Shown here: one piece after another, positions 1 to 64,000 of the stretch
How positions within the stretch are numbered: the first letter of the stretch is position 1
Layout: each line of letters starts with the position of its first letter
From: Planctomycetota bacterium
GTDB taxonomy: Bacteria > Planctomycetota > UBA8742 > UBA2392
DNA length: 64,000 bases
Reading direction: 5' to 3'
Assembly: GCA_020848275.1 (NCBI GenBank)
Contig: JADLAK010000077.1
Span: forward strand, 7,606-71,605
Made by a program: the position numbers and the translations under genes
Notes under the pieces: generated by a model
Told to the model about the DNA's origin: nothing
Database searches by the model: none
What the model saw: the letters and a program-made list of their open reading frames with translations, nothing else

Positions 1-1
1 C

Positions 2-3000
2 ACGAGCTTCACGGTTGCGTTTGATCCCACAACCGCGGGCGCCAAGACCGCAACTGTGTCCTTTACCCACAATGGCACCAACACGGCCTCGCCGTTCACC
101 TTTGACGTCAGTGGCACCGGCATCACCCCGACTGTCGAAGTGCGCGAGACGGCTGTGGGCGGCACGCTGGTTGCCAACGGCGCTGCGGCGGCCAACGGTC
201 GTGCCTTTGGCAACCGCGATATCAGTGCGGGCCCGAGCGCGACCTTGACCGTCTTTGTGCTGAATACCGGCAGCAACACCATGACCCTGGCCGCCCCGAC
301 GCTGGGCGGTGCGGATGCGGGCCAGTTCGTCCTGGATACGACGGGATTCTCCACCAGCCTCGCTGTGGGCGCGAATACGACCTTCAGCCTGGCCTTTGAT
401 CCGAGCACCGTTGGCTCCAAGACCGCAACTGTCAGCTTTGCGCACAACGGCACGAACACGGGCAGCCCCTTCACCTTCGACGTCAGCGGCACGGGTATCA
501 CCCCGACGGTTGAGGTGCGCGAAACAGCGGTCGGCGGGACGCTGGTGGCAAATGGTGCGGCTGCGGCCAACGGTCGCGCTTTCGGCAACCGCGATATCAG
601 TGCGGGCTCCAGTGCGGCACTGACGATTTTCGTGCTCAACACCGGCAGCAATACCATCACGCTTGGCACGCCGACAATCGGCGGCGCCGACGCCGGCCAG
701 TTCGTCCTCAACACCGGCGGCTTCAGTGGCAGCGTCGCCGCGGGCGGGAACACGACTTTCACGGTTGCCTTTGACCCCTCTACCGTTGGCGCCAAGACCG
801 CGACGATCAGCTTTACGCACAACGGCACGAACACGGCTTCGCCCTTTACCTTCGACGTCAGTGGAACCGGCATCACGCCGACCGTCGAAGTGCGCGAAAC
901 AGCGGTGGGCGGCACGCTGGTTGCCAACGGCGCTGCGGCGGCCAACGGTCGCGCTTTCGGCAACCGCGATATCTCGGCAGGCCCGACGGCGACCTTGGCC
1001 ATCTTTGTGCTGAACACGGGCACCAATACGATCACACTTGCCGCCCCGACTCTGGGCGGCGCGGACGCGGGCCAGTTCGTGCTCGACAGCTCAAGTTTCA
1101 GCACCTCGGTTGCAGCAGGCGCCAACACCAGCTTCACGGTTGCCTTTGATCCCACGACCGTGGGCGCCAAGACCGCAAGTGTGTCCTTCACGCACGATGC
1201 GACCAACACGGCCTCGCCGTTCACCTTTGACGTCAGCGGCACGGGTATCACGCCGACCGTCGAAGTCCGCGAAACCGCTGTCGGCGGTACGCTGGTGGCC
1301 AACGGCGCTGCGGCGGCCAACGGTCGCGCTTTCGGCAGCCGCGACATTTCGGCGGGCCCGACGGCGACCCTGACCATCTTTGTGCTGAACACGGGCACCA
1401 ACACCATCACCCTAGGCACGCCGATTCTCGGCGGCGCCGACGCCGGCCAATTCGTGCTCGACACCTCAAGTTTCAGCGCCTCGGTTGCGGCGGGCGCGAA
1501 TACCACTTTCACCGTCGCCTTTGATCCGTCCACGGTTGGCGCCAAGACGGCGACTGTCAGCTTCACGCACAACGGCACCAACACGGCTTCGCCCTTTACC
1601 TTCGACGTCAGTGGAACCGGCATCACCCCGACCGTCGAGGTGCGCGAAACCGCGGTCGGCGGAACGCTGGTGGCCAATGGCGCTGCGGCGGCCAACGGCC
1701 GCGCTTTCGGCAACCGCGACATCAGTGCAGGCCCGAGCGCGACCCTGACCATCTTCGTGCTCAACACCGGCAGCAACACCATCACGCTTGGCACGCCGAC
1801 TATCGGCGGTGCTGACGCCGGCGAGTTCGTCCTCAACACCGGCGGCTTCAGCGGCAGCGTGGCCGCAGGCGCAAACACCAGCTTCACGGTTGCGTTTGAT
1901 CCCAGCACCGCCGGGCCCAAGACCGCGACGATCAGCTTTACGCATAACGGCACCAACACGGCTTCGCCGTTCACGTTTGACGTCAGCGGTACGGGCATCA
2001 CGCCGACCGTCGAAGTGCGCGAAACAGCGGTGGGCGGGACGCTCGTATCTAACGGCGCGGCGGCGGCCAACGGCCGCGCGTTCGGCAACCGCGATATCAG
2101 CGCGGGCGCGAGCGCGACATTGGCCATCTTTGTGCTCAACACCGGCAGCAACACGGTTACGCTCGGCACGCCGGCCCTGGGCGGCGTCGACGCAGGCCAG
2201 TTCGTCATCAACACCGGCGGCTTCAGCGGCAGCGTGGCCGCGGGCGCAAACACCAGCTTCACCGTCGCCTTCGACCCCAGCACCGTCGGCGCAAAAACCG
2301 CGACCGTCAGTTTCACACACGATGGCACCAACACGGCTTCGCCGTTCACCTTTGATGTCAGCGGCACGGGCATCACCCCGACCGTCGAAGTGCGCGAGAC
2401 CGCTGTCGGCGGCACGCTGGTGGCCAATGGCGCTGCGGCGGCCAACGGTCGCGCGTTCGGCAACCAGGACATCAGCAGCGGGGCAACCGCAACGTTGACG
2501 ATCTTTGTGCTCAACACCGGCAGTAACACGATTACGCTGGGTACGCCGGCGCTTGGCGGCGCCGACGCCGGCCAATTCGTCCTCAACACCGGCGGCTTCA
2601 GCGGCAGCGTCGCCGCGGGCGCCAACACGACTTTCACCGTCGCCTTTGACCCCAGCACCACGGGCCTTAAGGCCGCGACCGTGAGCTTCACCCATGACGG
2701 CACCAACACCGCGTCGCCCTTTACCTTCGACCTCAGCGGCACAGGCACTACGCCTTTGATCGAAGTCCGCGAAGCCGACGCCGTCACCGGCGTTCTGATT
2801 TCCAACGGACTGGCCGCCGCAGGCACGGCTCGCGACTTCGGCGACCAGAACGTCAGCGGCGGTGCGACCGCAGCCCTGACGATTTACATCAATAACACCG
2901 GCACCCACACCATGACGGTTGCGGCGCCGACGTTGAGCGCCGGCGACACCGGCGACTTCGTGCTGGATACCACGGGTTTCAGCACCAGCGTTGCCCCGGG

Positions 3001-6000
3001 CGCCAACACCAGCTTCACCGTCGCCTTCGACCCGGCAAGCACCGGCGGCAAGGCGGCGACTGTGAGCTTCACCCATAACGCCACCAACGATGCCACGCCC
3101 TTCGACTTCGAGGTAGTCGGCAACGGCACCAACCCGCCGGTGATCGACATCAGCGGCAGCGCGGCATTTGGCAGCGTCGACCTGGGCCAAAGCTCGGCGG
3201 CGCACCTGATTACCATTACCAACACCGGCGGTACGGACCTGACGGTAACCGCCGTGGCCCTGGCGGGCGCTAACCCCGGCGACTGGTCGCTCTCGCCGGT
3301 TTCGCCCGCCAGCTTCCCTGGGGCGGCGTGGACGATTGCGCCCGCAGCCACCGCCACCTTCAACGCGACGTTTACGCCCACCGCAGGCGGCGCACGCAGC
3401 GCCAACATCGCCGTAACCTCCGATACTGGCGGCACGCCGGGCACGGTGACGAACTTTGCCATCACCGGCACGGGTGTGTTCCCCGTGGCCCTGAGCGCCG
3501 CGCTGATTTCCGGCGACACCGGCGGCCCGCAGGTCATCCGCGTGACGGTGACCGGCACTTTCAACACCATCAGCGACCTGCTGCTCGAGTACCAGGGCGG
3601 CAGCGTCGGTGCGGGCTGGAGCAACTCGGGCGTCATCACCCGTGTCAGCGACAGCGGTGCGACCATCAGCGGCAACCTGATTGAAGACCTCAACGCGCCG
3701 ACGGCCGGCTCGACCATCGACATTCTGTGGGATGCTTACGCCACGGAACGCCACGTCACCGCCGCCAACTATGTGGTGCGCCTGACGCCGGTCACCGGCA
3801 TGGGCAGCGGCACATCCATCAGTGTCGGGCCGTTCACTCTGACGCGCGACGGCGGCTGGGCCCAACACGTGGAGCCGGGCGGCAACATCACCGGCCGCTT
3901 CGGCCACACCACGATTTACCAAACCAGCGGTAGCGCCGACCGCATGATCGTGTTCGGCGGCAAGGTCGGCAGCACCCTGATAAACGATGTCTGGGCCTAT
4001 GACCGCGGCAGCTTCGAGCCCGGCTGGCGCCAGGTTCGTCCCACGGGCACTGCGCCGACCATTCGCCAGTACCACTCGGCGATCTACGACAGCGCCAACA
4101 ACCGTATGATCGTCTTCAGCGGCAAGAGCGGCCCGACGCTGTACAACGACGTCTGGTCCCTCAGCCTCACGCCGGGCAGCGAAGCTTGGACGCAACTCAC
4201 CCCGGGCGGCACCGCGCCGGCGATCCGTTATTCCGCGATGATGGGTTACGACGCCGCGCGCGGCCGCGCGATTGTCTACGGCGGCTGGGGCGCTGTCGCC
4301 TATGCCGACGTGTTTGCGCTGGACCTGACGCCGGGCGCCGAAGCCTGGTCGACCATCACCGCGGGCGGCACCGCGCCGCAAGCCCGCATGGGTGCGGCCG
4401 TCGCGCTGCAACCCGCGCCGGCTGATCGCCTCGTGATTTACGGCGGCTACACCAGCAGCGGCGCCAGCAGCAGCGAAATCTTCCGCCTCAGCCTCGCCCC
4501 GGGCAGCGAAACCTGGGCGTCTATCACGGCGGCGGGCGGCGCCGGCGGCAGCACGCGTTATTACACCAGCCACGTTTACGACCCTGTGCGCAACGCGCTG
4601 ATGATGTCCAGCGGCTATCGCGGCAGCACTGTACTCAAGGACGCCTGGATGCTCAGCCTCGGCGCGGGCAGCGAAACCTGGACCGCCCTGCCCGAAGACG
4701 GCGGCGCGTCCGACGGCCGCGTGGTTGGTGCTGCGGCTTACGACAGCGGCCGCAGCGAGGCCATGTTCTTCGGCGGTCTTGGCGTTGCGGGCTTTGGCGT
4801 GACGGGCCTGGTCACACTGCCGTCGTCCGGTTCGCCGACGTGGGTGCTGCCGGCCACCGGCGCGACCCAGGCCATGCCTAACGGCCGCTGGGGCGCGGGC
4901 ATGATCTACGACGCCGCTAACAGCCGCACGGTGATCTTCGGCGGCAAGGACTCGGTCAACCGCTACAATGACGTGTGGGCGGTCAACCCCGCGGCAGCCT
5001 CGCCGGTGTGGAGCAAACTGGCCACTTCAGGCACTGCGCCGACGCCGCGCGTGTATGCGCAGGTGGTTTACGACTCGAACAGCCAGCGCATGATTGTGTT
5101 CGGCGGCCAGACGGCCAGCGGCGGTTCGGTCAACGACCTCTGGGAGTTGGACCTGTCGACGCTGGCGTGGCAGCAACTGACGCCCGCGGGCGGCCCGCCG
5201 ACGGCGCGGCAATCGGCGGCGGTGTGCTACGACGCGACGCCGGGCGCCGAGCGCTTGCTCATGCACGGCGGCAACACCAACAGCGGCCTCAACGGCGAAT
5301 CTTGGGTGCTTGACCTGTCCACGCGCTATAGCGAGGCGTGGACCCAGCTCAACCCGGGCGCCGGCCCCGCGGCCCGCCAGGGCCACGGCGCGGTCTACAA
5401 TAGCGTGCTGCAGCAGTTCGTGATCTTCATGGGCAGCACCGGCACCCGCAAAGATGATGTGTGGGCGATGGACCTCAGCGGCGGCATCGGCACGGAAAGC
5501 TGGATCGACATTACGCCTGCGGCCGGGCCGCCGGCGCCCTCGGCCCGCTACCTGTTTGGCTACGCCAGCGACGCCGCGGGCCTGACGGTGTTTGTGCAGG
5601 GCGGCGACGCGGGCAGCCTGATGAACGACCTCTGGATCCTCGACCTGTCGGGCTTTGCCGCGGTCTGGACGCCGGTGATCGTCAGCGGCGGCGTTGCGCC
5701 CCTGCACCGCAGCGTGCACAGCGCCTGCTACGACGACGCCAACAACCGCCTCGTCATCGGCATGGGCCTGACGTTGTGGCCCTGCGCCGATATCTGGACG
5801 ATCCTGCCTTTTGCCGGAAGCCCGGTGTGGAGTGAAGTCCACGCGGCATCGGCCCCGGCCGCAATGGTCAACGGCGCGACCTGCTACGACCCAGTGTTCA
5901 AGCGCATGATCGCTTTTGGCGGTATCGCCAGCGGCGGCTTTGACAGCCAGCTCTGGCAGTTGGACCTCACCACGCCGGTCGCAACCTGGAGCAAACTGGC

Positions 6001-6799
6001 CACGGCGGGCACTCTGCCTGCTGGCCGCCGCGGCGCGAGCTTGGTGTTTGACTCCGTTGCAGGCACGCCGCGCATGATCATGTACGGCGGCTGGCTGGGC
6101 ACGGCCAACTCGACCATCACCAACCAGGTCTGGCAGTTGTCGCTGGCGGCGGGTACGGGCACCTGGACAAACATCACCCCGGCGCCGGCGGGCGGACAGC
6201 CCGGCGGCCGCGCCAACCATGCCGCGGTCTTCGACGCCACGGGCAACCGCATGGTGATCTTCGGCGGCCAGACCTCGGCGGCATTTGTGAACACGGTCTA
6301 TGCGCTGAGCCTGGGCGGCAGCCCGGCCTGGTCGCTGCAGGCGACCAGCGGCACGGCGCCGAGCATCCGCATGGGCATGAGCTACAGCTTCCACCCGAGC
6401 ACGCGCCGGCTGGTGATCATGGGCGGCTACAACGGCAGCACGACGTTCTCGGACATGTTCTACCTGAACCTGGCGACCAACGCATGGTCGAGCCAGGGTG
6501 GCGCGATTCCGCCCAAGCGTTACTACAACAGCATGGTTTATGATGCGGCCAACGACCGCATGGTCATGTACGGCGGCTTCGACACCGCGGCGCTGAGCGA
6601 CCTGTGGAGCTTCAGCTTCGCGAGCAGCACCTGGACTCAGATTACGCCGACAGTGGCTCTGCCGCAGACGCGCTGGGCGCACGCGGCGATCTGGGATGTC
6701 GATGGCGCGCGCATGGTGGTGAGCGGCGGCTACGTCGACGGCGAAAACGCCTCGGTGCAGATCGATAACATGGCGCAGTTGTGGTTCTGGGGCGACTGA
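2..6799 (+). CDS. Giant surface/secreted protein, 5'-truncated: tandem Ig-like (ASH/choice-of-anchor D-like) repeats followed by many Kelch/galactose-oxidase-type repeats
   Basis: The frame is open from base 2. The motif SPFTFDVSGTG recurs every 375 bp up to 2714. From about 3870 there are Kelch-like repeats (R.GH/HSA.YD....RMIVFGG......NDVW). Stop is TGA at 6797-6799. Confidence 0.85.
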   Translation, partial: TSFTVAFDPTTAGAKTATVSFTHNGTNTASPFTFDVSGTGITPTVEVRETAVGGTLVANGAAAANGRAFGNRDISAGPSATLTVFVLNTGSNTMTLAAPTLGGADAGQFVLDTTGFSTSLAVGANTTFSLAFDPSTVGSKTATVSFAHNGTNTGSPFTFDVSGTGITPTVEVRETAVGGTLVANGAAAANGRAFGNRDISAGSSAALTIFVLNTGSNTITLGTPTIGGADAGQFVLNTGGFSGSVAAGGNTTFTVAFDPSTVGAKTATISFTHNGTNTASPFTFDVSGTGITPTVEVRETAVGGTLVANGAAAANGRAFGNRDISAGPTATLAIFVLNTGTNTITLAAPTLGGADAGQFVLDSSSFSTSVAAGANTSFTVAFDPTTVGAKTASVSFTHDATNTASPFTFDVSGTGITPTVEVRETAVGGTLVANGAAAANGRAFGSRDISAGPTATLTIFVLNTGTNTITLGTPILGGADAGQFVLDTSSFSASVAAGANTTFTVAFDPSTVGAKTATVSFTHNGTNTASPFTFDVSGTGITPTVEVRETAVGGTLVANGAAAANGRAFGNRDISAGPSATLTIFVLNTGSNTITLGTPTIGGADAGEFVLNTGGFSGSVAAGANTSFTVAFDPSTAGPKTATISFTHNGTNTASPFTFDVSGTGITPTVEVRETAVGGTLVSNGAAAANGRAFGNRDISAGASATLAIFVLNTGSNTVTLGTPALGGVDAGQFVINTGGFSGSVAAGANTSFTVAFDPSTVGAKTATVSFTHDGTNTASPFTFDVSGTGITPTVEVRETAVGGTLVANGAAAANGRAFGNQDISSGATATLTIFVLNTGSNTITLGTPALGGADAGQFVLNTGGFSGSVAAGANTTFTVAFDPSTTGLKAATVSFTHDGTNTASPFTFDLSGTGTTPLIEVREADAVTGVLISNGLAAAGTARDFGDQNVSGGATAALTIYINNTGTHTMTVAAPTLSAGDTGDFVLDTTGFSTSVAPGANTSFTVAFDPASTGGKAATVSFTHNATNDATPFDFEVVGNGTNPPVIDISGSAAFGSVDLGQSSAAHLITITNTGGTDLTVTAVALAGANPGDWSLSPVSPASFPGAAWTIAPAATATFNATFTPTAGGARSANIAVTSDTGGTPGTVTNFAITGTGVFPVALSAALISGDTGGPQVIRVTVTGTFNTISDLLLEYQGGSVGAGWSNSGVITRVSDSGATISGNLIEDLNAPTAGSTIDILWDAYATERHVTAANYVVRLTPVTGMGSGTSISVGPFTLTRDGGWAQHVEPGGNITGRFGHTTIYQTSGSADRMIVFGGKVGSTLINDVWAYDRGSFEPGWRQVRPTGTAPTIRQYHSAIYDSANNRMIVFSGKSGPTLYNDVWSLSLTPGSEAWTQLTPGGTAPAIRYSAMMGYDAARGRAIVYGGWGAVAYADVFALDLTPGAEAWSTITAGGTAPQARMGAAVALQPAPADRLVIYGGYTSSGASSSEIFRLSLAPGSETWASITAAGGAGGSTRYYTSHVYDPVRNALMMSSGYRGSTVLKDAWMLSLGAGSETWTALPEDGGASDGRVVGAAAYDSGRSEAMFFGGLGVAGFGVTGLVTLPSSGSPTWVLPATGATQAMPNGRWGAGMIYDAANSRTVIFGGKDSVNRYNDVWAVNPAAASPVWSKLATSGTAPTPRVYAQVVYDSNSQRMIVFGGQTASGGSVNDLWELDLSTLAWQQLTPAGGPPTARQSAAVCYDATPGAERLLMHGGNTNSGLNGESWVLDLSTRYSEAWTQLNPGAGPAARQGHGAVYNSVLQQFVIFMGSTGTRKDDVWAMDLSGGIGTESWIDITPAAGPPAPSARYLFGYASDAAGLTVFVQGGDAGSLMNDLWILDLSGFAAVWTPVIVSGGVAPLHRSVHSACYDDANNRLVIGMGLTLWPCADIWTILPFAGSPVWSEVHAASAPAAMVNGATCYDPVFKRMIAFGGIASGGFDSQLWQLDLTTPVATWSKLATAGTLPAGRRGASLVFDSVAGTPRMIMYGGWLGTANSTITNQVWQLSLAAGTGTWTNITPAPAGGQPGGRANHAAVFDATGNRMVIFGGQTSAAFVNTVYALSLGGSPAWSLQATSGTAPSIRMGMSYSFHPSTRRLVIMGGYNGSTTFSDMFYLNLATNAWSSQGGAIPPKRYYNSMVYDAANDRMVMYGGFDTAALSDLWSFSFASSTWTQITPTVALPQTRWAHAAIWDVDGARMVVSGGYVDGENASVQIDNMAQLWFWGD
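89..2713 (+). repeat. Seven complete intragenic 375-bp (125-aa) tandem repeats, plus a partial copy at the window edge and diverged copies after them
   Basis: The Ser codon of SPFTFD falls at 89, 464, 839, 1214, 1589, 1964, 2339 and 2714, an exact 375-bp period. Confidence 0.95.
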
Positions 6800-6808
6800 T
6801 AGAAACCA

Positions 6809-6885
6809 GAGCCCATTGCGTAAGCGATGGGTGTTGTGTTGCAAGCGGTGAACGACAAAACACCCGCCGCTCACGCAGCGGGCTC
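6809..6885. repeat. REP-like inverted doublet (GAGCCC-N3-GCGT[A/G]AGCG-N2-GGG family)
   Basis: The arm GAGCCCATTGCGTAAGCGATGGGTG pairs with an arm whose reverse complement is GAGCCCGCTGCGTGAGCGGCGGGTG. Related elements lie at 13283 and 47461. Confidence 0.6.
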
Positions 6886-6942
6886 CGGTTCACCGGGATC
6901 AAGTAACGCAGGCTCCGGGGCGGGCAAACCCGGGAGTCTTGC

Positions 6943-6975
6943 AGGGCGCGGACCTCACGGTCCGCGCCCTTTTTT
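6943..6975 (+). terminator. Rho-independent terminator
   Basis: 12-bp stem AGGGCGCGGACC/GGTCCGCGCCCT followed by a T-tract, between convergent genes. Confidence 0.8.
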
Positions 6976-6979
6976 GGTT

Positions 6980-8350
6980 TCAGAAGGCGTCGGGTTTAGC
7001 GTGTTTGTGTGCGTACTCTAGCCGCTTGGCAAGCACATCGGCCCGCGCCGGTTCGCCAACAAGGCGCAGGACGTCGACCAGCGCCGCCACATCGTCGGTC
7101 AGGCGCTTCATCATTTCATTTTCCTGCTGGACAAGGATCTCTGCTGCGCGCAGCGCGAGGGTGCGGGCTTCGGCATGGGCGGGACTCAGCAGGCGCGCGA
7201 TACCCGTAAGCGTCTTGCCGATCCAGAAATTCATGGGCGAGCTGTGCTTTTCGAAGATATGCAGGGCTTGGCGATGAATGCTCAATGCCTCGGAAACCCG
7301 CCCCTGCTGTTCGACACACTTGGCTAGGTTTAGCATAGTTATGGCAGGCATGACCGCCCCGGCGGTCCCGGTGCCTTCGGATTCCTCGCGAATCTCAAGT
7401 GCTCTGCGAAAGTGGTTCTCCGCTTCAGCAAGCTTGCCGGTCTTTACCAACATGTCCGCCAAGAAACTATGGGTGCTGCCGAGCATCGCCCTGTGGGTCC
7501 GTGCGTGTGGATCATCGTCATCGATGTCTTCTGCATTCCGAATCGACGCCTCCAACAAATCAATTGCCTTTTGATGGTCGCCCGCGACGGCGTAACGGGA
7601 TGCGGCCATCTGTTGTTCCATTGCCAGCCTCTGTTTGTCGCCGTTTTCTTCCGTTTCTCGCAACGAAGCTTCAGTGAGCTTGAAACTTTCCCCGGGGTTG
7701 TCCTTGTCAAACGCCATGCAGGCCACCAAGGGGCGCCATTTCTTCGTGGTGGCGTGATCCGGACCCAGCCGGGCCTGATAGATATCGAGAACCTCACTCA
7801 CGACCCTGTTGTGCTCGCGGCCCTGCTTGTCGCTCCCATTGCCTGAAAACAGCGCACTTGAGGCTCGCCGAAGGGCCGCCGCGAGTTCAAGAGACTGAGG
7901 GACGCAGGTCTTGCGTGCAACCTCGATGGCTTTCCGGGCAAGCTCCCGGCCCTCGTCGATGGTCATCTGACCCCGTATTTCCTTGTGATCGCGATACTCG
8001 AACCATCCAAGATTGACGCGAGCGGAGCCCAGCTGGCACAGGGGCACGATCATGCGCGCCGAATGTTCACCGAAGCGCCGTCTCACGCGGTCCAGTCGCT
8101 CAATCGCGACTTTTTCGCGTGCTTTGTTGTAGAGTACGTCGACTTCAAGCGCCTCTTCGGGCTTGGCCTTGCCGTAGTGGCTGGCGAGCGAAAGGCACTG
8201 ACCCAAACGACTGACGGCGCGAAACCAGTGCCGGTGATACCGAGGCGCGAGTTCCATTGCTTGCCGGAAACGCTTCGCCGCCTCCGTGTAGCGCGCAACA
8301 TCTGCGACCCTTTCCGCATCCTTGAGCAGGCTGATGACATCTGAGTCCAT
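6980..8350 (-). CDS. Tetratricopeptide repeat protein
   Basis: TPR-like helices (GKLAEAENHFRRALEIRE, GRVSEALSIHRQALHIFE). Start placed at ATG 8350 (MDSDVISLL). Confidence 0.75.
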   Translation of the reverse strand: MDSDVISLLKDAERVADVARYTEAAKRFRQAMELAPRYHRHWFRAVSRLGQCLSLASHYGKAKPEEALEVDVLYNKAREKVAIERLDRVRRRFGEHSARMIVPLCQLGSARVNLGWFEYRDHKEIRGQMTIDEGRELARKAIEVARKTCVPQSLELAAALRRASSALFSGNGSDKQGREHNRVVSEVLDIYQARLGPDHATTKKWRPLVACMAFDKDNPGESFKLTEASLRETEENGDKQRLAMEQQMAASRYAVAGDHQKAIDLLEASIRNAEDIDDDDPHARTHRAMLGSTHSFLADMLVKTGKLAEAENHFRRALEIREESEGTGTAGAVMPAITMLNLAKCVEQQGRVSEALSIHRQALHIFEKHSSPMNFWIGKTLTGIARLLSPAHAEARTLALRAAEILVQQENEMMKRLTDDVAALVDVLRLVGEPARADVLAKRLEYAHKHAKPDAF

Positions 8351-8369
8351 GTTGACGACTCGATTCGAC

Positions 8370-9161
8370 TTAGTCCGGTTTGCGGTCGAGGGCTGCGATG
8401 CGTGCCAGCGCGGCATCGCGGACGTCGGCGCGTTCGTCCTGTGCGGCGGCGAGGCGGTACCACTTGATCGCCTGCGGAATATCTACCGGCGTGCCGCGGC
8501 CTTTTTCGTGGGCCTCCCCCAGCGCAAAGCACGAGGGCGCATGCCGCTTGGCCGCAGCCTTGCCAAACCATTCGACAGCCCCCGGCTCGTCCTTGTCGAT
8601 GCCATCGCCGATGGTCAGCATCACGCCCAGGTGATACTGCGCGTCCTCGAGCCCGCGCTCAGCGGCCGTGCGCAGCCAGGTCGCCGCAGTCTGCGGGTTC
8701 TGCTCGGTGCCGTAGCCCTCGAAGTAGCACAGGCCAAGCATGTACTGCGCGATTAGATCATCCTGTGCGGCGGCCTTGGACAGCCATTTGAAAGCCTCGG
8801 CCTTGTCGGGAAGCACACCTTTGCCCGACATGTACATCTGCGCGATCATCAGTTGGCCGTCGACGCTGCCGGCGTCGGCGGCGCGCAACAGCCAGCGCGC
8901 GGCCTCGGCGCTGTCGGCGGTCACGTAGGTGCCCTTGAGATACCAGATGCCGAGTTCGAGCGACGCGTCGACATGTCCGCCCTCGGCGGCCTTGTGCAGG
9001 AATTCCACCGCTCCGGCAAAGTCGTTCTTGTCGCGAAGCACCATCGCGCGGGTGTAGTTCTGTCCCGGCGTGAATTTCGAGACGTCCTCGGGCGCTTTTT
9101 GAGGCGTCGAGGCGCACGCCGTAAGCAGCAACACGCAAGTCAGGATGATTGTCAGGCGCAT
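8370..9161 (-). CDS. Sel1-repeat lipoprotein
   Basis: Lipobox LLTAC. Repeats of the type AQY.LG..Y..G.G...D...A..W...AA.QG. Confidence 0.9.
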   Translation of the reverse strand: MRLTIILTCVLLLTACASTPQKAPEDVSKFTPGQNYTRAMVLRDKNDFAGAVEFLHKAAEGGHVDASLELGIWYLKGTYVTADSAEAARWLLRAADAGSVDGQLMIAQMYMSGKGVLPDKAEAFKWLSKAAAQDDLIAQYMLGLCYFEGYGTEQNPQTAATWLRTAAERGLEDAQYHLGVMLTIGDGIDKDEPGAVEWFGKAAAKRHAPSCFALGEAHEKGRGTPVDIPQAIKWYRLAAAQDERADVRDAALARIAALDRKPD

Positions 9162-9215
9162 GTGAAACCCCGGCGGGGCTGGGGTCTCAAGTGTAGCGCG
9201 CGACAATTTAAATGC

Positions 9216-9241
9216 GTAGGGGCTCGCCGTGGCGAGCCCCT
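9216..9241. repeat. GTAG-type REP-like palindrome
   Basis: GTAG overlapping the stem GGGGCTCGCC-GT-GGCGAGCCCC. Confidence 0.5.
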
Positions 9242-9266
9242 GTTGCGTCCTGACCTTGCAGCCTCG

Positions 9267-9950
9267 CTACCGCTCGCGCGGCTGCTTCTCGTCCTTGCGC
9301 GCCCGAAGTTCTTCCTCGAGCTTCTTGGCCTCTTCCTTCAGCTTGGCGACCTTGTCCTCAAGCGCCTCCAGTTCGTCCGACAACTTGCCTCGGGCCTCGC
9401 GGTCGTCAGCTTTGCTCCACCTGTCGCGCACGTTCTTGGCTTCCTCGGACAGTTTGGCGATGATCTCGCGCAGTTCCGCCAGCCGCGTATCGATCTTTGA
9501 GGGCATCGGGAAACCACGTGACTCCCACTTGAACTCCAGCGTGGGCGTCGCGTCGGGCGGGTTCTCGACCTTGACCCAGCGCGGCTTGACCTCGGCGTCC
9601 TTCATCAGGTAGCTCGCGCCCGTGGCGGTGTTGAGCAACATTACGCCTGCTTTGGTGTCGATGATTGACCACGTGCCCGGCGCGTTGCGGTCGCCGGCCA
9701 GGACATAGGTCTGCACGGGGCTGGTCTCCAGCCGCCACGCGTCCGCTTCGACCTCGAGCGGCACAACTTCGACCCGGTTGATCCTGCGCGCTTCGGCCTC
9801 GATTACCTTGCCCTTGGCTTCTTCCCGTGCCCTGATGGCCTTCATTTCCTCTGTGCGAGCGTCCTGCGCCGAGCCCGGGCCCACGCCGCAAAGGCCCAGC
9901 ACGCCGACGACCACGGTCGCGGCGACGACGGTACTGATTGCTTTCAACAT
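9267..9950 (-). CDS. Hypothetical exported protein with C-terminal coiled coil
   Basis: Signal-like N-terminus, Glu/Lys heptad C-terminus, GC3-rich codons. Confidence 0.7.
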   Translation of the reverse strand: MLKAISTVVAATVVVGVLGLCGVGPGSAQDARTEEMKAIRAREEAKGKVIEAEARRINRVEVVPLEVEADAWRLETSPVQTYVLAGDRNAPGTWSIIDTKAGVMLLNTATGASYLMKDAEVKPRWVKVENPPDATPTLEFKWESRGFPMPSKIDTRLAELREIIAKLSEEAKNVRDRWSKADDREARGKLSDELEALEDKVAKLKEEAKKLEEELRARKDEKQPRER

Positions 9951-10045
9951 GCGTTCTCCTCGTTAAATGGGTTCTCCCACGGCTACTACCGGCCCAGGAC
10001 CGCGGGCGTTAGCACAAATCCGGCCTCTTCTGCTATAAAGGCGGC

Positions 10046-11590
10046 ATGCCGCGAAGCAGCATCGCTACGCAGTTCCACGAGCTCACCAAGTACGCTCCCG
10101 AGACCATCGGGCAGGGCCATGAAATTGACTGGGCGCACCCGCCCGAGCAGTTCAAGGTTTACCGCGGCGCGGAAAGCGTCGACCTGACGCCCTATTTGCC
10201 GATGGGCGACAGCCTTGTGTTCAAGGAGGCGGTGGGTGGCCTCAAGGACGCAGAGGGACCGCTGTCGCTGATCAACCTCTCGAAGCTTTTCCTCTTCACC
10301 AACGGCGTGACCGCCGTGGCGCGCGGCCAGGGCCAGGAGCAGTTCTTCCGCGCCGCGCCCAGCGCCGGCGCGCTCTACCCGACCGAACTTTACCTGCTTG
10401 TGCGCGGCCACGCGGACCTCGCCGACGGCGTCTACAACTACAACGTCCGCAACCATTCGCTGGCCGAGGTTTATCCGCGCGGCCTTGGCCCCGACGGCCC
10501 CGAGTTGTTCGAGAAGCTTTCGGCCGCGTGCCTCGGCCATCCCGCGCTGAAGGACTGCAATGCCGCGGTCGTGGCCACGGCGATTTACTTTCGCTCGGCC
10601 TGGCGTTACGGCCCGCGCGGCTTCCGGCGCTGCATGCTCGACAGCGGCCACGTGCTCGGCAATTTCGACCTGATGGTCCCGCGCCTTGGCCTTTGCACGG
10701 CGGCTATCGGCGGCTTCGTCGACGATGAAATGGCGCAGATCCTGGACATCACCTCGTCGCAGGAGGGCGTGCTGGGCGTGTTCCCGTTGCACCCGAAGCT
10801 GCTGTATCCTGAGATCTCCGGCGGCGTCTCGGCCCTGCCGTCCGACCCCTACGCCGACGCCTTTGAAGCCGAGCCCGCCCAACTGCTGAAATCCATCCAC
10901 GACGCGACTTGCATTCTGCGCGCCGACGCGGCCACCATTCGCACCGCCGCCGGCGTTGACGCGCCCGCGGAGTCAGGCCGCCACGAGACCCTGGGCGCGA
11001 TCAAACTGGCGCCCAGCGGCGCAGACGCCGCCGCGGACGTCGAGCACACGATCCTGCGCCGCCGCAGCACGCGTAACCTCACGGGCGAAGGTTTAAGCCT
11101 GCGCGAGCTGTCTGACGTGCTGAGTTTTGCCTATCGTGCGGATCTCAGCGTCGGGCCCGAAGGCCGCCCGCGCTTCTTTGACCCCGGCATGCTGCACAGC
11201 TACGTGGTCGTGCACGACGTCGCAGGCCTGCAGCCAGGCGTTTACCACTACGCGCCGGACTTCAACGAGTTGCGGCTGGTCAAGCAGGGCAACTTCCGGG
11301 AGGACACCTACCACATCGCGCTGGGCCAGGAGCTCGCGCGCGACGCGGGCGCGGTGGTGATCCATATGGCGGATTTGCGCGCGGCGCTCGAACGCTACGG
11401 CAATCGCTGCTACCGCTATCTGCACCTCGACGCAGGGCACCTCGGCCAGCGCATGAACCTTGCGGCGATCCGCTTCCGGGTAGGGGTCTCGGGCATCGGC
11501 GGTTTCTTTGACGACGAAGTGAACGCATTGATCGGCGCCAGGGATTCCGACTTCTGCGTCTACATCACCTGTCTCGGACGCCCCGCATGA
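10046..11590 (+). CDS. SagB/ThcOx-family dehydrogenase (two nitroreductase-like domains)
   Basis: RAAPSAGALYPTELY, LDSGHVLGN, ILRRRSTR and YRYLHLDAGHLGQRMNLAA motifs. Confidence 0.85.
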   Translation: MPRSSIATQFHELTKYAPETIGQGHEIDWAHPPEQFKVYRGAESVDLTPYLPMGDSLVFKEAVGGLKDAEGPLSLINLSKLFLFTNGVTAVARGQGQEQFFRAAPSAGALYPTELYLLVRGHADLADGVYNYNVRNHSLAEVYPRGLGPDGPELFEKLSAACLGHPALKDCNAAVVATAIYFRSAWRYGPRGFRRCMLDSGHVLGNFDLMVPRLGLCTAAIGGFVDDEMAQILDITSSQEGVLGVFPLHPKLLYPEISGGVSALPSDPYADAFEAEPAQLLKSIHDATCILRADAATIRTAAGVDAPAESGRHETLGAIKLAPSGADAAADVEHTILRRRSTRNLTGEGLSLRELSDVLSFAYRADLSVGPEGRPRFFDPGMLHSYVVVHDVAGLQPGVYHYAPDFNELRLVKQGNFREDTYHIALGQELARDAGAVVIHMADLRAALERYGNRCYRYLHLDAGHLGQRMNLAAIRFRVGVSGIGGFFDDEVNALIGARDSDFCVYITCLGRPA

Positions 11591-12891
11591 TCGCAGCGCG
11601 CAAAAAACCGCTTGTGCCCGTGACTTCAAAGCGGCTGGACGAGCGCCGCTTCGAGGGCGTGCTTTCCTGCGGCATGAAGCTGGTGTTTGCGCCGCGCAAA
11701 GGTTTTAAAAAGAAGCTGGCGTTTGTGGTAGCGGGCTACGGTAGCGTAGACCGCGCCTGGGAAGCGGGCGGCAAGCGATTTGAGGTGCCCGACGGCATCG
11801 CGCATTTCCTTGAGCACCAGTTGTTCAAGAAGGCCCACGGCGACCTGAGCGACCAGTTTTCGCAGCGCGGCGCCTACGTCAACGCGCAGACCAGCCACAC
11901 GCAGACGGCGTTTTATTTCGAATGCGTCGAGCAGTTCGAGGCCAACCTCGGCACGCTGATGGAACTGGCGCTTACGCCGCACTTCGACAAGAAGCTGGTC
12001 GACGTCGAGCGCGACATCATCATCCAGGAAATCAACCAGTACCGCGACCAGCCCGGCTGGGTGAGCTTCCAGCAATTGCTCGAGGCGCTCTACGTCAACC
12101 ATCCGCTGCGCGTCGACATCGCGGGTACGCAGGCGACGGTTGAAAAAATCACCGCCGAGCTTCTCGGCCTGTGCCACGGGACTTTCTATCACCCAAGCAA
12201 CCTGACGCTGATCATCACCGCGGACATGACGCCCGCCGAAGTGTTTAATATTGCCGAGCGGCAATCCGCTAAATTCGCCCCCGAGACACCGGCGCGAAAC
12301 ATTAAGCATAAGCGATACAGCGAGCCTGACGCGCCCACGCGGCGCCGCGCCGAACGCCGCATGTTCGTGCAGCGTCCACGCCTGCTGATCGGGTTCAAGG
12401 ACACTGAGGGCGCGAGCGGCCGCGATCTGCTGCGTCGTGAAATGGAAACCTCGCTGGCGCTGGACGCGTTGTTTTCGCGCGAGAGCGAAGCCTACGAGCG
12501 CCTCTACCGCGACGGGCTGATCGCGTCGGATTTCGGCGCGGCGTTCCAGGCTGAAACCGGCTACGGTTACTGCGTGATCGGCGGCGAGACGCGCGATGCC
12601 GACGCACTCGAGGAAGCGCTGGTGGACGCGCTTGCGCAGGCGCGCGACAAGGGCATCGACGCCGACACGATCGAACGCAAACGCCGCAAGTTCCTGGGCC
12701 GCTACCTGCGCAATTTCAACGACCCGGAAAGCACGGCCTACAGCTACCTCGGCGCGCTTGGGCAGCGCTGCGACCTGTTTGACTTCCCGGAAGTGCTCGA
12801 TGCCGTGACGCCGCAACGCGTCAACGCGCGCATCGCCGAGTTCTTTTCGCCCTCGCGGTGTGCCTCAAGCGTGCTGTTGCCGCCGAAGTAG
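11587..12891 (+). CDS. M16 (pitrilysin) family Zn-peptidase, YmfH-like
   Basis: Inverted zincin motif GIAHFLEHQLF, plus NAQTS and ERDIIIQEI. Overlaps the upstream stop (ATGA). Confidence 0.9.
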   Translation: MIAARKKPLVPVTSKRLDERRFEGVLSCGMKLVFAPRKGFKKKLAFVVAGYGSVDRAWEAGGKRFEVPDGIAHFLEHQLFKKAHGDLSDQFSQRGAYVNAQTSHTQTAFYFECVEQFEANLGTLMELALTPHFDKKLVDVERDIIIQEINQYRDQPGWVSFQQLLEALYVNHPLRVDIAGTQATVEKITAELLGLCHGTFYHPSNLTLIITADMTPAEVFNIAERQSAKFAPETPARNIKHKRYSEPDAPTRRRAERRMFVQRPRLLIGFKDTEGASGRDLLRREMETSLALDALFSRESEAYERLYRDGLIASDFGAAFQAETGYGYCVIGGETRDADALEEALVDALAQARDKGIDADTIERKRRKFLGRYLRNFNDPESTAYSYLGALGQRCDLFDFPEVLDAVTPQRVNARIAEFFSPSRCASSVLLPPK

Positions 12892-12903
12892 TAGAATGCC
12901 GGC

Positions 12904-13281
12904 ATGGTTGCGTTCACACTCGACAACGCGTTGATGATCGGCGCCCTTGTGATTGGCCCGGGGCTGGTGATCGCGTTTATCCTGAGCATGCGCGGTGCGA
13001 AGCGACGCGCGCTGCTGCGCCGCGCGCCGCGGTCCTGGGGCGGTGACGACCCCGTGCGTCCGGCGGCGGAAGTGCTGGCGCGCGTGCTGAACGTGCCGAT
13101 TGACCGCATTCGCCCCGAAGATCGGCTGGTCGCGGACCTCCAGTTTGAGCACTATGACGCCCAATCGCTGCTGGTGGACCTGAAGGATCGGACGGCGGCT
13201 GAGCGATTCATGGCCGTGCTGCACGAACGTACCGTGGCCGATTTAGGCATGTTGCTGGCGGGCGTCGGCCCGGTGGATTAA
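12904..13281 (+). CDS. Membrane-anchored protein with degenerate acyl-carrier-protein-like domain
   Basis: N-terminal TM helix. LARVLNVPIDRIRPEDRLVADLQFEHYD...TVADL resembles ACP but lacks the DSL serine. Confidence 0.55.
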   Translation: MVAFTLDNALMIGALVIGPGLVIAFILSMRGAKRRALLRRAPRSWGGDDPVRPAAEVLARVLNVPIDRIRPEDRLVADLQFEHYDAQSLLVDLKDRTAAERFMAVLHERTVADLGMLLAGVGPVD

Positions 13282-13282
13282 C

Positions 13283-13340
13283 GGAGCCCCGCGCGTGAGC
13301 GCGGGGGATTTCCACAACCCCGGCTGACGGGCGGGGCTGC
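13283..13340. repeat. REP-like inverted doublet (same family as 6809)
   Basis: GGAGCCCCGCGCGTGAGCGCGGGG ... ACCCCGGCTGACGGGCGGGGCT. Confidence 0.55.
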
Positions 13341-13888
13341 TACAGTGCCACACAGCCGAGCCAGAGCGGCAGCCACATCAGCGTCGCCGCAACACACGAG
13401 TTGATGCCCCAGAAATAGATCAGCCATTGCGGGCGCACGGCCATGTCCGCGCCGCTGAACAGGCGGCCGTTGACGTAATAGGTGCTCTGCACCGGCATCC
13501 ACAGGCCCGCGACCCACAGCGTCGCCGTGTACCAGAAGCTTTGGGCGAACTGTTGCGGCTGCGTGAAGCCGCCCGCGCGGAAAATCAGTGCCGAAAGCAG
13601 GTAGCAGACCACCGGCGTCACCAGCGCGTTGAGCACCGCCGCGGCGAGATGGCGCGCCGCAAAACGGATAAAACCCGGCCGCACGCCTGAGGCGCGTGCG
13701 CTGAGGGGGTATTCGACGGCGCGCAGCGGCGCCGAGGCGACGGCATAGGATGCCGCACACAGCCCGACAATTTTTGCGCCGAGTTCGAGGAATTCACTCA
13801 CTGCGGCAGCTTGCCATTTGGCCGGGAGGGGGTCAGGCACCTTTTTGCCTCGCAACGCGCGAGGCAATGCGATCAAGAACAACAGCAA
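13340..13888 (-). CDS. Hypothetical membrane protein
   Basis: Several hydrophobic segments. The start codon is uncertain. Confidence 0.5.
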   Translation of the reverse strand: MLLFLIALPRALRGKKVPDPLPAKWQAAAVSEFLELGAKIVGLCAASYAVASAPLRAVEYPLSARASGVRPGFIRFAARHLAAAVLNALVTPVVCYLLSALIFRAGGFTQPQQFAQSFWYTATLWVAGLWMPVQSTYYVNGRLFSGADMAVRPQWLIYFWGINSCVAATLMWLPLWLGCVAL

Positions 13889-13927
13889 AAAGGAGCCAGA
13901 CCCCGCTTTGAATTGTTTAATGGAGAT

Positions 13928-14245
13928 ATGCCGAGCACCGCGCCCCTACCGACGAAGCTCCCGAAAGTCACCAACAAGGAAAAGACGCGGTTGGCGCCCC
14001 TGTGGAAGGTGCTGTTTCACAATGACGACAAAACCACGATGGATTTCGTCGTCGGCGTGCTGATGAAATTCTTCGGCCACGACATCGACAAGGCGATGCA
14101 GATCATGCTCGAGGTCCACAACACGGGCATCGGCCTCGCGGGGACTTATCCCAAGGAAATCGCCGAGCTGAAGATGGAACAGTGCATCTCTGCCGCGCGG
14201 CCGAAGTTTCCACTGAAGGTCACGATCGAGCCTGTCGAGGAATAG
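13928..14245 (+). CDS. clpS: ATP-dependent Clp protease adaptor ClpS
   Basis: WKVLFHNDDKTTMDFVV..L...F, AMQIMLEVH..G and FPLKVTIEP motifs. GGAGA RBS before ATG 13928. Confidence 0.93.
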   Translation: MPSTAPLPTKLPKVTNKEKTRLAPLWKVLFHNDDKTTMDFVVGVLMKFFGHDIDKAMQIMLEVHNTGIGLAGTYPKEIAELKMEQCISAARPKFPLKVTIEPVEE

Positions 14246-14485
14246 TCTCTTGAGGCCTCGCGATTGTTGTGTCCGCGGAAACCTACGAAAAAATGGTCGA
14301 GCAGATTGATCTCTTGCAGCATGTAGGTCGTGTGCTTGTGGATGTTGCAGCCGGCAGCGCCGCCTCGCACGAGAAGGCGAGGAAGCAGTTGTAGAAGGCG
14401 CTTCGTAAATCCATTGCCAAGCATGAGGAAGTTAAACGACATGGGCGCGCCAGTGGCGCGCCCGATTGAATTTCGCAGAGAATCG

Positions 14486-14965
14486 TTACTTGGCGGCTTT
14501 TTCGCGTTCGGCAGGCTTGGCGCCGTCCTTTTTTGGCTCTTCCTTCGGCGTCTCCGCAGGCGTGCCGATTTCCTTTCCTTCCGGCCGCTCCTTGATGCCG
14601 CCCCAAGTGTAGCCCGCGCCTTTGATTACTTTCTTGGCGTCCTCTTCCTTCAGTTCCTTCTTTTGCTCGACCGTCACCTTCAGCGTCTTCTTGTCGAGGT
14701 CGCCCTCGACCTCGATGATGCCCTCGATGGCCTTGAGTTTCTCGCGCAGCACCTTCACGCAATTGTCGCAGCCCATGTCGGGCACGCTAAGTTCGTATGT
14801 TTTGCCCTTGGGACGCGCTACCTCGTGCGCCGCGACGACATCCTTGTCTTTACCGGTCTTGCGCGTCTCGGCGCTGGGCGGCTTGCCGCACTTGTCGCAG
14901 GCAAACGCCAGCGGCGCCGCAAGCACCGCCAAGGCAAAGAGCACAACCAGAGTCGAAATGCGCAT
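14486..14965 (-). CDS. Exported heavy-metal-associated (HMA) domain protein, canonical Cys form
   Basis: Signal peptide, N-terminal CDKC, YELSVPDMGCDNCVKVLREKLKAIEGI (MxCxxC) and a Lys/Glu-rich tail. Confidence 0.85.
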   Translation of the reverse strand: MRISTLVVLFALAVLAAPLAFACDKCGKPPSAETRKTGKDKDVVAAHEVARPKGKTYELSVPDMGCDNCVKVLREKLKAIEGIIEVEGDLDKKTLKVTVEQKKELKEEDAKKVIKGAGYTWGGIKERPEGKEIGTPAETPKEEPKKDGAKPAEREKAAK

Positions 14966-15126
14966 GGGAACCCCTCAAGGCGTCAAGGATTATACGTTCA
15001 AAGACCCCGGTTTCGCCGCCCTAATTCGTGCCAAATAGAAGAGCAGTTTCGTTGCACAGTTCGCCCACCCGCGCCTACAATGCGCCGCTCGGACGGCAGG
15101 CGCAGAATTGACGATACAGGGTTTGC

Positions 15127-17295
15127 ATGGCCAGCGGCGACATCACCGCCCAAACTTTCAGCAGCCGCAAAGTGTGCCTCGCACGAGCGCGCGAGCACAT
15201 GTCCGGCCACGCCTACGGCGCCGCCGGCCAGACACTCAAACGCGGCGTCGAGCAATGGCCCGATTTTTCCTTCGATCCCGACTGGCTGACGCTTTCCGGC
15301 CACGTTGCCTGGCGGCAGGAGCGCTTGGCCGAGGCGGCGCGGTTCCTGCGCTTGGCCATCAAGGACCCCTCGGCCCACGTCGAGGCGCGCTTCCTGCTTG
15401 GCCGTGTCTTGCTCGATCAAGGCAAGGTCGAGCGTGCGGCGGCGCTGCTGTCGACTATTGCCAACAACGAAAACGGCCTGGTGCCCTACCGCATGCACGC
15501 GGGAAGCGCCCTGTGCGTGGCGTACGCGGCGATGGGTCTAAACAAGCTCAGTCAAGAGGCCATTGAGAAAGCAGCGGCGTTTGGCCTGATCAGCGCACAA
15601 TTGCTCGCCGACGAAGGTTACCGCCTGGCGCACGTCGGCGGGTTTAAAGAGGCCGAGGTGCAACTGGCCAAGGCGCTGCAGATCGACTCGACCTGCGAGG
15701 AGGCGTTTGCGCGCCTTGCCAACGTGCTGTACGTGCAGGACAAAATCGAAGGCGCCAACGAAGTGCTGCTCTATGCCATCGAGCAGTCGGGCGAATACCT
15801 GCCGCTCTACCGCCTGCTGGGCGAGATCAGCCTGCACCGCAACAAGTTCCGCGAATCCGCGGCCTTCTACAAACGCTGCATCGAAATCTCGCCCGCAAGC
15901 GCGCACACTGACGCCTGTCATTATTGCGCGGGCCAAGCGTTGCAACGCGGCGGCTTCGTTGACGGCGCGATGGGTGAATATCGCGACCTGGTCAAGAAAT
16001 TCCCGCGCAGCGACTTGGCGCCGCAAGCGAGGGTTCGCCTGGGGTCGCTGGAGAAACGCGCGCGCGCGCCGCGCCAGCGCCGGCTGGAGAAGTTCCCGCG
16101 TGTGCTGCAGAAGCGCAACTATTGCGCGCCCAACACGCTGGCCAACGTGCTGCGTTACATTGGCAAACCGGCGATCCAGGAAGAAATCGCCGCGCGCGTG
16201 ATGAAAAATTCGTCGGCGCGCTGGCCCGAAGTGTTCGCGTTTTTGGCCGACCTCGACGGCATCGCCTTTCGCGGCGCGTTCTGCGGGCTCGACGACCTGA
16301 AGGTGCTGATCGACAAGGGCCTGCCTGTGGTCACGACCGAATTCCACGGCATGTCGGGCCACGCGCTTGCGATCACCGGCTACGACGACGGCGGCGAGCT
16401 GGTCATCGCCCAGGATCCGCGCTTCTTGGAGCCCGTGGAAATCACCTACACCGAATTCCTCAAGGGTTGGGCACACGATGACGGCCTGTGCGTCGTGATC
16501 GTGCCCGAGAAGAAGAAAAACTTGCTGCCTGCCGAAAACCCGCTGGTGGCCGAGGTCGTCAAGCTGCTGGAGTTCAGTTACGAAGGCCGCCATGACGATG
16601 CGGCGAAGGTCGCGGCCGAGTTGCGCGCCAAGGCGCCCAACTTGCAGACGCCCCTGCGCATTTTGGCGCAGACGGCGCTTGAGCGCAAAGACACCAAGGC
16701 CCTGCGCCAGTACAGCGAAGAAGCGCTCAAGGCCCAGCCGAAGTGCTTCTGGGCGCAACGGCATATCGGCGACGCCTGCTGGCTTGAGGGCGACAGCGCC
16801 GGCGCGCTCAAGGCCTTTCGCAAGGCGCGCAAGATCGACAATCGCGATGAGCACCTTTGCTACGCGCTCGGCGAACTCATGCTCGGCAAGGGCTATCGCA
16901 AGCGCGGCCGCGGCTGGATGCTTGCCGCTTTGCGCGAGGCGCCGTCATTCCGGCGCGCGCGCTTGCGGCTGGCGCAGGATTGTCTCGAGCAGGGCGACAA
17001 GGCGGGTGCGGCGCACCACGCGCGCATCCTGGTTGAATACGACCCGACGGACGCCGAAGCCAAGGGGTTGCTGGTCAAGTCGGCGGGTGAGGCGGCGCTG
17101 CGCGCCATCGAGGCGCGCCCCGTGACCAAGCCACGCTCGACCAAGCAGGTGCAGAAGCCGCCGCCACCACCGCCCGAAGATCCCAAGCTGCCGGGCGAAG
17201 ACGGCGGCGCGCAGGATGAAACCGAGGCGGGGGCTGAGCAGGACGACACCGGCCCCGACGGCGAAGGCGACGACTTCGAAATTGAAGTGGAGTAA
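15127..17295 (+). CDS. TPR-repeat protein with central C39-like cysteine peptidase domain
   Basis: QKRNYCAPNTLANVL (Gln/Cys) and GHALAITGYD (His/Asp) flanked by TPRs. Acidic Pro-rich tail. Confidence 0.75.
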   Translation: MASGDITAQTFSSRKVCLARAREHMSGHAYGAAGQTLKRGVEQWPDFSFDPDWLTLSGHVAWRQERLAEAARFLRLAIKDPSAHVEARFLLGRVLLDQGKVERAAALLSTIANNENGLVPYRMHAGSALCVAYAAMGLNKLSQEAIEKAAAFGLISAQLLADEGYRLAHVGGFKEAEVQLAKALQIDSTCEEAFARLANVLYVQDKIEGANEVLLYAIEQSGEYLPLYRLLGEISLHRNKFRESAAFYKRCIEISPASAHTDACHYCAGQALQRGGFVDGAMGEYRDLVKKFPRSDLAPQARVRLGSLEKRARAPRQRRLEKFPRVLQKRNYCAPNTLANVLRYIGKPAIQEEIAARVMKNSSARWPEVFAFLADLDGIAFRGAFCGLDDLKVLIDKGLPVVTTEFHGMSGHALAITGYDDGGELVIAQDPRFLEPVEITYTEFLKGWAHDDGLCVVIVPEKKKNLLPAENPLVAEVVKLLEFSYEGRHDDAAKVAAELRAKAPNLQTPLRILAQTALERKDTKALRQYSEEALKAQPKCFWAQRHIGDACWLEGDSAGALKAFRKARKIDNRDEHLCYALGELMLGKGYRKRGRGWMLAALREAPSFRRARLRLAQDCLEQGDKAGAAHHARILVEYDPTDAEAKGLLVKSAGEAALRAIEARPVTKPRSTKQVQKPPPPPPEDPKLPGEDGGAQDETEAGAEQDDTGPDGEGDDFEIEVE

Positions 17296-17299
17296 TGTT

Positions 17300-17370
17300 G
17301 TGGCTGGGGCCTCCGTGCCCCAGCACGCGGATCACGGATACTCGAACTGGGGCACGGAGGCCCCAGCCAC
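17300..17370. repeat. Perfect 24-bp inverted repeat (REP-like or bidirectional terminator)
   Basis: GTGGCTGGGGCCTCCGTGCCCCAG ... CTGGGGCACGGAGGCCCCAGCCAC between convergent genes. Confidence 0.7.
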
Positions 17371-17372
17371 GT

Positions 17373-18134
17373 CTAGCCGCGTATCCCAAACAAATTCTTG
17401 ATCATCTGAACCGTCTGCTGGCGGCCGAGCACCGCAATGGCGTCCGTCAGAGGGATGTGCTTGGGGCAGACCTCAACGCAGTTCTGCGAGTTGCCGCATT
17501 CGCCAAGGCCGCCGCGGCCCATCGTGGCTTCGATGCGCTCGTGGGCGTTGAGCTTGCCCGTCGGGTGGCTGTTGAACAGCACGACCTGCCCGACCACGGC
17601 CGCGCCGATGAAATCACCTTCTTTGGTGTACTGCGGGCAAGCTTCGAGGCAGCAGCCGCAACTCATGCATTCGGATAGTTTGTAGCGCCATTCCTGCGTT
17701 TTTTCGCTGTAGCGCGGGCCGGGGCCGAGGTCGTACGTGCCGTCGACGGGAATCCACGCCTTGACCTTCTTGAGGTCCTTAAACAAGCGGTTGCGCTGCA
17801 CGAAGAGGTCGCGGATCACGGGGAATTTCGTCATCGGCTCAAGCGTGATGTTGCGGCCGACGCTTGGGTCGTCGATCTGCGCACTGCAGCTCTGGCGCAC
17901 GCGGCCGTTGATGTTCATGGTGCAGGCGCCGCAGACTTCTTCGAGGCAGTTGCAATCCCACACCACGGGCGCGACTTCTTTGCCGCTTGCGGTCTTGGGG
18001 TCGCGCTCGACGCTTTGCAGGGCCGAGATCACGTTCATGTTTTTGAAGTACGGGACGCTGAACGTTTCCCAGTACGGCGAACTGGACGGTGAGTCCTGGC
18101 GCTTGATCTTCAGAGTGACGGTTTCGCCCGGCAT
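17373..18134 (-). CDS. sdhB: Succinate dehydrogenase iron-sulfur subunit
   Basis: WDCNCLEEVCGACTMNING, CMSCGCCLEAC and CGNSQNCVEVCPK motifs (Bacillus-type SdhB). Start ATG 18134. Confidence 0.95.
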   Translation of the reverse strand: MPGETVTLKIKRQDSPSSSPYWETFSVPYFKNMNVISALQSVERDPKTASGKEVAPVVWDCNCLEEVCGACTMNINGRVRQSCSAQIDDPSVGRNITLEPMTKFPVIRDLFVQRNRLFKDLKKVKAWIPVDGTYDLGPGPRYSEKTQEWRYKLSECMSCGCCLEACPQYTKEGDFIGAAVVGQVVLFNSHPTGKLNAHERIEATMGRGGLGECGNSQNCVEVCPKHIPLTDAIAVLGRQQTVQMIKNLFGIRG

Positions 18135-18199
18135 GGTGGTCCTTTGGCTGCCTCCAATTCGACTATAAACCTCGCGGGTGCTCGGACAATAGGCCAAGA

Positions 18200-18310
18200 C
18201 ATGCCGCCAAAACGCAAAAGCGCCAAAAGCTGCATTTGGCGGTTTGGCGCTTTGGCGGTGACATGTTTTTGCAGTACTCTGCGTCTCCGCGCCTCCGCGG
18301 TGAATTTTTT
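18200..18310. repeat. Hairpin repeat with three CGCCAAA-like units per arm, followed by a CTCTGCGTCTCCGCGCCTCCGCGGTGAA half-element
   Basis: cgccaaaacgcaaaagcgccaaaag ... tttggcggtttggcgctttggcgg. Confidence 0.6.
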
Positions 18311-18321
18311 GGGACTGCGGC

Positions 18322-19461
18322 GTGCATATCTGCCTTGTCAGCGAGCATTTTCACAAGCGCCCCGGCGGGCCGCGCACGGCCTGCCTTGGGCTGGCTCGCG
18401 GGTTTAACCAGCTCGGTCACCACGTCTCGCTGATTTCGATCATGGCGCATGAAAACACGCGTGAGGCGCTCCCCGGCGGCGGCGAGGCGCGCATCCGGCG
18501 CTATGGCTGGAAGCTGATCCCCGTCAGCATGGGGCGCGGGCGCTTTTATGCGCGCGAAATAACACGCATCCACAAGGAGCGTCCGATTGATGTAGTGCTG
18601 GCGCAGGGCTGGGAGGCCGCTGACGCCGCACAACCTTTTTGCAGCAAGCACGGTGTGCCGTGGCTATTAAACCCGCGCAGTTGCAGCAAGGACCGGCCCG
18701 GCAACTGGCGCAACATCCGCGCGCAGAGGTTTTTTGACGCCAGCAACGGCATGATCGCGATCTCTGAATATGCGGCGGCAGACTGGCGCACGAATCTCGC
18801 CCGCCCGCAGGGTTCGATTGTCGCGGCTCTTAACGGCGTCGATCCCGGCATACTGGAGGGTCCGGTCGAGGCGCCCTTTACGGTACCCGAAACGCCGATC
18901 ATCCTTTCGATGGGCGGTTTGCGGCCGGGCAAGGGCCATCACTGGATTGCGCGCGCGCTGGCGGGCGTGCACGAGGACTTCCGCTGGGTGATCGCGGGCG
19001 ACGGCCGCGAGGCCGACAATTTAAAGGCGCAGGTCAGCAAGCTTGGCCTGTCGCCGCGCACGATTTTCACGGGCAACGTCGAGGGCGCGCACTGGCGCTG
19101 GTTGTATCGCAACGCGGCGATCTTCACGCTGTTTCCCGTTTACCCGGAAGCCTGCGGCAATGCGTACCTCGAGGCCCAGGCGGCGGGCCTGCCGATTGTC
19201 GCCAGCAACGCGGGCGCGCTGCCGGAAGTTACGTCGCCGCAAAGTGCGCTGCTGATCGACGTCAGCAACATGCGCGACGAAGGCCGGGTAATCGGGCAAC
19301 TTCGAGAGGCCTATTCGAGGCTGCTCGCCGACCCTGCCCTGCGCGCAAGCATGGGCGCCGCCGGCAAAAACCGCATCGCCGGAATGACCTGGAAAGCCTG
19401 CGCCCGTAAGTATCTCGCGGCCACGCCGCTGTATGTCCCCGGTGCCCCCGCACCGGACTAG
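18322..19461 (+). CDS. Glycosyltransferase family 4
   Basis: YPEACGNAYLEAQAAGLPIVASNAGALPEV (EX7E) and KGHHW motifs. Confidence 0.9.
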   Translation: MHICLVSEHFHKRPGGPRTACLGLARGFNQLGHHVSLISIMAHENTREALPGGGEARIRRYGWKLIPVSMGRGRFYAREITRIHKERPIDVVLAQGWEAADAAQPFCSKHGVPWLLNPRSCSKDRPGNWRNIRAQRFFDASNGMIAISEYAAADWRTNLARPQGSIVAALNGVDPGILEGPVEAPFTVPETPIILSMGGLRPGKGHHWIARALAGVHEDFRWVIAGDGREADNLKAQVSKLGLSPRTIFTGNVEGAHWRWLYRNAAIFTLFPVYPEACGNAYLEAQAAGLPIVASNAGALPEVTSPQSALLIDVSNMRDEGRVIGQLREAYSRLLADPALRASMGAAGKNRIAGMTWKACARKYLAATPLYVPGAPAPD

Positions 19462-19505
19462 AAACCCCAGCCACATCGCGCGCGCTTTGCTATTCTGCCG
19501 CGCGC

Positions 19506-20453
19506 ATGGTTCCCCAAGGATCCCTGATTCTCGTTACCGGTGCCGCCGGGTTCATCGGCAGCCACCTGTGCGAGGCGTTAATTATGCGCGGCTACCGCGT
19601 GCGCGGAGCCGACCGTATCGCGCTCAAGGATGCGCCGAACCTCGCAACGCTAAAAGACAAACAGTTCGAATTTGCGCAGGGCGACGCCTCAGACCCTGCT
19701 GTCGCACGCAAGGCCGCGACCGGCGCCGCCGCGATTTTGCACCACGCCGCCATGGCGAGCGTGCCACAGAGCATCGCCGACCCCGCTGCCGCGCACCGCG
19801 ATACAGCCACGACCACGCTGCACCTGCTTGCGGCTGCCAGGGAAACAGGCGTCAAACGCTTCGTGCTGGCTTCGAGCGCCGCGGTTTACGGCGACGCGCT
19901 GAAGCTTCCGGTGCGCGAGGACATCCAGCTTGCGCCCAAAAGTCCCTATGCGGCGGCGAAAATCGCCAGCGAAGCCTACGTCAGCGCGTTTTCGCGCCTT
20001 GGCGTCGAGGGCATCAGCCTGCGCTATTTCAACGTTTTCGGCCCGCGCCAGTCGCCGCAATCAAGTTACGCCGGGGTTGTCACGCAATTCGTCCATCGCA
20101 TCCTCAAGGGCGAAGAACTCGTTATTTTCGGCGATGGCGAACAAACGCGCGACTTCATCGACGTCGCCGATGTCGTACGAGCCAACCTGCTGGCGCTGGA
20201 AGCGCCGTCGCTGGGCGGAGCGGCGGTCAATATCGCAACCGGCAAGGCGATCAGCATCGCCGAGCTTGTCGAAGTCCTGGGTGAAATCTGCGGCAAGCAG
20301 CCGAAGGTGTCAAAGAAGCCGGCGCGGGCGGGTGACATCAAGGCCAGTTGCGCGGACGTTTCGCTGGCGAAGCGGCTGCTGGGCTTCGTTCCCGGCGCTG
20401 ACCTGAAGGCCGGCCTGCGCCGCGCGGTCGAATGGTTGAGGAGCGCGAAATGA
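19506..20453 (+). CDS. NAD-dependent epimerase/dehydratase (UDP-hexose 4-epimerase-like)
   Basis: ILVTGAAGFIGSHL, ASSAAVYG, SPYAAAK, LRYFNVFGPRQ and GDGEQTRDF. Confidence 0.93.
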   Translation: MVPQGSLILVTGAAGFIGSHLCEALIMRGYRVRGADRIALKDAPNLATLKDKQFEFAQGDASDPAVARKAATGAAAILHHAAMASVPQSIADPAAAHRDTATTTLHLLAAARETGVKRFVLASSAAVYGDALKLPVREDIQLAPKSPYAAAKIASEAYVSAFSRLGVEGISLRYFNVFGPRQSPQSSYAGVVTQFVHRILKGEELVIFGDGEQTRDFIDVADVVRANLLALEAPSLGGAAVNIATGKAISIAELVEVLGEICGKQPKVSKKPARAGDIKASCADVSLAKRLLGFVPGADLKAGLRRAVEWLRSAK

Positions 20454-21202
20454 GCATGCTTTCGAAATGGTTGCGCGGCGGTCAAACGAAAAAGAAAAAG
20501 GCCAAGCTCTCGGACCTGCCGATGGGATACGGCCCCGAAGAAAAAGCCACGCTCGACGAAGCCAAGCCCTACACCATGACCGACAAGCGGCGCGTGCTGG
20601 CGCTGATCCACGCCGTGCGCTACGTGGTCAATCAGGACATCCCCGGCGACATCGTCGAGTGCGGCGTGTGGAAGGGTGGCAGCATGATGGTGATCACCCG
20701 CACGCTTTTGAACCTGAAGGTGCGCGACCGCCGGTTGCACCTCTTCGACACCTTTGAGGGCATGAGTACGCCGACCAAGAGCGATGTCAGCATCGAAGGC
20801 CACGACGCGATCCGGATGTTCGCCGAGACGAAATTGGAAGACCGCGAGGGCTCGGAGTGGTGCCGTTCGCAGCTTGATGACGTCCGCGCCGCGGTCGAAT
20901 CCACGGGCTACCCGAAAGACAAAATCACCTACGTCAAAGGCAAGGTCGAGGACACGCTGCCCGCCGCGGCGCCCAAACGCATCGCGCTGCTCAGGCTGGA
21001 CACCGACTGGTACGAGTCGACGCTGGCCGAGATGGACCACTTGTTCACCAGGCTCGTGCCCGGCGGCGTGCTGATCATCGACGATTACCTTTACTGGCGC
21101 GGCGCGCGCCAGGCCGTCGATGAATACATCAAGCGTGAGAAAGTCCGCATCTTCCTGAGCCCTGTGGACGGCGGCGCGGTCATCGGAGTCAAGCAAAGTT
21201 GA
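20450..21202 (+). CDS. TylF/MycF/NovP-family O-methyltransferase
   Basis: IPGDIVECGVWKGGS, LFDTFEGM, LLRLDTDWYEST and IIDDY. Confidence 0.92.
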   Translation: MSMLSKWLRGGQTKKKKAKLSDLPMGYGPEEKATLDEAKPYTMTDKRRVLALIHAVRYVVNQDIPGDIVECGVWKGGSMMVITRTLLNLKVRDRRLHLFDTFEGMSTPTKSDVSIEGHDAIRMFAETKLEDREGSEWCRSQLDDVRAAVESTGYPKDKITYVKGKVEDTLPAAAPKRIALLRLDTDWYESTLAEMDHLFTRLVPGGVLIIDDYLYWRGARQAVDEYIKREKVRIFLSPVDGGAVIGVKQS

Positions 21203-21987
21203 GCGAAGACAAGATCACATTTTCGTTCGGCGCGAACTGGCAGGACTTCCTCAAGCACGCCAATGAGCGCGTCATCACCGGCGCGCGCGCCGACATCGAA
21301 AAATGGCTGGGCGAAAGCAACGTCAAGGGCAAACGCATCGTCGATATCGGTTGCGGCTCGGGCGTGCATTCGTGGTGCTATCACCTGATGGGCGCGCGCG
21401 AACTTGTCTCGCTCGACGTTGACCCCAATAGTGTAGCCGCAACCACGCGTTGCTTTGAGCAAGCGGGCAAGCCCGCGAATTGGCAGGTGCTGCACGGGTC
21501 GGTGCTGGACACGAACTTTCTCGCGAAGCTCGGGACATTCGACATCGTGTATTCCTGGGGCGTGCTGCACCACACGGGGCAGATGTGGCCGGCGATTGAA
21601 AACGCCTGCACGCTGATCGCGCCCGGCGGGTTGTTCTGGATCGCGCTTTATGTAAAGGGCCCCAACTACCAGCGCGACCTCGAACTCAAGCAGCGTTACA
21701 ACCGCGCGGGCGCGTTAGGCAAATGGTGGATGGAACGCAAGTGGATCAACGGCCTGATGTGGAAGCGCCTGAAGAAGGGCAAAAATCCCTTCAACTGGAA
21801 CCGCAAAAAGGAACGCGGCATGAACACCTACCACGACCTCGTGGATTGGCTCGGCGGCCTGCCCTATGAAGTCGTCAGCGTAGAGGACATTCGCGACTTC
21901 TGCGGCAAACACGGCTTGACTGTTGAGCGCGTCGAGGAGCACGGCGAAGGCGCCAACCACATCTTTCTTCTACGCCGGGCGAAGTAG
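21199..21987 (+). CDS. Class I SAM-dependent methyltransferase
   Basis: IVDIGCGSG and FDIVYSWGVLHHTG. TTG start overlaps the upstream stop. Confidence 0.9.
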   Translation: MSEDKITFSFGANWQDFLKHANERVITGARADIEKWLGESNVKGKRIVDIGCGSGVHSWCYHLMGARELVSLDVDPNSVAATTRCFEQAGKPANWQVLHGSVLDTNFLAKLGTFDIVYSWGVLHHTGQMWPAIENACTLIAPGGLFWIALYVKGPNYQRDLELKQRYNRAGALGKWWMERKWINGLMWKRLKKGKNPFNWNRKKERGMNTYHDLVDWLGGLPYEVVSVEDIRDFCGKHGLTVERVEEHGEGANHIFLLRRAK

Positions 21988-22003
21988 GGGCTGCGAGGTC
22001 ACC

Positions 22004-23857
22004 ATGTGCGGCATCGCCGGCATTCTTCGTTTTGACCGCCCTCCCACCGAGGTTGAACTTAAACGCATGACCGACGCGCTCGCCCATCGCGGACCCGACG
22101 GCGAAGGCGTGTTTCTGCGCGACCGCGTCGGGCTCGGCCATCGCCGCCTGGCGATTATTGATTTGCACACGGGTGACCAGCCGATGCACAGCGCTGACGG
22201 CGCACTCAGCATCGTCTTCAACGGCGAGATCTACAACTATCGCGAACTCGCCGAAGAACTGCGCAAACTCGGGCGCGAGTTCCGCACCAAAAGCGACACG
22301 GAAGTCATCCTGCAGGCCTACGCGCAGTGGGGCGCCGATTGCGTGACGCGGCTGCGCGGGATGTTCGCGTTCTGCATCGTCGATTTCGCGCGCAAACGCT
22401 GGTTCATGGCGCGCGATCACTTCGGCATCAAGCCGCTGTATCTCCGGCGCGGCAAAGGCTACATCGCGTTCGGCTCGGAGCTTTCGGCCCTGCGTGTTGC
22501 AGAGGAAGCGCCGCCGCGTGGGCGTCTGCAGGCAATCGAATGGTTCCTGCGCTACCAGTACATCCCCGCGCCCGAGACGGTCTTCCACGAGATCGAAAAG
22601 CTTCCGTCCGCGACCTATCTCGAGGGCGACCTCGACGGCAACGTCAACGCGCCGCGCACCTACTGGCGCATTGCGTTCAACGCGCAAACCGGCGTCAGCG
22701 ACGACGAATGGCTCGAGCGCCTCGACGCGGTCATGGCCGACAGTGTGCGCGCGCACTTGATTGCCGACGTGCCCGTCGGCGTGTTTGTTTCGGGAGGAAT
22801 AGACTCGACGCTCGTCGCTTCGCACATGGCGCGGCTGACGACGGGCCAGGTCAAAGCGTTCTCGATTGGTTTCGAAGAGCCCGGCTTCTCGGAACTTCCT
22901 TACGCGAGCGAGGCCGCAAAAGTTGTCGGCGTCCAGCAATTCACGCGCGTGGTCAAAGACGATTTCTGGGACGAGTTGCCCAAACTCGTGGCGCATTACG
23001 GCGAGCCCTACGGCGACAACTCGATGATCCCGATGTGGCAGCTTGCCAGGCTCGCGCGCGAACACGTCAAAGTCGCGCTGTCGGGCGATGGCGGCGACGA
23101 GGGTTTTGGCGGCTACGGGTCCTACGTCGCGTGGCTCGCCACGCCTCGGGTGCGCGAGTATTGGCGGCGTCTGCGCCGCGGTGAGGGAAGTCTCGGCGAC
23201 TGGCTATGGGCCGTGCGGCGGAAATTCTTTGGCCGCAGCACGCCGCGCCCATCGGAGTGGGAGCGCATCATTAAATACACGTCGGCTGAGCGCAGGCGTT
23301 CGCTCTGGCGCCACGAGTACGCAAAGCTTGCGAGCGTGCAGAACCCGAGTTACCAGGCCGCCGCCGAAGCGGCGCCGCGCGAGATGCTCGATTTCGCGCA
23401 ATATCTCGACTGGCAGACGTACCTGCCCGGCGATGTGCTGGCGAAAGTTGACGTCGCGACCATGTATCACGGGCTGGAGGCGCGCACGCCGCTGATCGAC
23501 CTGCGCGTGGTCGAACTCGCGACGCAATTGCCCGAAAGCGTGCGCATGCGCGGCGAGCACGGCAAATGGCTGCTGAAGGAAAGCCTGCGCAAGCGCTTCA
23601 ACGAGGATTTCGTCAACCGGCCCAAACACGGCTTCGGCATACCGCGCAAACACTGGTTTTTGCCCGGGCGCGCGGGCCGCCGCACTCTCGAGCACGTGCT
23701 GCTCGACAAAGGTTCGCGCCTGCGCGAGTGGTTTGACGGCGGCGAAATCGAGCGGCTGATCGCGGAGCACGGCGAGAAGGATCGCTCGGCGGCGCTCTGG
23801 CTGCTGCTCGTGCTGGGCATCTGGTGCGACCAGAACCGCGACATCCAGTTCAGCTAG
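22004..23857 (+). CDS. asnB: Asparagine synthase (glutamine-hydrolysing) family amidotransferase
   Basis: N-terminal MCGIAG, HRGPDG, ARDHFGIKPLY, VFVSGGIDS and LSGDGGDEGFGGY. Confidence 0.9.
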   Translation: MCGIAGILRFDRPPTEVELKRMTDALAHRGPDGEGVFLRDRVGLGHRRLAIIDLHTGDQPMHSADGALSIVFNGEIYNYRELAEELRKLGREFRTKSDTEVILQAYAQWGADCVTRLRGMFAFCIVDFARKRWFMARDHFGIKPLYLRRGKGYIAFGSELSALRVAEEAPPRGRLQAIEWFLRYQYIPAPETVFHEIEKLPSATYLEGDLDGNVNAPRTYWRIAFNAQTGVSDDEWLERLDAVMADSVRAHLIADVPVGVFVSGGIDSTLVASHMARLTTGQVKAFSIGFEEPGFSELPYASEAAKVVGVQQFTRVVKDDFWDELPKLVAHYGEPYGDNSMIPMWQLARLAREHVKVALSGDGGDEGFGGYGSYVAWLATPRVREYWRRLRRGEGSLGDWLWAVRRKFFGRSTPRPSEWERIIKYTSAERRRSLWRHEYAKLASVQNPSYQAAAEAAPREMLDFAQYLDWQTYLPGDVLAKVDVATMYHGLEARTPLIDLRVVELATQLPESVRMRGEHGKWLLKESLRKRFNEDFVNRPKHGFGIPRKHWFLPGRAGRRTLEHVLLDKGSRLREWFDGGEIERLIAEHGEKDRSAALWLLLVLGIWCDQNRDIQFS

Positions 23858-23860
23858 TCG

Positions 23861-23934
23861 TTAGCCACGAATACCACGAATTTTCACGAATGAGATGTTG
23901 GAATTCGTGTCCATTCGTGTTCATTCGTGGCTAA
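23861..23934. repeat. CACGAAT/ATTCGTG triple-unit palindrome, copy A
   Basis: Terminal TTAGCCACGAAT/ATTCGTGGCTAA with three units per arm. Confidence 0.85.
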
Positions 23935-23943
23935 ATCGCGCCG

Positions 23944-25074
23944 ATGCGGGGCGCTCTTTCTGGAAAACGTGTGATCGTCGTGCTGCCGAGCCTCGAACTT
24001 GGCGGGTCCGAGCGCCAGGCGCTGCTGCTCGCACGCTGGCTGCGCGACCGCGAAGGCGCCGAGGTGCAGGTCTGGGGCAAGGGCCCGTCTGGCCGCGCCA
24101 GCGATCTTTGCGACGAGGCGAAATTGCCGTGGCGCGCGGTTGAAATGGAATTGCGCGTCGGCCGCTGGACATTGTTCTGGAACTTGCGGCGGTTCGCCAA
24201 GCTCGTGCGCGAGGCCCGCGCGGACATTCTTCTTCCGTATACGACCGGCCCGAACGTTTTTTGTGGCGCGACGTGGCGCAAAGCGGGGGCTAAAGCCTGC
24301 GTCTGGAACCAGCGCGACGAAGGCCGCCGCCTGGGCGTGCAGGCGATCGACGCGAAGGCTGCGCACAACACACCGGTACTGGTCTCGAATTCGCAGCACG
24401 CCGCCGACGTCGTCAAGGAAGCGCTGGGCGTGCGCGAGGTGCGCGTGATTCACAACGGGGTCGAACTCGCGCCGCCGCTGCGGGATCGCGCCGACTGGCG
24501 CGCGCAACTGAAAGCCGGCAGCGGTCAGTTTGTGGCGACGATGGTGGCGAACGTCCACGGCTACAAGGACCACACGACGCTGATTCGCGCCTGGCGCGCG
24601 GTCGTGGACGTGCTGGGATCGCGGGCGGTGCTTGCGCTGGCGGGCAAGCCCGGCGACAAACAGGCCGAGGTCGAAGCGCTGATCGTGCAATTCAAACTCA
24701 CGGGCGACGTCGTGCTACTGGGCCAGGTCGCGGATGTGAGCGGCCTGCTTGCCGCGAGCGACATCGGCGTTTTCAGTTCGCACAAGGAAGGCTGCCCCAA
24801 CGGCGTGCTGGAATGCATGGCGGCGGGGCTGGCGGTTGCGGGCACGGACATCCCCGGCATTCGCGAGGCCGTCGGAGACGCGGGCAAGCCCTGGTTGGCC
24901 CCGGAAAACGACGACCATGTTCTGTCAGAGCGGATCATCGCGCTGGCGCAGGACGTGGACGCCCGCAAAGAGGCGGGTGAAGCCAATCGCGCGCGCATCG
25001 CGGCGGAATTCAGCCCCGAAAAAATGTGCCGCGAAACCGTGCAAGCAATCAAAGATTCTATGAACCACGAATGA
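23944..25074 (+). CDS. Glycosyltransferase family 4
   Basis: LELGGSERQAL, KDHTTLI and SHKEGCPNGVLECMAAGL. Confidence 0.9.
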   Translation: MRGALSGKRVIVVLPSLELGGSERQALLLARWLRDREGAEVQVWGKGPSGRASDLCDEAKLPWRAVEMELRVGRWTLFWNLRRFAKLVREARADILLPYTTGPNVFCGATWRKAGAKACVWNQRDEGRRLGVQAIDAKAAHNTPVLVSNSQHAADVVKEALGVREVRVIHNGVELAPPLRDRADWRAQLKAGSGQFVATMVANVHGYKDHTTLIRAWRAVVDVLGSRAVLALAGKPGDKQAEVEALIVQFKLTGDVVLLGQVADVSGLLAASDIGVFSSHKEGCPNGVLECMAAGLAVAGTDIPGIREAVGDAGKPWLAPENDDHVLSERIIALAQDVDARKEAGEANRARIAAEFSPEKMCRETVQAIKDSMNHE

Positions 25075-25135
25075 ACACGAATTCTCACGAATACGCCGCA
25101 TCAGATTCGTGTCCATTCGTGGAATTCGTGGCTAA
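25063..25135. repeat. CACGAAT/ATTCGTG triple-unit palindrome, copy B
   Basis: aaccacgaatgaacacgaattctcacgaat ... attcgtgtccattcgtggaattcgtggctaa. It supplies the stop codon of the upstream GT4. Confidence 0.85.
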
Positions 25136-25144
25136 AAGGTCCTT

Positions 25145-26293
25145 GTGAAAGATGGCAAACGCAAATCGAATCCTGTCCGCCGCGCAATTTTCGGCGCGCT
25201 GGGCGGTATTCGCGGGGCGTTCTGGCGCAAAAAAAATCCGGGCGGCCTGTTCTTCTTCTTCAATCATGCGGTGGTCGGCGGCGCGGACCTTGTGCACGCG
25301 CAGATCGTGCAGGCCGTCGCCGACAAACACCCGTGGGTGTTTTTCACGCTGCCGAGTGAGACCAACACTTTTGCCGACAAGTTCCCGCGCGAGGCGCGCA
25401 TTGTCGACATCGGCCGCAAAGTCACGGGCAAGGCGAGCAAGTTCTTCCAGATCGGGAAAATCGCCGCGCTGATTAACCGCCATACCAGCGCGACGGTGTT
25501 CTGCGGCCACTCGCGTTTCTTCTACGAGCTTGCGCCGCGTCTAAAGCCGCACGTGCGCTGCATAGACCTCGTGCACGCGCTGGCGACGCTCGAACATTTC
25601 AGTTTGCCCGCCGTGCCGCGCCTGAATGCGCGCATCGTGATCACGCCGCGCGTCAAAGATGATTTGCGGGCGATTTACCTCGAGAACGGGCTCGATGGCG
25701 CGCTCGCCGACCGCATTCAGTTGATCGAAAACAGCGTCGAGGTGCCCGCCAGCTTCGCGCCCAAACCGCCGGGGCCGCTGCGCGTTCTGTTTGTCGGTCG
25801 CGGCAGCAAGGAAAAGCGCGTGCATCTGATCGGCCGTCTCGCGACCGCGTGCAAAACGCGCGGCATCGCGGTTGAATTCACGCTCGTCGGCGACGTGGAC
25901 GGCTGGCTGGAGCCCGCCCACAAGCCCAATGTCAAACTCGAGGGCGTCGTGACGGACCGAGCCCGCCTGGATGCGTTCTACGACCGCGCAGACATTTTGA
26001 TTATCACCTCGATCATTGAGGGCTTCCCGCTGGTGGTGATGGAAGCGATGGCGCGCGGCGGCGTGCCACTGTGCACCAACGTCGGCGGTATGCCACGCCA
26101 CGTGATACCCGGGCAGACGGGTTTTCTGGTCGAGAGCGGTGCGGAAGAAAAGGTTGTCACGGACATGGCCGATATTCTCGCGGGTCTTGATCGTGGCGCG
26201 CTCGGCACGCTTGCGGCGAATTGCCATACTCGTGCGGTCGAATACTTTTCCGCTACCCGGTTCCGCAAGGCGTACCGCGATCTGTTGTTGTAG
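25145..26293 (+). CDS. Glycosyltransferase family 4
   Basis: ITSIIEGFPLVVMEAMARG and TNVGGMP. GTG start. Confidence 0.85.
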   Translation: MKDGKRKSNPVRRAIFGALGGIRGAFWRKKNPGGLFFFFNHAVVGGADLVHAQIVQAVADKHPWVFFTLPSETNTFADKFPREARIVDIGRKVTGKASKFFQIGKIAALINRHTSATVFCGHSRFFYELAPRLKPHVRCIDLVHALATLEHFSLPAVPRLNARIVITPRVKDDLRAIYLENGLDGALADRIQLIENSVEVPASFAPKPPGPLRVLFVGRGSKEKRVHLIGRLATACKTRGIAVEFTLVGDVDGWLEPAHKPNVKLEGVVTDRARLDAFYDRADILIITSIIEGFPLVVMEAMARGGVPLCTNVGGMPRHVIPGQTGFLVESGAEEKVVTDMADILAGLDRGALGTLAANCHTRAVEYFSATRFRKAYRDLLL

Positions 26294-26359
26294 AGACATG
26301 CGGCAGCATGTCCGCCAATCGTTCATGGACACGCTGCCGCGTGTCCCTACGTTGGGTCT

Positions 26360-27295
26360 ATGAAAGTCAGCGCAATCATCCCCACCTTTCGGCGGCCGCA
26401 ACTAATTGCGCGTTCGCTCGAAAGCGTGCTTGCGCAAACCCACCGGCCGCTGGAACTGATCGTGATCGACGACGGCAGCGGCGACGACACGCCGCGCGTG
26501 CTGGAAACCTTCGCAACCCGCGCCAAGGCCGCGAACGTCGACTTCAAGTTCTTCACGGTGCCTAATGGCGGGCCGGGGCTCGCGCGCAACGTGGGCATGC
26601 AGCAGGCGACCGGAGACCTCTTTGCGTTTCTCGACGACGACGATGCCTGGATGCCCGACAAACTCGCAACACAGGTTGCGGCGCTGGCGGCCAAGCCCGC
26701 TGCGGGCGTGAGTTTTACCCAGTATGTTCATGCCGGAAGTGACGTTGCCAAACCGTCGGCCGAAAGCCTGCGCGACGGCTGGTGTTTTAAATCGCTGTGC
26801 GAGGGCAATACTCGCGCGCATTTGCAAACGCTGATGGTGCGGCGCGAGGTTACGCAAAGGTGCGGCGGCTTCCTGCCGCTGTACAACTTTGAGGATGCGG
26901 AATTCGCTTTGCGTGCGTCGCTGGATTTCGAGTTCGTCGCGGTTCCGCGCGCGCTGACGGTGATTCACGGCGCGCCGACCAGCGTCAGCCGCGAAGCCGG
27001 CCTCGAGGGCGATCTCAAGCGCGACGCGATCAAGCTCAAGGCGCTGGAGGAATTTGCCGCGAAGTATGCGTCCCATGCGCGTTTTGACGGCGCAGCGTTG
27101 AAAAACTACCGCGCGCGCATCTACGACGAACACATCAAGCATCTGTTGTGGCTGGGGCGGGTGGGCGAGGCCCGCGACGCTCGCCACCGCGCGCTGGCTG
27201 ATTGCGGCGACCTCGCAATCCTGCGCAACCTCGGCGGCAAGATCCGCAAAGCCCGCGCGCTGGGCTGGTTCGGCATGCGTTTGAAAAAGCCGTGA
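26360..27295 (+). CDS. Glycosyltransferase family 2
   Basis: VSAIIPTFRR, IVIDDGSGD, ARNVG and FAFLDDDD. Confidence 0.92.
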   Translation: MKVSAIIPTFRRPQLIARSLESVLAQTHRPLELIVIDDGSGDDTPRVLETFATRAKAANVDFKFFTVPNGGPGLARNVGMQQATGDLFAFLDDDDAWMPDKLATQVAALAAKPAAGVSFTQYVHAGSDVAKPSAESLRDGWCFKSLCEGNTRAHLQTLMVRREVTQRCGGFLPLYNFEDAEFALRASLDFEFVAVPRALTVIHGAPTSVSREAGLEGDLKRDAIKLKALEEFAAKYASHARFDGAALKNYRARIYDEHIKHLLWLGRVGEARDARHRALADCGDLAILRNLGGKIRKARALGWFGMRLKKP

Positions 27296-27349
27296 CAGCC
27301 CCGGCCTTGCGGCCGGGACTGATTACGCGGTCTTGGCGTGAGGCGGCAG

Positions 27350-28255
27350 TTACGGGCGTTGGCGTTGTTCGGCGTTCCAGGACTCACGTAGCAGGTCGAG
27401 GTAACGGTCGTAGCGGCCTTTGTCGAGGTCGCCGGCTTCGACGGCCTTCTTCACGGCGCAACCGGGCTCGTGGCGATGGGTGCAGCCGCTGAAGCGGCAT
27501 TTCAGGCGGAACTCCTCGAAGTCCGGGTAAAACAGCGACAGCTCCTCGAGCTTCAGCTCCCACAGGCCGAATTCGCGCACGCCGGGCGTGTCGACAACCC
27601 AGCCGCCCGCAACGGGCACCAGGCTGGCGTTGGTCGTGGTGTGTTTGCCGTCGCCGCTGCGCGAGATTTCATTCGTCCGGATATCCAGTCCCGGTTCGAG
27701 CGCATTTAGCAGCGACGATTTGCCGACGCCCGAAAGTCCCGCGAACACCGAAACGCGGCCCTTCAGCAACGCGCGCAGGTCGTCAAGGCCGTCGCCGCGC
27801 GTCGCGCTGACAAAGAGCATATTCAACGGCAGCTTGCGATAAGCCTTCAACCCCTTGGGCGCGTGCACGAGGTCGACCTTGTTGACGACAATCGCGGGCG
27901 TGAGGTTCTGCATGAACGCGCAGGCCAGAAGTCGATCCAGCGTCGGCAGGCTGTCGTTGATCGCGTCGGCGGAAACCACGATCGCGAGATTTTCGACGTT
28001 GGCCGCGATCACTTGCTTGATGCGCGGGTCGCGGGTGCTTGGCCGCACGAGTTCGCCCTTGCGCGGCTGGACGGATTCGACGGAAGCATCGTCGCCGCCA
28101 ATGACGCTGATCTCGACGCGGTCGCCGACGGCAATCGGGCTGCGGGACTCGCGCCGGCCCTGTTTCATTTTGCCGCGCATCTCACAGGCGTACTCGCGCC
28201 CGTCGCTGGCGACGTAGGCGATGCGGCCGTGAAGTCTTACGACGATTCCTTGCAT
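27350..28255 (-). CDS. rsgA: Ribosome small subunit-dependent GTPase A
   Basis: NKVD, GLSGVGKSSLLN, GKHTTT, DTPGVREF and CRFSGCTHRHEPGC. Confidence 0.96.
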   Translation of the reverse strand: MQGIVVRLHGRIAYVASDGREYACEMRGKMKQGRRESRSPIAVGDRVEISVIGGDDASVESVQPRKGELVRPSTRDPRIKQVIAANVENLAIVVSADAINDSLPTLDRLLACAFMQNLTPAIVVNKVDLVHAPKGLKAYRKLPLNMLFVSATRGDGLDDLRALLKGRVSVFAGLSGVGKSSLLNALEPGLDIRTNEISRSGDGKHTTTNASLVPVAGGWVVDTPGVREFGLWELKLEELSLFYPDFEEFRLKCRFSGCTHRHEPGCAVKKAVEAGDLDKGRYDRYLDLLRESWNAEQRQRP

Positions 28256-28397
28256 TGCAGGAATCCTACGCGATGCGCCGGATTCTGCTCAGGAAATCCG
28301 GCTCGATTGCCGATGTATCGGATACGGATGTTTGCCGCTGCGACCCGCGTATTGCGTCACGGAGGACGCCTCGCGCGCGTTGCCAGACGAGTTGAAC

Positions 28398-31300
28398 GTG
28401 AAATCGCTGCTCGCGAGCGTGTTTTGTTTTGCCTTCGCCGGCACCCTGGCCTTTGCGCCAAGGCCGTCCGCCGCCACACATCAGGCCCCGCTGCCGATTG
28501 ACGACCCTGCGCCCGTTGTCGAATGGCCGCGCGTCACCGACGTTGTCTGGGAAGAACACGGCGATGGCGCCTCGGGCCGCTGGTTGCCCCTGACCACGAG
28601 CGCGGTCGAGGTTATCGAAGGCGAGCCGCCGCGCATGATGTTTGCGCGCGACAGTAAACTGCGCGAGATCGGCCCTGTCGCTGTGCTCGACGAACCCGCC
28701 GAGCGCGCGCTGGGCGTGCGCTGGGATTACCAGCGGCCCGCGCTTGCGGCGATTGCCGAGCTCGCCCCCGGCATTCCTCGCGCCAAAGCGACGCGAAGCT
28801 GGCCCTGGCCCGACCAGACCATGCTGGAGCTTGGCCGGCCCGCGATTCCGCTGTTGGCCGATGCCGCCGCGGCCAATCGTATTGTCGCGGCGTTTCACGA
28901 TGACGCGCTGGTGCGCATTGCGCTGCGCAAACTGCTGCCTGAGGTCAAACTCGTCGGCGGGCAGGCAGGCGAGGGCGGCCGCGCGGTGATGATGATTTCG
29001 CTGGGCGGGCGCTTTGAGGCCGTCGAAAACGCGGTGCGAGAAGCCGGGCTTAACACGGACGTTCTCAATGCGCTGCGCAATTACCACAACGACGCCAACG
29101 CGCTGCTAAGCCGCGCTCTAGGCGCGCTCAGCGCGGCGTGGCCGCCGGACCTCAACGACGCCGGGAGCTGGAGTGAGGCTGAGCGCGCGCTGATCGGCAA
29201 CCTCGGGCTCGCCGCCGAGCGCTCGCTGGCGCTGCTGGCGGAGGCCAAGCCCGAGTTCGCGGCCAAGGTGGACTGGATGCTTGGAGAAATCCGCAAGCGC
29301 GAGGCGCAAGTGGTGCTGCGGACGTTTTCCGCCAAGGCCGAGCGCACGTTCAACCTCGACGACCAGGTTTCGGTCGTGTTGTGCCGCCAGGAGTTCGACG
29401 CCGCATTGGCGATTTTGCGTGCCGAGGGTGCGCGGCTGGCGGCCTCGGCGGGGGCGGCAGACCGGCTGCGAGGCGGCGAATTGAGCGCGGCGCTCGACGA
29501 CTTCTCGCGCCTGTACATTCAATCGCTGCAAAGCGCCGGCGGCGCCGTCGCCAACAACCTCGAGCGCTACAAGCGCGACCTTGCGGCGGGGCGCAATACA
29601 CGTGACGCGCTGCTTGCCGAGCTTTGCGCACTGCCCGCCGCGCTGAGCAACCCTTTTGGCTTCTGCGACGAGCTTGCCTCTCGGCGCACGCGCGCCACAG
29701 CTCTGGCGTCGAAGTGCCGCTGGCACCAGTCGCAGATTGAGCGGCGCGAGGTTGACCCGGCGGCGGGTTTCGACCCCGTGCGCGGGATCAACCCGCTCAA
29801 TGGCGGCCGCGCCTGGGACGTGCAGCACCGCAGTGAGGACATTGCCGCTGTGATGGAGTTGCGCGCCGCCAACGCCGACGCTCCGGTGCCCATTGCGCTG
29901 GAAGCGGGGCGCGCCTACGAGTTCAGTTACCGCGTCAAGGCGATCAACACCGCCGACGGCAAACGCGGCAACGCGCTTTCGGCGCAGGCGGCATGGATCG
30001 AGTTCATCCCGCTGGACGAACGCGGGCTGCCGGTTTTCGACCTGATTCACCCGCGCGCCGATATCGAGCCGGCCCCGTTTCGCTACTCGCGCAGCGGCCA
30101 ATGGACCGCGCCGCCGCACCTGGCTACTGATGGAGAGCCCGGCGGCTGGCTGAAGGTGCGTGTGGGGATTCCCGCGGTGCCGCGCAGCGTCACGGGGTTC
30201 ACGCTGCGCGTGGTGGTGGAGAACATCGTCGATGAGGGTGCGGTCTACTTCGACGACCTGGTGTTGAAGCGCGTGGCCGAGGGGTTTGCCGACAGCTTTG
30301 AAAGCGGCGAGGTTGACTCGCCGAATTGGACGCGGCTGGTCGACCGCGAGCGCGGCTACATGCCCTACGTGGGTTTGACGTTTGACGCCGGCCAACGCGT
30401 CGAGGGCGAGCGCAGCCTGTGCGTGCGGCCGCAAGGATTCAACTTCCAGATGACGACGGCGCGGACATTCACGCTGGCGGCTAACCGCGATTACGTGCTT
30501 GAGGGCGCGCTGCGTTGCGCCGCAATGGAGTCGCTGCGCGCGCGGCTGGAGATCGTCGGGCTGGACGGCAAAGCGATGCTGACGACCCCGTGGCGCGGCG
30601 ACATGGAATGGACCAGTGAGTGGCTCGACCTTTCCCATCTGGCGGCTGCCGGCGCCGACAGCGTGCGCGTGCGCCTGAATGTGTGGGGCCCGAGGCCGGC
30701 CTACAACGCGGCGGTGTGGGTCGACGCTCTGCGCATTGTTGAAACGCCGGCGCTGCGCTGGTCGCTCGACGATAAGCAGGGCGCCCCGCGCTTTTGCGTC
30801 GTCGAGCCGGGCAGGCGCTCGGCGTTGCGCCTGTGGTTCAAAGGTCTGCCGCGCGCGGCCTGCCGTTGCGAAGTGCAAGCAGGGGACCTGCCCGCGATCG
30901 CGGAAACCCTGGCGATCAAAGACGGCGAAGCGACGATGACGCCGCTTGACCTTGGGCCAGGCCTGGGGCTACGAACCGTGCGCGTGACGCTGACGCAGGA
31001 GGATCGCACCGAGCCGTTGCTTAAGCGGGACCTGCAACTGGCGCTGATATGCGCGGGCGGCAGTAGCGGCCTTGTGCTCGACAGCCGCTGGAACAACGCG
31101 GCGCTGGCGGAATTTGCGGGCGCGCTGCAGCCGCAATGGGTGATGTGCGAGTTGTGGGAGAGCGGCGGGCCGGGCCGGTTCACGACGGAGACGCGGATCG
31201 CCGAGGCGTTGCGGAAATCGTCGGCGCACAAGGTTGCGGTGCTGAACGTGCTGCCAGACGTCGAGGACGTCGGCGCGCCGATGGTCGAGTTATGCGCCGG

Positions 31301-32924
31301 GCGCGATGCACGCAAGCTGGCGCAGAATCTTTCCGCCGTCGTGAAAGCCTGCGACGGCGGCGCACAGGCCTTCCAGCTTGGCCCATGCTTCGGCCCGCAG
31401 GCCGCGGGCGTACCCGGCAACGGGCTGCCCGAATTGCTGAAAACCTTCCGCCGGGCGTTGCAGGAAGGCGGCGCGCCGGGCGCGGTGCAGGTGATTGCGC
31501 TGCCGCCGCAGGGGCTTGAGGGTTTTGCGCGCCTGTTTGCGGGCCGATGGGCCGAGGCCGTGCGCGCTGACGCGAGTTTACGCCGGGCGCTGAGCGCCGA
31601 CGAACTTGAGAAGCTGGCTGCGCTGGCGCCGGGGGCGATTTTTCTGCGCGAAGACGAACGCCTGAACCTCTGCGTGCCGCGGGCCGTCAGTGCCGCGGAT
31701 ATGGCGTTGGCGCTGGGCCCCTGGGCGGCGCGCATCGGCAGCTTCGAGCATCCGCTGGGCCGCGAAAACCTGCGCGAGCACGCGCTGGCGATGATCGCGG
31801 GCGGCGCGTTTGCCGGCGACGTCTCGCGGCAATTCGTGACTCTGCAATGCGGCGGCGACGTCGCGGACAAGCGCCTGCGCCTGGCGGCGCTTGGCTTTGG
31901 CACGGTGCTTTGCGAACACCGCAGCGACAGCGAAGACATCGGCGCGCTGATTGCGTGGCGCACGGCTGACCGCTTTTGCGCCGAAACCACGCCCGTGGTG
32001 GTGCACGGCCTGCCGGCTGAGGTCGGGGTCTGCGCGTTGCGCGGCAATGACGGCCTGCGGCTGGCGCTCACCGGCCGCGGTCGGCAAGTGTTGCCGCTGG
32101 GCAATGGCGTGCGCGCGCTCGATTTCGCCGGCAATGAAACGGCGTGCGCCGACGATGGCGCGGGCAACGTGACCGTCGAACTCAGCGATCAGCCGCTGAT
32201 GCTGCTGGGCGTTGACGGCGCGTTGATCGAGACGCTCGAGACCGTTGCGTGTACGCCCGCGCTGCGGGCCGAAACCCGCGCGCAGGAGCTGACGCTGTCG
32301 TTGCAAAATCGCTTCGGGGCCGCGCTCGACGTCACGGTGGAAGTGCTCTTGGCGGGCGAGATGGCCGAGCGGGCAAAGCTGACTGACGCCAAGGGCCGCC
32401 CGGCTCGCACCGGCGCCGCGGCGCTGAAGCTTGGCGCGGCCACGCTCAAGCCCGGCGCGTCGGGCGAATTCAAGCTGACGCTGCGGCCGCTGCCGGATTT
32501 CCCGGTGCACGGCGGCGCGCTTGCGCTGCGGCTGACGATGGCGGCGGGCGCGCGCCGCTACGTGATATTGCGCGAGATCGCGCCGACGGTGAACGCCGAA
32601 ATTCGCATCACCGACGTCAAGCTGGTCGCGGGCGCCACAGGCTATGAAGTCGTGATCACGGCGCAAAACGCAACGGCCGAAAGCGCCGACGTGCAGGTTG
32701 CCCTCGTCGTCAAGGGCCATCGCGGCCTGGCAAGACAAGCACGCCTGAAGCTGCGGGCCAACGCCTCGGGGGAAGTGCGGCTGGCTTGGCCCACGGGACC
32801 GGCCGGGCGAGCGACGGGCGCGGACGTGGATGTCGGGCTGTCGCAGTCGCCGGGTTTTCGCTTCGACAACGCCCGGTTGCGGCTGGGCGAAGACGCCGCG
32901 AACCTGGCCATCGCGCCTCGATAG
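28398..32924 (+). CDS. Large (about 1500 aa) exported hypothetical protein with CBM-like beta-sandwich segments
   Basis: Long GC3-rich ORF. Signal-like N-terminus from GTG 28398. CBM-like stretches (GRAYEFSYRVK, YFDDLVLKR, WVDALRIVE). Confidence 0.7.
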   Translation: MKSLLASVFCFAFAGTLAFAPRPSAATHQAPLPIDDPAPVVEWPRVTDVVWEEHGDGASGRWLPLTTSAVEVIEGEPPRMMFARDSKLREIGPVAVLDEPAERALGVRWDYQRPALAAIAELAPGIPRAKATRSWPWPDQTMLELGRPAIPLLADAAAANRIVAAFHDDALVRIALRKLLPEVKLVGGQAGEGGRAVMMISLGGRFEAVENAVREAGLNTDVLNALRNYHNDANALLSRALGALSAAWPPDLNDAGSWSEAERALIGNLGLAAERSLALLAEAKPEFAAKVDWMLGEIRKREAQVVLRTFSAKAERTFNLDDQVSVVLCRQEFDAALAILRAEGARLAASAGAADRLRGGELSAALDDFSRLYIQSLQSAGGAVANNLERYKRDLAAGRNTRDALLAELCALPAALSNPFGFCDELASRRTRATALASKCRWHQSQIERREVDPAAGFDPVRGINPLNGGRAWDVQHRSEDIAAVMELRAANADAPVPIALEAGRAYEFSYRVKAINTADGKRGNALSAQAAWIEFIPLDERGLPVFDLIHPRADIEPAPFRYSRSGQWTAPPHLATDGEPGGWLKVRVGIPAVPRSVTGFTLRVVVENIVDEGAVYFDDLVLKRVAEGFADSFESGEVDSPNWTRLVDRERGYMPYVGLTFDAGQRVEGERSLCVRPQGFNFQMTTARTFTLAANRDYVLEGALRCAAMESLRARLEIVGLDGKAMLTTPWRGDMEWTSEWLDLSHLAAAGADSVRVRLNVWGPRPAYNAAVWVDALRIVETPALRWSLDDKQGAPRFCVVEPGRRSALRLWFKGLPRAACRCEVQAGDLPAIAETLAIKDGEATMTPLDLGPGLGLRTVRVTLTQEDRTEPLLKRDLQLALICAGGSSGLVLDSRWNNAALAEFAGALQPQWVMCELWESGGPGRFTTETRIAEALRKSSAHKVAVLNVLPDVEDVGAPMVELCAGRDARKLAQNLSAVVKACDGGAQAFQLGPCFGPQAAGVPGNGLPELLKTFRRALQEGGAPGAVQVIALPPQGLEGFARLFAGRWAEAVRADASLRRALSADELEKLAALAPGAIFLREDERLNLCVPRAVSAADMALALGPWAARIGSFEHPLGRENLREHALAMIAGGAFAGDVSRQFVTLQCGGDVADKRLRLAALGFGTVLCEHRSDSEDIGALIAWRTADRFCAETTPVVVHGLPAEVGVCALRGNDGLRLALTGRGRQVLPLGNGVRALDFAGNETACADDGAGNVTVELSDQPLMLLGVDGALIETLETVACTPALRAETRAQELTLSLQNRFGAALDVTVEVLLAGEMAERAKLTDAKGRPARTGAAALKLGAATLKPGASGEFKLTLRPLPDFPVHGGALALRLTMAAGARRYVILREIAPTVNAEIRITDVKLVAGATGYEVVITAQNATAESADVQVALVVKGHRGLARQARLKLRANASGEVRLAWPTGPAGRATGADVDVGLSQSPGFRFDNARLRLGEDAANLAIAPR

Positions 32925-32967
32925 CGCTATGCAACGCGCCCGCCAGACTGCACACTATTAGCTGGGC

Positions 32968-34599
32968 ATGTCGCTTAAGATGAAAATTGCGCTGGGTGTG
33001 CTCGCCGCCACGGCCATTCTGGCCGTGGCGCTGGTGCTGCTTGGCGTGGACGCGAGCCAGCGCCTGAACCAAGCCGCGGAGTTGCAGCGCACTCGCCTGG
33101 AAACAGCAGCGCGAGCCCAGCGCGAGAAAATCGCCGAACAATTCAGCAAGGTCAGCGAAGAAACCCAGGCGCGGTCGATCAAGGCCGTCGAGGACCTGAT
33201 CCTGGCCTGGGTCAACCGCTACGCGGGTTATCCCAAAATCGACCTCGCCAACGCCCTGCGCGACGAAGGTAACGGCCTGCGCGAGGCGGCGATCATCGAC
33301 CGCAACGCCGACAACACCCTGTACATCCAGGTCTGCAAGGGTCCGAGCTCCGAGCTGGTGCTCGGCCGCGACGAACTCGCGGTCGCCACGCGCGTGTTTG
33401 ACACCGGCAAGCGCGAATTCCTGGGTGACCAGCTCTACCTGCCCTATTCGCCGGAAACCGACCAAATCGGCCGCCCCAAGACGATTTTGCGCCTGACGCT
33501 GAATATCCCGCAGATGCAGCGCGTCGAGCTGCCGGCGCCCGACGTGCCGCAGGCGATCTCGGCGGACCTGCGCCCGTTGGCGATCATCTCGTTCATCACA
33601 CTGGCGATCTGCATGCTCGCGGTGTTTTTGCTGCTGACCACGGCGTTGCGCAGGCTGGTGTTCCGGCCGTTGGATGACGTGCTCGAAAACTCCAAGCGCA
33701 TCGTCACGGGCAGCGAAGGCCTCGAGATCAAGGGCCTGGTGCAGGGCAGCGACGACATCGAGACGCTGGTGGCGGCCTTCAACGCGATGTTCAACGAACT
33801 CAAGGAATACCAGGCCGACCTCGAGGGCAAGGTCAAGAACGCCACGCGCACCATCGAACGTCAGCAGCAATCGCTGGTCGTCGCCCAGCGGCTGGCCGCG
33901 ACAGGCACGCTTGCGGCGGGGCTGGCGCACGAGATCAACAACCCGCTGTCGGGCATGCTGAATGCGGCGCGCAGGCTGAAGGCGCGCGAGGGCCTGGATG
34001 AACGCGCCAAGGATTACGTTGAGTTGATCGAGGATGGCCTGCGCCGCATCGAGGAACTGATGAAGCAGATCCTCGATTTCTCGCGCCGGCGCGAAATGAA
34101 GCCCGAACGTTTCGAGGCTGAACGCGTGGTCAAGCGTTCGCTGCCGCTGGTGCGCCACCGTCTCGAGAAGCGCGGGCTCAAGCTTGAGGAAGACCTGCGC
34201 CCCGAAGTGCCGATGATCTACGGCAACGAAGAAGAGCTTTCACAGGTGGTGATGAACCTGCTCATCAATGCGGCCGACGCGGCGCCCGACGGCGGCACCG
34301 TGCGCGTGGTCGTTTCGCCGGGCCCTCACGGCGGCGTTGAGATCGCGGTGGAGGACAGCGGCACGGGCGTTCCCGACGATTTGCGCGAGCGCATCTTCGA
34401 CCCGTTTTTTACCACTAAGGAGCCCGGCAAGGGCACGGGCCTGGGGCTTGCGATTGTGTTGACCATCGTCAGCAACCACGGCGGCACGGTGCGCGTCGAG
34501 CGCAGCGAGAAACTCGGCGGTGCGCGTTTTGTGATCGACCTGCCGTCGGCCGAACGCAGCGAAACCACACGACGCCTGGCGAGGCAGGACATCCAGTAA
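32968..34599 (+). CDS. Two-component sensor histidine kinase (TM-sensor-TM-HAMP-HisKA-HATPase)
   Basis: LAAGLAHEINNPL, QVVMNLLINAADA, EDSGTGVP, FDPFFTTK and GTGLGL. Confidence 0.93.
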   Translation: MSLKMKIALGVLAATAILAVALVLLGVDASQRLNQAAELQRTRLETAARAQREKIAEQFSKVSEETQARSIKAVEDLILAWVNRYAGYPKIDLANALRDEGNGLREAAIIDRNADNTLYIQVCKGPSSELVLGRDELAVATRVFDTGKREFLGDQLYLPYSPETDQIGRPKTILRLTLNIPQMQRVELPAPDVPQAISADLRPLAIISFITLAICMLAVFLLLTTALRRLVFRPLDDVLENSKRIVTGSEGLEIKGLVQGSDDIETLVAAFNAMFNELKEYQADLEGKVKNATRTIERQQQSLVVAQRLAATGTLAAGLAHEINNPLSGMLNAARRLKAREGLDERAKDYVELIEDGLRRIEELMKQILDFSRRREMKPERFEAERVVKRSLPLVRHRLEKRGLKLEEDLRPEVPMIYGNEEELSQVVMNLLINAADAAPDGGTVRVVVSPGPHGGVEIAVEDSGTGVPDDLRERIFDPFFTTKEPGKGTGLGLAIVLTIVSNHGGTVRVERSEKLGGARFVIDLPSAERSETTRRLARQDIQ

Positions 34600-34630
34600 A
34601 ACAAAGGGCGGCCATGCTTGGCCGCCCTTC
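34600..34630. terminator. Probable bidirectional terminator
   Basis: 11-bp stem AAGGGCGGCCA/TGGCCGCCCTT between convergent genes. Confidence 0.7.
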
Positions 34631-34657
34631 GATAAATGGTCGTTGCGAGCACCCGGA

Positions 34658-35023
34658 TTAATAGTCGACAGGCACTTCCTCGAACTTGGTCACGCCATGG
34701 CCGCTGTCCTTCAGGGCTTTCTCGACGGCTTCCTGGGTCATCTCACTGCGGCGCTTCATTGTGATAGTCGCAATTTTGCCGTCGATGGTCACGTCGGACA
34801 CGCCCGCGATGGTCTTGAGCAGGTCCTCGACTTTCTTGATCGTGTCGGCGTCTTTCATCTCGCCGGAAATCTCGATGCTGTAAACGCGCGACGGCTGCGG
34901 GCGGCAACAGGCGCAGATCAGGCCGGTCTGGGCTTCACCGCCGGTGACGGCCGGGAACGCCGAGAGGCTCTGGGTTCCAAGAATCGCAAAAGCAAACATT
35001 GCGGCGAAGAAGGTGTTGCGCAT
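34658..35023 (-). CDS. Exported HMA-fold protein lacking the canonical CxxC
   Basis: Signal peptide. YSIEISGEMKDADTIKKVEDLLKTIAGVSDV aligns to the HMA fold with MxCxxC replaced by MKDADT. A CACC motif precedes the domain. Confidence 0.7.
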   Translation of the reverse strand: MRNTFFAAMFAFAILGTQSLSAFPAVTGGEAQTGLICACCRPQPSRVYSIEISGEMKDADTIKKVEDLLKTIAGVSDVTIDGKIATITMKRRSEMTQEAVEKALKDSGHGVTKFEEVPVDY

Positions 35024-35312
35024 GACAATCCTTTCTTTGAGCATTTTCAGCTTGTTGTAGCGGATCTTGCTTGCGGCGAGCGTCGCATCTCTGCGTCAGC
35101 CTCACTTTGCGTGGCTTTCAGCCACGCGGTCGTTCGGCTTTCTTGACCTGATCGCTCGGCGCGGCGCAATATCGCGCTCCATCAATGCTTCAAAAGCTCT
35201 TTTCGGGGCGGGCTTTTCGGCGCTCTTGTCACGCTGGACTCGCGTGGCCCCTACTAGTTTGGCGGCAAAATTACCGCTGCAAACTAGACGCGCGTTGCGC
35301 CCGCCGGTTCCG

Positions 35313-35346
35313 AAAAAACGAAGCGGGACGGCGTTAGCCGTCCCGC
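35313..35346 (-). terminator. Rho-independent terminator after the Cys-rich HMA gene
   Basis: 10-bp stem GCGGGACGGC/GCCGTCCCGC. An A-run on the + strand gives a U-tract on the - strand. Confidence 0.8.
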
Positions 35347-35366
35347 GAAATCGTTTGAACGTTGAA

Positions 35367-36005
35367 TTAGTTGCTGGCCTTCTTGCCGCAGCCTTCGCAC
35401 TCCTTCTTCGGAGTTTCAGCGGAGGCTTCCTTCTTGGGCTCTTCCTTCTTTTCCTCGACCTTGACGACCTTGTCGCAGGAAGTCACGCCGAAGTCGGTAC
35501 CCTTGAGGGCCGTTTCGATGGCCGCCTTGTCGATGGTCTTGCCTTCGTTCATGGTGATGGTGACGGTGCCTTTTTCGACGTCCACGGCAACGTTGGCGAC
35601 GCCGTCGATCTTCTTGATCTTGGCCGCAACGCTCTTTCCGCAGCCGGCGCAGCACATCTCGGTGACAACAACGGTGTAGACGTCACCGGTCTTGGTTTCA
35701 GCTTTCACTTCCTTCTTGGCTTCGCAGCCCTTGCAGCCTGCACAATTCTTGCTGCCGCAGCCCTCACAGCCGCCAACGGTGCCTGCTTCCTTGGCGCCGG
35801 CGTCCTTGGTCTTGGTGCAGGTGCCGCCGCCACAACCGCCGCAGCCGCCACCACCGCACCCGCCGTCGTCCGCCTTGGTCGCGGCCTTCTTTTCGGTGCT
35901 TGCGCCGCAAGCGCGCTTACAGCCGCAACTGCCGGCAAACGCATCGCTGCCCATGAGCGCGGCGCCGGCAAACATCAGGAGAAACACAAAGAAAGTTGAG
36001 CGCAT
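35367..36005 (-). CDS. Exported HMA-domain protein with Cys/Gly-rich metallothionein-like N-terminal region
   Basis: Signal peptide, multiple CxC/CxxC clusters, YTVVVTEMCCAGCGKSVAAKIKKIDGVANV and C-terminal CEGC. Confidence 0.85.
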   Translation of the reverse strand: MRSTFFVFLLMFAGAALMGSDAFAGSCGCKRACGASTEKKAATKADDGGCGGGGCGGCGGGTCTKTKDAGAKEAGTVGGCEGCGSKNCAGCKGCEAKKEVKAETKTGDVYTVVVTEMCCAGCGKSVAAKIKKIDGVANVAVDVEKGTVTITMNEGKTIDKAAIETALKGTDFGVTSCDKVVKVEEKKEEPKKEASAETPKKECEGCGKKASN

Positions 36006-36188
36006 CTGCTATTCCCTTTTGGGTGGTTGAATGCTGGTTAGAACGAAAACCTTATCACGGTATGTATCTTTAGTGGAGCAGCTCGGTGCAAGATTACCGA
36101 CTATTTGCGGCGATGAAATCGACCCTGCAACCATCTATCAGATAAGCACTTACAGATGATTAGGTCTGCCTCAGCCTATCCCCGTTGT

Positions 36189-36629
36189 TCAACCCTTTGG
36201 TGGAGGTTGAGCAGCCTCTGGTTTTTCCTTTGTGGGCTCTTTCTTGGCCTCTTCCTTGACCTGCTCAAAGGACGTGACGCTGAGGCCGTCTTTGGAGTTC
36301 TTCACGGCTGTCTCTACGACCTCTTTGGTCAATGTCTTTCCGGGCTTGGTGACGATCACCGCGGTTTTGTCTTTCAATGTGACAACTACGCTGTTCACGC
36401 CATCCAGGCTGGTAAGGGCGGTCTTGGCCGCCTTGACTCACATACCTCAGGACATCCCGTCAATGATGACCTTGTAGGTTGTTGGCGCCGCCGCACCATC
36501 CGCTTTGGCAGTTTCAGGTTTGTCGGTCGCCTTTGGGTCACTTGCGGCGTCGCCGGCAAAAGCGACGTTAGCCCCGAGGAGAGCGATACCTAACGCGAGG
36601 ATAAAGATGAACTTCAGAAACGATGCCAT
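36189..36629 (-). CDS. Exported HMA-domain putative selenoprotein with two in-frame TGA (GMS-U-GM-U), 146 aa
   Basis: ORF-track fragments 36447-36629 and 36189-36398 are in one frame. Joined they read YKVIIDGMS*GM*VKAAKTALTSLDGVNSVVV, an HMA domain with TGA (36447-36449, 36438-36440) at both Cys positions. GGAGA RBS, signal peptide. Confidence 0.88.
36396..36434 (-). promoter_or_regulatory. Candidate bacterial SECIS hairpin pair
   Basis: mRNA after the UGAs: AAGGCGG-CCAAGA-CCGCC(C)UU, then CA-GCC-UGGAU-GGC-(G)UG. Confidence 0.55.
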
Positions 36630-36667
36630 GAGTTTTCTCCAACCGGTCTAACGTTAGAAACGAGGGG

Positions 36668-37114
36668 CTACTTCACGCCGTGTGACGCCTTCAGCGCCGC
36701 CCAGTCCCCATTGCGATCTTCCTTGAGGCTGACCAGTCCGTATCCGAAGTCGTCTTCAATACTTTTCTTGAGTGACTCGTACTCAAGCTTCGCCTTTTCG
36801 TTACCGTGCAAATAGATGTTGAATTCCTCGATGACGGTGAAAGCGTCGGTTATCCCTTCCAGGGATAGCAGGGCGTCAACGACGCCCGTGGCTCAGCCGC
36901 CTCAGTCCATGCCGGTGATGCCCAGGATATAGATGACATCCTTGCTTGTCGGCTTAGGCGGTTTGGGCAGGGGTTCGGGCGTCGGCTCGGGCTCGGGTTT
37001 TTCGACGCCGCCGCCTCCTTTGCGGAACTCGATGGGCGTCAGGTCTTCAACGGTGATCTGGCAGCCCGCGATCAGGAACGCGATTGAAGCCAGCAGCGAC
37101 AAACCGTGCTTCAT
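36668..37114 (-). CDS. HMA-domain lipoprotein, putative selenoprotein with two in-frame TGA (GMD-U-GG-U), 148 aa
   Basis: Lipobox LIAGC and Pro-rich linker, then IYILGITGMD*GG*ATGVVDALLSLEGITDA. TGA at 36902-36904 and 36893-36895. The frame stays open to TAG 36668-36670. AAGGA RBS. Confidence 0.88.
36851..36887 (-). promoter_or_regulatory. Candidate bacterial SECIS hairpin pair
   Basis: Two perfect 7-bp stems right after the UGAs: GGGCGUC-GUU-GACGCCC and UAUCCCU-GGA-AGGGAUA. Confidence 0.65.
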
Positions 37115-37126
37115 GGCCGGATTCCT

Positions 37127-38002
37127 TTAAAAGACGTACGAGAACATAAGCATGGCTTCGCCCTCGTGCACGAACTGCTTGCCGAAGTGATAGTGGTAAA
37201 GCGGCAGCATCACGCCGAATTTCACCTCGAAATCGTTGTTGATGTTCATCTGGAAGCCAATGGCCGCCTCAACTTCATAAAAGCCGCTGTTTTCATCGCG
37301 ATCGCCGTCCATCTCGCCCTGGGCGCGCGCTTCAAAATCCATTTCAACGAGCAGGATCATGTCGAAGTCGCGGTAGTTCTTGATCTCCCACAGACGATGG
37401 CCATAGGCCATGTGGGTCTTGAACCCTGGCCCCTCGCCGGAATCGGAGCGGCGCGTCGACCCATAACCTGCCAGGTCTATCCAGAAATAGTGGCGTGTAG
37501 TGCTGGTTTGCGCGGTCAGGCCTCCCATGAACGTAAAGGTTTCGTCGCCAAGGGAAGGGCCGTCGACGCGTTTTTTTGCGGTAGGCAGTTCGGCCCGGAC
37601 AAACCAGCCCGCCTGCGAACTTCCGCCGGGGTATGGATGGTAAAGGAAGCGGTACTTGGCGCTGATCTCGGCGTTGCCCGGCCCGTAGTAACTTTCGCGA
37701 TCGTCTTTGGACCACTCAGATACGTAAGTGACAGGAAACTCAGCCTTGAGCGACCAGTCGCGCGAAATGCCCCAAGTAAAACCCGGCATGACCATGTGCT
37801 CAAATCGCCGCAGGTCACGCGGGTTTTCGTCGGGATTGTCGCCGCTGAAAAAGCGATAGGAGTACTCGAACATCTGCTCGACTTCGACCTCGAAGCCGTT
37901 GGTCCAGATCGTGCGCGGCGTCAGCCCAAACATGGTCTCGTGCGCATACGCGCCGCCCGCAAAGATCGCCAGCAAAAGCCCGATAATGCTCAGTTGTTTC
38001 AC
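37127..38002 (-). CDS. Putative outer-membrane beta-barrel ('transporter'-like) protein
   Basis: GTG start with AAGG RBS, signal peptide (AYA|HETMF), alternating amphipathic beta-strand pattern and C-terminal Phe (LMFSYVF). Confidence 0.7.
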   Translation of the reverse strand: MKQLSIIGLLLAIFAGGAYAHETMFGLTPRTIWTNGFEVEVEQMFEYSYRFFSGDNPDENPRDLRRFEHMVMPGFTWGISRDWSLKAEFPVTYVSEWSKDDRESYYGPGNAEISAKYRFLYHPYPGGSSQAGWFVRAELPTAKKRVDGPSLGDETFTFMGGLTAQTSTTRHYFWIDLAGYGSTRRSDSGEGPGFKTHMAYGHRLWEIKNYRDFDMILLVEMDFEARAQGEMDGDRDENSGFYEVEAAIGFQMNINNDFEVKFGVMLPLYHYHFGKQFVHEGEAMLMFSYVF

Positions 38003-38016
38003 GCGGCACCTTTTCC

Positions 38017-38478
38017 TTACTTCGACCTTGCACCGACCGTCTTGCGCACTCCCTTGGGGTGATCCTCGCAACACGACTTGCCCTCAAGGTCCTGAAGGAT
38101 ATTGCAGTCTTTGACGCTCGCCGCGCCGCCGGGGCAGTGCTCCACCAGTTCCTTCAAGTGATTGCGCATCTGGTGCAGCAGCGCAATCTTGCCCTCGATC
38201 TCGGCCAGCTTGCGTGCGGCCACTTCACTGATGTCGCCGCAGGTCGCGATGTTCGAGTCGCGCAGGAAAAGCAGTTCGTGGATTTCCTTGAGTGTGAAGC
38301 CGACGTCCTTGGAGCGCTGGATGAACCGCAGGCGCTCGGCGTCATGTTCGCTGTACAGGCGGTGGCCGCCCGAGGTGCGCTCGGGCTTGGGCAGCAAGCC
38401 TTCGCGCTCGTAGAAACGAACGGTTTCAATGTGGACTCCCGCGGCGGTGGCAAGCTTGCTGACGGTCATGGCGTTCAT
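38017..38478 (-). CDS. merR: MerR-family metal-responsive regulator (three-Cys MerR/ZntR/CadR type)
   Basis: HTH GVHIETVRFYEREGLL. Cys80, Cys115 and Cys125 match the MerR Cys82/117/126 pattern. Extra CCEDH tail. Confidence 0.88.
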   Translation of the reverse strand: MNAMTVSKLATAAGVHIETVRFYEREGLLPKPERTSGGHRLYSEHDAERLRFIQRSKDVGFTLKEIHELLFLRDSNIATCGDISEVAARKLAEIEGKIALLHQMRNHLKELVEHCPGGAASVKDCNILQDLEGKSCCEDHPKGVRKTVGARSK

Positions 38479-38496
38479 GGCGAACCTCGTATGAAA

Positions 38497-38527
38497 AGTC
38501 TATCTCCGTAGCTTACTACGGGTTCAA
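38497..38527 (-). promoter_or_regulatory. mer-type promoter/operator: -35 TTGAAC, 19-bp spacer containing dyad CCGTAG-TAAG-CTACGG, -10 TAGACT
   Basis: The minus strand reads TTGAAC CCGTAGTAAGCTACGGAGA TAGACT. Classical PmerT is TTGACT CCGTACATGAGTACGGAAG TAAGGT (same spacer length and dyad). Confidence 0.88.
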
Positions 38528-38564
38528 GTGGAATACACGGAAGTCGAAATTGAGGAAGCATCAT

Positions 38565-38634
38565 GTGGCTTGGGCACCCCCGCCCAAGCGAAACGTGATT
38601 GGCGCCTCGGCATAGGCGAGGGCGCCCATGCCAC
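38565..38634. repeat. REP-like doublet (GTGGC[A/T]TGGGC...GCCCATGCCAC family)
   Basis: gtggcttgggcacccccgcccaagc ... ggcgagggcgcccatgccac. A related element lies at 58108-58178. Confidence 0.45.
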
Positions 38635-38742
38635 CACCGCAAAACGAAATGTCTCGCGAGTGTTCGCCCGTTGACGATTCGCTCGACCGCCGCTACTTTC
38701 TCGCGTCCGGACAAGCAGGGGTCTGTTCTGAGCTTGTCAAAG

Positions 38743-38818
38743 GGTCAGGTAGCTCAGTTGGTAGAGCAGCGCATTGAAAATGCGCGGGTCGCTGGTTCAA
38801 GTCCAGTCCTGACCACCA
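38743..38818 (+). tRNA. tRNA-Phe(GAA)
   Basis: Acceptor stem GGTCAGG/CCTGACC with ACCA end, D-arm AGCTCAGTTGGTAGAGC, anticodon arm GCGCA-TTGAAAA-TGCGC and T-loop GGTTCAAGTCC. 76 nt. Confidence 0.97.
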
Positions 38819-38829
38819 TCTTCAAACAC

Positions 38830-38864
38830 AATGGGTGCGCGTTCGCCGCACCCATTTTGTTTTT
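38830..38864 (+). terminator. Rho-independent terminator after tRNA-Phe
   Basis: AATGGGTGCG/CGCACCCATT stem followed by a T-rich tract. Confidence 0.8.
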
Positions 38865-38898
38865 CGCGCGCCCCGCCGCTTCGTTTACGCGCGCCTTT

Positions 38899-39954
38899 TT
38901 ATTTCGGCGCCTTGGCGCGTTCGATTTCGGCCACGGCGTCGGCCTTTTCGCGCGCGTAGATTTCGCGCAGGCCGCGGTCACTGGCGATGTTGCGCTCGAC
39001 TTCAGCGTGGATGGCCTTCACTTCGTCGCGCGTGATCTTCAGGACGCTTTCACTGAAGACGTCGGACGTCATCAGCGCCCGCGCCAGCGTCCGCACCGCG
39101 AAGGTCAGCGGCAGCGCGCAGAACAGCCGTATATCGCGCTCCAGCGGCGGCACCGACAACGTGTATTCCAGCGCCTCGTCGAGCCACAGCAGCGTCTGCT
39201 CGCACAACCCCGCGACGACTTCGCGGCCGCGCGGGTCATTCGGGTTGTCGATCAGCGTCTGCAACTCGATGCCCGAACGTTTGAAGAGGCTGCGTGGAAC
39301 GTACGTAACGCCGCGCTCGATGTCGTCCGTGACGCCTTTAATGATGTTTGTGACCTGCAGGCCGAGGCCGAAACTTACCGCATACCGGTCGAGTTGCTTG
39401 CGCACCGCGGGCGTCACCGACGCCCGGTCGAGCGCGAATTCGTTGGTCAGCAGCATGCCGACGGTGCCCGCGACGTAGTAGCAGTAGCGGTGCAGGTCCT
39501 CCATGTTCTCGAGTTTCAGGCCCTCGCCGCGCAATTCGCGGTCGACCGTCGCCGCCATGCCCTCCGCCATCTCGACAAACGAGCGCTTCATCGCGTCGCG
39601 TGCCCCGGGCCGAAACGCGTGCAGCGCCTTGAACACCGTGGTGGCGTGGCGACACAGGTCGTGGTCTTGACCGGCCAAGGCCTTATCCGCGAACATTTTT
39701 TCGATCTCTGCCGCCAGCATCGGCCAGTTGTGCGGGTCCAGGATCGATCCCGGCACGGCTCTCAGCAGCGACGCCCGGGCCTCCGCCGGCAGGCTGGTCG
39801 TGTCCTCGATGGTGTCGAGAATGCGGCAGATCAGATAGGCCACGCCGATCTCGTCGCGCAGCGGCTCCTTGAGCAGTTCAATGCCCAGGGCAAAGGTGCG
39901 GCTGACGGCGGGAAGCACGCCGCGGCAGTAATCTCGGGTGGCGATATCGAGCAT
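38899..39954 (-). CDS. Squalene/phytoene synthase family (single-enzyme squalene synthase type)
   Basis: VSRTFAL, YLICRILDTIED, YCYYVAGTVG, FGLGLQVTNIIK and FCALPL. Confidence 0.88.
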   Translation of the reverse strand: MLDIATRDYCRGVLPAVSRTFALGIELLKEPLRDEIGVAYLICRILDTIEDTTSLPAEARASLLRAVPGSILDPHNWPMLAAEIEKMFADKALAGQDHDLCRHATTVFKALHAFRPGARDAMKRSFVEMAEGMAATVDRELRGEGLKLENMEDLHRYCYYVAGTVGMLLTNEFALDRASVTPAVRKQLDRYAVSFGLGLQVTNIIKGVTDDIERGVTYVPRSLFKRSGIELQTLIDNPNDPRGREVVAGLCEQTLLWLDEALEYTLSVPPLERDIRLFCALPLTFAVRTLARALMTSDVFSESVLKITRDEVKAIHAEVERNIASDRGLREIYAREKADAVAEIERAKAPK

Positions 39955-40224
39955 AGTGAGGGGGCGGAGTATACCGGCGGAGAGGCCGGTAATGGAGAGC
40001 CCTGTTGAACGTCCGGGAAAAGAGGCAAAAAAGTGCCGCGAAATGAAGCAAATTGACAAAAAAATCGTTGTGCGATGGCGACAAGAAAGACGAAAGTTGA
40101 CAGAAGGTAACGCGCTGGTAGCGTTTAAAGATTGTCCGATGCTTGAGTAATGTGAGACGTGGGCAGTAGTCTGGAGTAGCCCGGAATGCCCGATACAGAG
40201 GTCCGATCCAAGGGCGGTGCAGCC

Positions 40225-40974
40225 ATGGTCGTTAAGTTCGCCACGGCCACCGACGTTGGGCTACAGCGAAAAAACAACGAAGATTGCAGCGTGGTGTTGA
40301 ACGATGCGAACTTCTGTGCCGTCGCCGACGGCATGGGTGGCCATTTGGCCGGTGAAATCGCCTCGCACATCGCCATCGAAACTCTTGTCGCGGCCTTCAA
40401 AGACCACAACGGGTCGGTCGGCAACAACGAGCGCAAGGACGCCGAGCTGCTCACCAAGACCATCAAGGCCGCCAACCGTGAGATCTACCGGCGCGGCAAC
40501 GCCGAGGCTGCCCTGCGCAACATGGGCACCACCATCGTCGCCGCTGTCGTTATTTCCGATTACGTGGTGACGGCCAACGTGGGCGACAGCCGCATTTATC
40601 GCCTGCGCGACAACGACTTCACGCAGGTGACGGAAGACCACTCATGGGTGGGCGAGTTGCGCAAGAAGAACCTGATTTCGGCCGAAGACGCCCGCACCCA
40701 CCCGCTCAAGAACATCATCACTCGCGCATTGGGCATGGAGCCGGCGGTCGAAGTCGACGTGCGCTGGGACAAGGTCAAGCCCGGCGACGTTTACCTGTTG
40801 TGCTCTGACGGCCTGACGGACCTGGTGCCCGACGACGAGATCAAGGGCGTCATGCTCAAGCACAAGGGCGACCTGACGGCGATGGCTCAAAACCTGATTG
40901 CCGAGGCGAACTCGGCCGGCGGCAGCGACAACGTGACGGTCGGGCTGGCCCGCGTCGACGAAGTGGCGAGTTAA
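40225..40974 (+). CDS. PP2C-type Ser/Thr protein phosphatase (Stp1/IreP family)
   Basis: TDVG..RKNNED, AVADGMGGH, ANVGDSR, LLCSDGL and GGSDNVT. Confidence 0.93.
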   Translation: MVVKFATATDVGLQRKNNEDCSVVLNDANFCAVADGMGGHLAGEIASHIAIETLVAAFKDHNGSVGNNERKDAELLTKTIKAANREIYRRGNAEAALRNMGTTIVAAVVISDYVVTANVGDSRIYRLRDNDFTQVTEDHSWVGELRKKNLISAEDARTHPLKNIITRALGMEPAVEVDVRWDKVKPGDVYLLCSDGLTDLVPDDEIKGVMLKHKGDLTAMAQNLIAEANSAGGSDNVTVGLARVDEVAS

Positions 40975-41188
40975 CAATCCCTTCATTTTGAGATGACCGC
41001 GGCGCAATAATGCGTCGTTTTGCGTTTTTCGGGCAGAATTGCTGTCCCGCAACCGTTTTTGATGCGTAACGATTAGGGCTGTGGATTCATTAAGTTACGG
41101 TCAACGCTTCCCTGACAGCTTCACTCCGTTACGGGAAGTCGTACTATGATGAGCCGCACTTTTCTTAGTCCGCGGTGACGAGGCCTCG

Positions 41189-43813
41189 ATGTCGAACATT
41201 GTTTTCCCCTGTCCCGCCTGCGGGACAAAATACAGCGTACCGCCCCAGCACGGCGGCAAGACCACAACGTGTAAAAAGTGCGGCGCCCAGATGGCCGTGC
41301 CTGTCCCGGCCGGAGTGACCGCGACTATCGCGGGCAGCACGCGCACCATCCGCCGCTCCGATATCGAGGAGGCGGCCAGGCCGATCGCGCAAAAGGAAAC
41401 CAAACAGATCGTCAAGAGGTCGCCGACCGTCGAGGTCGCCGCGCCGCCGACCAAACGCACAGTGCAGGTCGACATGCAGGGCGGCGAGTCCGTTATGCGC
41501 AAAGAAGCCGCACCCCAGCAGACCCCGCCGGTGTCCGGCTCGCGCTTCACCACGCCCCGCAAGGGCAACACGGCGATGGTTGCCCCGCCGCCCGTGGCCA
41601 CGCCAAACCGCGTCGCGCCGCCACCGCCGGTTCAGCGTGGCGCGCCGCCGCGCGTGGGCGCTCCCGGCCGTCCCGCGCCGCGGTCGATGTCTCCCGGCGG
41701 CCAGCTGCAGGTGAGCGCGCCGAAGAAGAAATCCAACGGCCTGATGATCGGCGGCATTATCGGCGGCGTCGTGCTGGTCGGCGCGATCATCGGCATTGTC
41801 GTGATGAGCCCCAAGGGCGGTGCGCCGGCGACCAACAACAGCACCGCGGACGGGACGAAGTCCAACAGCGGCGGTCCCAAGCTCGAGGGCGACAAGGCGT
41901 TGCTGGCGCAGCTTGACCGCGAGATCAACGAAAAGTCGTCCCTGCCGATAGCGCAGGTGCGCGCGAACTTCCAGGAGTGCAAGAAGCGCAAGGACAACCC
42001 CGACTTCAAGACGCGCCTGAGCGTGTGGTCCGAAGAACTGCGCAAGCGTGCGCTCAAAGACGGCGGCGCGGCCGATGTCTACGATATTGCGGTCAATGAA
42101 CTTGAACCTGAGGGCGTCAACGTCTCGGAGCTGATCGCGCGCGCCTTCAAGGAACTCGACGCCGGCGAATCAGTCACCGTGACCACCGCCGACGGCAGCC
42201 AGCGCCGCGTGTTCCGTGAGGACTACCGCTTTGCCGACGCGGCCAAGAGACTGGGCTACGTGAAATACGACACGCCCGACATCTTCGTGCGCAACTACAG
42301 CCAGTGGGGCTTCCCGGAGTACAAGACTTACGAGGTAGAGCTCGCCAATATCCGCGCGGATGCCAAGGGCGATTACATCGCGCCGGACAAGCTCGGCAAA
42401 CTGCGCGAGCTTGAAGGCGCGGTCACCAAGGTTGGCAAGGCGCTGCAAGACCAGCACGATAAAGACGGCTTTGCCATTAACGCGCGCATGGCCTTCAACC
42501 GCTTCCTTGACGCCAACCGTGGCGGCACGCGCAAGGAGCGCATGTTCGAGCCCAAAGTGCTCGGCCGCGAGGGCGAGACGGTCGAGGAGTGCTGGACCTA
42601 CGCCTACTACAAGCCCTTCATTGTGCTGATTGAAAAGTCCTCCAGCGCCGACGACGAAGAAACCAGGCGCAACATCGAGAGCAAACGCAACCTGCTCTAC
42701 CAGCTCTGGACGTGGTTCGACAACAACATCCGCAAACCCTTCAAGCTCCAGCGGCAGCGCCCCATGGGCAACGGCGCACTGGCCGAGCGCGAGGGCTGGC
42801 CCATGCAGCTTGTCGTGCTCAAGGACGGCGAAACGTTTGCCGAGTTCGTCTCGCGCAGCAACCCCGGCATGGCGGGCCTCGCCCGCGCCTGGTACCAGCG
42901 CTGGGACGACCGCAAGATCAAGGACGTCGACGATCCGCCCGAAGACACCGTCCTGCCCGATATGGAAATGGTGCTCACCTACGACGAGCCCAGCATGCGC
43001 GACCCGGCCAAGGAGTGGTCCAACGACTCCGTGCTGGTGCACGAGACTTTCCACATGTTGTCAGACTTCTACGGCGCCAACCCGCAGACCTTTGCCGACT
43101 TCCTTAAAGCGCCCAACTACACCAGCATTCTCATCCAGGAGGGCCTGACGGAGTTCATCGCCGGCTTCGAAAAACGCGGCCAGGGCCCCGACGCCCAGTA
43201 CACCTTCTGCAAGCAGAACCACCTGCGCCTTGCCGCTTTCCAGGGCACGTATAAGACGTTGAAGAAGAAGCTGCTTTACCGCATTCAGGATTTGCTGCGC
43301 ACGCCTGATTACGGCGCCGCAATCAGGATCGCCTATGACCGCTGCGACCAGTTGAAGATCCAATGGCTCAAGCGCATCGGCTCCCAGTTCCTTGGGCTGT
43401 ACTACGAAAGCGCATGCCAGGCCGCCCACTTTTTCAGCGAGTACAAGGACGAGGCGGGCAATTATCCCTACCGCGAGAAGTGGTGGAAGCTCGTCGAGAT
43501 GGACTATACCGGCACGCTGGAACTCACCAGCCGCGACCCGGAGCCCGTGTTCATCAAGGTGAAGGAACTGTTCGGGATCAAGGATGACTCCGACTGGGAC
43601 AAGATGAACAAACAGTTCGTCGACTTCACCATGGCGCTGACGCCCGAAGATGTCGGCGAAGTGCTGGAGCCCGTGGTCCCTGACGAAGGTGGCGAAGGCG
43701 GTGGCGGCGACGACAAGGACAACAACATCCCGCCCTATCGGCCCTCGGAACAACGCCAGTCAGCGATTTTGCCCGCGCAAAGCCCCGGTCAGGACCGGCA
43801 AAAGGCTGCGTAA
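41189..43813 (+). CDS. Membrane protein: N-terminal Zn-ribbon, Pro-rich linker, TM helix, extracytoplasmic HExxH (gluzincin-like) domain
   Basis: CPACG...CKKCG, a TM near residue 190, and VLVHETFH ... EGLTEF. Confidence 0.7.
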   Translation: MSNIVFPCPACGTKYSVPPQHGGKTTTCKKCGAQMAVPVPAGVTATIAGSTRTIRRSDIEEAARPIAQKETKQIVKRSPTVEVAAPPTKRTVQVDMQGGESVMRKEAAPQQTPPVSGSRFTTPRKGNTAMVAPPPVATPNRVAPPPPVQRGAPPRVGAPGRPAPRSMSPGGQLQVSAPKKKSNGLMIGGIIGGVVLVGAIIGIVVMSPKGGAPATNNSTADGTKSNSGGPKLEGDKALLAQLDREINEKSSLPIAQVRANFQECKKRKDNPDFKTRLSVWSEELRKRALKDGGAADVYDIAVNELEPEGVNVSELIARAFKELDAGESVTVTTADGSQRRVFREDYRFADAAKRLGYVKYDTPDIFVRNYSQWGFPEYKTYEVELANIRADAKGDYIAPDKLGKLRELEGAVTKVGKALQDQHDKDGFAINARMAFNRFLDANRGGTRKERMFEPKVLGREGETVEECWTYAYYKPFIVLIEKSSSADDEETRRNIESKRNLLYQLWTWFDNNIRKPFKLQRQRPMGNGALAEREGWPMQLVVLKDGETFAEFVSRSNPGMAGLARAWYQRWDDRKIKDVDDPPEDTVLPDMEMVLTYDEPSMRDPAKEWSNDSVLVHETFHMLSDFYGANPQTFADFLKAPNYTSILIQEGLTEFIAGFEKRGQGPDAQYTFCKQNHLRLAAFQGTYKTLKKKLLYRIQDLLRTPDYGAAIRIAYDRCDQLKIQWLKRIGSQFLGLYYESACQAAHFFSEYKDEAGNYPYREKWWKLVEMDYTGTLELTSRDPEPVFIKVKELFGIKDDSDWDKMNKQFVDFTMALTPEDVGEVLEPVVPDEGGEGGGGDDKDNNIPPYRPSEQRQSAILPAQSPGQDRQKAA

Positions 43814-43836
43814 CAGGTAAGTTCGGTGCAATACCC

Positions 43837-43864
43837 AAACGGGGCCGGCTGCCGGCCCCGTTTT
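43837..43864 (+). terminator. Rho-independent terminator
   Basis: AAACGGGGCCGG/CCGGCCCCGTTT followed by T's. Confidence 0.8.
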
Positions 43865-43962
43865 CTGTCTCTGAAACTAACCTATGATCGGTGTTACTGT
43901 TATATACTGCATTGTTCGATCCAAAACCGCGGCGTGAGTCGGGGTTGTTCGGATAGACCCAA

Positions 43963-46900
43963 ATGACCAAAGCCGCCTACAAACCGCGCAACAAAATCCG
44001 CTTCGTCACGGCGGCGGCGCTGTTTGACGGCCACGACGCATCCATCAACATCATGCGCCGCCTGCTGCAGGCCCACGGCGCGGAAGTGATCCACCTCGGC
44101 CATAACCGCAGCGCCGAGGAAATCGTCGACGCCGCGATTCAAGAAGACGCGCAAGGAATTGCCGTGTCCTCCTACCAGGGAGGGCACATGGAATTCTTCA
44201 AATACATGTACGACCTGCTGCGGCAGAAGGGTGCAGCGCACATCAAGATCTTCGGCGGCGGCGGCGGCGTCATCGTCCCCGAGGAAATCGAGGAACTCCA
44301 CAAATACGGCATCAACCGCATCTTCAGCCCCGAGGACGGCCGCAAGCTAGGCCTCGACGGCATGATCGAACAGATCGTGCGCGAGTGCGATTTTGCGACC
44401 ATCGACCACGTCAACGGCGAGCTAAGCCAGCTTGCGCGCGACAAAAAGAGCGTGATCGCGCGGCTGATCAGCTACGCCGAGCTCAACGGCCAGCGCAGCG
44501 ACAAAGACGCTGAACGCGTCGCCGGCGAGGTCAAAAAGCGTGCCGACAAACTGGCCAGGACCGTCCCGATCGTCGGTTTCACCGGCACCGGCGGCGCGGG
44601 CAAATCATCGCTTACCGACGAAGTCCTGCGCCGTTACCTCGCGGATTTCCCCGAGGCGCACATCGCGGTGTTCAGCGTCGACCCCACGCGCAAGAAGACC
44701 GGCGGCGCTTTGCTGGGCGACCGCATCCGCATGAACGCGCTGCACTCGCCGCGCGTCTATATGCGCTCGCTGGCCACGCGCGAAAGCGGCAGCGAAATCA
44801 GCGAGGCGCTCGATGAAGCGGTCGAGATCGCCAAGGCCGCGGGCTATGACCTGGTCCTGATCGAGACCTCGGGCATCGGCCAGGCCGACAGCGCGATCTC
44901 GGAACTCGTCGACCTCAGCGTCTATGTGATGACCAGCGAATACGGGGCATCAAGCCAGCTCGAGAAAATCGAGATGCTGGATTACGCCGACCTGGTGGCG
45001 CTCAACAAATTCGAGCGCCGCGGCGCCGAGGACGCGCTGCGCGACGTGAAGAAACAGGTCTGGCGCAACCGCGGCGCCAAGCGCGACGAAAAACCGGCCG
45101 AGATGCCGGTCTACCCGACGATCGCCAGCCAGTTCAACGACGCCGGCGTCAACGCGTTCTACCAGGCGTTGCTGGCGCGCATCGGCAAAGTCGTCGGCAA
45201 GGAACTCAAGACGAAGTACTTCACGCAAGTCCCCAAGGACGGCATCCCGCGCGTCAAAGGCGTGATTCCCGGCCAGCGCCAGCGTTATCTCTCCGAGATC
45301 AGCGACAGCGTGCGCAGCTACCACAAGTGGGCGCAGCGCCAGGCCGAGGTCGCAAGTTCGCTCTACGCGACCTTTTTGGTGCTCGAGGACCTCGGCGACG
45401 AGCCGCCCTGCCGCCTCGAACGCTACAAAGACGATCAGGTCGCGCCCGACGCCAGGCTCGATGCGGCAGTGTTGCGGCTGCGCCAGCGTTACAACGAACT
45501 CGTGCGCGACATGGCCCCGCAGTGCATTAAATTGCTCGCGGACTGGCCGGAGTTGCGCAAGAGCTACAGCGACCCGGAAAACGTCTATTCCGTGCGCGGC
45601 AAGGAAATCCGCGTCCAGAATTACACCACGACGCTCAGCGGCACGAAGGTCCCCAAGGTCGCGTTGCCGAACTTCAGCGATTGGGGCGACTTGCTGCTCT
45701 GGATGCTGAATGAAAACACCCCCGGCGCTTTCCCCTACACCGCCGGCGTTTTCCCCTACAAGCGCAGCGGCGAAGACCCGACGCGGATGTTTGCCGGCGA
45801 AGGCCCGCCCGGGCGCACCAACAATCGCTTTCACCTGGTAAGTTCGGGCCAGCCCGCCGCGCGCCTCAGCACCGCCTTTGACAGCGTCACGCTCTACGGC
45901 GAAGACCCACACGAGCGGCCGGACATCTACGGCAAGGTCGGAGAATCGGGCGTCAGCATCACGACGGTCGAGGATATCGAAATCCTTTACGCGGGCTTTG
46001 ACCTTTGCGCGCCCAACAACAGCGTCAGCATGACCATCAACGGCCCGGCGCCGATCATCCTCGCGTTTTTTATGAATGCGGCGATCCGGCAGCAGGCCCG
46101 CAAGTTCCTGATGGAAGGCGGCAAGCTCAAGCCGGTGCGCTCGCCGGAAAAGCTCTACACCGGCCTTGACCCGAAATCCGGCGTCAAGGCATTCGCGGGG
46201 CCGCTCGCGCACGCTTATCTTGACCCGCGCTGCTTTGATGCGCGTTGGGACGAGATGCGCAAGCTGATTAGCGATGCTGAGTACAGCCGCATTGCCGACG
46301 CAACCGTCAACGTGGTTCGCGGCACGGTGCAGGCCGATATCCTCAAGGAAGACCAGGCGCAGAACACCTGCATTTTCAGCATCGAGTTCGCCCTGCGCAT
46401 GATGGGCGACGTGCAGCAGTGGTTCATCGACCACAAGGTGCAGAACTACTATTCGGTCAGCATCAGCGGCTATCACATCGCCGAGGCGGGCGCCAACCCG
46501 ATCACGCAGCTTGCGTTCACGCTCGCCAACGGCTTCACCTACGTTGAGTACTACCGCTCGCGCGGCATGGACATCAACGGCTTCGCGCCCAACCTCAGCT
46601 TCTTCTTCAGCAACGGCATCGACGCGGAGTACGCCGTGATCGGTCGCGTCGCCCGGCGCATCTGGGCGATTGCGCTCGATCGTCTCTACGGCGGCAACGA
46701 CCGCGCCGCGAAATTGAAATATCACATCCAGACCAGCGGGCGCTCGCTGCACGCGATGGAAATTGATTTCAACGACATTCGCACGACGTTGCAGGCGCTC
46801 TACGCGATCTACGACAACTGCAACAGCCTGCACACCAACGCCTACGATGAGGCGATCACGACGCCGACAGCCGAAAGCGTTCGCCGCGCGCTCGCCATCC

Positions 46901-47457
46901 AGCACATCATCAACCGCGAACTCGGCCTGAACAAAAACGAGAACCCGCTGCAGGGCGCATTCATTATTGAAGCCCTCACCGACTTGGTCGAGGAGGCCGT
47001 GCTGCAGGAGTTCGACCGTCTGACCGAGCGCGGCGGCGTGATTGGCGCGATGGAAACGCAGTACCAGCGCGGCAAGATCCAGGAAGAGTCGATGTACTAC
47101 GAGCAGTTGAAACACAGCGGCGAGCTGCCGATCGTGGGCATCAACACGTTCCTCAATCCCAAGCCGCCGGAGAGCAACAAGACCACGCTCACGCTCGCCC
47201 GTGCGACCGAGGCCGAAAAACAGGCGCGCATCGCCACCGTCCGTGAGTTCCAGAAACGCCACGCGTCGACGGGTGCTGCGGCGCTCGAACGCCTGCGCCG
47301 CGTCGCGCTCGAGGGCGGCAACGGCGGAACGGCGGCGACGGGATCCATAGCGGGCAACATCTTCAACGAGCTGATGGACACCGTCCAGCATTGCTCGCTG
47401 GGCCAGATCAGCGCCGCCCTCTACGAAGTCGGCGGCCAATACCGCCGCAGCATGTAG
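43963..47457 (+). CDS. icmF: Fused isobutyryl-CoA mutase/GTPase IcmF
   Basis: N-terminal B12-binding domain (DGHDASIN), MeaI GTPase (GTGGAGKSS, ETSGIGQ, NKFE) and mutase domain with RMFAGEG (Phe at the specificity position) and DILKEDQAQN. Confidence 0.93.
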   Translation: MTKAAYKPRNKIRFVTAAALFDGHDASINIMRRLLQAHGAEVIHLGHNRSAEEIVDAAIQEDAQGIAVSSYQGGHMEFFKYMYDLLRQKGAAHIKIFGGGGGVIVPEEIEELHKYGINRIFSPEDGRKLGLDGMIEQIVRECDFATIDHVNGELSQLARDKKSVIARLISYAELNGQRSDKDAERVAGEVKKRADKLARTVPIVGFTGTGGAGKSSLTDEVLRRYLADFPEAHIAVFSVDPTRKKTGGALLGDRIRMNALHSPRVYMRSLATRESGSEISEALDEAVEIAKAAGYDLVLIETSGIGQADSAISELVDLSVYVMTSEYGASSQLEKIEMLDYADLVALNKFERRGAEDALRDVKKQVWRNRGAKRDEKPAEMPVYPTIASQFNDAGVNAFYQALLARIGKVVGKELKTKYFTQVPKDGIPRVKGVIPGQRQRYLSEISDSVRSYHKWAQRQAEVASSLYATFLVLEDLGDEPPCRLERYKDDQVAPDARLDAAVLRLRQRYNELVRDMAPQCIKLLADWPELRKSYSDPENVYSVRGKEIRVQNYTTTLSGTKVPKVALPNFSDWGDLLLWMLNENTPGAFPYTAGVFPYKRSGEDPTRMFAGEGPPGRTNNRFHLVSSGQPAARLSTAFDSVTLYGEDPHERPDIYGKVGESGVSITTVEDIEILYAGFDLCAPNNSVSMTINGPAPIILAFFMNAAIRQQARKFLMEGGKLKPVRSPEKLYTGLDPKSGVKAFAGPLAHAYLDPRCFDARWDEMRKLISDAEYSRIADATVNVVRGTVQADILKEDQAQNTCIFSIEFALRMMGDVQQWFIDHKVQNYYSVSISGYHIAEAGANPITQLAFTLANGFTYVEYYRSRGMDINGFAPNLSFFFSNGIDAEYAVIGRVARRIWAIALDRLYGGNDRAAKLKYHIQTSGRSLHAMEIDFNDIRTTLQALYAIYDNCNSLHTNAYDEAITTPTAESVRRALAIQHIINRELGLNKNENPLQGAFIIEALTDLVEEAVLQEFDRLTERGGVIGAMETQYQRGKIQEESMYYEQLKHSGELPIVGINTFLNPKPPESNKTTLTLARATEAEKQARIATVREFQKRHASTGAAALERLRRVALEGGNGGTAATGSIAGNIFNELMDTVQHCSLGQISAALYEVGGQYRRSM

Positions 47458-47515
47458 CACAAGCCCACTGCGTCAGCGGTGGGATATGACGAGTGCACCT
47501 CAATCCGGAGTTCCC

Positions 47516-49351
47516 ATGCGTCCGGTCCTTCCAAAACTTTTGCTGTTTGTCGCAGCCACGTTTGCTGCGCCATGTCTACTCGCCGACGTTCCTCGCAACA
47601 ATTTCGGCGAGATGGACAAATACGAGTGGTTCACCGTCCGCACTCGCGACGATATCGAACGTCTGCCGCAACGCGCGGTGGCTGTCAAGCTGGATGCTTT
47701 TGCCCCGGAAGAGGCCTTTGCGGCCCTGTGTGAAGTGACGCGCATTGAGGCATTGCAGGTTCATATGCCTAAGTCTGCGGAAGAGCGTGCCAAAATCAGC
47801 AAACTGAAAAATCTCAAACTGCTGCACACGCCGCTGCATTACTACTGCGCCGATATTGGCCCGCTGTTGCCCAACGTAGAGATTTTGATTCACCCCTGTT
47901 CTGCCAACGGCACTCGCGAGGGTTGCTGGAAAATGGGCAGCGACGGAATCGAGAACGCCGCCAAATTCACGAACCTTCGTGTTTTCGTCTTTGGCGGCAA
48001 CGGCGTCGTGGAGGAACTCGGCGTCAAACCTGACGCCATCGCCAAGTTGTGGAAGCTGAAAACGCTCAGGAAACTCGACATCAGCTACTGCATGTTTGAA
48101 GAGGGCTCAGTCAAAGGCTTGGCGAACCTCACAAACCTTGAAGAACTCGACATCTATTCCTGTTACGGCCTTAATGAAGAAGACGCCAAGGCCGTTACGA
48201 CGCTTCCCAACCTCAAGCACCTGCGTCTTGGCACCTTCCAGCAACTGCTGCCAGTGTTGGCCAACCTTAATCGCGTCACCAGTCTTGAAGCGCTTGTGAT
48301 CGAAGGGGCCCAGTCGAACTACAACAGTGCGCCGCTCACCGGCGACGACCTGCGGCCGCTAATCGGGTTGTTGCGTCTGCGGCGTCTCGAGATCGGCGAC
48401 ATCGGTCTTGAGAGCGTCGAAAGGGCCAAGGACCCCCGGGCGGTTTTGCGCCAGCTCATCGGACTCGAATTTTTGAGGATCGAATACCCCGGGATGTTCG
48501 ATTCCGAAGTCAACCCGGAGTGCTGGCGTTGGCTGGCACCGCTGCAGAATCTCCGCCGCCTCAGGCTTGGGCAGGCAGTCAGCGATGTGGCGCTGGAAGT
48601 GATCGCGACGCTGCCACGCTTGGCATCGCTCGACATCTCTGGCGATTTCAGCGCGGGCCTGGGGCTGTTGGCCGAATCGTCGTCGAAACTCGAAACCATC
48701 GCACTTGGCGGCAATGTCAGTGATGTCGCGCTTGGATTTCTGGCTCGAATCAAGACCTTAAAGGAAATCAGGATCAGCAGCGGGTCCTTGAGCGGTCGAG
48801 GATTTAGCCGTTTCGGTGAACATTCGGCGCTGGCCGCAGTAACGCTCCAACACTGTGGGGTGGATGCGGCGGGACTTGCCCAGCTGGCAGCGGTTCCGAA
48901 CCTGAAGTCTGTTTCGATTTACGGATGCAGGTTTGCCGAGATGCAGAGCATTAACGATTTGGTTGAGGTGCTGGCCGCCGCAAAGGGTCTTGAGAGAGTT
49001 GCGATTGGCCCGCCCGAAGGCGTCGATGCTGCTTACGCCGGTCTGTTCAAGGTTTCCGCAAGGGGCATGAAGGCGCTGGTGTCCCTGACGCAGCTTCGCG
49101 AGCTCGACGTCTCGACCATCGAGAATTTGGGCGAAGACGTTCCGGGTGTGCTGGCGAAGCTCCCAAAGCTGGAGAAACTTACCCTACGCGGCATTGAGCC
49201 CGAATCCGCCCGGCAGGTCCTGCTGGCTTTCCGCGATCACGCGACGCTCAGACACGTACATATTCCTCTGCCATACGCAGGTGAGGAGCACAAGCACATC
49301 GATGCCCTGCGCCGGGCCAATCGCAACTTGTCTGTTAACGTCGATGACTGA
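47516..49351 (+). CDS. Exported leucine-rich-repeat protein
   Basis: Signal-like N-terminus and LxxLxxLxL repeats (LKTLRKLDISYC, LPNLKHLRLG). Codon usage is less GC-biased than its neighbours. Confidence 0.8.
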   Translation: MRPVLPKLLLFVAATFAAPCLLADVPRNNFGEMDKYEWFTVRTRDDIERLPQRAVAVKLDAFAPEEAFAALCEVTRIEALQVHMPKSAEERAKISKLKNLKLLHTPLHYYCADIGPLLPNVEILIHPCSANGTREGCWKMGSDGIENAAKFTNLRVFVFGGNGVVEELGVKPDAIAKLWKLKTLRKLDISYCMFEEGSVKGLANLTNLEELDIYSCYGLNEEDAKAVTTLPNLKHLRLGTFQQLLPVLANLNRVTSLEALVIEGAQSNYNSAPLTGDDLRPLIGLLRLRRLEIGDIGLESVERAKDPRAVLRQLIGLEFLRIEYPGMFDSEVNPECWRWLAPLQNLRRLRLGQAVSDVALEVIATLPRLASLDISGDFSAGLGLLAESSSKLETIALGGNVSDVALGFLARIKTLKEIRISSGSLSGRGFSRFGEHSALAAVTLQHCGVDAAGLAQLAAVPNLKSVSIYGCRFAEMQSINDLVEVLAAAKGLERVAIGPPEGVDAAYAGLFKVSARGMKALVSLTQLRELDVSTIENLGEDVPGVLAKLPKLEKLTLRGIEPESARQVLLAFRDHATLRHVHIPLPYAGEEHKHIDALRRANRNLSVNVDD

Positions 49352-49395
49352 CATGGGCACTCGCTAACGCTTCGTGTTCGGTTAAGCTCGGCATC

Positions 49396-51717
49396 ATGGG
49401 TTTGCTTGACGATCTAAACGAACAACAGCGCGAGGCGGTGACCAGCATTCATGGCCCGCTGCTGGTCGTGGCAGGCCCGGGCTCGGGCAAGACGCGCGTG
49501 ATCACCGCGCGCATCGCCTACATGATCGAGCAAGGCGTCCCGCCCTGGCGCATCCTCGCCATGACCTTTACCAACAAGGCCGCGGGCGAAATGAAGGCGC
49601 GGGTGCAGCGACTGGTCACCAACGCCGACGTTTACGTCAGCACCTTCCACAGCTTCGGCGCGTGGCTGATGCGGCGGGAGGCCGAGACGCTGGGCTATGC
49701 CAAGGATTTTTCGATCTACGACACCGACGACCGCGACAGTTTGATACGGCGCCTGATGCGTGAGGCGAATATCGATAGCTCGTTCGTGACTGCTTCGGCC
49801 GCGGGCTATGCGATCAGCGACGCGAAGAATCGCGCGATTGATCCTGCGACGTATCTGTCCGGCGCGTTCGATCCCAAGACCAAGGCCGTGGCCGAGATTT
49901 TTGCGCTCTACGAGAAAGCTTTAAAACAGGCGCAGGCGATGGACTTCGACGACCTGCTAATTAAACCGCTCGAACTTTTCACCAAGCATTCGACCGCGCT
50001 CGAAAAATACCGCGACCGTTTCTCGCACATCCTGATCGATGAGTACCAGGACACCAACGCCGTGCAGTACAACCTCGCCAAGCTGCTCGCCCAACGCGAC
50101 AAGAACATCTGCGTGACGGGCGATCCCGACCAGTCCATTTACTCGTGGCGTGGCGCGGACATCCGCAACATCCTGAGCTTCGAGCGCGATTTCCCCGGCG
50201 CCAAGGTCGTCATCCTCGGCCAGAATTACCGCAGCACCAAACGCATTGTGCAGGCGGCCGATGCACTCGTGCGCCACAACCTGGCGCGTAAAGAAAAACC
50301 GCTCAGCACCAGCAACGACGAAGGGACTCGTATCAAGGTGCTGCGCTGCCAGAACGAAACGCACGAGGCGCTGGAGATCGCGCGCGGCATTGAGAAACTT
50401 CGAGAGGAACACGATGTCCCGCTCAGCGGCGTCGCGGTTTTCTACCGCATGAATGCGCAATCTCGCGCGCTCGAACAAGGCCTGCGCGAACGCAACATCG
50501 CCTACCAGCTTGTCGGCGCCGTCGCGTTTTACCAGCGCCAGGAAATCAAGGACGTGCTGGCTTATTTAAGATTGATCGTGAATCCACGTGATGTTGTCTC
50601 TTTTGCAAGAGCACTTCTTCGCCCTTCGCGCGGCGTGGGCGAAGGGACGCTTGAGAAAATCGTGGTCGCCGCGCGCGACAGCGGCAAGACGTTGATCGAG
50701 GTCGCTCGCGATCCCGCCGCCCACGGCATTTCGCGCGTGCAGAAGAAAGCGCTGGAGGCGCTGCGCGACTTTGCGGCGATGTATGACCGCCTGTTGGCCG
50801 AACCGCTTTTCCCGATCGAAACGGTGATCGAGAAAGTCCTGCTTCAAAGCGGCTATATGCGGGCGCTGCAGCAGGATATTGACCCGCGCGCCGAGGACCG
50901 CATCGACAACGTCAAGGAATTGCTCAGCGACGCCAAGACGCGCGAACAAAATGACGCCGATCTCGACCTCTCGCGCTGGCTCGAGCAAATCGCGCTGGTT
51001 TCCGACACGGACAAGCTCGACCTCGGCAATCCCGCCGTCACCTTGATGACGCTGCACAGCGCCAAGGGCCTCGAGTTCCCGGCGGTGTTCATCGTCGGGC
51101 TTGAGGACGGCTGTCTGCCGCACGCGCGCTCGTTGCAAGGCGAGGGCGACCCCGAGGAAGAACGCCGCCTGTGCTACGTCGGGATTACGCGCGCGCAGAA
51201 GTTTCTTACCCTCACGCACGCGCGGCATCGCGAGCAGTTCGGCCAGTTCACGCGCAACGCGCCCTCGCGCTTCCTGGCGGAAATCCCGCACGAGCTTTGC
51301 GAAATCCACGACATCAGCGGCGGCCACGCCGGCTTCGCGGCCGAGTGGGATGCGGCGACGAAGTTCACGCCGCGCATCGGCGCGGAGCACCAGGCGGGCA
51401 GCAACCCCTTTGATTTCGGCGACATGCCGCCGATCGAAGATAATCCCGCGGACTTCGCGGCAGCGCGCGGCGCTGCGTCCGGGGTCCGGAGTCCGGAGTC
51501 CGGGGTCGACGGTGGTTTTCCTTCCGCTTTTGACCCAGGAGCCAGGACCACGCACACCGCACTCACGAAAGGTGATCGCGTGCGGCATTCGGTCTTCGGC
51601 ATCGGACAGGTGCTGGAGATGGTCGGCAGCGGCGACAAAGCGCGCGTGCGCGTGAGCTTCCAGGGCTGGGGCGAAAAGAACCTGGCGCTCGAATTCGCCC
51701 GCCTCGAAAAACTTTAG
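49396..51717 (+). CDS. pcrA: ATP-dependent DNA helicase UvrD/PcrA
   Basis: AGPGSGKT, MTFTNKAA, IDEYQDTN, GDPDQSIYSWRGA, LMTLHSAKGLEFP, EERRLCYVGITRA and a C-terminal Tudor-like domain (VRHSVFGIG). Confidence 0.95.
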   Translation: MGLLDDLNEQQREAVTSIHGPLLVVAGPGSGKTRVITARIAYMIEQGVPPWRILAMTFTNKAAGEMKARVQRLVTNADVYVSTFHSFGAWLMRREAETLGYAKDFSIYDTDDRDSLIRRLMREANIDSSFVTASAAGYAISDAKNRAIDPATYLSGAFDPKTKAVAEIFALYEKALKQAQAMDFDDLLIKPLELFTKHSTALEKYRDRFSHILIDEYQDTNAVQYNLAKLLAQRDKNICVTGDPDQSIYSWRGADIRNILSFERDFPGAKVVILGQNYRSTKRIVQAADALVRHNLARKEKPLSTSNDEGTRIKVLRCQNETHEALEIARGIEKLREEHDVPLSGVAVFYRMNAQSRALEQGLRERNIAYQLVGAVAFYQRQEIKDVLAYLRLIVNPRDVVSFARALLRPSRGVGEGTLEKIVVAARDSGKTLIEVARDPAAHGISRVQKKALEALRDFAAMYDRLLAEPLFPIETVIEKVLLQSGYMRALQQDIDPRAEDRIDNVKELLSDAKTREQNDADLDLSRWLEQIALVSDTDKLDLGNPAVTLMTLHSAKGLEFPAVFIVGLEDGCLPHARSLQGEGDPEEERRLCYVGITRAQKFLTLTHARHREQFGQFTRNAPSRFLAEIPHELCEIHDISGGHAGFAAEWDAATKFTPRIGAEHQAGSNPFDFGDMPPIEDNPADFAAARGAASGVRSPESGVDGGFPSAFDPGARTTHTALTKGDRVRHSVFGIGQVLEMVGSGDKARVRVSFQGWGEKNLALEFARLEKL

Positions 51718-51719
51718 TC

Positions 51720-51782
51720 GGCCACGAATGAACACGAATTCACACTAATCAATTCGTGTCTATTCGTGGAATTCGTGGCTAA
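51720..51782. repeat. CACGAAT/ATTCGTG palindrome, copy C
   Basis: ggccacgaatgaacacgaatt ... attcgtgtctattcgtggaattcgtggctaa. Confidence 0.85.
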
Positions 51783-51791
51783 AGTCTTGCT

Positions 51792-52880
51792 ATGCCGACG
51801 CCAAAGCTTCAATCGCTGCTGACGACCGCCGACTTTTATCGCGCGGCGCGTAAGGCGCTGACCCCGACAACGTGGGACTACTTCAACGCCGGTGCCGATG
51901 CGCAGACTACGCTGCGCGCTAATCGCATGGCATTCAACCGCCTGCGCCTGCTGCCCCGCGTGCTGGTGGACGTTTCCAAGGTCGATACGTCTGCTTACCT
52001 GTTTGGTGAAAAGCTCGATTGGCCTGTCCTGATTGCGCCGATGGCCTACCAGAAGCTCGCGCACAAAGACGGTGAAGTCGCGGTAGCCAAAGCCGCGGCG
52101 GCGGCCGGTACGCCTTATGTGGTATCCACGCTGGCGACAACGACGCTGGAAGACACCGCTCAGGCCGTAGCGGAGGCGTCACGCTGGTTTCAGTTGTACG
52201 TGCACCAGGACCGGCGCGTCACACAAGCGCTGGTGCATCGGGCGCAGAACGCGGGCTACCGCGCGCTGGTGGTCACGGTCGACGCTCCGATGCTGGGCCG
52301 CCGCATCGCCGACGTGCGCAACCGCTTTGGCCTTCCGCGCGGGCTGAGCATGGTCAACCTCGAGCCCTATCATCGCGCGGATTTGACAAGCGCCGCGGGT
52401 TCGGCGCTGGAGGAGCTTTTCGCCAGCCGCCACGATGCCACGCTGAACTGGAACGATCTCAACTGGCTGCGCTCGCTGACGAAACTGCCGATTCTCCTCA
52501 AGGGCATCCTGCGCGCCGACGACGCCAAACGCGCCGTGGAAGCGGGCGTCCAGGGCATCATCGTCTCTAACCACGGCGGGCGGCAGCTTGACGGCGCCAT
52601 CGCCACGCTCGATGCGCTGCCTGCGATTGTCGAGGCGGTTTACCGGCGCGTACCCGTGCTTGTTGATGGCGGCGTGCGCTGGGGCAGCGACATCCTCAAG
52701 GCGCTGGCGCTTGGCGCAAACGCGGTGCTGGTGGGCCGGCCCGTGTTGTGGGGCCTTGCGGTTGGAGGCGAAGCGGGCGTCGCGCGCGTGCTGGCCATCC
52801 TGCGCGAGGAATTCTCGCGCGCGATGGCGCTTTGCGGCTGCGCCGGCGTTGCATCCATAACGCGCGACCTTGTGGCCTGA
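51792..52880 (+). CDS. FMN-dependent alpha-hydroxy acid oxidase/dehydrogenase
   Basis: LLPRVLVDVS, WFQLY, VTVDAP, LKGI, VSNHGGRQLDG and DGGVRWGSDILKALALGA. Confidence 0.93.
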   Translation: MPTPKLQSLLTTADFYRAARKALTPTTWDYFNAGADAQTTLRANRMAFNRLRLLPRVLVDVSKVDTSAYLFGEKLDWPVLIAPMAYQKLAHKDGEVAVAKAAAAAGTPYVVSTLATTTLEDTAQAVAEASRWFQLYVHQDRRVTQALVHRAQNAGYRALVVTVDAPMLGRRIADVRNRFGLPRGLSMVNLEPYHRADLTSAAGSALEELFASRHDATLNWNDLNWLRSLTKLPILLKGILRADDAKRAVEAGVQGIIVSNHGGRQLDGAIATLDALPAIVEAVYRRVPVLVDGGVRWGSDILKALALGANAVLVGRPVLWGLAVGGEAGVARVLAILREEFSRAMALCGCAGVASITRDLVA

Positions 52881-52882
52881 CG

Positions 52883-54217
52883 TCAGTCGTTGGAAACGAG
52901 ACCTTTTTCGTTGAAGACGATGTCCGCGGCGTCATCTTCGCCCGCGGCGGCGCCGTCGCTGCCAAGGCATGACAACATGAAGCCGCTTTCGGTGGCTTCG
53001 TAGGTGAAGGGTTTGCCGGTGTAGGGGTCGGGCGGGACTTTGCTGCCGGTGAACTTGTCGCCAACTTCGTCGAGCGATTGCGGGTAGCGGCTGGTTTCCA
53101 GCCGGTGCATGCTCAGGGCCTTCTGGATATCGCCCATGCGCGTGAGCGCCAGCATCCACTTGGTGCGGTCGCCGGCGATGAGGATATTGCTGCCGTAATC
53201 GTAGATGCCAAATCCCGCGGCGATCACGCTGCGCAGGACGTGGCTGTCGTTTTCGCGGTCGCGGGCGACCACTTTGGCGACGCCGTCGCCGGGCAACACC
53301 GGGCTGTACCAGGTTTCGACGTTGCGTTCCGTGACGACGATGCAGGGCAAATCGAGCCCGGGCCTGACGGTGAAGGTTTCATGCCGGGGTTTGCAGTTTT
53401 TTTCGGGCGCGATGAAAACGGGCAGGTTAACGACGTCGGTCTTTTTGCCCGCGTTGCGAACCACGGAATCGGCGATGCAATCGGTGAAGACGACGCGCTC
53501 TTTTTCGCCGTTGGCAAGTTCATACTGCAGCCACTCGCCCTCGGTGCAATTGCGCAACGGAAGAAACGCGTCGTCGGCGACGGTGTAGGGTGCGAGATTG
53601 CCCTGCTTCTTGAGGAATTGGCGAATCGGCGTGTCGTCGGCCCAGCGCCACTTGGCCGCGATGCGGCCCGTGGGCGCCACGAGAAAAGCGCAGTTGGGCA
53701 GGTCAGACCAGAAGCGCTGGGCGGGTCCTTTGAAACCGTCGACCAGCACGCGCCAGTCTTTCTTGCCCGACGCCTTGATGCCCTGCGCCGCGGCCAGCGA
53801 GTCTGCGGCGCTTTTGTGCTGCTTGATCTTGACGGCGTTGTCCTTGAGGCGCCAACCGGAGACCTTGGTCTTTTCGGACTTCTCGGGGCCGTCGTCGGGA
53901 TGGGCCTCGATGGTGTAGACAAACAGGAACAGGACGTTCGCCGCGAATTCCTTGCGCAGGTTTTCCATCTCAGCGAAGTGCGAGCGGCATTCCGGCGAGC
54001 TGTGGCTGCCGAATTCGAGGAAGAGCCAGCGGCCCTGCTGCTCATGGAGAGCAAAGCGCACGCCCTCGGTGTCGGCGCACGTCAAGCGCGGGGCGATGTC
54101 GCCGACGGCGGGCGCCTCGAGGACGAATTCGGCGTCCTTGGGGTCTGTTTTCTCGGCGTAGGCGGGAACCAGCGACAGCACCGACAGGGCGACGCAGGCC
54201 GTGATCAGGTAGCGCAT
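52883..54217 (-). CDS. Exported fusion protein: deiodinase-like thioredoxin fold, unknown middle domain, and C-terminal GspG-like pseudopilin globular domain
   Basis: FLEFGSHSSPEC and VYTIEAHPDDG resemble deiodinase motifs. The C-terminus YPQSLDEVG...PPDPYTGKPFTYE...GFMLSCLGSDG...DIVFNEKGL matches the GspG paralogs at 61 kb. Confidence 0.7.
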   Translation of the reverse strand: MRYLITACVALSVLSLVPAYAEKTDPKDAEFVLEAPAVGDIAPRLTCADTEGVRFALHEQQGRWLFLEFGSHSSPECRSHFAEMENLRKEFAANVLFLFVYTIEAHPDDGPEKSEKTKVSGWRLKDNAVKIKQHKSAADSLAAAQGIKASGKKDWRVLVDGFKGPAQRFWSDLPNCAFLVAPTGRIAAKWRWADDTPIRQFLKKQGNLAPYTVADDAFLPLRNCTEGEWLQYELANGEKERVVFTDCIADSVVRNAGKKTDVVNLPVFIAPEKNCKPRHETFTVRPGLDLPCIVVTERNVETWYSPVLPGDGVAKVVARDRENDSHVLRSVIAAGFGIYDYGSNILIAGDRTKWMLALTRMGDIQKALSMHRLETSRYPQSLDEVGDKFTGSKVPPDPYTGKPFTYEATESGFMLSCLGSDGAAAGEDDAADIVFNEKGLVSND

Positions 54218-54317
54218 GGAAGCTCCGTGGAAGTCCGCCAGATTTTACCCGGCATCGCCGCCCGCGCTGCGGTAAAACACTCTTTGCGGCGGCCGGGACC
54301 GCGCCAAGGATGATGTC

Positions 54318-54830
54318 ATGGAACTGACGCTTCGTCGCCTGTCGGCTGACGCCCGGGCTGATTTCATGGCGTTGATGCAGCGCGGCTCCGAGGAATCGGC
54401 CGCTTGCCTGTGCACCGCCTATCACGGGGCGGCGCCTGAAGACGCCCCGGCCTGCCGCAACGCCTTGATGCAGGGACAACCGGACGGCTATTTGCTGTAT
54501 CGCGACGGCGCCGCCGCGGCGTGGTGCCAGTGCGGCCCCTGGGATTCCTTCAAGGTGTTTTCGCAGCGCAAGCGGCCGGGAAGCTGGGTGATCACCTGTA
54601 TGGTGGTCGCACCCCACGCACGCGGGCAGGGACTGGTGCATGCGATGCTGGCCAAGGTGTTTGATGACCTGAAGGCGCGCGGCATCAAGCACGTGCTGGC
54701 CTGTGCGCACCGGCTGGGTCCTGCGTACAGCAGCCCGCTGGCGGAATTGCCCGAGGCGGCCTGCATCAAGGCGGGAATGACCATCGAGCGCGATGACGCC
54801 GAATGTCCGCGCTACGAGATTAAACTGTAA
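54318..54830 (+). CDS. GNAT-family acetyltransferase-like protein
   Basis: ITCMVVAPHARGQGL motif A, with CLC and WCQCGP motifs. Confidence 0.75.
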   Translation: MELTLRRLSADARADFMALMQRGSEESAACLCTAYHGAAPEDAPACRNALMQGQPDGYLLYRDGAAAAWCQCGPWDSFKVFSQRKRPGSWVITCMVVAPHARGQGLVHAMLAKVFDDLKARGIKHVLACAHRLGPAYSSPLAELPEAACIKAGMTIERDDAECPRYEIKL

Positions 54831-55326
54831 CGTGGCGGGCAGGGACCTGGTTGGCGCGCAGGTCGTCGATGACCTGGTCGATGATCTCGGGCGTCAGGTT
54901 TTCGTAGTAGTCGTCGTTGACCTGCATGCAGGGGGCAGTGCCGCAGGCGCCGATACATTCGGCCTTCTTGAGCGTGAAAAGGCCGTCCTTGGTGGTCTCG
55001 TCTTTCTTGATGCCGAGTTTTTCACTGAGGTAATCGTAGAGGCGCTCGCTGCCGCGAAGCGCACAGGGCAGCGTCGAGCAAACCCAAAGCACGTGTTTGC
55101 CGTCGGTTTCTTTGCGGAAGGTCGTGTAGAAGGTGAAGACGCCCCAGACGTGTGCGGGCGGCATGCCCAGGCACTCGGCGACCAGCCCGCAGACCTCGGC
55201 GTCGACGAAACCGATTTCGCGTTCGGCCATGCGCAGCGAGGTCAGCAACGCGCCCGCAGGCTGCGGAAAGCGTTTGGCCAGCGTCTTGATGGCGTCGACG
55301 GTCTCGGGTTTGAGCGTCTTTGGCAT
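54820..55326 (-). CDS. nuoE: NADH-quinone oxidoreductase subunit E (2Fe-2S)
   Basis: VCSTLPCALRG, ECIGACGTAPCMQVNDDYYENLT and VFTFYTTF. Confidence 0.9.
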   Translation of the reverse strand: MPKTLKPETVDAIKTLAKRFPQPAGALLTSLRMAEREIGFVDAEVCGLVAECLGMPPAHVWGVFTFYTTFRKETDGKHVLWVCSTLPCALRGSERLYDYLSEKLGIKKDETTKDGLFTLKKAECIGACGTAPCMQVNDDYYENLTPEIIDQVIDDLRANQVPARHVTV

Positions 55327-55374
55327 GGCGTTCGTTTAGCAAAAAGGCGGGCAGGCTGGAAGCCTGCCTCGCGG

Positions 55375-55857
55375 CTACTTCTTTTTGCCGGCCTTGGGAG
55401 GGATGGTTTCGGTGCGGACGACCTGCTGGCGCATGGTGGCAACGCTGCGGATTTCGTCGCCGCCGTCGGTCGGCCGCAGGATCGTGGTGAGGTACATGGT
55501 TTCGCCCTCGACCACAAAGGTGACGGCGATGTGCATGCCCTGGTCGTTGACGCCGGCGACAGCGAGCACGCCGGGGTCGTCGGGGATTTCGTCGAGGTTC
55601 ACGGCGCCGTAGAGCGTCGCATAGGCGAGAATGCGCAACGTGCCGTCGGGACGCACGGCGAGCAGGCCGATGCCGCCGCTGAGGAAGGTGAAAGCGGTCG
55701 AGCTTGAGCTCTCGATGGTGATCTCGATGACTTCGCCGTCGAGGCGTTCTTGAAGTTCAGCGCGGACCAGGCCGGAGTCGGTGCCGGGTAGGTCACCGCT
55801 TCCCATCCATACGCCGAGCCATTTGGCGAACTTTCGAAGTTCTTTCCTTACCGCCAT
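55375..55857 (-). CDS. Hypothetical protein (beta-rich), paralog of upstream gene
   Basis: ELRKFAKWLGVWMG and EIPDDPGVLA, similar to 55793-56380. Start ATG 55857. Confidence 0.7.
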   Translation of the reverse strand: MAVRKELRKFAKWLGVWMGSGDLPGTDSGLVRAELQERLDGEVIEITIESSSSTAFTFLSGGIGLLAVRPDGTLRILAYATLYGAVNLDEIPDDPGVLAVAGVNDQGMHIAVTFVVEGETMYLTTILRPTDGGDEIRSVATMRQQVVRTETIPPKAGKKK

Positions 55858-56380
55858 TGCGTTTATCCTTCGCGCGTTGCGTGTCGTCGTCGTTTGGGTC
55901 GTCGTCCGTGTCTTCGTTTTCCACTTCGGGCGCTGGGTCGCTGGGCGCCCTGAGGCGCTCAAGCGTCATGCTGCTGCGGGCCAGCACTTCGCCGCCGGCT
56001 TTGCGCACCACGGTCGTTACCAGCATCTGTTCGCCGTCGAGCACCATCGTGACTGACATTCCGGTCCCCGACGCATCAATCCCCTCCAGCGCCAGCACCC
56101 CAGGGTCGTCCGGCATCTCGCGCAACACCATCGCGCCGTAGGTCGTTGAATACGCCACCAGTTGCAGGCCGCCATCGGGCGCTACGCAAAGCAGCGAGAT
56201 GCCGCCGTTGAGCAAGCCCGGCGCGTCATCAAGGACATTTTCGGCCACGATCTCGATGCAATCGCCGCCCAACCGCTCGCGAATTTGCGTGCGGACATGG
56301 CCGCGCTTTGAAAGCGCGAGGTCGCCAAAGCCCTGCCAGGTGCCGAGCCAATTTGAGAATCGTCTTAGTTCAGGTCGCAT
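55793..56380 (-). CDS. Hypothetical protein (beta-rich), paralog of downstream gene
   Basis: ELRRFSNWLGTWQG and EMPDDPGVLA. Its tail overlaps the next start by 65 bp. Confidence 0.7.
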   Translation of the reverse strand: MRPELRRFSNWLGTWQGFGDLALSKRGHVRTQIRERLGGDCIEIVAENVLDDAPGLLNGGISLLCVAPDGGLQLVAYSTTYGAMVLREMPDDPGVLALEGIDASGTGMSVTMVLDGEQMLVTTVVRKAGGEVLARSSMTLERLRAPSDPAPEVENEDTDDDPNDDDTQRAKDKRNGGKERTSKVRQMARRMDGKR

Positions 56381-56497
56381 CGCAAGCAGCCATCATGGTT
56401 GCTTCATTGTCCGGGTCAAGGGATCCGCTGGTTAATTTTTACCTAACTGTTTGTTTAGCTAGGACTTGTGGACACGGCAAGTTGTGTCACGTTTGTC

Positions 56498-57076
56498 TTA
56501 TTTGATCTTCGCGGACTTTCGCTTTGTCGGCGGCTTGTGTTCGCCCTTTTCTATCAGCGCGATGCGGTCCTGCGCGGCGCCGGTTTCTGACAGTTCGACG
56601 ACGACCTTCTGGTCGCGCGAGGTCTTGACCGTGAAACCCGCGTAGTCGGCCTGGATCGGGAATTCGCGGTGTCCGCGGTCGACAAGCACACAGAGTTCCA
56701 CGCGCCGCGGGCGGCCGAACTCAATCAACTCGTCGAGCGCCGCGCGCACCGTGCGCCCGGTGAACAACACGTCGTCGACCAGCACGATGCGCCGGGCGGC
56801 GACGTCAAAGGGCACTTCGCTGCCGCGCACCAGCGGCAGGTTGCGGCCGGCGAGGTCATCGCGATAAAGCGTGATGTCAAGAGTGCCGAGGTCCGGCTGC
56901 TTGCCGGTCAACGCCTTGATTTCGGCGCGCAGGCGCGTGGCCAGCGGCACGCCGTTGGTGTGGACGCCGACCAGCGCGGGAGTCTCGGTGTCGGCTTCGA
57001 GAATGCTGCGCGCCAGCGTCTTGAGCGCCTGGCTGATCGCTGCAGCGTTGAAAAGTGTTTGGGTTGGCGCGTGCAT
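56498..57076 (-). CDS. pyrR: Bifunctional pyr regulator/uracil phosphoribosyltransferase PyrR
   Basis: LDITLYRDDL, IVLVDDVLFTGRTVRAALDEL and LVDRGHREFPIQADY. Confidence 0.95.
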   Translation of the reverse strand: MHAPTQTLFNAAAISQALKTLARSILEADTETPALVGVHTNGVPLATRLRAEIKALTGKQPDLGTLDITLYRDDLAGRNLPLVRGSEVPFDVAARRIVLVDDVLFTGRTVRAALDELIEFGRPRRVELCVLVDRGHREFPIQADYAGFTVKTSRDQKVVVELSETGAAQDRIALIEKGEHKPPTKRKSAKIK

Positions 57077-57151
57077 GGTGCGAGTGTCTATTGGCGCCAA
57101 CGCGCATGCAACAAAACTCGGGGATTGGCGAGTTCTGCACATCCTGCGTCG

Positions 57152-57208
57152 AGTTCAAAATTCAAAGTTGTGAGGCCAGATTTGAACTTTGAACTGATAA
57201 CTTTGAAC
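57152..57208. repeat. Hairpin repeat with TTCAAA/TTTGAAC units
   Basis: agttcaaaattcaaagtt ... tttgaactttgaactgataactttgaac. Confidence 0.55.
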
Positions 57209-57264
57209 GGAACCTCCCCTTGCGGCTGCCCGCCGTTGCCGCTATCTTTCTCGCCCCGCGTGAA

Positions 57265-57328
57265 GGGGACTGTCCTAGAGGACTGTCCCCGGTCGCGGGT
57301 CGGGACAGTCCCCTGCGGGGACAGTCCC
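57265..57328. repeat. GGGACTGTCC/GGGACAGTCCC REP-like element (two units per arm)
   Basis: ggggactgtcc..ggactgtcccc ... gggacagtccc..ggggacagtccc. Confidence 0.65.
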
Positions 57329-57427
57329 TCGAGTGCCCGCCTTGAAGGCGGCTCGCGTCTTGCCGGATGACGCGACATCGCAGACGTGCGTACGGTCTGC
57401 GATGGCCAGACGGTAATAGAGGAAGTC

Positions 57428-58054
57428 ATGGGACGTTATACAGGACCGAAGCACCGCGTCAGCCGACGCTTCGCCGAGAACCTCGGCGGTTACAAGAAGA
57501 CGCCGCTTGCCGCCAAGCCCTACAAACCCGGCCAGCACGGCCCCGACGGCAAGCGCAAGAAGACCAGCACTTACGGCGAAGGCTTGATCGAGAAGCAGAA
57601 GCTGAAGGCCTACTACCAACTGCGCGACCGCAGCTTCCGCCGCTTGTTCGAGGAAGCGCTGCGCATGCCCGGCAACACCGGCGACAACCTGATGCAGATG
57701 CTGGAGCGCCGCCTCGACAACGTCGTTTATCGCCTGGGCTTTGCGCCCACGCCGCGCGCCGCACGCCAGTTGGTGGCCCACGGGCATATCCGCATCAAGA
57801 GCACGGGTTCCGAGAAGGCTCGCAAGGTCGACCGCGCGAGCTATCTGGTTGAGCTTGGCGACCTGATCACGGTCAAGGACAAGAGCAAGGAACACCTGCA
57901 GATCAAGGAATCGGTGGCGGCCAAGCCGCAGGTCGTCAGTTACCTGCGCGCGGATCACGACAAGCTCGAGGGCGAGCTGATCCAGATCCCCAACCGCGCC
58001 GACATCCCGATGGTCGTGAACGAACGCGCAGTCGTCGAGTTCCTCGGCCGCTAG
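57428..58054 (+). CDS. rpsD: 30S ribosomal protein S4
   Basis: MGRYTGPK, PGQHG, LIEKQKLKAYY, LERRLDNVVYRLGFA and ARQLVAHGHI. Confidence 0.97.
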   Translation: MGRYTGPKHRVSRRFAENLGGYKKTPLAAKPYKPGQHGPDGKRKKTSTYGEGLIEKQKLKAYYQLRDRSFRRLFEEALRMPGNTGDNLMQMLERRLDNVVYRLGFAPTPRAARQLVAHGHIRIKSTGSEKARKVDRASYLVELGDLITVKDKSKEHLQIKESVAAKPQVVSYLRADHDKLEGELIQIPNRADIPMVVNERAVVEFLGR

Positions 58055-58263
58055 TGAAATCCAATTCAAGCCTGGAGCGCGCAAGCGTTCCGGGCTTGGT
58101 TGTTTAAGTGGCATGGCCATCTTGGCCACTGCCCACAGTTGTTTTGAAAAGCGGGTCTTGGGCGAGACGCCCGCGCAACTTTCCACTTTTGGATTGATGT
58201 CGCTTTGCATCGCGCTTGAACGTCTTGAACGGGGTATAATCCGCGCAACCAGCCGGCGCATAA

Positions 58264-58818
58264 ATGGACCTCAGTCGAGAGACCGATCAGGATCTCGTCG
58301 CCCGCGTGCTCAAGGGCGACCAGGTCGCATTTGAGGCCATCGTCGAACGTTTCCGCAACCAGGTTTACGGCCTTGCGCTGCGCAAGGTCTCCGACGTCGC
58401 CGTCGCCCAGGACATCACGCAGGACACGTTTGTCATCGGTTACGAAAACATCTCGCGCCTCAAGGCCCACGACCGCCTGAAATCGTGGCTGATGGGCATT
58501 GCCGCCAACCTGATCCGTGATTACTACAAGCGGCGCAAAGTCGCGGGCCTGTCCGAAGAAATGGACGTCCCGGCGCTGCCCTCAGACCCGCTGGATGGGC
58601 TCGAACAACGCGAACTCCACGAGCTTTTGCACAAGGCGCTGGCGCAGTTGTCGGAGCGCTACCGGGCGGTTTTGATCAAACGTTACCTTGAAGGTCTAGA
58701 TTATCCGCAAATCGCGGAAGAACTTGGCCTAAGTGTTGGCGCTGTCGAGGTTTGCATGCACCGCGCGCGCAAGAATCTCGCTGCCGCCCTCAAGGACTAT
58801 ACGCCGGAGCTTGAATAG
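58264..58818 (+). CDS. ECF (sigma-70 group 4) RNA polymerase sigma factor
   Basis: AQDITQDTF, FKSWL-like region 2 (LKSWLMGIAANL) and region 4 YPQIAEELGLSVGAVEVCMHRAR. Confidence 0.92.
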   Translation: MDLSRETDQDLVARVLKGDQVAFEAIVERFRNQVYGLALRKVSDVAVAQDITQDTFVIGYENISRLKAHDRLKSWLMGIAANLIRDYYKRRKVAGLSEEMDVPALPSDPLDGLEQRELHELLHKALAQLSERYRAVLIKRYLEGLDYPQIAEELGLSVGAVEVCMHRARKNLAAALKDYTPELE

Positions 58819-58879
58819 GTGGGTTTAGGCGTAAGGGATACACGCCGCCATCCACATATTGGTGCACGAAGGCAAAGAA

Positions 58880-60784
58880 ATGAACCGCGAACGCATAGAA
58901 CTTCTGATGAACCGCTCCCTCGACGGCGCCGCCAGCCGCGAGGAGAAGGAAGAGCTTGCCCGCGCGCTCAAGGCCGACCCGGTGATCAAGACCGAGTTTG
59001 ATGAACTCGCCGGCGTCCACAACTCACTCAATTCACTGTTCACCAAGCTCGCGCTGCCCAAAGACTTCAACAAGCGCGTGATGAGGCGCGTGCAGCCGCA
59101 GGACATCCCGTCTGACATGAACATGCAGGCGGTGCAGGCGGTCTCGGAAACGGCGCCGCTGATTCAACTGCCCCTGCGCCGCAGCAGCCGCATGCAGGCT
59201 GCGGGTACTCCCGCCGGCCGCAAGTCAGGCCGGCTGATTCCCATGTTTGTCTCTATCGGCGCGGTTTCGGCCGCCGCCGCGTTGTTGATCGTTATTGGCA
59301 TGGTTACCGGCATCATCGGGACGGCCAACACCCCGAAGACCGGACCGGCCTCCGATTATCAGGCAGAGCGTAGCGGGGGTGTTCCCCGCGTCCCCGGGCA
59401 TCACCGCACCGACCCGGGGGTCGCCAAGCCTGAACGGGAAGCTTCGGACGGCAATAAATCGCCCTCCGAAGCTTCCCCTGGCATTACAAAACCCGAACCC
59501 GCGCCGGTAAAGCGCGACGGCCCGGTGAACGCGCAGGACGGCGCGAAGCCGGAAGTTCGCAATCCTGAGCCGAAGGTTGGCCCGGAAAACCCGCAGCCGG
59601 AAGAGCCCGTTGTCCCGGAAAGCCCGCTGCCGGAAGAACCGGTTACGCCTGAGCCCAAGGGTGAAGTGGTCGAGAAGCCCGTGACGCCGGCCGAAGGCCC
59701 GACCTCGACGCAGGGTCGCAGGGTGATCGGCACCATGGCGGTGATCACGGGCAAGGCGCATTACCAGGCCGAAGACGGCAAATGGGCGGAGTTCGCGCAT
59801 GGCGCTGACGTGCGTGAGGGCGCCAATGTGCGCACCAGCCAGGGCGGCATCGCGATTCTGCGCCTGCCTTACGGCGCGGTGGTCATGGGCAATGATTCCA
59901 ACGTGCAGTTGATGGAAGAAGCGCATCGCCTGACCCTGGTCAAGGGCGAAGTTACCCTTGAACGCGGCCGCCTCGACGCCGGTGAAGACGGCGCGAATGA
60001 CGGCGCGCTGGAAGCTATTTTTGACGGTTCGACTTTGCGCCTCGAACAGGGCACAACCCTGATTGAGCGGCGCAACAACAAGAAGGTCGAAATTCACCAG
60101 ATTATTGGGGGCTGCGCCGTGCTGCGTGGCGCAGATGTGATGGCCGTTTCCAACGGCCAGATGGTGGCGGTCAACGCCGGCAGTGCATTCGAAAAGCCGG
60201 TGTCCCGCGCATACCTGCTTGAGGGTTGGGCGGGCAAGGCGCGTGCTGAGATGGTGATGTCGGCCATCAGCGAAGGCCTGGCGTCGCGTAACGCCAAGTC
60301 TTCGGAGGCGACATCTCTTCGCGGCGCGCTTGAGCGGGTGTTGCGCCTGGAGCTGTCGAGTGACCTGACGTCGCTGTTCCTGGGCTCGGTTCTTTCGAAG
60401 GAAATGCTGGTCAAGGAACTTCCCGCGCCGAGCTTCAAGGTCAGCGACATGCTGGCGATGCTGGGCACGGTGGATTCCGCACTGGCCGAGCAGAAGGCCC
60501 GTCCGAAAGAGGACATGAGCTACGACGTGCTGATGGAATTTGCCGTCGCGGCTCTCGATAGTTCCGACACGGTTGCGCAGTGGCAGGCCGCCTTCAAGCG
60601 CCTCTGCAGCGGCTCCCCTGAAGAAATCCACAGGAACACGGGCAGCAAGAAGAGCCCGTTCCCGACCCGCCCGCTTCCCAACAGCACTGGTTGCGGCAAG
60701 TGTCCCTGCGGCGGCGGCCCCAAGGCTGAGCGCGCGACCAGCAAGCCCAAGGGCAAAGAAAGCAAAGACGGCAAGAACGATTAA
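58880..60784 (+). CDS. Putative anti-sigma factor with TM helix, Pro-rich linker and FecR-like domain
   Basis: Directly follows the sigma gene. N-terminal LMNRSLDG...EE, a TM segment, FecR-like VREGANVRTSQGGIAILRL, and C-terminal CGKCPC. Confidence 0.7.
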   Translation: MNRERIELLMNRSLDGAASREEKEELARALKADPVIKTEFDELAGVHNSLNSLFTKLALPKDFNKRVMRRVQPQDIPSDMNMQAVQAVSETAPLIQLPLRRSSRMQAAGTPAGRKSGRLIPMFVSIGAVSAAAALLIVIGMVTGIIGTANTPKTGPASDYQAERSGGVPRVPGHHRTDPGVAKPEREASDGNKSPSEASPGITKPEPAPVKRDGPVNAQDGAKPEVRNPEPKVGPENPQPEEPVVPESPLPEEPVTPEPKGEVVEKPVTPAEGPTSTQGRRVIGTMAVITGKAHYQAEDGKWAEFAHGADVREGANVRTSQGGIAILRLPYGAVVMGNDSNVQLMEEAHRLTLVKGEVTLERGRLDAGEDGANDGALEAIFDGSTLRLEQGTTLIERRNNKKVEIHQIIGGCAVLRGADVMAVSNGQMVAVNAGSAFEKPVSRAYLLEGWAGKARAEMVMSAISEGLASRNAKSSEATSLRGALERVLRLELSSDLTSLFLGSVLSKEMLVKELPAPSFKVSDMLAMLGTVDSALAEQKARPKEDMSYDVLMEFAVAALDSSDTVAQWQAAFKRLCSGSPEEIHRNTGSKKSPFPTRPLPNSTGCGKCPCGGGPKAERATSKPKGKESKDGKND

Positions 60785-60808
60785 CGCGCCTGCGCGTACA
60801 AGGTCTTT

Positions 60809-60840
60809 GGGGGCGGTGGCCGAAAGGCCCCGCCCTCTTC
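60809..60840 (+). terminator. Probable terminator hairpin
   Basis: GGGCGG-(T)GGCC-GAAA-GGCC-CCGCCC followed by TCTTC. Confidence 0.55.
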
Positions 60841-60864
60841 GATTTAACGTTGCCGGAACGGCTC

Positions 60865-60920
60865 TTAGCGACGAGTGAACACGAATCCGGACAAGCGCAC
60901 TCGTGCGAATTCGTGGCTCA
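60865..60920. repeat. CACGAAT/ATTCGTG palindrome, degenerate copy D
   Basis: ttagcgacgagtgaacacgaat ... actcgtgcgaattcgtggctca. Confidence 0.7.
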
Positions 60921-61049
60921 AATACGGTTGGTTTCTTTGCGACCTTCGCGCCCTCGCGTCAGACGCTTTGCTATTTTCTTTTTGCCGGTCATTGAAGTTG
61001 CGCGTTACAAGCCGCGAAGATCCCCAATTCCCAGGCGAGGAGCGCGGCC

Positions 61050-61445
61050 ATGCGCAAAAATCGCGGTTTTACGCTGATTGAACTGATGGTGGTCGTCGTG
61101 ATCCTCGGCATCATCGGTTCTATGTCGTTTGTGTTTGTGTTGCCGCATATCGGCACATCGACCTGGACGCGAGCCAAGGTCGAGATGGGCGAGATCGTCA
61201 AGGCGCTCAACCACTACGCCATGGGCCACAGCGGTGAATATCCCGCCGGCCTTGTGGACATCGGCGGCCAGTTCAACGGCAACGCGCCGCAAGACCCGTT
61301 CTCCAAGGCCGATTACCAATATGAACCATCAGGCAGCACCTTCCGCCTGACCTGCCTGGGCAAGGACCAGGCCCCCGGTGGAACCAAAGACGAGGACAAG
61401 GACATCGTCTTTACCGAGCGTGGGCTGGAATCGCCGGTGCCTTAA
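61050..61445 (+). CDS. gspG: Type II secretion major pseudopilin GspG-like, copy 1
   Basis: Prepilin motif RG/FTLIELMVVVVILGII, plus DPF and LTCLGKDQAPGG. Confidence 0.8.
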   Translation: MRKNRGFTLIELMVVVVILGIIGSMSFVFVLPHIGTSTWTRAKVEMGEIVKALNHYAMGHSGEYPAGLVDIGGQFNGNAPQDPFSKADYQYEPSGSTFRLTCLGKDQAPGGTKDEDKDIVFTERGLESPVP

Positions 61446-61513
61446 CCCGGTGATTTCTCCGTCCAAATGGCGCTGCCGTGCGTATCATGGTTAGCCTTCT
61501 GCCGGAGTAACCC

Positions 61514-61921
61514 ATGCACAAACGCACACGCCACAATCGCGGCTTTACCCTTATCGAACTTATGGTGGTCATCGTAATCCTGGGCATCATCGGGACCATG
61601 GCCTTTGTATTTGTGCTGCGCAACCCTGACGAAGCGCGCTGGACCAAGGCGCAGACCGAAATGGCCGAGATCGTCAAGGCGCTCAACACCTACCACCTGA
61701 AAAACGGCGGGACTTACCCGCAAAGCCTCGACGACGTGGGCGAACAGTTCAACGGCAAGGTGCCGATGAATCCCTTCAACAAGCAGCCCTACACCTTCGA
61801 AGTCAGCAACAACGGCTTCACGCTGACCTGCCTCGGCAAAGACGACGCGCCGGGCGGCGAGAAAATCCCGGATAAAGACATCGTGTTCACCGAACGCGGC
61901 CTGCAGGACGACAGCAAGTAG
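61514..61921 (+). CDS. gspG: Type II secretion major pseudopilin GspG-like, copy 2
   Basis: RG/FTLIELMVVIVILGII, YPQSL, NPF and LTCLGKDDAPGG. Confidence 0.8.
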   Translation: MHKRTRHNRGFTLIELMVVIVILGIIGTMAFVFVLRNPDEARWTKAQTEMAEIVKALNTYHLKNGGTYPQSLDDVGEQFNGKVPMNPFNKQPYTFEVSNNGFTLTCLGKDDAPGGEKIPDKDIVFTERGLQDDSK

Positions 61922-61940
61922 GACCGGGGCATTCGGCGAG

Positions 61941-62594
61941 TTGAAAGGCCCGCGCGTGTTTTTCAATCCGCAATCCGCAACTTGTCTGACGAAGCCTTGG
62001 CGAAGTCAGATCCGCAATCGGCAATCGCGACGGGCCATGACGCTGGTCGAGCTCGTGGTGGTCGTGTTGATCATGGGCATCAGCGTCATGATCGTGCTGA
62101 TCGCCGGCCACCTCTCGCTTCGCGACACCGAAGAACTCAAGGCCCAGGCGCGAACCCTCGCGGGTTTCCTTGAAACCGTGCGCCTCAACGCCGCCGTCAA
62201 AGGGCGCTCGTTTTTCATCGAGTACAACCTCGACGAGCAAAAATATTTTGCCTGGGTTCCCAAAGAACCCAAAGAGGGCGACGTCATCGACCCGGAGTCC
62301 AATGACGCGCTGGTCCAGGGCGTCGAGCTGTTCATGCCCAACCGTTACAACGCCGCCGGCCAGCGCGAGTTCTCCACCTGGATCGACCGCGTCGCCATGG
62401 GCGACGGCAAGGGCCAGTCCCGCGGCCTTGTGAAAATCGAATTCACCGCGCGCGGCGGCTCGCACTGGCACTACGTCTATTTGCGCAACAAGAACAACGA
62501 GTTCTATACCATCGAGGTCAACCCATTCACGGGCCTGGCCGAGGTCCATCCCGGCGAACTCAAGCCCGAGCCGCCCGAGAAGGTGCGCCGATGA
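61941..62594 (+). CDS. Minor pseudopilin GspH-like
   Basis: RRA/MTLVELVVVVLIMGI. The start is uncertain (TTG 61941). Confidence 0.7.
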   Translation: MKGPRVFFNPQSATCLTKPWRSQIRNRQSRRAMTLVELVVVVLIMGISVMIVLIAGHLSLRDTEELKAQARTLAGFLETVRLNAAVKGRSFFIEYNLDEQKYFAWVPKEPKEGDVIDPESNDALVQGVELFMPNRYNAAGQREFSTWIDRVAMGDGKGQSRGLVKIEFTARGGSHWHYVYLRNKNNEFYTIEVNPFTGLAEVHPGELKPEPPEKVRR

Positions 62595-63265
62595 TCCGCC
62601 GTCGCACATCCGGTTTTGCCCTGATCGAAGCCCTTGCGGCGGCGATGATCATGTCCGTGGTGCTGCTCACGCTGCTGGAGGTGCGCAACAACAGCATCCG
62701 CTGGTTCACGCTCAGCGGCGACCAGTACACGGCGGCGTGGCTTGCTGAAATGAAGATGAACGAGTTGATGAGTGAGAAACTGCCGGATCCGGAGGACGAG
62801 GAGAGTTTCTCCATGCAGGACAGCGGCAACTTCGCCGAGCTCGATGGCCGCGTGAACGACCTCAACGCGGCGGCCAGTGAAACCTGGAAAGAACGGGTCT
62901 ACTTCGAGAAGTTCACTTTCGAGTGGTCGAAGGAATTGATTTTCGTCGGCCAGGAATTCACAGGGTTGCAATCCGACCTTGAAGCCTATGAGCCTGAACT
63001 CGACGAATACGGCGAGCCCACCATCGACGACCCGCGCAGCAAGCCCATGGTGCGCATCGTGCGCATTACTCTGACGCTCAAGCGCCCGCTGGCGCGCGGT
63101 GTGGCCAGCGACGGCTCGGACGAAAGCGACGAAGAGTGGGAAAAACGCCGCACGCTCAAGCTCGTTACTTACGTCGATCCTTCGACACTGTTTGGCGCCA
63201 AGGGCGCGGCCGAGCCCGATCCCGCGCCGCCGCCCGCCCCGCCCCCAGCCCCGCCGCCCGGATGA
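62591..63265 (+). CDS. Minor pseudopilin GspI-like
   Basis: SG/FALIEALAAAMIM. ATGA overlaps at both ends. Confidence 0.7.
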   Translation: MIRRRTSGFALIEALAAAMIMSVVLLTLLEVRNNSIRWFTLSGDQYTAAWLAEMKMNELMSEKLPDPEDEESFSMQDSGNFAELDGRVNDLNAAASETWKERVYFEKFTFEWSKELIFVGQEFTGLQSDLEAYEPELDEYGEPTIDDPRSKPMVRIVRITLTLKRPLARGVASDGSDESDEEWEKRRTLKLVTYVDPSTLFGAKGAAEPDPAPPPAPPPAPPPG

Positions 63266-64000
63266 ACTACCAACGCCCACATCAACGCCGCGCTTTCAGC
63301 CTGATCGAGCTGGTCGTGACGCTGTTTGTCGTGAGCATCCTGATGACCTGCGTGGTGGCGATCGTGATGGGAACGGTCGAGGCCAAGATCCTGGTCGAAG
63401 CCGAAACGCGCGCGCGCAAACTTGGGCCGGCAATTGTCGAGACCATCGCGCGCGACCTTCGCAACGCCTGGGCCTCGGGCCCAGACAAGGAAGTAGAGCT
63501 TTCCGGCAGCTTCTTTGTCGCCAAGACCCACGGCGACGACGACGCGGCCGAGGATGAGCTCTGGTTCGTCACCACTGTTGACAGCTACATGCTTTACCAG
63601 GGCCTGCACAGCGAAATCACCGAGGTCGGCTATTACGTCAAGGACAACGAAAACGACGACGGCCTCAAGAGCCTGTACCGGCGCGAGGATTATTCCGTCG
63701 ACAAGGACCCGTCCGATGGGGGCCTGGGCGTCAAGCTGACCGACCGGCTGATCAGTTTCAATGTGCGTTACTACGAGCGCCCGACTAATGCAGACGACCC
63801 CACGGCCTATGACGAAGTGCTCAAGCCCGGCGGCTTCACCGAAAAACACGACTGGGACGCCAAGGACAGCCGCAAGCTGCCCTATGCGGCGCGCATCGAG
63901 CTGGTGCTGGACGTGACCTCGACGGACTCGCACACGCGGAACAAGGACCGCCGCATCGGCGTTTATAACGCAATTGTCCGTTTGCCGGATTATCCGGAAC
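63262..64000 (+). CDS. Minor pseudopilin GspJ-like, 3'-truncated (absent from the ORF track)
   Basis: ATG 63262: MNYQRPHQRRA/FSLIELVVTLFVVSILM...IARDLRNA...EVGYYV...LYRRE. Open to the window end. Confidence 0.75.
   Translation, partial: MNYQRPHQRRAFSLIELVVTLFVVSILMTCVVAIVMGTVEAKILVEAETRARKLGPAIVETIARDLRNAWASGPDKEVELSGSFFVAKTHGDDDAAEDELWFVTTVDSYMLYQGLHSEITEVGYYVKDNENDDGLKSLYRREDYSVDKDPSDGGLGVKLTDRLISFNVRYYERPTNADDPTAYDEVLKPGGFTEKHDWDAKDSRKLPYAARIELVLDVTSTDSHTRNKDRRIGVYNAIVRLPDYPE

Follow-up and report, generated by a model that had tools for sequence, protein, structure and literature searches.

The mer operons of Gram-positive bacteria (Bacillus RC607, S. aureus pI258) begin with merR. In the GolS regulon of Salmonella golT and golS are co-linear, golB encodes an HMA chaperone and gesABC an RND pump. 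The operator of Tn501 (merO) occupies -31 to -16 with the sequence CCGTACATGAGTACGG, and its promoter has the -35 hexamer TTGACT, the -10 hexamer TAAGGT and a 19-bp spacer (PMC11049809, PMC3431237). ZntR, CadR and PbrR are three-Cys sensors of divalent ions that activate a P1B efflux ATPase from a promoter with a 19-20-bp spacer (PMC3431237). For PmerT and PpbrA, shortening of the spacer has been shown to make the promoter constitutive (PMC3431237). A single residue is held to distinguish the sensors by charge: Ser77 marks sensors of +1 metals (CueR, GolS) and Cys those of +2 metals (PMC9909328). The family mechanism, repression followed by metal-driven under-winding of the DNA, is taken here from PMC3431237, PMC9909328 and PMC11049809. 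Finally, NCBIfam NF041115, 'UxxU_metal_bind', is a family of metal-binding (seleno)proteins (PMC13188914); the review describes no regulator for it ('MerR' has 0 occurrences), and our literature search found no paper on MerR-type control of UxxU proteins, nor one on a regulon of this kind in Planctomycetes.

The window, by which we mean the whole stretch of 64,000 nucleotides that was analysed, comes from a Planctomycetota bacterium and carries on its minus strand a promoter of mer-like design that reads into the gene for a MerR-family protein. We consider it likely that this is a MerR-type activator promoter, autoregulated by a sensor from a new three-Cys planctomycete clade, and that it commands an efflux/sequestration regulon.

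Promoter anatomy

Between 38527 and 38497 the minus strand reads TTGAAC, then CCGTAGTAAGCTACGGAGA (19 nt, 38521-38503), then TAGACT. In naming the hexamers we assumed sigma-70 consensus rules for Planctomycetota. The features are:

38522..38527, minus strand: -35 hexamer TTGAAC; TTGAA(C/T) is invariant in the three closest relatives
38506..38521, minus strand: operator dyad CCGTAG-TAAG-CTACGG, a perfect 6-4-6 inverted repeat, conserved in relatives
38503-38521, minus strand: 19-bp spacer, of which the dyad takes positions 1-16, beginning straight after the -35
38497..38502, minus strand: -10 hexamer TAGACT; T, A and the final T are kept in relatives
38479..38496, minus strand: short leader, 18 nt between the -10 and the ATG (38478)
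38485-38488, minus strand: Shine-Dalgarno sequence GAGG; a GGAGG-like site is conserved in relatives
38017..38478, minus strand: MerR-family three-Cys metal-sensor gene, 153 aa, with Cys80/115/125 and Pfam domains MerR_1, MerR-DNA-bind and MerR

The initial annotation had described TTGAAC-19 bp-TAGACT with the dyad CCGTAG-N4-CTACGG abutting the -35, and every one of these elements is present in the sequence. It had also placed the promoter co-linear with the regulator gene and facing into it, as borne out by the ATG at 38478, which is downstream on the same strand. Transcription is predicted to start at about 38490-38492. The neighbour on the far side of the promoter is a tRNA-Phe gene (38743-38818, plus strand), which is divergent in this genome. 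A scan for sigma-70 promoters with spacers of 16-18 bp had no match at the site because the spacer here is 19 bp; the null result is uninformative, since spacers of that length are outside the range of the scan.

Several marks of a MerR-type promoter are present. The hexamers are 19 bp apart, within the 19-20 bp (not 16-18) that mark the class, a dyad-symmetric operator lies within the spacer, and the cognate regulator has a winged HTH at its N-terminus, followed by a dimerisation helix and a Cys loop towards the C-terminus. In related genomes the operator is conserved together with the regulator and the target genes, although genera g3, g5 and g6 depart from this geometry upstream of the regulator gene.

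How close is the design to that of PmerT? The initial annotation called the two nearly identical, and the comparison agrees: the spacer is 19 bp in both, the dyad begins straight after the -35 in both, and five of the six bases in each half-site match. As in the Tn501/Tn21 operators, the pentamers CCGTA and TACGG stand six nucleotides apart (CCGTAGTAAGCTACGG here, CCGTACATGAGTACGG in Tn501; PMC11049809). The innermost base of each half-site differs, G and C being swapped. A second difference from Tn501/Tn21 is that the promoter reads into the regulator gene and not away from it. The half-site is thus mer-like, unlike the CCTTCC of GolS/CueR operators, and it also differs from the half-sites of ZntR, CadR and PbrR.

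Because the promoter reads into the regulator gene itself, the regulator would be autoregulated, and because that gene is the first of the unit, induction would also raise the level of regulator. One MerR-type promoter would therefore serve the regulator and the structural genes, as in the co-linear, autoregulated mer operons of Gram-positive bacteria. The layout is not new in itself, since it is known from those operons and from golTS. Nor does the promoter add a mechanism, being of textbook MerR design.

Conservation of the promoter and its predicted target genes

The regulator gene is predicted to be co-transcribed with a gene for an outer-membrane barrel and with two or three genes for exported HMA metal-binding proteins, two of which would carry UxxU selenocysteine sites. 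Downstream of the regulator gene the features are:

37127..38002, minus strand: gene for an outer-membrane 12-stranded beta-barrel, with a GTG start and a signal peptide; it follows the regulator stop by 14 bp
36668..37114, minus strand: gene for an HMA-domain lipoprotein with GMD-U-GG-U, containing two in-frame TGA codons; 12-bp gap upstream
36189..36629, minus strand: gene for an exported HMA-domain protein with GMS-U-GM-U, containing two in-frame TGA codons; 38-bp gap upstream
35367..36005, minus strand: gene for an exported Cys/Gly-rich HMA protein; 183-bp gap upstream
35323..35346, minus strand: intrinsic terminator, a 10-bp GC-rich stem followed by a T-run

The last of these is the sole strong minus-strand terminator between 38478 and 35323, and the transcription unit probably ends there. 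An AlphaFold model of the barrel (pLDDT 77.7, pTM 0.74) has 12 strands, and its closest folds are FapF and the COG4313 outer-membrane channel 4rl8 (TM 0.68-0.74). The order regulator, barrel, HMA lipoprotein, HMA protein is retained in 18 of the 20 family loci fetched. Both TGA codons of the lipoprotein gene are conserved in all 18 orthologues, whereas the orthologues of the second HMA protein have UxxU, UxxC or CxxC at the motif. The genome has selA and tRNA-Sec. This gene content sets the operon apart from Gram-positive mer operons, where merT/P/A/B take the place of the barrel and the exported HMA (seleno)proteins, as does its planctomycete host. It also sets it apart from GolS/CueR regulons: the chaperones here are exported, two of them with selenocysteine pairs.

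The initial annotation had suggested scanning the genome for more copies of the dyad, and there are more. The exact dyad occurs twice in the 4.41-Mb genome, where about 0.5 copies are expected from composition, and both copies (the second at C37:6261-6276) have identical promoter geometry. A third promoter, at C20, has a variant of the dyad. The two further promoters are:

C37:6252-6282, minus strand: TGGAAG-CCGTAGTTTGCTACGGAGT-TACAAT-acttgc-ATG, 19-bp spacer, before a gene for a P1B ATPase
C20:8858-8828: TGGAAC-TCGTACCGTGCTACGACGT-TATATA-agccat-ATG, 19-bp spacer, before genes for a small His-rich protein, a CzcC-like outer-membrane factor, an MFP and a CusA/CzcA RND pump

The C20 dyad is a symmetric variant, TCGTA-N6-TACGA, that is off consensus at 3 of 12 positions and was assigned as an operator by orthology and geometry only. 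Both mRNAs are probably leaderless, because the ATG comes only 6 nt after the -10. A looser scan of the genome for promoters of this type (T[TG]GA[AC]N, a 19-bp spacer that includes a perfect inverted repeat whose arms are 6 bp or longer, TANNNT) returned five sites, two of them with the CCGTAG-N4-CTACGG dyad; shuffled versions of the whole genome gave 0-2. Scanning for the dyad with up to 2 mismatches gave 168 mostly random matches; such a scan has no value unless the promoter geometry is added, and the C20 site, with its 3 mismatches, escaped it.

The same three units are marked in relatives. Run over 23 genomes of the family, the strict operator pattern GAABCCGKAGNNNNCTMCGG had 21 matches and the reversed pattern, used as a control, had one. 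Every one of the 21 lies before one of the three units: the ATPase gene, or the copZ-like gene that leads it, accounts for 14, the regulator operon for 5 and the RND operon for 2. In about 19 of 22 loci the orthologue of the ATPase gene is preceded by TGGAAT-CCGGAGTTAACTACGG-NGT-TGTTAT or something close to it, always with a 19-bp spacer. The RND operons of at least 12 of the 22 relatives follow a promoter made up of TTGAAC or TTGCAC, a 19-bp spacer with a dyad of the CCGTAG type, and TAnnnT. Altogether the searches yielded roughly 45 sites.

Before the regulator gene, four genomes, namely this one and its three closest relatives, all keep the block TTGAA(C/T)CCGTAGTAA(G/A)CTAC(G/A)G together with the T-A...T of the -10; the -10 hexamers of the relatives are TAACTT, TACTGT and TATTCT. 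The flanks of the block cannot be aligned among the same four genomes, and the block is a clean phylogenetic footprint. In public genomes the exact 22-nt sequence of -35 plus dyad was found in two Planctomycetota MAGs (isolates PLA1 and Bin_91R) and once in Nanohaloarchaea; the latter match is taken as chance.

Could the site be a chance palindrome, or an RNA hairpin or terminator without a regulatory role? The element is small, with arms of only 6 bp. Yet the match counts given above exceed those of the reversed control, with every match before the same three operons, and the two exact copies, where about 0.5 are expected, share one promoter geometry. We rate an accidental repeat as most improbable. 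As for a hairpin or terminator, no T-run follows the dyad, and what relatives conserve is the sequence and not merely the pairing, the innermost pair often being broken; this candidate was rejected.

Genera g1, g7 and g4 repeat the 19-bp design in front of the regulator gene, but this geometry is not universal in the family. In genus g3 and some other relatives the dyad of the regulator gene directly abuts the ribosome site and there is no -10 at the canonical distance; a conserved xTGAAC lies 19 nt upstream of a TATAAA that is inside the dyad. Because the dyad is placed differently in these genomes, the regulator may there repress its own gene and not activate it. Of the three loci from genus g6, two lack a dyad ahead of the regulator gene.

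The g3 arrangement bears on another explanation, namely that the dyad in the window is a repressor site only, giving negative autoregulation, or that the 19-bp promoter is not real and the operon is read from an upstream start. A dyad that overlaps TATAAA and abuts the ribosome site is positioned as a repressor site would be, and in relatives the tRNA-Phe gene upstream of the regulator locus is co-directional, which makes read-through conceivable there. In the genome studied here, however, the tRNA-Phe gene is divergent, so that no co-directional gene lies upstream, and the dyad occupies the spacer, clear of both the -10 and the start site. Conservation takes in the -35 and the T-A...T of the -10 as well as the dyad, and at C37 and C20 the ATG is so near the -10 that there is no room for a promoter downstream of the dyad. 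A simple repressor site or an upstream start is accordingly improbable, and the site is very probably a genuine MerR-type promoter that is switched by metal.

One regulator very probably serves all three promoters, because the genome has only one metal-type MerR paralogue; judging from the shared operators, it very probably switches on the C37 and C20 promoters too. We conclude that the three operons are a conserved efflux/sequestration regulon across a family of uncultured Planctomycetota without merA. In composition it resembles the GolS and CueR regulons, in which one MerR-family sensor likewise governs several promoters with 19-bp spacers, a P1B ATPase, HMA chaperones and an RND pump, and as in golTS the regulator is co-transcribed with a target. 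The pairing of a three-Cys sensor with the promoter of a P1B ATPase is also that of ZntR, CadR and PbrR. In Gram-positive mer, by contrast, there is no counterpart to the further operators before ATPase and RND pump.

Family placement of the regulator

Of 22 genomes from the same GTDB family, 21 have an orthologue of the regulator, at 47-67% identity. The regulator falls under every NCBIfam cut-off. The best-scoring model is MerR TIGR02051 (131.8 bits, cut-off 150.85), nearly tied with ZntR NF007069 (128.8 vs 143), and these are followed by ZntR TIGR02043 (119.3 vs 167.95), CadR-PbrR TIGR02047 (108.3 vs 151.45), CueR TIGR02044 (107.2 vs 147.4) and NF010315 (93 vs 261). The regulator thus differs from Tn501/Tn21 MerR in being below the MerR cut-off, and from ZntR, CadR and PbrR in being below that of each corresponding model. 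Its best PDB match, Bacillus MerR (4ua1, 96.8 bits), is a point of likeness to Gram-positive mer. Pairwise identities are 40.5% to Bacillus MerR, 40.0% to Tn501 MerR, 39.1% to ZntR, 38.8% to CadR and 34.3% to CueR, and the best matches on plasmids are annotated Hg(II)-responsive MerR proteins (46-47% identity).

The two halves of the protein behave differently. The DNA-binding half is 49-56% identical to MerR, against 36-41% to CueR/ZntR, whereas the dimerisation helix and loop, which make up the metal-binding half, are 29-36% identical to, and equidistant from, MerR, CadR, ZntR and CueR. The leaning of the DNA-binding half towards MerR fits the mer-like half-site; it says nothing about the metal.

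The regulator can be aligned to the MerR, CadR and CueR structures over residues 4-136. The initial annotation had noted a three-Cys pattern in place of the CueR Ser, and this stands: C80/C115/C125 align with the Hg ligands C79/C114/C123 of Bacillus MerR and with C82/C117/C126 of Tn501 MerR, the loop being one residue longer in the window regulator than in either. As in ZntR and CadR-PbrR, there is a Cys at the N-terminal end of the dimerisation helix and two more in the loop. All three Cys are invariant in 21 of 21 orthologues, so that the position of the CueR Ser77 is a Cys throughout and the Ser of the +1 sensors is absent. By the Ser/Cys rule, the Cys at position 80 therefore argues for a +2 ion (PMC9909328). 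The loop between the second and third Cys varies within the clade (C-x9-C, C-x8-CC or C-x7-C, the last preceded by His), and most orthologues have C-x7-C, as in CueR.

At the C-terminus the regulator ends in S-C136-C137-E-D-H, within ...GKSCCEDHPKG.... The CCEDH tail, which the initial annotation thought might broaden specificity, is there in the window regulator, but a C-terminal CC motif is found in only about 6 of 21 orthologues. The tail is an accessory feature that resembles the CCHH tail of E. coli CueR.

Maximum-likelihood analysis puts the 21 planctomycete proteins in a clade of their own (99/96), outside both MerR clades. The Tn501/pMOL30 MerR clade (100/98) is itself separate from the Bacillus MerR clade (96/86), and the deeper nodes have no resolution. 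The best reading of these data is that the regulator belongs to a new planctomycete clade of three-Cys metal sensors. Assignment of the metal by homology was tried and abandoned: NCBIfam scores, PDB ranks, identities, per-domain identities and the tree place the regulator in no characterised specificity group.

The inducing metal and the proposed mechanism

The ATPase and the RND pump bear on specificity. The C37 gene product is a 769-aa P1B ATPase with an N-terminal GMTCAHC domain. Its best model is the Cu-type TIGR01511 (492.6 bits, above the cut-off of 397), with 368.9 bits for the Cd-type model, and it has the motifs CPC and N-x6-YN-x4-P. This TM5 motif is of the P1B-1 type and is not the P1B-2 signature expected of a ZntR, CadR or PbrR target. 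Where Cu(I) pumps have MxxSS, however, every operator-linked ATPase orthologue has MxxSD, a difference also from the ATPases of GolS/CueR regulons, and a second paralogue elsewhere in each genome keeps the canonical MxxSS. The RND pump is about equally close to CusA (411 bits) and ZneA (386.5 bits); the Cu(I) site of CusA is not conserved in it, Met573/623/672 aligning to F, S and H, and its accessory proteins are His-rich.

Which metal, then, is sensed? We lean slightly towards a divalent metal of soft or borderline character (Cd, Zn, Pb or Hg) as the likeliest class. Hg alone is a minority possibility, Cu/Ag/Au is a rather unlikely class, and other metals take up what chance remains.

The initial annotation took Hg(II) to be the most likely inducer and named a MerR-family phylogeny among the checks. 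That tree, now computed, puts the regulator outside both MerR clades; its score of 131.8 is under the MerR cut-off of 150.85 and nearly tied with that of ZntR; and the other operators precede a P1B efflux ATPase and an RND efflux operon, in the style of CueR, GolS or ZntR and not of mer. MerA is above cut-off in none of the 23 family genomes, and MerT has no match in this genome. Of what defines MerR in the strict sense, the protein has the three Hg-ligand Cys; it lacks an equivalog-level score and membership of a MerR clade, and mer structural genes are wanting. The annotation was right about the kind of element, and mercury is wrong or at least unsupported.

A genuine mer system would nonetheless have some things in its favour. 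Under this explanation the regulator would be a MerR orthologue induced specifically by Hg(II), and the exported HMA/UxxU proteins would be MerP-like binders acting independently of merA. Selenolates bind Hg very tightly, and the exported HMA proteins, which have weak matches to the MerP-like model TIGR02052, are the sole mer-like structural candidates in the genome. The MerR leaning of the NCBIfam, PDB and plasmid matches points the same way, as do the invariant Cys triad and a DNA-binding half nearest MerR (54-56%, against 36-41% for CueR/ZntR), and the half-site CCGTA is shared with merO (PMC11049809). Besides the low score, the placement in the tree and the missing MerA and MerT, the objections are that the metal-binding half is equally far from MerR, CadR, ZntR and CueR, that the length of the Cys-Cys loop varies (x7, x8, x9) within the clade, and that a P1B ATPase scoring as Cu-type and a CusA/CzcA RND pump with His-rich accessories are not known MerR targets. 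Loop variability and the absence of merT, merA and merB, with efflux genes as targets instead, also separate the system from Tn501/Tn21. We regard a mercury-specific system as fairly unlikely.

The regulator might instead be a sensor of Cu(I), Ag(I) or Au(I), a functional analogue of CueR or GolS whose regulon of ATPase, chaperones and RND export system mirrors that of GolS in Salmonella. The TIGR01511 score and the CPC and N-x6-YN-x4-P motifs of the ATPase are consistent with this, as are the CueR-like C-x7-C loop of most orthologues, the CC tail, which in several is like the CCHH of CueR, and a genome in which neither CsoR nor another MerR-type sensor was found. Against it, Cys replaces the Ser77 of CueR/GolS at the selectivity position in 21 of 21 orthologues (PMC9909328), MxxSD replaces MxxSS in the operator-linked ATPases while the MxxSS paralogue lies elsewhere, and the RND pump has no CusA Met cluster and has His-rich partners. 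These points make a monovalent-metal sensor unlikely, and we keep our slight leaning towards the divalent class.

If the 153-aa regulator works as MerR, CueR, ZntR and PbrR do, it would bind as a dimer to CCGTAG-N4-CTACGG inside the over-long 19-bp spacer and, with no metal present, would keep the promoter closed. A thiophilic metal would be held by Cys80' of one subunit and Cys115/Cys125 of the other, and the metal-bound dimer would then untwist the spacer DNA so that the -35 and -10 are aligned for RNA polymerase. The sequence and its conservation, the membership of the regulon as judged by operator pattern, the family to which the regulator belongs and the absence of mer genes are observed directly. 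That the regulator binds, that it activates by distorting the DNA, where transcription starts and which metal induces it are inferences.

The promoter serves as a handle that ties three separate operons of uncultured Planctomycetota into one conserved regulon: the regulator with the barrel and UxxU selenoproteins, the ATPase with its unusual MxxSD site, and the RND pump with its His-rich partners. Promoter-reporter fusions together with the regulator offer a portable test of which metal the double-selenocysteine proteins are made against. For annotators there is a warning that a merR-like gene and a mer-like operator need not mean a mercury operon.

More tentatively, the planctomycete-specific three-Cys clade might command an undescribed, merA-independent defence against soft metals (Hg(II)/Cd(II)) by way of the envelope, from three mer-like operators. 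In such a defence the atypical P1B ATPase (MxxSD) and the His-rich HME-RND pump would expel metal from cytoplasm and periplasm, exported HMA proteins with diselenolate (UxxU) sites would capture it, and the 12-stranded outer-membrane channel would complete the route, with all parts switched on by one autoregulated sensor. If this were true, a bacterial metal-resistance regulon would include selenium as a dedicated component under regulation. The HMA-fold cargo proteins share the UxxU site with the NF041115 family; they score 20 and 44 bits against its cut-off of 95 and are therefore relatives, not members, of that family.

Promoters elsewhere in the genome and the genes behind them

The genome from which the window comes (G000) has two more MerR-type promoters, each standing at the head of metal-transport genes:

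C37 6252-6282 (contig of G000; L002 6252-6282), minus strand: second MerR-type promoter, TGGAAG-CCGTAGTTTGCTACGGAGT-TACAAT
L002 3936-6245, minus strand: P1B ATPase gene, directly downstream of this promoter
C20 1164-8858 (contig of G000), minus strand: third promoter, of the same design, with its operon, TGGAAC-TCGTACCGTGCTACGACGT-TATATA

The dyad of the C37 promoter is identical to that in the window, and in both the C37 and C20 promoters the ATG lies 6 nt past the -10. The TM6 motif of the C37 ATPase is AMVLSDGSV, i.e. MxxSD where the Cu(I) signature has MxxSS, and MxxSD is kept in all operator-linked orthologues of this ATPase. A second paralogue (C6:36872-38809), which has no N-terminal HMA domain, retains MxxSS.

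The first gene of the C20 operon encodes a His/Cys-rich protein of 129 aa. The operon also encodes a CzcC-like outer-membrane factor and a membrane-fusion protein, as well as a CusA/CzcA RND pump whose TM4 reads AIGELVDDAIIDVEN and which lacks the Met cluster of CusA. Two His-rich lipoproteins (GHKDHGHGDEHG...) are encoded there too. Immediately upstream of the promoter (C20 ~8900-8960), between it and an MBL-fold gene, is an AT-rich near-palindrome, TATATAACCATATAGCTATATAGTTAT, which may be an operator for a different regulator.

Proteins and surroundings of the window operon

In the HMA lipoprotein (window 36668-37114) the UxxU motif takes the form GMDUGxU or GIDUGGU and is encoded as TGA..TGA in 18/18 orthologues (loci L036-L055, from the same family). 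The motif of the second HMA protein (window 36189-36629) differs among orthologues, being UxxU, UxxC or CxxC. Such Sec/Cys alternation is that of textbook Cys/Sec pairs. The barrel protein (window 37127-38002) matches no Pfam or NCBIfam family over threshold. Its mature N-terminus, AH(E/N)T(M/L)FG..PR(T/S)IW, is invariant, as are numerous His, Asp and Glu residues, and its predicted fold resembles the 12-stranded channels COG4313 and FapF.

In several genera the upstream neighbour of the operon is tRNA-Phe(GAA):

window 38743-38818: tRNA-Phe(GAA)
L036 9171-9246: tRNA-Phe(GAA)
L038 9303-9378: tRNA-Phe(GAA)
L054 825-900: tRNA-Phe(GAA)

The tRNA gene has the same orientation as the operon in relatives but is inverted (divergent) in G000, suggesting a small local inversion. 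The G+C content of the operon region (window 35200-38600) is 53-59%, against 62% for the genome; DNA to its left (window 30000-34600) has 64-71%. Given that the whole family shares the operon, a compositional trait of its genes is a likelier source of the lower value than recent transfer.

Regulator loci in genus g3 and in the wider phylum

Promoter geometry upstream of the regulator gene is deviant in five loci of genus g3 (L040, L041, L045, L049 and L052). There xTGAAC is conserved, exactly 19 nt ahead of a TATAAA that itself forms the dyad centre (CCG-TATAAA-GGTACGG); a GGAG ribosome site adjoins the dyad, and L045, L049 and L052 have an additional CCGTAG/CCGTAT half-site upstream of it. 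These features together suggest that in g3 the operon would be repressed rather than activated.

In other genomes of the phylum, co-linear merR-like genes stand behind near-canonical mer operators at three loci:

L027 (G050:C232): operator TTGACT-CCGTACATGGGTACAGG
L032 (G025:C231): merR-like gene
L034 (G039:C36): merR-like gene

Next after the merR-like gene in L027 and L032 comes a small protein with CPLTGE..P..CCP motifs, and L032 and L034 have a MerT-like/HMA fusion. The L034 fusion ends GMT-stop and may therefore be the selenoprotein already known as a MerT/CopZ fusion (NF045683).

Follow-up and report, generated by a model that had tools for sequence, protein, structure and literature searches.

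A predicted exported protein of a Planctomycetota bacterium that joins a deiodinase-like domain to a helix-less GspG pseudopilin head

The stretch of DNA analysed here, called the window, comprises 64,000 nucleotides of a Planctomycetota genome, and the gene of interest lies on its reverse strand (Table 1). It is present in one copy, and no similar DNA is found elsewhere in the genome. The AF2 model of the encoded protein (pLDDT 79, pTM 0.70) contains three confident domains, split by a low-confidence linker at residues 337-349. Domain parsing with AlphaFold had been proposed in the initial annotation, which described an exported thioredoxin-fold, deiodinase-like region, a middle domain and a GspG head without its helix; this architecture is borne out by Pfam, by alignments and by the AF2 model.

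Table 1. Features of the fused gene and of the surrounding window, with the evidence for each.
Feature	Coordinates	Strand	Basis
Whole fused gene (444 codons + TGA stop)	52883..54217	(-)	ORF list and translation
Sec-type signal peptide, residues 1-21 (MRYLITACVALSVLSLVPAYA, followed by EK)	54155..54217	(-)	Basic n-region, hydrophobic core and AYA cleavage motif read from the sequence
Deiodinase-like thioredoxin-fold domain, residues ~34-195	53633..54118	(-)	PF00837, Dio3 alignment, Foldseek, AF2
Active-site motif FGSHSSPEC, residues 69-77	53987..54013	(-)	Remodelled compared with the invariant FGSYT-U(TGA)-PPC of relatives
All-beta family-specific middle domain, residues 196-336, with invariant LPGDGVA motif	53210..53632	(-)	Relatives, AF2
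Disordered 13-residue linker and fusion junction, residues 337-349 (GIYDYGSNILIAG), then D-R-T-K-W	53171..53209	(-)	pLDDT <50
GspG-type pseudopilin head, residues 350-444	52886..53170	(-)	PF08334, identity to local GspG, family profile, AF2
NuoE-like 2Fe-2S thioredoxin-like ferredoxin, upstream neighbour of the deiodinase-like gene	54820..55326	(-)	PF01257, E 3.6e-47
Complete GspG paralog 1	61050..61445	(+)	N_methyl and T2SSG matches
Complete GspG paralog 2, closest intact relative of the fused head in the genome	61514..61921	(+)	N_methyl and T2SSG matches
Minor pseudopilin genes (GspH/I/J-like)	61941..64000	(+)	N_methyl matches; located after gspG, order as in relatives

The N-terminus reads as a signal peptide, and export followed by cleavage would give a soluble periplasmic protein. 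A lipoprotein reading of I-T-A-C at residues 5-8 was considered and rejected: only seven residues precede the cysteine, and the hydrophobic core runs past it.

The first domain is matched by PF00837 (T4_deiodinase) over residues 52-181, with an E-value of 2.5e-13 and 50.3 bits against a Pfam gathering score of 27. Mouse Dio3 (4TR3) matches the same domain (E 2.9e-4), with FGSCT-C-PPF aligned to FGSHS-S-PEC and IYIEEAHPSDG to VYTIEAHPDDG (residues 100-110), a segment that follows the pattern Y-x-x-E-A-H-P-x-D-G. When the full model is used in Foldseek, ResA/DsbE proteins are the best matches of this domain (TMt 0.74-0.82, E ~2e-7) and Dio2/Dio3 are also found, while no matches are reported outside the thioredoxin domain. 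The pLDDT of the domain is about 88-95, with the exception of the loop at 105-132. The NCBIfam model NF038285 (deiodinase_rel) aligns only over profile positions 174-323 and remains below its cut-off, at 53.9 bits versus 250. With the TlpA/ResA/DsbE oxidoreductases the domain has in common an exported thioredoxin fold and an xxC at the N-terminus of a helix. It differs from them by having S-P-E-C instead of their C-x-x-C active site and by a deiodinase-type insertion (105-132), and the fused protein carries two extra domains.

At the active-site motif the fused protein departs from its relatives at four of the nine positions. The residue aligned with the deiodinase selenocysteine (Sec) is Ser74, encoded by TCG at 53996-53998, so that the catalytic Sec or Cys of FGS-x-T-U/C-P is absent. 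In contrast Cys77, at +3 of the redox motif, is retained, giving S-P-E-C versus U-P-P-C in the relatives. No in-frame UGA Sec codon is found in the gene. The initial annotation had already read FGSHSSPEC, VYTIEAHPDDG and a serine codon (TCG, not TGA) at the Sec/Cys position, and translation, codon and Dio3 alignment all agree with it.

In 14 related Planctomycetota genomes the orthologues are selenoproteins of 345-365 residues with the motif FGSYT-U-PPC. Each has exactly one in-frame TGA, read as FGSYTUPPC, and when it is read through all relatives have an equivalent signal peptide. Downstream of the TGA, at +18 to +34, a hairpin of 7 bp shows weak covariation and is a candidate SECIS. Because 14 out of 14 relatives have the TGA, Ser74 is, judged from these sequences, a derived state in the Planctomycetota clade of the fused protein, yet serine is common in the wider deiodinase-like family (24 Ser versus 35 Cys in the sample examined). 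Ser74 cannot be put down to a genome-wide loss of Sec, since the source genome keeps selA, selB and tRNA-Sec. Serine in place of Sec would preclude redox catalysis based on Sec or Cys at position 74. To equate serine with a dead enzyme would be too strong, since it is common at the equivalent position of full-length homologues; the fused protein resembles these numerous natural Ser-type members of the wider family.

Bacterial deiodinase-like selenoproteins of PF00837 have a UxxC redox motif, and no function is known for any member (Zhang et al. 2005, PMC1088965; review PMC13188914). The fused protein shares with them the thioredoxin fold, the FGS..(U/C)P and Y..EAHP motifs and the +3 cysteine, its orthologues having U-P-P-C. 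It differs by the serine at the Sec/Cys position and by its unique C-terminal GspG head. Further, the family-specific all-beta domain sets the fused protein and its relatives apart from the bacterial deiodinase-like family at large.

This middle domain is conserved in all relatives examined and is modelled with at least eight strands at a pLDDT of ~90-96. It has no Pfam match and, when the model of residues 196-444 is searched with Foldseek, no significant PDB fold match, only weak matches to SH3/Tudor/Hfq-like barrels. The domain, called an unknown middle domain in the earlier description, is not specific to the fusion, but an integral, conserved part of a two-domain selenoprotein family. The C-termini of the orthologues align to residue ~350 of the fused protein, where the head starts.

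The head is matched by PF08334 (T2SSG) over residues 349-434 (E 2.8e-7, 31 bits versus a cut-off of 21). Over the last ~98 residues of the protein, the identity is 46% with the GspG at 61514 (E 2e-25) and 40% with that at 61050 (E 2e-18), a similarity that, at the level of sequence, is far beyond chance. The pairs YPQSLDEVG/YPQSLDDVG and DIVFNEKGL/DIVFTERGL, from which the C-terminus had first been related to the local GspG paralogs, lie inside these alignments. Also the claim that the head is without the N-methyl-Phe helix stands: the prepilin motif (PF07963 / TIGR02532) has no match in the fused protein, where the head is preceded by GIYDYGSNILIAGDRTKW, while both local paralogs have an N_methyl match. 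The head begins at the alpha1-C helix (residue 350), directly after the low-confidence linker, and the hydrophobic alpha1-N is absent. A frameshift artefact hiding a prepilin leader or helix is ruled out, as the KW of the fused gene follows only 51 nt after the last deiodinase-family motif, which leaves too little room for it in any frame.

In the AF2 model the head consists of the alpha1-C helix (350-375), a short helix and four strands, that is, the secondary structure of a pilin head, at a pLDDT of 95-98. A sequence profile of the head family matches the solved GspG structures 2KEP, 3GN9, 3FU1 and 4LW9 with E-values from 1.7e-10 to 3e-7. The Foldseek search with residues 196-444 returned no GspG structure; nothing for the head reached E <= 1e-3, and the weak matches obtained for it were to type IV pilins (6xxd, probability 0.87). 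Against TIGR01710, the GspG equivalog, the fused protein scores 21.6 bits, the cut-off being 88.85. In common with GspG/PulG/EpsG/XcpT (PF08334 + PF07963, TIGR01710) the head has the alpha1-C helix and beta-sheet, as modelled, and the YPxSL, PxDP, CLGxDG and DIVF motifs. Unlike these proteins it lacks a prepilin leader, the G-F-T-L-I-E motif and alpha1-N, and it is located at the C-terminus of a Sec-exported protein. A head of this kind would not be cleavable, methylatable or polymerisable. In the region of the calcium-binding loop near the C-terminus, where the family has CLGKDxAEGGxxxPDKDIVF, the head reads CLGSDGAAAGEDDAADIVF; it retains the invariant G, D and DI and shows the changes K76S and G81A (head numbering).

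The two complete GspG paralogs of the window are both 'b'-type copies and 63% identical to each other. The minor pseudopilin genes after them are 50-53% identical to the genes downstream of gspG in loci L001 and L003 (tblastn). Secretin-like genes are present in the source genome.

The fusion is found in one protein, on one contig of one metagenome-assembled genome (88% complete, 111 contigs), and there is no genome from the same genus. At first reading its architecture was not recognised, and it is indeed unique: among 1.84 billion representatives / 5.8 billion clusters no other protein contains both the deiodinase-like part and a GspG head. A junction-spanning segment compared with public metagenome and species-genome contigs gave only distant GspG heads and no second junction, and a word-indexed search with the head region alone, which is insensitive, gave only the query. 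A junction seen in a single metagenome assembly of 111 contigs, in a region that is rearranged relative to relatives and with nuoD on the edge of a 3.6-kb contig, raises the question whether the assembler joined the deiodinase-like gene to the head, or lost a stop codon, a spacer and a prepilin helix. However, the genome holds no repeat or second copy to cause a mis-join, down to word size 11, and the shared microhomology is just 6 nt. Further, the junction is in frame, GC3 is uniform over the three parts of the gene, and both flanks have the same lineage profile. The head is also 46%, and not ~100%, identical to other sampled gspG, which means that no copy of a known gene was mis-joined here. 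On these grounds an assembly artefact appears unlikely, and we give it only a slight chance.

We then consider whether the fused protein is maintained. It keeps 64 out of 82 columns that are invariant in the relatives and 21 out of 27 conserved head columns (~78%), while in variable columns it matches the consensus at only 35-39%. The models were built on MAFFT alignments that contain about 8-10 stray residues per head row. Because ~78% of the family-invariant positions are kept, the pattern suggests that both halves are under selection. The invariant columns that are lost cluster at the active site (Y72H, T73S, U74S and P76E). Given the outlier position of the window's genus, the N-terminal part is not more diverged than nuoE or gspH.

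It could also be that a deletion killed one gspG copy and left its head in frame but idle, and that the change from Sec to Ser marks an inactive, drifting protein. This would agree with the fusion being a singleton, with the very long branch of the head, with the lost catalytic Sec and four of nine altered motif residues, and with the two intact gspG kept in the genome, which would make a third copy dispensable. We find such drift unlikely, as the substitutions are strongly non-uniform in both halves (~78% of conserved versus 35-39% of variable columns kept), the frame is open across 444 codons and the head is modelled with high confidence (pLDDT 95-98). Ser-type homologues elsewhere are, moreover, numerous and full length, and helix-less heads are retained in other stable families.

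In three genera (g3, g4 and g6) a gspG is located 110-190 nt downstream of the selenoprotein gene, on the same strand. Since gspG is directly downstream in these genera, and the orthologues end where the head begins, the fusion is most likely the result of a deletion that joined two neighbouring genes. Such a deletion would have taken out the selenoprotein gene's stop codon, the spacer of ~110-190 nt and some 30 codons at the start of the gspG that follows. It possibly took place at a shared AAG-TGG (Lys-Trp) microhomology: the selenoprotein relatives end in YEPEKWKGK and the stop, GspG has DKAKW at the equivalent point, and AAG TGG is shared by the two parental ends and the junction of the fused gene. 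Later rearrangements would have moved the rest of the pseudopilin operon away, and in the same lineage Sec would have changed to Ser and the active-site motif been remodelled, while the organism still makes selenoproteins. Today the remainder of the operon is 7 kb from the fused gene and on the opposite strand. By synteny, the locus has been rearranged several times compared with the relatives, which is too many events for the path to be reconstructed.

The gene upstream gives further information. A nuoE precedes the deiodinase-like gene in L001, L003, L010, L011 and L014-L016, as well as in the window, and in the loci examined from relatives this linkage is found only where gspG follows the deiodinase-like gene; it is absent in L002 and in the examined flanks of L006-L008. 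In L002, and in g7, which is the closest genus by sequence, the selenoprotein gene is not beside gspG. The ancestor of the window's genus may also have had the deiodinase-like gene apart from gspG.

The separation in g7 would fit a different origin, in which one of the genome's own gspG paralogs, or some other pseudopilin gene, was the source of a copied head that became attached to the deiodinase-like gene by insertion at its 3' end. So would the top identity, which is to the window's own GspG2 (46%), and the AU test, where an origin from the window's paralogs survives (p-AU 0.26); an origin from the 'a'-type neighbour copy is not rejected either (p-AU 0.16). The tree of sampled gspG gives no placement for the head, whose branch is 1.46 compared with a median of 0.12 and which is about equally distant from everything. 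This long private branch shows the head to be no copy of the intact gspG genes in the sample. Both window paralogs are of the 'b'-type and much closer to each other (63%) than to the head, which argues against copying from them. As the window also retains the nuoE linkage, in the examined loci seen only where gspG follows, and a deletion between neighbours is the simpler mechanism, we regard the insertion as possible but rather unlikely. For a head taken from a gene beside the helicase, as in g7, nothing was found in support. Taken together, we judge it moderately probable that this is a single genuine gene, which arose by fusion of genes that are neighbours in the relatives and encodes a periplasmic protein of three modules that is exported and docks through its head.

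The initial annotation also suggested a search for other proteins with a GspG-like head. Helix-less heads recur in other architectures, with other partner domains and in no case with a deiodinase-like domain. The P0119 family (nine members) has a signal peptide, an unknown domain and a C-terminal head, P0017/P0022 are conserved exported proteins with four tandem heads, P0130 is a kinase-WD40-head protein and P0158 a zinc-ribbon-TM-head protein. Like the fused protein they have the GspG head outside a canonical pseudopilin, and several combine a Sec signal peptide with a C-terminal head. However, their partner domains are different, and a function has been described for none of them. No link to the T2SS is seen among the genes around that of the tandem-head protein.

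A comparison can also be made with modular pilins such as PilB of Streptococcus sanguinis, which consists of a pilin and a vWA module (10.1101/2021.01.27.428410). Both unite a pilin-type domain and a functional globular module in one polypeptide. However, a modular pilin still has its N-terminal polymerisation helix and presents the module on the filament, while in the fused protein the arrangement is reversed: the modules are N-terminal and the part needed for entering the filament is lost.

The fused protein would thus be neither processed by prepilin peptidase nor built into the core of the pseudopilus. Instead the head, on its flexible 13-residue tether, would most likely contact the heads of GspG subunits, the pseudopilus or other head-bearing proteins, and keep the module of thioredoxin fold and beta-domain near the type II secretion apparatus. 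We propose this tethering of the thioredoxin-fold module to pseudopilins as the function. Head-head binding is plausible by analogy, because a pseudopilin domain that was purified without the hydrophobic helix binds to itself with a Kd of ~216 nM (10.1101/790865).

The same self-association, the predicted flexible tether and the secretin-like genes of the genome could also be expected if the head were a secretion signal, that is, if it mimics a pseudopilin so that the growing pseudopilus or its tip takes up the protein and pushes it out through the secretin. This reading takes up the initial annotation, in which the head was inferred to be a pseudopilin-mimic tag that could dock an enzyme-like cargo on a pseudopilus or T2SS. 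Several unrelated exported 'cargo' domains that are combined with a helix-less GspG head, C-terminal or internal, in P0119, P0029 and the tandem-head proteins point in this direction. We consider it improbable: the tandem-head gene has no T2SS link around it, and an ordinary origin by gene adjacency needs no functional rationale. No T2SS substrate is known to use pseudopilin mimicry.

In a broader version of the tethering proposal, helix-less GspG heads would be a modular docking domain in Planctomycetota, recruiting periplasmic proteins to the T2SS endopilus or capping or regulating it. The fusion would then be Rosetta-stone evidence that the deiodinase-like selenoprotein works physically with the pseudopilus. 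This generalisation is speculative, and we hold it to be doubtful.

Should the fusion be no more than a neutral side effect of a deletion, it would be an ordinary case of fusion between neighbouring genes. A real and functional fusion would amount to a natural experiment, in which a pseudopilin head without its polymerisation helix has been retained as a module tethered to a soluble periplasmic protein. Taken with the other architectures that bear a head, it would suggest that pseudopilin heads live outside filaments, which apparently has not been described. Of the Planctomycetota selenoproteins related to it, public databases contain only halves that are cut at the Sec codon. Gene neighbourhood and fusion would tie a bacterial family of deiodinase-like selenoproteins, which has been without a known function since 2005, to the pseudopilins of type II secretion, and would provide the first hypothesis for where bacterial deiodinase-like selenoproteins act.

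The gene under study joins two known families behind a Sec signal peptide. Pfam detects T4_deiodinase at residues 52-181 (E 2.5e-13, 50.3 bits against a cut-off of 27) and T2SSG at residues 349-434 (E 2.8e-7, 31 bits against a cut-off of 21), and no N_methyl motif, which is present in both GspG paralogs of the window (61050 and 61514). By BLASTP, residues 345-440 are 46% identical to GspG 61514 (E 2e-25) and the query head is 40% identical to GspG 61050, the two paralogs being 63% identical to each other. The motif FGSHS-S-PEC aligns to FGSCT-C-PPF of mouse Dio3 (4TR3), and the codon at the Sec/Cys position reads as Ser. On all these points, the deiodinase-like motif, the Ser (TCG), the GspG likeness and the missing N-methyl-Phe helix, the initial annotation is borne out.

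AlphaFold domain parsing, which had been suggested there, separates a Trx fold, a beta domain, a linker and a head; the model of the full protein, built from a combined alignment, has a pLDDT of 79 and a pTM of 0.70. In a model of residues 196-444 the head reaches a pLDDT of 95-98 at a pTM of only 0.48, and therefore its position against the beta domain is not fixed. With Foldseek the Trx domain matches ResA and DsbE (TMt ~0.8) and also Dio2 and Dio3, while the beta domain and the head gave no significant match; the head-family profile matches solved GspG structures (E 1.7e-10 to 3e-7).

Features of the fused gene, its surroundings and related proteins (L, fetched DNA loci; G000, the genome of the window; C, contig; P, proteins from the exhaustive search)
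Feature	Location	Strand	Description
Fused ORF	window 52883-54217	-	444 codons open
Ser74 codon	window 53996-53998		TCG
Trx fold	query residues 40-195		AlphaFold2; disordered insertion 105-132
All-beta domain	query residues 225-335		AlphaFold2; confident
Linker	query residues 337-349		AlphaFold2; pLDDT < 50
Head	query residues from 350		AlphaFold2; helix 350-375, short helix, four strands
Helicase	window 49396-51717		flanks head end of fused gene
Two paralogous genes	window 55375-56380	-	~160 and 195 aa; overlapping ORFs
ECF sigma factor gene (Sigma70_r2/r4, Sigma70_ECF) and 641-aa Pro-rich protein gene	window 58264-60784	+	directly upstream of gspG1
nuoD orthologue	G000:C33:1-606		cut by edge of 3.6-kb contig
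Deiodinase-like selenoprotein genes	L001:5713-6822, L002:5761-6801, L003:5734-6807, L006-L016
Pseudopilin locus of genus g7	L037 (G010:C5:38000-54500)
Tandem-head protein	G000:C6, L031:703-2061	-	452 aa; PF08334 x4, E 4e-37
Tandem-head orthologue	L033:1033-2511	-
GspG-like protein	G000:C12, L032:~1504-1900	-	~130 aa
P0119			432 aa; signal peptide, unknown domain, C-terminal head; 9 members, several sources
P0029			431 aa; head in mid-protein
P0130			2002 aa; Ser/Thr kinase, WD40, C-terminal head
P0158			263 aa; zinc ribbon, TM, head
P0021			157 aa; non-prepilin TM anchor, head

No other protein matching both parts was found among 1.84 billion representatives, and the junction was found on no other public contig. 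A fusion of this kind could be an assembly artefact. The evidence, which is indirect, speaks against this. A search at word size 11 found nothing similar to any stretch of the ORF elsewhere in the genome, and the GC3 of the three parts (0.87, 0.79 and 0.83) is even and similar to that of neighbouring genes. The two flanking genes, for the helicase to the left and NuoE to the right, agree in lineage profile, with identities of 63-72% within the family and 50-55% to its sister family, and the join is in frame. Nor does the head copy any sampled intact gspG. A frameshifted prepilin helix hidden at the join was ruled out, as only 51 nt lie there. The gene is a real-looking, apparently selected, singleton fusion of neighbouring genes.

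Among 5.8 billion protein clusters searched, only seven relatives were found, all of 265-273 aa, starting at the equivalent of Met84 of the query and ending near residue 350, none of the seven with a T2SSG domain. The odd start arises because in the DNA a signal-peptide ORF of 76-80 codons runs into the annotated gene through one in-frame TGA, giving a full product of 345-365 aa with FGSYT-U-PPC. Six-frame searches found the gene in 14 of 40 related genomes, each copy with exactly one TGA; the copy in the window is the sole one without it and the sole one with a head. In at least 14 related Planctomycetota genomes the deiodinase-like gene encodes a complete exported selenoprotein, kept in public gene calls only as the N-terminal ORF of 76-80 aa and a 265-273-aa fragment from the next Met. 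At +18 to +34 nt past the TGA the relatives carry a hairpin of 7 bp, likely a bacterial SECIS, with modest covariation (alignment A2): stems vary by genus (CCATTTC/GAAATGG, CGCC/GGCG, GGCTC/GAGCC), and one pair only shows a double compensatory change. Deiodinase-like UxxC selenoproteins of bacteria are a known, uncharacterised family (PMC1088965, PMC13188914). The middle region of the query, residues 196-336 with an invariant LPGDGVA, belongs to this family; the initial annotation was right to set it apart as a domain, but it is not specific to the fusion.

The genome of the window retains selB (306 bits), selA (536 bits) and tRNA-Sec, so the change from Sec to Ser is specific to the fused gene. 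At the Sec position, the full-length homologues that the exhaustive search gave comprise 24 with Ser, 35 with Cys and a few with Ala, Thr or Glu; Ser makes up about one third of the sampled full-length bacterial homologues (P0027, P0030, P0036, P0039, P0042 and others). Ser74 should thus not be taken simply for the death of an enzyme, and Ser-type deiodinase-like proteins are a common natural class. Together with the Ala, Thr and Glu forms they make up a large non-redox branch of the deiodinase-like family. The pairing of Ser with Cys at +3 is seen in the query alone. Many homologues with neither Sec nor Cys have a long, repeat-rich N-terminal region with abundant Gln, Arg and Glu.

It could be argued that the fused head is a neutral relic. 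The query keeps 64 of 82 columns invariant across twelve relatives, and its head 21 of the 27 that are at least 90% conserved across thirty GspG heads. Retention at conserved columns is thus about 78% in either half, while at variable columns the consensus is matched at 35-39%; unevenness of this kind is expected under purifying selection. In the N-terminal half the mismatches are concentrated at the active site (Y72H, T73S, U74S, P76E). This half is not obviously accelerated, because the genus is equally an outlier in nuoE and gspH.

In genera g3, g4 and g6 one or two gspG genes lie 110-190 nt downstream of the selenoprotein gene on the same strand, followed by minor pseudopilins and dnaE, while nuoD, nuoE and a 218-aa gene lie upstream. 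In the window nuoE still adjoins the fused gene, and the head stands in frame where the relatives have gspG. The closest relatives end in ...GAG AAG TGG AAG GGC AAG TAG, gspG has ...GCC AAG TGG... where alpha1-C begins, and at the join the query has ...ACC AAG TGG ATG.... The simplest origin is a deletion joining the neighbours, perhaps at the 6-nt AAG TGG microhomology. It is a probable rather than a certain origin, because the private branch of the head is long (1.46 substitutions per site against a median of 0.12) and the tree does not place the head, AU tests reject neither neighbour-type copies (p 0.16) nor the paralogs of the window (p 0.26) as its source, and the two genes are not adjacent in genus g7 and at L002.

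A complete gspG1-G2-H-I-J cluster lies 7 kb from the fused gene on the opposite strand; in g7 a gspG-gspG-H-I-J cluster is followed, after about 4 kb, by the UvrD/PcrA helicase, with everything on one strand. The nuoD-nuoE pair of the relatives is split in this assembly, with unrelated genes following nuoD. Gene order points to more than one rearrangement of the pseudopilin operon region. Upstream of nuoE, in the place of nuoD, are two paralogous genes (48% identity over 87 aa) with no Pfam match; they show no homology to the 218-aa gene found between nuoE and the selenoprotein gene in the relatives. The Pro-rich protein encoded upstream of gspG1 on the same strand, also without Pfam matches, is probably an anti-sigma factor, and the operon may be under ECF control.

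Heads without the helix recur in other architectures, so the head is a mobile module, new here only in its partner. An exported protein of 450-490 aa, with four tandem heads behind a signal peptide, is encoded in the genome of the window and in most of its family; in the genome search the frames measure 450-560 aa. Its locus offers no hint of function and shows no link to the T2SS, the neighbours being a TauE exporter, a DsbH-like thioredoxin and a 2768-aa cadherin/Big_9 adhesin. C-terminal heads, a search for which had been suggested, occur in the P0119 family and P0130. In one GspG-like protein a plain hydrophobic anchor at the N-terminus, RPYSLLLGGLLAIALVVLLIRG, replaces the G-F-T-L-I-E prepilin motif.

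The fused protein has a flexible tether, a conserved head and a remodelled active site, and neither a prepilin motif nor an alpha1-N helix. In its mature form it would be soluble in the periplasm and unable to enter the pseudopilus core. A pseudopilin domain without the helix self-associates in vitro (Kd ~216 nM; 10.1101/790865), and secretin-like genes are present in the genome. The head might alternatively be a secretion tag; most likely it would bind other GspG heads or the pseudopilus, which would bring the Trx/beta module to the T2SS. As by-products, the analysis brings to light a mis-annotated selenoprotein family and gives evidence of pseudopilin heads circulating as independent modules.
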